A stretch of 10,269 bases of DNA from Pseudomonadota bacterium (GTDB lineage: Bacteria; Bdellovibrionota; FAC87; UBA2466). Each line of letters begins with the position of its first letter. Within the stretch, counting starts at the first letter, position 1. Shown piece after piece: positions 1 to 10,269 of this stretch. A model generated the notes under the pieces. It saw only the letters and a list, made by a program, of their open reading frames with translations, ran no database searches and had not been told where the DNA came from. Location: assembly GCA_043718025.1 (NCBI GenBank), contig JAYSWN010000118.1, forward strand, positions 1 through 10,269, given 5' to 3'. A program made the position numbers and the translations under genes.

Positions 1-2441
1 GACTTGCGCGAGAGTAGAAACGCCGGCAAATAGATAATGGCGACGGCCGCGCAGCAGATTTCACCGAGCACCGCCAGCACCCCAAAACTTACGAAGGCCC
101 GATTGCCCGCTAACACAAGCGATGCGTAGCCAATCATCGTGGTAAGGCTGCAAAGACCAACCGCCCCGCCGGTGTAGCGGATGGTATCTAACATGCTGTC
201 TTTGCCGTCTTGGCGGTAGCGTTGAAAAATATTTACGCCGTAATCGACCCCAATTCCAAAAGTGATGGGCAAGGCGATAAAATTTAGGAAATTAATTTTT
301 AGATCAAAACCAAAAATAAGCGCGGCCAACCACACCACACCAATCCAAACCGTGAAAGAGACCAGCGCGATCATTTTCAGATTTTGAAATAAAACGGTCA
401 CCAGCAATAGCACCGCCAGCCCGGCAAAAAGGGTTGCCTTGGGCCCGTCGTGGTAGATCGCCGTAATCATGTCGGCGGTGATCGGCAGCTGACCGGCGAT
501 CGCCGTTTCCGGATTTACCAGATCCACGGCTTCCCTTAAGTCGCGAACAAAGCTCATGGTTACCAGCGCATTTTCTTCTTGGCCGGCCAGCACCACCGGT
601 TTATCGACGAGAACCAAGCGGCCTCGCGAACCGTCGGTTTCGGTAAATTTGTCTAAGATCATGGTGCTTAGTTCAGACTCTACAAAAGGGGTTGCCCCTT
701 CACCCGCCACAATTTGTTCAGCGATCCCTCGGTATTCTGCGGGTATCATTTTGACGACTGACGGGGTCAAGATTTTTCTGAATTCTTTGATCTCCACAAT
801 TTTTTTGGCCTGGTCCGGCGGCACTAAATCATCCAACGTTTGCACCCAAGCAATTTGGCTTTTTTCCCCTTCTTTTTCTTTCTTGGCGCGAAGGGTGGTG
901 GCGATACGTCGGGCGTCTTCTCGCGAATTGGCCAGCAGTACGGTGGGCGACAAATTTTTTCCGAAGATGTCGGCGATGTAGTGGTAGTAAAAACCCGACC
1001 CCGACTTCATGCTTCCCTTATCGCGGAGCTGATTCATGTCGAGCTCCATAATCTGGCGGTTGTGAAGAAAAAAGGTAAGAATCGCCGCCAAAGTTAGGCA
1101 AAGCGAGACCATGGCAATGCCACGAGCTTTGCGCTCAATAAAGGTGGCCAGCGGTCCGGCAATTAGCGGCTTGGGCGCAACGTCCCCTTCTTTTAGAAGC
1201 CCTCGCCATTTATCGAGCACGGAGAGAAAGCCCGGCAAGATGGTGAAGGCGCTTATCCAGCACAGAACCATGCCGGCCAGACCGATCACCCCAAACTGGT
1301 TAAAGCCCCGGAAGTCGGTCAGCATGAGCGAGCCGTAAGATAGTCCCGCAGCTAAGGCGGCGACGGCGGTTGGCTTTGATGTGGCAGCGACGGATATCAC
1401 CGTGGCCCGCGAATGGCCGCGCCCTTTGCGGCGTTCTTCTAGATAGCGGGCGAGATAAATAATGCCGAAATTGATTCCGTTGCCGATAACGATGCTCGCC
1501 AAAAAGGCAGAATTGGCATTTAAGTAGCCGGTTAAAAAATAGGCGGCCCCCATGGTCCAGATGGTTCCCATCAAAACACTTAGGGTCAGGGCGAAAGTAG
1601 CCCAGAAAGTGCGGTAATAAATCCACAGCGACGCAATGACCAAGAGTATCACCACAATGGTGGTGAATTGCAGATCGGCAATCAGGGCGCCATGCTCATC
1701 GATAAGATTTTGCGTGTTGCCGGTGTAGCGTACTTCTAAATCGGCGGCGTACGATTTGGGATTCAACGTGGCGATGGTCTTTTCTACGGTGCGCTTGAGC
1801 GTTAAGGCCGCTTCGATATCGGCGGCCCGTCCGGGTAAGTTGACGATGACCACGCGTTTGGTTTGGTCTTTCGAAGCATAAAAGCCGTCGGGGAAGCGAT
1901 CAACAAAAGAGGCCTGGTCGGAGTACTTGCGCTTGAAAGCCGCAAAATCAAAGGTTGGCTCTTCCGCCAAACCGAGACCAAGCCCCGCCTGGTCTTTTTC
2001 GTAGGCGACCTTTTCTTTAACGTAGTTTTTGAGTTTTACTAGATCATCAAATTCTAAAAAAAGCGCGCGCCGCTTACGAAAAAACTCCATTTCGGCATCG
2101 ATGCGGTATTCCACCCCGGCCACCAGGTTTTTGGGCAATTTATCGAGCTCCGTGGCCAGATCGATAACAAACCGTTTGCTTGCGTTTGGATCGGCGGAGA
2201 AAGTGAGCACCACCAGATTTTCAACCGACTTGAGTCTTTTTCCGAGTCGCCCTAGGTCGACTACGCTGCGGGCGGTGGTGGGCAAAAGCTCTTCAATGTT
2301 GGTGCGAAGATTCATGTACAGCAGCACCGTGTAATAGGCACCGGCAACCGCGACTAACGTTCCCACTACTGAAACCCAACCCGCCTGCCGGAGAACCAGA
2401 CGCGATAGAAAGCGGAGAAATTTTTTACTTATGTTTTTCAT
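1..2441 (-). CDS. MMPL/RND-superfamily transporter (HpnN/MmpL-like lipid exporter), 3' end truncated by the window edge
   Basis: Manual minus-strand translation from ATG at 2441 (MKNISKKFLRFLSRLVLRQAGWVSVVG...) stays open to the left edge (...YLPAFLLSRK), 813 codons in the window. It has the two-repeat RND topology: TM1, a large periplasmic loop (LRTNIEELLP...RYTGNTQ), a TM bundle (GNGINFGIIYLARYLEER; GSLMLTDFRGFNQFG), a second loop, and a second bundle (LPITFGIGVDYGVNIFQRY; CSLTTMIGYASL; FVSFG). The ORF track missed it, presumably because there is no stop codon in the window. Confidence 0.93.
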   Translation of the reverse strand, partial: MKNISKKFLRFLSRLVLRQAGWVSVVGTLVAVAGAYYTVLLYMNLRTNIEELLPTTARSVVDLGRLGKRLKSVENLVVLTFSADPNASKRFVIDLATELDKLPKNLVAGVEYRIDAEMEFFRKRRALFLEFDDLVKLKNYVKEKVAYEKDQAGLGLGLAEEPTFDFAAFKRKYSDQASFVDRFPDGFYASKDQTKRVVIVNLPGRAADIEAALTLKRTVEKTIATLNPKSYAADLEVRYTGNTQNLIDEHGALIADLQFTTIVVILLVIASLWIYYRTFWATFALTLSVLMGTIWTMGAAYFLTGYLNANSAFLASIVIGNGINFGIIYLARYLEERRKGRGHSRATVISVAATSKPTAVAALAAGLSYGSLMLTDFRGFNQFGVIGLAGMVLCWISAFTILPGFLSVLDKWRGLLKEGDVAPKPLIAGPLATFIERKARGIAMVSLCLTLAAILTFFLHNRQIMELDMNQLRDKGSMKSGSGFYYHYIADIFGKNLSPTVLLANSREDARRIATTLRAKKEKEGEKSQIAWVQTLDDLVPPDQAKKIVEIKEFRKILTPSVVKMIPAEYRGIAEQIVAGEGATPFVESELSTMILDKFTETDGSRGRLVLVDKPVVLAGQEENALVTMSFVRDLREAVDLVNPETAIAGQLPITADMITAIYHDGPKATLFAGLAVLLLVTVLFQNLKMIALVSFTVWIGVVWLAALIFGFDLKINFLNFIALPITFGIGVDYGVNIFQRYRQDGKDSMLDTIRYTGGAVGLCSLTTMIGYASLVLAGNRAFVSFGVLAVLGEICCAAVAIIYLPAFLLSRK

Positions 2442-2475
2442 GATGGTTTTTTGCCCGTCCTAAATGGGGACCAAT

Positions 2476-3318
2476 CTATTCTATAAATTTGCCCGAGGCG
2501 ATTTTCTCAAGATTAATTCCTTTAAAGGCCGTTTCACTGGCTTTGCCAATGCGATCGTAATCCCAATCTGAATTTTCTGCCTTAAACCTTAATGCCAAAA
2601 GCGAGAGGTAACTTCCCTGTAGACTCTCTTTCCAAACGTCTTCGCTACCCACCGCATTGATTCCGAATAGCCCCAGTCCGTAGTTGGCCTCGTAGAATTC
2701 ATAATCGGAGTAATAGGTGAGATTTGGCCCTTTAGATTCGATTACGACCAAGGCGTCACTAAATCGCAGGCGGTCGCCTTGTTTAAGCTGCGATCGGTAC
2801 ATCTTGATGCCGGGCCCTGGCTGCACGGCAAGGTGATTCATCTGGTACTTTACGTTTGGCACGAAGAAGACGGGAATTTTTCTCTCCCAAGCCAAGGTCG
2901 TTTTATTTCGGTCTTTGGCAACAATCTCTACCGTCTTGTCACCGGGAAAAAGCTCTTGGTAATGGGCGAAGTCGTCAATGACGGCGGCCACCGCGCTAAA
3001 CGGGGCTTTGATGCCCATACATTTTTTAAAGCCGATGTAGTAACGACGTTCGGGCGTCGGGATTTTAATCATTTGGATTTGCAAAGGCTCGGTTTCGTAG
3101 TGGCAGAAGCTGCGCCCTTTCGGCCAAGCTTTGCTGAGCTGAATGAGTGGTTCGGCGTAGAGGCTATTTGGCCCCTCAAGCTTTTCATCGAACGGATAAT
3201 CGGCGTTGCCACTCGAGGGGGTAGTGACCGGGTGGGCGGCTTCGGTGGCATGGGCTCGGCTTGCTGGTAAAAAAGGCAATGAACTCAATAAAAAAGCGAA
3301 GGAGGCGGATAAGATCAT
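2476..3318 (-). CDS. Secreted/periplasmic START/SRPBCC (Bet v1-like, polyketide cyclase-like) domain protein, putative lipid-binding
   Basis: 280-aa ORF with an N-terminal signal peptide (MILSASFAFLLSSLPFLPASRAHA). The segment IKAPFSAVAAVIDDFAHYQELFPGDKTVEIV resembles the SRPBCC hallmark 'I.AP.e.V...l.D...y.e..P....v.v', followed by predicted beta strands and a C-terminal helix (VWKESLQGSYLSLLALRFKAE). It lies 10 nt after the DedA stop and 34 nt before the MMPL start. Confidence 0.72.
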   Translation of the reverse strand: MILSASFAFLLSSLPFLPASRAHATEAAHPVTTPSSGNADYPFDEKLEGPNSLYAEPLIQLSKAWPKGRSFCHYETEPLQIQMIKIPTPERRYYIGFKKCMGIKAPFSAVAAVIDDFAHYQELFPGDKTVEIVAKDRNKTTLAWERKIPVFFVPNVKYQMNHLAVQPGPGIKMYRSQLKQGDRLRFSDALVVIESKGPNLTYYSDYEFYEANYGLGLFGINAVGSEDVWKESLQGSYLSLLALRFKAENSDWDYDRIGKASETAFKGINLEKIASGKFIE

Positions 3319-3328
3319 GAGTTAGATC

Positions 3329-3856
3329 TTAACATACGGCTTTCGCCTCTTTTTGCCCAAACCGGTGCGGTGAAAAGGCCGCCAACCGGGCAATAAAACA
3401 GTATTTAATTAGATTTCCCGCCCCGATCGAAAGTGCAATCTGAGAGTTGGGCACTTTAGCCATGACGCATATCACCACCGCCGGCGGCAGGGGCAGCAGG
3501 GTAACGGCCCCTAAAAAAAGGCCAAACGTACCGTGTTCATTAATAAATTGGCTTGCTTCGTGCCAACGCACTGGCCCCATGTAGCTGGCCAACCAGTTTG
3601 CCCATTGGGGCTGAGTTTCGACTAGCCGCGCTAAAACATAAGTGGCCAGGCTTGAGCAAACGGCCGCGAGTAACGCCATGCGCCACCAGCTCTTAGGCCG
3701 AATTAGCACTCTTAAAATAATAAAAACTTCGACCGGAATAAACGCAAGAAAGGCGTTCAGCGCCGCAACCCCCGCCATGAGCACAACGTAGCCTGGACGC
3801 CCTATGTATTCGCCAAGCCGTAGTTGCCATTTTGAAAGTTTCTGCTTTAGGCCCAT
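3329..3856 (-). CDS. DedA/VTT (SNARE-associated Golgi, YqaA-like) membrane protein
   Basis: Hydrophobic ORF with AALNAFLAFIPVEVF (cf. YqaA 'SFFPIPPD'), ALLAAVCSSLATYVLAR, FINEHGTFGLFLGAVTLLPLP (cf. 'yG...l.l...tPlP') and GNLIKY (cf. 'GR..Ry'). The start was moved from 3910 to ATG 3856 (MGLKQKLSKW) so it does not overlap the divergent gene and promoter region. Confidence 0.82.
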   Translation of the reverse strand: MGLKQKLSKWQLRLGEYIGRPGYVVLMAGVAALNAFLAFIPVEVFIILRVLIRPKSWWRMALLAAVCSSLATYVLARLVETQPQWANWLASYMGPVRWHEASQFINEHGTFGLFLGAVTLLPLPPAVVICVMAKVPNSQIALSIGAGNLIKYCFIARLAAFSPHRFGQKEAKAVC

Positions 3857-3965
3857 CGCGCAGATAAAACCATGATTCAGGTGAGTGGGCCACCCCTCAA
3901 AAAATTTCATTTTTGAATTCCCTGAGGCTTGCGATGAGGGGCCCAGTCATTTACTCTTTGGCCAT

Positions 3966-4583
3966 ATGAACAGCGTAATCCAACGGTTCCTCGACTTGGT
4001 TCTTTCCGTTTATCTCTACAACGAATGGCGTGGCTACATGCAGATGGAAGAATCACTCATTCCTCAGCTTGAGGCCAATCCGAATATGGATCGTGAATTT
4101 GTAGAGGCAGTTAAAAAGCATTGTGCGGATGAAAAGAAACACTACGGCATGTTTAAAGGCTATTTCATCGCCAATGGGCGTATGCCTTTCGCCGTAGGCA
4201 AATCAATTGGCTATTTTGATGCCCTAACCAGCGTGCTGCTTGGGCGTAAAGACAATGTAGTTTTGGACGAACACAATTTTGCTAAGCTCTGTCGGGCCAT
4301 CGTTACTACGGAGTACCGCGGTATTAACCAGGTGGACACCATGCTTAACTGGCGTTCGATTGATCGCGACGACCGTCTGCGCGAGATTTTTAAGGTGATA
4401 AAAAAAGATGAGCCTTCGCATTTCATTCCTTACAATGAATGGCTTGCGAAAAAAGGGCTTCGGGGTCCGTCGAGGCTCGAAAAAATTGCTGACCTAGTGG
4501 TGCATTATTCGATTGCTGCCTTCGTAATTCCCGTGCATTTCCTAAACTTCAGATTGAAACGGGTCGAGAGTTTCGCGGCCTAA
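3966..4583 (+). CDS. Ferritin-like di-iron carboxylate protein (possible hydroxylase/desaturase/oxidase)
   Basis: Counting from ATG 3966 (205 aa), the ligand pattern is E20 (YNEWRG), E56xxH59 (ADEKKH), E116 (TTEYRG) and E149xxH152 (KDEPSH). This is the canonical E/ExxH/E/ExxH four-helix-bundle di-iron motif. There is a hydrophobic C-terminal segment (LVVHYSIAAFVIPVHFL). The ORF-track start at 3885 is a GTG and likely too far upstream. Confidence 0.85.
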   Translation: MNSVIQRFLDLVLSVYLYNEWRGYMQMEESLIPQLEANPNMDREFVEAVKKHCADEKKHYGMFKGYFIANGRMPFAVGKSIGYFDALTSVLLGRKDNVVLDEHNFAKLCRAIVTTEYRGINQVDTMLNWRSIDRDDRLREIFKVIKKDEPSHFIPYNEWLAKKGLRGPSRLEKIADLVVHYSIAAFVIPVHFLNFRLKRVESFAA

Positions 4584-4599
4584 GCCCGAAAGTTATCCT

Positions 4600-5628
4600 T
4601 CATCCCGCCTTCAACTCAGTCCAGGCGCGACTGATACGTTGTAATGAAACGTCTTGAATGTGACGCAGAAAGAATAGGCGCTCATCTGCTGGGCCTTGGG
4701 TGGCGGCCGGTTCGCGCTTTCTGCTCGAAGGCAGTGAATAAGGGTTAGAAAAGCCATTTAGCGTCTGCAATTCAGTAGCGTGCGCTGAATCCATCAAATA
4801 GTTCATAAAAATGTGAGCCTCGTCTTTGCGCTTTGAGGTGGCCGCCACCACCATCGTGTCGACCCACTTTATTGCCCCTTCCTTTGGCAAAACATATTTT
4901 AAATGAGGCCGCAGCCGCGTGGCCTCGGCACCCTGATAAGAAAATGCGTGCGCAATGGTGATGTCGTCGCGTTGCACCAAACCCACCGGTTCTGAGTTAA
5001 ACGAAACTACGTGGTCGCGGGCCGCAAATAAAACCTTGCGGGCGGTTTCTACCGCCTCTTCATCCAAATTGTTTGGGTTTCTCCCTTTCCACATTAAGGC
5101 GGCTGCAAAGACTTCGCGCATGTCGTCCATCAGGTAGGTGTTGCGCATGTCTTTTGACTCAAAGAGGGCGCTCCAGCTAAGTCCGTCGGGAGGCAAGGCG
5201 ATACGCTTGGTGTTTACAATAAGGCCGGTAGAACCTTCTAAAAAGGGGAGCGAGTACACCAAACCGGGATCGTAGGGCACGGCAATTAGGGCGTCAGTGA
5301 GTTGCCCTAGGTGTTTCAACTTTGATTTGTCGATCGGTGAAAGAAGGCCAACCTTTGCCAGTCGCTCGACCATGTAGTCAGAGGGCTGCATTAGATCGTA
5401 ACCGGTAGCTCCCGCCTTGAGTTTGGCAAACAGCTCTTCGTTGCTCGAAATCAGGTGAACCTGCACCGCGATGCCCGTTTCGGCCGTAAACTTCTCCAAG
5501 AAGGGCTTGGGCAGGTACTGGCTCCACGACACAATGTTGAGGGTATGCGTTTTTGATTCGGGCATTAACTGCCGGGCCAAAATCAAAAACGCGATGACTA
5601 CGGGGATCAGAGCAAGTTTTATTTTCAC
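4600..5628 (-). CDS. potD: Spermidine/putrescine-type ABC transporter substrate-binding protein (PotD/PotF family)
   Basis: 342 aa with an N-terminal signal/anchor. Family motifs: LNIVSWSQYLP, FTAETGIAV, SNEELFAKL, GYDLMQPSDYMV, YDPG..YSLP, DDMRE, PKEGAIKWVD, AHIFMNYL, RAWTELKAG. GTG start at 5628, 28 nt downstream of hss. Confidence 0.9.
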   Translation of the reverse strand: MKIKLALIPVVIAFLILARQLMPESKTHTLNIVSWSQYLPKPFLEKFTAETGIAVQVHLISSNEELFAKLKAGATGYDLMQPSDYMVERLAKVGLLSPIDKSKLKHLGQLTDALIAVPYDPGLVYSLPFLEGSTGLIVNTKRIALPPDGLSWSALFESKDMRNTYLMDDMREVFAAALMWKGRNPNNLDEEAVETARKVLFAARDHVVSFNSEPVGLVQRDDITIAHAFSYQGAEATRLRPHLKYVLPKEGAIKWVDTMVVAATSKRKDEAHIFMNYLMDSAHATELQTLNGFSNPYSLPSSRKREPAATQGPADERLFFLRHIQDVSLQRISRAWTELKAG

Positions 5629-5656
5629 TAGTTTTTTTGTCTCGGTGCGGTGGTGT

Positions 5657-7108
5657 TTATTCTTGGACTAAAAAGTTTTTGAACTGCCATGGATCAGTAG
5701 GATCAATGTTTTGTTCCGCAAAACGGCCAAAGTAATTTTTATGTTGCTTGAGCGGATTCCAATCAACCTGAGTTGAGATCGATTCTCCAAGGTACGGATT
5801 GGCAATCTTTAAAATATAGTCGTGCGGCAAACTGTCGGGCACCACAACTCCGCGACTTGGGTTTTCAATCATCCATAGAGTGGCGGCCACCACAGAGATG
5901 GCCACTTGCAGGGTGGTGGCGTTCTGGTGCGGCACTAAACGACGCGACTCTTCAATGGTGAGAACACTTCCCACCCACCACGCCTGATAGTCGTGGCCCA
6001 TGATGAGTGCGCCGAGAATGTCGGCGCCTTCGGTAATCTCGTCGTTAAGAATGCGAATCTTGGGCTGCAGCTCGTAATGATAGCCCCGCAGTTCGTTCAA
6101 CGAAGCAATTGCCGAGTCAGTCGGGCAATAAGCGTAGTGAACGGTGGGGCGGTAAATTGCCTTATCGCCATCCCAAACCGTGAGCTTGTCCGAAATGGTA
6201 AATGCCTCACCGTGACGCACTACCATCCCTTGAATTTCATAATTCGGAACCCACGATCGCACCCAAGTATTCATGCCCATGCGAGCCAAGCAAATTTGGT
6301 TCTTTGGCCCATCCGCGTGCTCATACGCCAACGCGGGCAGCGTTTTTTCGTGCGTGCCCCAGCCCATTTCGGCGGTCGTGGTGCCCTCTTCGCGGAAGCC
6401 CTCTACGCTCCAGGTGTTTACGAATTCATCTACGGCTTTCGGCTGCGCGGTAATTTGCGTATCGCGCTCACTGCAGTGAATGACCTTAACGCCAAGTTCG
6501 TGGGCCAAGTGATTGAACGAACGGTCGCTTAAGTGCTGCTGAATTTTTTCTTTGCGTTCACCGTTGGCTTTGCCATCGCTAAGTAATTTTTGGGCAATTT
6601 CAATGAGCCCGAATTTGGTCCAATGCGAAATCAGTCCCGGGTTGGCTCCGTGCTCAAGCACCGCAGTAGGGCCGGGCTGGCTCCAGCCTGCAATCATTTT
6701 ACGCACCTTCATGTGGCGGTGGTAAAGCGTGCGCTCTTGGGGCGTTAGCTTATCGGCATTTTCGTAGGGGTCCCACACTTCAACCGACGTGTTTAAGTAA
6801 TTCACACCGTGATCATGACACCACTGCAGAAGCTCGCAGCAGTCGATGTTCCACGCCAAGTCGACCAAAACATCGCCCTCGCTTACCAGCGTGGCCAGTT
6901 GCGAAGTGAGGTTGTTTTTTTCAACGCGCATTTTAATAAATTTAAGCCCTTGGGCGGTGTAAGGGGCCAGGGCACTAGCGCGATCTTCAAAATCCACGAC
7001 GGTGAGATTTTTCAAAGGCATTTTTAAGTGCTTTAGGAGTAACGGCAGCATGCACTGGGCAACCGCCCCGTAACCAACGACAACAACACGCCCGGAAAAA
7101 TCAATCAC
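5657..7108 (-). CDS. hss: Homospermidine synthase (saccharopine dehydrogenase-like fold, NAD-dependent)
   Basis: Rossmann motif VVVVGYGAVAQ plus HSS motifs HGANPGLISH, IHCSERDTQ, FVNTWSVEGFREEG, AEMGWGTHEK, VRSWVP, HGEA, YRPTVHYAYCP, NATTLQVA and the C-terminal DPWQFKNF. Likely start is GTG at 7108 (483 aa) with a GAGG Shine-Dalgarno 5 nt upstream. The extra 31 aa in the ORF track (poly-Pro) looks like UTR read-through. Confidence 0.95.
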   Translation of the reverse strand: MIDFSGRVVVVGYGAVAQCMLPLLLKHLKMPLKNLTVVDFEDRASALAPYTAQGLKFIKMRVEKNNLTSQLATLVSEGDVLVDLAWNIDCCELLQWCHDHGVNYLNTSVEVWDPYENADKLTPQERTLYHRHMKVRKMIAGWSQPGPTAVLEHGANPGLISHWTKFGLIEIAQKLLSDGKANGERKEKIQQHLSDRSFNHLAHELGVKVIHCSERDTQITAQPKAVDEFVNTWSVEGFREEGTTTAEMGWGTHEKTLPALAYEHADGPKNQICLARMGMNTWVRSWVPNYEIQGMVVRHGEAFTISDKLTVWDGDKAIYRPTVHYAYCPTDSAIASLNELRGYHYELQPKIRILNDEITEGADILGALIMGHDYQAWWVGSVLTIEESRRLVPHQNATTLQVAISVVAATLWMIENPSRGVVVPDSLPHDYILKIANPYLGESISTQVDWNPLKQHKNYFGRFAEQNIDPTDPWQFKNFLVQE

Positions 7109-7173
7109 TGCCACCTCAATTTTATGAATCGAACGGATGTAACTAGGGGGAGGGGGTAGGGGCAATGTGCTGT

Positions 7174-7201
7174 ATTGTGCCGCATTAATTAATGTGCACA
7201 A
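7174..7201 (-). promoter_or_regulatory. Candidate sigma70-type promoter/operator for hss-potD with dyad symmetry
   Basis: The minus strand reads TTGTGC-N16-CACAAT. The same stretch is an imperfect inverted repeat, TTGTGC-CG-CATTAATTAATG-T-GCACAA (7175-7201), with a perfect 12-bp palindromic core at 7183-7194. Confidence 0.35.
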
Positions 7202-7252
7202 AACGATCGCATATTTTTGTGACGGCGGAGGGGGGCGCTCTGCTTCGCGAAA

Positions 7253-7759
7253 TTATTCGTGGGTGCTCATTTCATCTTTGCCGTCAGCAACGTGGCTTAC
7301 GCTAAGGGTTCCGTCGGGCTCGAGCACCGCCGTTTGGATATCGGCAAAGTGGTGAATGCCTTGTTTGCGCAGTAGAACCTTTAATTCGTTGTGGGTAATT
7401 CGTTCTTCTTTCATGTGTTTTTCGACGATTTTTCCGCGATGAACCAGCAGCGTCGGCGTGCCTTCAAAAATGAGTCGGGCCCGGCGGCTACGAAAGGTGA
7501 ACATTGAAATGAGCCAACTCAAAAAGATCAAGGCGGCAGCTAGGATGAGGCCGCCAAGCAGAGAGTTGTCACCGCCATTCATTGAGTTCTGTACTGCGTT
7601 ACTGATGAGCAAAATCGCCACGAATTCTGTGGCCGACATCTGTGCCATCTGCCTTTTGCCGCTGATTCTGAGCAAAATGATCACACTCAAAAAGACGACT
7701 GTTCCTCGAATAATGAGATTCAGGGGGGAAAGCGAAAGGCTGGTTAGGTTGTGCCACAT
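7253..7759 (-). CDS. DUF421 / YetF-family membrane protein
   Basis: 168 aa with LLRISGKRQMAQMSATEFVAILLISNAVQN, three TM segments, LIFEGTPTLLVHRGKI, and C-terminal LRKQGI...AVLEPDGTLSV, all typical of DUF421. Confidence 0.92.
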   Translation of the reverse strand: MWHNLTSLSLSPLNLIIRGTVVFLSVIILLRISGKRQMAQMSATEFVAILLISNAVQNSMNGGDNSLLGGLILAAALIFLSWLISMFTFRSRRARLIFEGTPTLLVHRGKIVEKHMKEERITHNELKVLLRKQGIHHFADIQTAVLEPDGTLSVSHVADGKDEMSTHE

Positions 7760-8053
7760 AATTGGTGAGATTAGCCCCCGCGTCTGGGGCGGGCAATATG
7801 GTGGTTAAACTCTCCTCTGCCACGGCCGTTGGTTGGGCATAGGGGTTTAAGTTGGTTTGGCCCCTCTGGAGCTTACCGTCAGGCTGCACACTGTGAAGAA
7901 GACAGCACATTCGGCGTGAGTTCAAATCACTACCAATTTATGGGTTAAAGCATTGAAATCTATTGAGTTTAGGCTTGGCGGCGGACGGCCAACAGTTCTT
8001 CCACACTCTTCACATATATTGAAGATACTTAACAACTTACTCACTTATTACCA

Positions 8054-8329
8054 ATGCGAAACGTCGGCCTATTCATTCTACTTTTTACGCTACAAATCAC
8101 TCCGGTGAGGGCATCCGTTTTTGGTGGCGAGCAAATTAGGATGGCTTCGGCGGCCAGCGCGTTGCCAAAAAATTCCACCGTCATTGAGCGATCGAACGAA
8201 TGCAATTCCAGTTGCCTTAAAGGAAAGATCCACGTCACCTGCACCGAAGATAAATCAGCCGATTGTTCCTGCCAGAATGAGTATCCTGTTTTCAAATGCG
8301 AAAAGGTTTCGCTGAACGCCGTACATTAA
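8054..8329 (+). CDS. Small secreted cysteine-rich protein (6 Cys), unknown function
   Basis: 91 aa with a signal-peptide-like N-terminus (MRNVGLFILLFTLQITPVRA/S). All six Cys cluster in the C-terminal 42 aa as C-x3-C-x8-C-x7-C-x-C-x8-C. It fills an otherwise empty gap in the same orientation as the downstream genes. Confidence 0.65.
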   Translation: MRNVGLFILLFTLQITPVRASVFGGEQIRMASAASALPKNSTVIERSNECNSSCLKGKIHVTCTEDKSADCSCQNEYPVFKCEKVSLNAVH

Positions 8330-8433
8330 TTTCTCAACCCCAAAATCCCCCTTTTTCAATTGAGCAACTCATTGCAGTTGAGCGCAATCGCCGTTTGGGT
8401 TAGCTAGGTCAGGCTCACGGGAGGTGCGGTTTG

Positions 8434-9285
8434 ATGAGATGGTGGTGTTTCTTAGTTTTTATTCATATTGCTGGATGTTTACCGGCTTTTGGCAAAGCCG
8501 ATGAAGTGGTTAAGAAAGTCATTCGCACACTGCAAACGGCGAAGCTAAAACTGCCCACTACGTTTTTGGATTATGAGTTGGCCGAGGGCGTGGCCGGCTG
8601 CTCACAGATTTTGGTGATGGCGGGCGTTCGAGCGCCAGAACACTTGATACCCAAATTGGTTTTAGAACGGTCGGTAGATGCCGCTGCCGATAAATTAGAT
8701 GGCCTTTTTGAAGAGGTTGCCCACCATTTTCCCAAAAAAGTTGCTTCGATAATGAGGTCGATTTACCTGGCTAAGGGGTTCGTTAAATTCGATCTGGAGT
8801 CAACGGAGAGCTTTTGGCAGGCACGAAGAGAAGTTACGGATTCGGAAAGCAAAATTGCGCTCACCTCGCTTTCATTGCGTCGGGGCTTTGCCACGAGCAA
8901 AGTGGTTCGACGTCTGATCCTACTCACCCAGGCTATACGCACGGGCTTTTTTTTACTCGACCTCAGTGAAGCTGATTCCACTCAAGTGAATGACGTTACC
9001 CTCGGTGACAATGCGCAGGCCGTAGATATTTTGTGGTCGCAAATGCACACGATAGCCTTGGAGCACACCATTTACGCTCTGGTGCCCGGCATCCATCTTG
9101 ATGCCGATATGCAGCTCAACGTGCCTGACCCCCTTTTGGCCGCCCAATTATTTACTGATCGCAAAATGATTGCCCGTCCAGGTTTGCGCGAAGTTCTGTC
9201 GGATTATTTTGGCCCAAAATTTTTTGCTTCCGTTGAGGATATTGATGCGGAAATTGATGGGTTTATGGAAATTTGGGAGCCTTAA
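8434..9285 (+). CDS. Hypothetical exported protein (signal peptide or lipoprotein), no recognised domain
   Basis: About 283-aa ORF with a strong RBS, GGAGGT at 8420-8425, 8 nt before ATG 8434 (alternative start TTG 8431). The N-terminus MRWWCFLVFIHIAGCLPAFG could be cleaved by SPI (AFG/K) or contain a lipobox (IAG/C). Confidence 0.8.
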   Translation: MRWWCFLVFIHIAGCLPAFGKADEVVKKVIRTLQTAKLKLPTTFLDYELAEGVAGCSQILVMAGVRAPEHLIPKLVLERSVDAAADKLDGLFEEVAHHFPKKVASIMRSIYLAKGFVKFDLESTESFWQARREVTDSESKIALTSLSLRRGFATSKVVRRLILLTQAIRTGFFLLDLSEADSTQVNDVTLGDNAQAVDILWSQMHTIALEHTIYALVPGIHLDADMQLNVPDPLLAAQLFTDRKMIARPGLREVLSDYFGPKFFASVEDIDAEIDGFMEIWEP

Positions 9286-9357
9286 AGTGCCGTTTTTTGG
9301 CACGCTAACTCGTTGTAGTTGAAGATAGAGAGAAGCGGTGATAGGGGCATTTTTCCA

Positions 9358-9386
9358 TTGTTTGGCTTGCGGGTTTTCGCTATACC
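9358..9386 (+). promoter_or_regulatory. Possible sigma70 promoter for the 9436 gene
   Basis: TTGTTT (9358-9363), a 17-nt spacer, then TATACC (9381-9386), about 50 nt upstream of ATG 9436. Weak match to consensus. Confidence 0.25.
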
Positions 9387-9435
9387 TCGTTCCTGTCGTA
9401 AGTAAACGGGTTGGGCGTATAGGGAAGTAAAAAAC

Positions 9436-10128
9436 ATGCGCTCTTTGCTAAATTTCATGATCCTTGGTCTTTGCCTCTTCAACGCCGAAGCTCTGCGGGC
9501 CCAAGAAGGCAAGGCAAGCGTAAAATTACCGGTGCCCCCTCCGCCTAAGCCTGGTTTGACCGTAGAAACTCCGGCCGTTTTACCCGTTCCCGCTGCGGCC
9601 GCGACCGTAACTCAGAAGGGCTACCCGCTTCCCGCCGTTGCCGCCGTTCCCGCGGTTGCCGCGGTTGAAACTGCAATACCGGTTTCCCACTTGGTTTCCA
9701 ATGCGGACGAGTTTGTTGTGATCCATGAACGTATGGTAACGCAGTTGGGGTATCCACGGGCCGTCGGTCATTCGGCAGGCATCGCTAAGATGGTGAATTG
9801 TTTATTCAACAATACCGCCGAGCAAAAAGCTGATTTTCTGGACCAGTTCATTCAAAATTTGTCTTTCGGTACCGAGAATAATCTTCGCCGCTCATTGGTT
9901 TTAAATGAGGCCCGACTGGTGGGTAACGACATTCGCAACTCTCCTCAAGCGGCACGATTGGCGGCGATTCTGGCCTGCAAAATGGGCGACCGTCCCTTTG
10001 AAACTTTGATTGCAGATTTCGACGCCGCGGTTATTGAACTTTCATTCAAAATGGAAAAAGTAACCAGCGGAAAAGGCCGAAACCCCGCGTTCTTTCAGCT
10101 CATCACCGTCGCTGAGTTAATGAATTAG
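9436..10128 (+). CDS. Hypothetical secreted protein with Pro/Ala/Val-rich N-terminal linker
   Basis: 230 aa with a signal peptide (MRSLLNFMILGLCLFNAEALRA/Q). A low-complexity region follows (PVPPPPKPG...PAVAAVPAVAAV), then a roughly 140-aa helical-looking domain with two Cys. AGGGAAG lies upstream as an RBS-like sequence. Confidence 0.8.
   Translation: MRSLLNFMILGLCLFNAEALRAQEGKASVKLPVPPPPKPGLTVETPAVLPVPAAAATVTQKGYPLPAVAAVPAVAAVETAIPVSHLVSNADEFVVIHERMVTQLGYPRAVGHSAGIAKMVNCLFNNTAEQKADFLDQFIQNLSFGTENNLRRSLVLNEARLVGNDIRNSPQAARLAAILACKMGDRPFETLIADFDAAVIELSFKMEKVTSGKGRNPAFFQLITVAELMN
9631..9666 (+). repeat. Intragenic tandem repeat, 2 x 18 nt (4 x 9 nt), encoding PAVAAV-PAVAAV
   Basis: CCCGCCGTTGCCGCCGTT followed by CCCGCGGTTGCCGCGGTT (16/18 identical). 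Confidence 0.8.
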
Positions 10129-10149
10129 TAGAAAAAGAGCCCCTAACTA

Positions 10150-10260
10150 GTTCCTGTCGGGAAATGAAAACATCCGCCCGAAGGGCGGTCCTAAATTTCT
10201 TCCCGACCGGAACGTGTCCTGAGGCGCAGCCGAAGGATCTCGTTGTACCCGGCAGAGCCG
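10150..10260. repeat. Nested inverted-repeat / REP- or MITE-like structured element (may also act as a terminator)
   Basis: Arms GTTCCTGTCGGGAA (10150-10163) and TTCCCGACCGGAAC (10200-10213) are 13/14 complementary and enclose the hairpin CCGCCC-GAA-GGGCGG (10174-10188). Next come TCCT-GA-GGC-GCA-GCC-GA-AGGA (10217-10237) and CGGC-AGA-GCCG (10250-10260). Confidence 0.65.
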
Positions 10261-10269
10261 TTCTTGAGG

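What the first reader, a model, noticed from the sequence alone, without database searches (positions are those of the whole stretch)
1..4583. Candidate lipid trafficking module: DedA flippase + secreted START carrier + MMPL exporter, divergent from a di-iron enzyme
Seen: three tightly spaced co-directional genes (gaps of 10 and 34 nt) and a head-to-head ferritin-like gene 109 nt away. Established: DedA/VTT proteins act as lipid flippases/scramblases, START/SRPBCC folds carry hydrophobic ligands, and MMPL/HpnN-type RNDs move hopanoids, sterols or mycolates out of the inner membrane, usually with a periplasmic partner. Inference: the locus could encode a modify (di-iron enzyme), flip (DedA), extract (MMPL), shuttle (periplasmic START) route for a specialised lipid, or the reverse for uptake of prey or host lipids. 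I do not know of a characterised system with this exact composition. No membrane-fusion or TolC gene is visible, though genes left of the window are unseen.
Basis: partly seen in the sequence, partly recalled or inferred. Interest (0 to 1): 0.72.

Follow-up and report, generated by a model that had tools for sequence, protein, structure and literature searches.

The report
START-partnered MMPL candidate ceramide exporter
In an uncultured relative of the predatory Bdellovibrio bacteria, a membrane lipid-pump gene and a gene for a predicted secreted lipid-carrier protein stay together across several lineages and likely move a ceramide-type lipid toward the cell surface, a step still unexplained in most bacteria, while the two other genes of the proposed four-gene system appear to be only local neighbours.

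Summary
The four genes are real and spaced as reported (gaps 10, 34, 109 nt). The 280-aa protein models as a START fold with a predicted signal peptide; the 205-aa protein is a di-iron ferritin-like fold. Only MMPL + START is a conserved unit: adjacent or fused in 8 genomes (7 genera, 2 families) and one metagenome contig, in four arrangements, with matching sub-branches in both gene trees. DedA lies beside it only here. The di-iron gene is unlinked in all 5 other genomes that have it. Cargo clues point to sphingolipid, not hopanoid. This genome has an spt-bcerS-cerR-like operon and no triterpene cyclase hit. 95 of 97 genomes with this MMPL type carry the bcerS-like gene. Sister MMPLs sit next to, or are fused with, an inositol-phosphoceramide-synthase-like gene. 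The START-linked branch lacks those genes and often neighbours a GT21 glycosyltransferase. Cargo, direction and binding are untested. The scan noted MMPLs beside ceramide operons, and START beside MMPL, earlier on other DNA; a 2026 preprint proposes an MmpL for Myxococcus sphingolipids. Verdict: new variant of the HpnN/BstA-type exporter-plus-carrier design; four-gene pathway not supported.

The parts
3..2441 (-). MMPL/HAE3-type RND lipid transporter (813 aa, C-terminus open at the contig edge); core of the module
   Evidence: Pfam MMPL E 2e-29, two stretches. Best NCBIfam HpnN 232 bits, cut-off 752. Best PDB match HpnN 5khn, E 3e-41. TM4 has Asn324 where HpnN has Asp; TM10 has Asp733-Tyr734 in 43 of 43 rows.
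2476..3318 (-). Predicted secreted START/SRPBCC lipid carrier (280 aa, N-terminal signal-like segment); core of the module
   Evidence: AF2 pLDDT 85. VIA Z 15.9 to Xanthomonas START 3qsz, 15.8 to CERT START 2e3m (tied), 14.6 to StARD5 and StAR. N-terminal hydrophobic stretch in 113 of 125 family members versus 19 of 779 core segments; lipobox in 2 of 125.
3329..3856 (-). Divergent YqaA-type DedA/VTT membrane protein (175 aa); likely co-transcribed, but beside START/MMPL only in this genome
   Evidence: Pfam VTT E 6e-4, below cut-off. One homologue at 53%, named YqaA. Relatives hold only 23-33% homologues, none near START or MMPL.
3857..3965 (.). 109-nt divergent intergenic region
   Evidence: Gap computed; no sigma-70 consensus site found in 2300-4800.
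3966..4583 (+). Ferritin-like di-iron carboxylate protein (205 aa) of an unnamed family; local neighbour, not a conserved part of the module
   Evidence: E20, E56, H59, E116, E149, H152 are kept in every row that covers them. AF2 pLDDT 93. VIA Z 15.5, 15.4 and 14.6 to two ADO-like proteins and R2lox. Unlinked in 5 of 5 other genomes.

Best explanation
The MMPL and START genes form a conserved two-gene unit that likely exports a ceramide-type lipid: the MMPL is predicted to lift it from the inner membrane and the START protein, predicted to be secreted, would carry it across the periplasm. Shown: linkage, one fusion, matching sub-branches, fold, signal-like N-terminus, and sphingolipid genes in the same genomes and beside sister MMPLs. 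Inferred: the cargo (most likely plain or glucosylated ceramide rather than inositol-phosphoceramide), outward direction, proton drive through the TM10 Asp-Tyr pair, and direct hand-over from MMPL to START. The outer-membrane acceptor is not identified. The DedA gene may serve as the flippase in this one genome but is not a conserved part. The di-iron gene is most likely a bystander.
For: (1) START is adjacent to or fused with this MMPL in 8 genomes: G000 and G019 (START first); G052, G113, G361, G397, G271 (MMPL first); G002 (1,100-aa fusion). Metagenome contig L070 has them head-to-head. (2) The fusion keeps a hydrophobic segment at 820-838 before START, which would place START in the periplasm. 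(3) The 8 START-linked MMPLs fall in one 11-row branch, SH-aLRT 98. The 9 MMPL-linked STARTs fall in one 23-row branch, SH-aLRT 93, clustered beyond 500 of 500 shuffles. (4) G000 has no PF13243 triterpene-cyclase hit; 17 of 80 MMPL genomes and 1 of 11 START-branch genomes have one. (5) G000 has spt-GNAT-epimerase in one run. The spt-like protein's best PDB hit is serine palmitoyltransferase, E 5e-124 against 5e-84 for BioF/Kbl, and its best NCBIfam model is SPT. spt lies next to the GNAT in G019, G113, G271 and G361. (6) The bcerS-like gene is in 95 of 97 close-MMPL genomes, 128 of the other 304, and 10 of 42 with only distant MMPLs. (7) A PI-dihydroceramide-synthase-like gene is fused to the MMPL in G175. 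It lies within 400 bp of the MMPL in 15 of 49 genomes that have it, and within 10 kb in 22. (8) In 44 loci the START branch (11) has GT21 in 5 and no Mla or inositol genes. The other 33 have mlaE/mlaD in 17, Ino1 in 13, PIP synthase in 11, IPC-synthase-like in 6, GT21 in 0, START in 0. (9) bioRxiv 10.64898/2026.04.12.717747 notes an MmpL right after spt in Myxococcus xanthus (passage).
Against: No lipid gene lies in the window; spt and GT21 are on other contigs. Only 9 of 58 START-family loci are MMPL-linked; 27 sit with a response-regulator-like and/or DUF2156 gene. 89 of 97 close-MMPL genomes show no START next to the MMPL, though many assemblies are fragmented. The START branch may be one origin, so the 0 of 8 versus 49 of 72 split (Fisher p 3e-4) is overstated. 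The bcerS-like gene is near-universal in the relevant families (33 of 33, 56 of 58, 17 of 17), so co-occurrence is weak evidence, and family f10 has it in 64 of 100 genomes without this MMPL. SPT, HpnI-like GT21 and the IPC-synthase-like hits are all below curated cut-offs. The bcerS and cerR names rest on gene order plus GNAT and epimerase domains and on recalled knowledge. The fusion is a single case and could be a recent stop loss. CERT ties with other START folds, so the fold does not name the cargo.
Confidence: 0.5

Rival explanations
1. MMPL + START is a coupled lipid transporter, but its cargo is another lipid (glycosyl-diacylglycerol, phospholipid, fatty acid or an unknown envelope lipid), and the sphingolipid link reflects shared ancestry.
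For: START folds bind many lipids, and the top structural matches are tied. GT21/HpnI-like acceptors are unknown. Sister MMPLs are often divergent from mlaE-mlaD (17 of 33). The START family also sits with DUF2156 aminoacyl-lipid-type genes.
Against: Fusion and tight adjacency of sister MMPLs to a PI-dihydroceramide-synthase-like gene; only 2 of 97 genomes lack a bcerS-like hit.
Confidence: 0.22
2. One reading: the di-iron enzyme modifies a lipid, DedA flips it, MMPL extracts it and START shuttles it, as a lineage-specific pathway.
For: Tight 10- and 34-nt gaps and a shared 109-nt promoter region. The di-iron site is intact and the fold is ADO/R2lox-like. Two close START/ferritin homologue pairs share contig count and longest length (1 and 13,532; 5 and 12,227). 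A GtrA-type small flippase-like gene lies in 3 of 11 START-branch loci, so a flippase slot may exist. Caulobacter ceramide is acylated in the cytoplasm and no flippase was known (PMC11087976 passages).
Against: DedA and the ferritin-like gene occur in no MMPL or START locus searched other than the window's. Among 301 genomes, 4 of 6 with the ferritin-like gene lack this MMPL type, and G019 has both on different contigs. No DedA homologue was found with the 13,532 or 12,227 contig lengths.
Confidence: 0.1
3. The pair works inward, taking up or recycling prey or environmental lipids: START delivers to the MMPL.
For: The phylum includes predators (recalled). GT21 + GH1 + START + TonB-dependent receptor form one operon-like run in G202 and G217. 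The TM4 Asp of HpnN is replaced by Asn.
Against: The MMPL's neighbours are mostly biosynthetic (Ino1, PIP synthase, IPC-synthase-like, GT21). The receptor-linked STARTs are outside the MMPL-linked branch. Known close families (HpnN, BstA) are described as outward transporters (PMC11713862 passages).
Confidence: 0.1
4. It is a hopanoid or sterol transporter of the HpnN/BstA kind, with HpnI-like neighbours acting on hopanoids.
For: Best NCBIfam and PDB matches are HpnN; the GT21 genes hit HpnI best.
Against: All these scores are below cut-off. No PF13243 hit in G000 (92% complete) or in 10 of 11 START-branch genomes.
Confidence: 0.08

Closest known systems
HpnN hopanoid transporter (Burkholderia multivorans, PDB 5khn)
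   Same: Closest solved relative (E 3e-41); same MMPL/HAE3 architecture, no MFP or TolC in the locus.
   Different: Far below the HpnN cut-offs (232 of 752 and 149 of 1100 bits). The acidic residue is in TM10 rather than TM4. No triterpene cyclase in this genome. The partner is a START protein; HpnN's MlaC-like partner HpnM is recalled, not from a call.
BstABC sterol transport system (Methylococcus capsulatus; PMC11713862, passages read)
   Same: An MmpL-family inner-membrane protein working with a periplasmic lipid-binding protein to move a membrane lipid outward.
   Different: BstA score 131 of 1400. The carrier here is a START fold, not a PhnD-like binding protein. No BstC-like lipoprotein and no sterol genes were found in the locus.
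Myxococcus xanthus MmpL downstream of spt (hypothesis in bioRxiv 10.64898/2026.04.12.717747, passage read)
   Same: An MMPL proposed as sphingolipid exporter in a related group of bacteria.
   Different: Untested there, and no carrier named in the passages seen. Here the MMPL is unlinked to spt and is linked to START, GT21 or inositol-ceramide genes. Orthology to the M. xanthus protein was not tested.
Caulobacter LptF2/LptG2/LptC2 sphingolipid transport (same preprint, passages read)
   Same: Same proposed task.
   Different: An ABC-type Lpt paralogue, unrelated to MMPL or START.
CERT START domain (human ceramide transfer protein, PDB 2e3m)
   Same: Fold match Z 15.8, rmsd 3.2 over 192 residues; a soluble ceramide shuttle between membranes (recalled).
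   Different: 8% identity, tied with other START proteins. Single-domain and predicted periplasmic, so an analogue at most.
Bacteroides inositol-sphingolipid cluster BT_1522-BT_1526 (PMC9246714, passages read)
   Same: Homologues of PI-DHC synthase, PIP synthase and MIPS flank sister MMPLs.
   Different: These genes are missing from the START-linked branch and were not found in this genome. The word 'transport' does not occur in that paper's main text.

Membership tests
MMPL (PF03176) / HAE3 RND | Two MMPL repeats above the Pfam cut-off | tested here: met
   102.8 bits versus 20.5, two stretches
MMPL (PF03176) / HAE3 RND | About 12 TM helices with two large periplasmic loops | tested here: inconclusive
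   Hydropathy finds 10 segments in the expected 1+5/1+5 spacing; no model of the MMPL alone was made
HpnN | NCBIfam TIGR03480 / NF052374 cut-off | tested here: not met
   232 of 752 and 149 of 1100 bits
HpnN | TM4 aspartate (its proton-relay role is recalled) | tested here: not met
   Asn324 in 41 of 43 rows, aligned to the Asp of 5khn; Asp-Tyr is in TM10 instead
HpnN | Squalene-hopene cyclase in the genome | tested here: not met
   No PF13243 match in G000, 92% complete
BstABC | BstA cut-off; BstB and BstC partners; sterol synthesis | tested here: not met
   131 of 1400 bits; no such partners in the window; no cyclase; DNA left of the MMPL is unseen
START/SRPBCC superfamily | Helix-grip fold | tested here: met
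   Foldseek E 1e-8; VIA Z 15.9, rmsd 2.6, 165 aligned; the fused homologue passes Polyketide_cyc2
START/SRPBCC superfamily | Binds a hydrophobic ligand in the cavity | not testable with these tools
   Needs lipidomics or binding assays
CERT (STARD11) | Sequence orthology and multi-domain architecture | tested here: not met
   8% identity; no PDB sequence hit; single domain
DedA/VTT | Pfam VTT cut-off | tested here: inconclusive
   20.8 versus 33.9 bits; aligns full-length with YqaA-type homologues, but has Asn where most have Arg in the G-R-x-x-K-Y motif
DedA/VTT | Flippase or scramblase activity | not testable with these tools
   No assay possible
Ferritin-like di-iron carboxylate proteins | Four-helix bundle with E..ExxH..E..ExxH ligands | tested here: met
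   Six ligands kept in all covering rows of 26; fold Z 15.5
Aldehyde-deformylating oxygenase / R2lox | Family-level sequence similarity | tested here: inconclusive
   Top fold matches at 11-13% identity; no NCBIfam or PDB sequence hit
Bacterial ceramide pathway Spt-bCerS-CerR (elsewhere in the genome) | SPT as best match, followed by a GNAT and an epimerase-type gene | tested here: inconclusive
   Best hits and gene order fit, but SPT scores 502 of 640 and no bCerS or CerR model matched

The most novel reading that the evidence does not exclude
Bacteria have their own CERT-like ceramide shuttle. One MMPL family is the sphingolipid exporter of a large part of this phylum, and it swaps partners with the head group: inositol-phosphoceramide makers pair it with an IPC-synthase and MlaE/MlaD, while the branch in this window pairs it with a periplasmic START carrier for neutral or glucosylated ceramide, in one case as a single fused protein.
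Probability: 0.3. Interest if true: 0.82.

Novelty: new variant of a known kind. Interest (0 to 1): 0.6.

Why it matters
How most bacteria move sphingolipids to the outer membrane is open: the 2026 Caulobacter preprint says the periplasmic step is unknown and that other taxa probably use other routes. This locus offers a small, soluble, easily expressed candidate carrier and a transporter family whose neighbours change with the predicted ceramide head group. Both are directly testable. A START fold used as the periplasmic partner of an MMPL was not found described in the library searches run. If the cargo is not ceramide, it remains a new carrier type for HpnN/BstA-like exporters.

Tried and rejected
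Complex prediction of MMPL (32-805) with START (44-268) gave no verdict, score 0.00; it is not used for or against binding. No RNA run holding this DNA was listed, so co-transcription was not tested. The promoter scan found no sigma-70 site. Sequence searches of PDB gave nothing for START, the ferritin-like protein or the bcerS-like GNAT. Foldseek gave no hit at E 0.001 for the ferritin-like model; VIA did. Pattern scans with the close START alignment found only 3 genome and 4 metagenome loci, 2 of the latter weak. The 580-aa aminotransferase divergent from START paralogues in L015/L018 first looked like SPT, but its best NCBIfam model is BioF, so I dropped it as evidence. The 193-aa DedA and 232-aa ferritin ORF starts were rejected by homologue alignments. 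Cluster look-ups gave almost no names or accessions, so the synteny hint for P0003/P0018 and P0004/P0021 stays unverified. Both trees are quick searches; the careful MMPL tree did not finish. Dropped rows: 17 of the 97 close-MMPL genomes, chosen by low completeness, were left out. The 43 MMPL loci are my own non-random pick from more than 100 matches. The truncated match G283:C19 and two weak START hits (G102, G380) were not counted. Paper searches for START + periplasm + ceramide, Myxococcus + SPT + MmpL, and glucosylceramide synthase + HpnI returned 0; one search returned 3 papers that I saw only as listings. Supplements of the four papers read were not seen; the preprint's may list MMPL-spt loci.


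Full report
Observation. The window is all of contig C22 of a 4.1-Mb, 92%-complete genome. START relatives in titled records are labelled Bdellovibrionota, which I take as the phylum. The four genes are present: MMPL 2441-3 (-), START 3318-2476 (-), DedA 3856-3329 (-) and ferritin-like 3966-4583 (+). The last two starts were fixed by homologue alignments, and the gaps are 10, 34 and 109 nt. One contig of a possible source run spans window 1-10170 with one difference and runs 1,523 bp further left.

The proteins. The MMPL passes Pfam but scores far below the HpnN and BstA cut-offs; HpnN is its closest solved relative. Its TM4 has Asn where HpnN has Asp (41 of 43 rows), and an Asp-Tyr pair is invariant in TM10. 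The 280-aa protein has no significant Pfam hit but models at pLDDT 85 as a helix-grip fold. Its top structural matches are a Xanthomonas START and CERT, tied at Z about 16, then other lipid-transfer STARTs. The family has 295 representatives at 50% identity. 113 of 125 members have an N-terminal hydrophobic stretch and 2 a lipobox, so it is predicted to be a soluble periplasmic protein. The DedA is a divergent second copy of a YqaA-type family. The ferritin-like protein keeps all six di-iron ligands and resembles ADO-like proteins and R2lox in fold only.

What is conserved. In 401 genomes of the phylum, 48 have the START family and 97 have an MMPL at least 40% identical to this one. START is next to or fused with the MMPL in 8 genomes from 7 genera and 2 families: START first in G000 and G019; MMPL first in G052, G113, G361, G397 and G271; fused in G002. 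A metagenome contig has them head-to-head, with a frameshift in the MMPL. The fusion keeps a hydrophobic segment in front of START. In quick trees the START-linked MMPLs form one branch of 11 (SH-aLRT 98) and the MMPL-linked STARTs one branch of 23 (SH-aLRT 93). The pair has therefore been inherited together through at least four gene arrangements, possibly from one origin. The other two genes do not follow. DedA and ferritin-like profiles hit only the window's locus among the 44 MMPL loci and the START loci searched. DedA/VTT genes in five START-MMPL genomes are on other contigs. The ferritin-like gene lies in unrelated contexts in all 5 other genomes that have it, and 4 of those lack this MMPL type. 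In favour of some local linkage, two close START/ferritin homologue pairs share contig counts and lengths; I could not read those contigs.

Cargo. This genome has no triterpene-cyclase match. Only 17 of 80 MMPL genomes tested and 1 of 11 in the START branch have one. It does carry spt-GNAT-epimerase in a row on another contig, the order expected of spt-bcerS-cerR (names of the last two inferred). The bcerS-like gene is in 95 of 97 close-MMPL genomes against 128 of 304 others and 10 of 42 with distant MMPLs only; kinship inflates this. Neighbourhood is more telling. A PI-dihydroceramide-synthase-like gene is fused to the MMPL in G175, and lies within 400 bp of it in 15 of 49 genomes that have one. 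Homologues of the Bacteroides inositol-lipid genes (PMC9246714, passages) flank 11-13 of 33 sister loci, and mlaE/mlaD flank 17 of 33. The 11 START-branch loci have none of these; 5 have a GT21 (ceramide glucosyltransferase family, HpnI-like, below cut-off) and 3 a GtrA-type gene. All 11 START-branch genomes lack an IPC-synthase-like match. This genome has a GT21 gene with a GH1 glucosidase gene on contig C45 and no match to the inositol genes.

Mechanism. Most likely (0.5): ceramide, made on the cytoplasmic side as in Caulobacter (PMC11087976, passages) and perhaps glucosylated, reaches the outer leaflet of the inner membrane. The MMPL would extract it using the proton gradient and hand it to periplasmic START, which would carry it to an unidentified outer-membrane acceptor. 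The coupling of START and MMPL is well supported (about 0.85); the cargo is less so (about 0.6); direction and direct contact are inferred. DedA could fill a flippase slot here, as GtrA-type genes may elsewhere, but that rests on one genome. Results against: most START-family genes (27 of 58 loci) sit with a DUF2156 and/or response-regulator-like gene and only 9 with MMPL; 89 of 97 MMPL genomes show no adjacent START; family f10 has bcerS-like genes in 64 of 100 genomes without this MMPL; no lipid gene is in the window.

Comparison and novelty. It works like HpnN and BstABC (PMC11713862, passages) but fails membership of both. An MmpL for sphingolipid export has been suggested, untested, for M. 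xanthus (bioRxiv 10.64898/2026.04.12.717747, passages). Earlier AI notes of this scan report MMPLs beside ceramide operons with MlaC/TolC, and a secreted START beside an MMPL in a Bacteroidales genome; I formed my reading before seeing them and did not test them. I found no paper on a periplasmic START partnered with an MMPL (open-access library only). Verdict: observation confirmed, interpretation partly supported, new variant of a known kind, interest 0.6.

Noticed in passing
L014, L133, L166-L172, L174, L175, L178-L183 and others: The commonest context of this START family (27 of 58 loci) is a different module: START beside a ~590-aa DUF2156/MprF-C-like aminoacyl-transferase and/or a ~375-aa response-regulator-like protein, often with a CAAX protease and a ~280-aa protein of no Pfam family. 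Possibly an uncharacterised aminoacyl-lipid system.
   Followed up: partly
L091:5861-9406 (-): A 1,182-aa fusion of this MMPL type to a PI-dihydroceramide-synthase-like PAP2 domain, divergent from mlaE-mlaD and next to a PIP-synthase-like gene.
   Followed up: partly
L079, L082-L085, L087, L089, L100, L105-L108 and others: Sister MMPLs are divergent from mlaE, a long ~500-aa mlaD and a ~300-aa gene of no Pfam family in about 17 of 33 loci: a candidate Mla-type partner system.
   Followed up: partly
L118, L119: GT21 glycosyltransferase, GH1 glucosidase, START and a TonB-dependent receptor in one co-directional run.
   Followed up: partly
L021 (own genome C26), L015, L018: A second START paralogue directly upstream of a pirin gene in three genomes of one genus; in two it is divergent from a 580-aa BioF/SPT-like enzyme and a histidine kinase.
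   Followed up: partly
window 4600-7201 (-): A homospermidine-synthase-like gene (saccharopine dehydrogenase domains; name inferred) followed by a PotD-like binding protein without ABC permease genes. In L033 the ferritin-like gene also precedes a similar binding protein and an ABC ATPase, a weak alternative link to polyamines.
   Followed up: partly
L036, L037: Ferritin-like homologues lie near a methyltransferase, an SDR and an aldehyde dehydrogenase in one genome, and divergent from an AHSA1 (SRPBCC) gene in another.
   Followed up: no
window 7253-7759 (-): YetF/DUF421 membrane protein.
   Followed up: no
window 8054-8329, 8431-9285, 9436-10128 (+): Three ORFs with signal-like N-termini and no Pfam family; the first is Cys-rich, the last has a Pro/Ala-rich stretch.
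   Followed up: no
window about 10144-10269: The contig end is covered by a short contig of about 88-fold depth against 10 for the rest, which suggests a repeated element at the break.
   Followed up: no
own genome C207:25368-27743 and C109:6698-8875: Two distant MMPL paralogues; the C109 one is in a cluster with acyl-carrier/ketosynthase-like and glycosyltransferase-like ORFs (reading from sequence only).
   Followed up: no
G157:C35, G226:C63, G265:C207: Second IPC-synthase-like copies lie within about 3 kb of squalene-hopene-cyclase-like genes.
   Followed up: no
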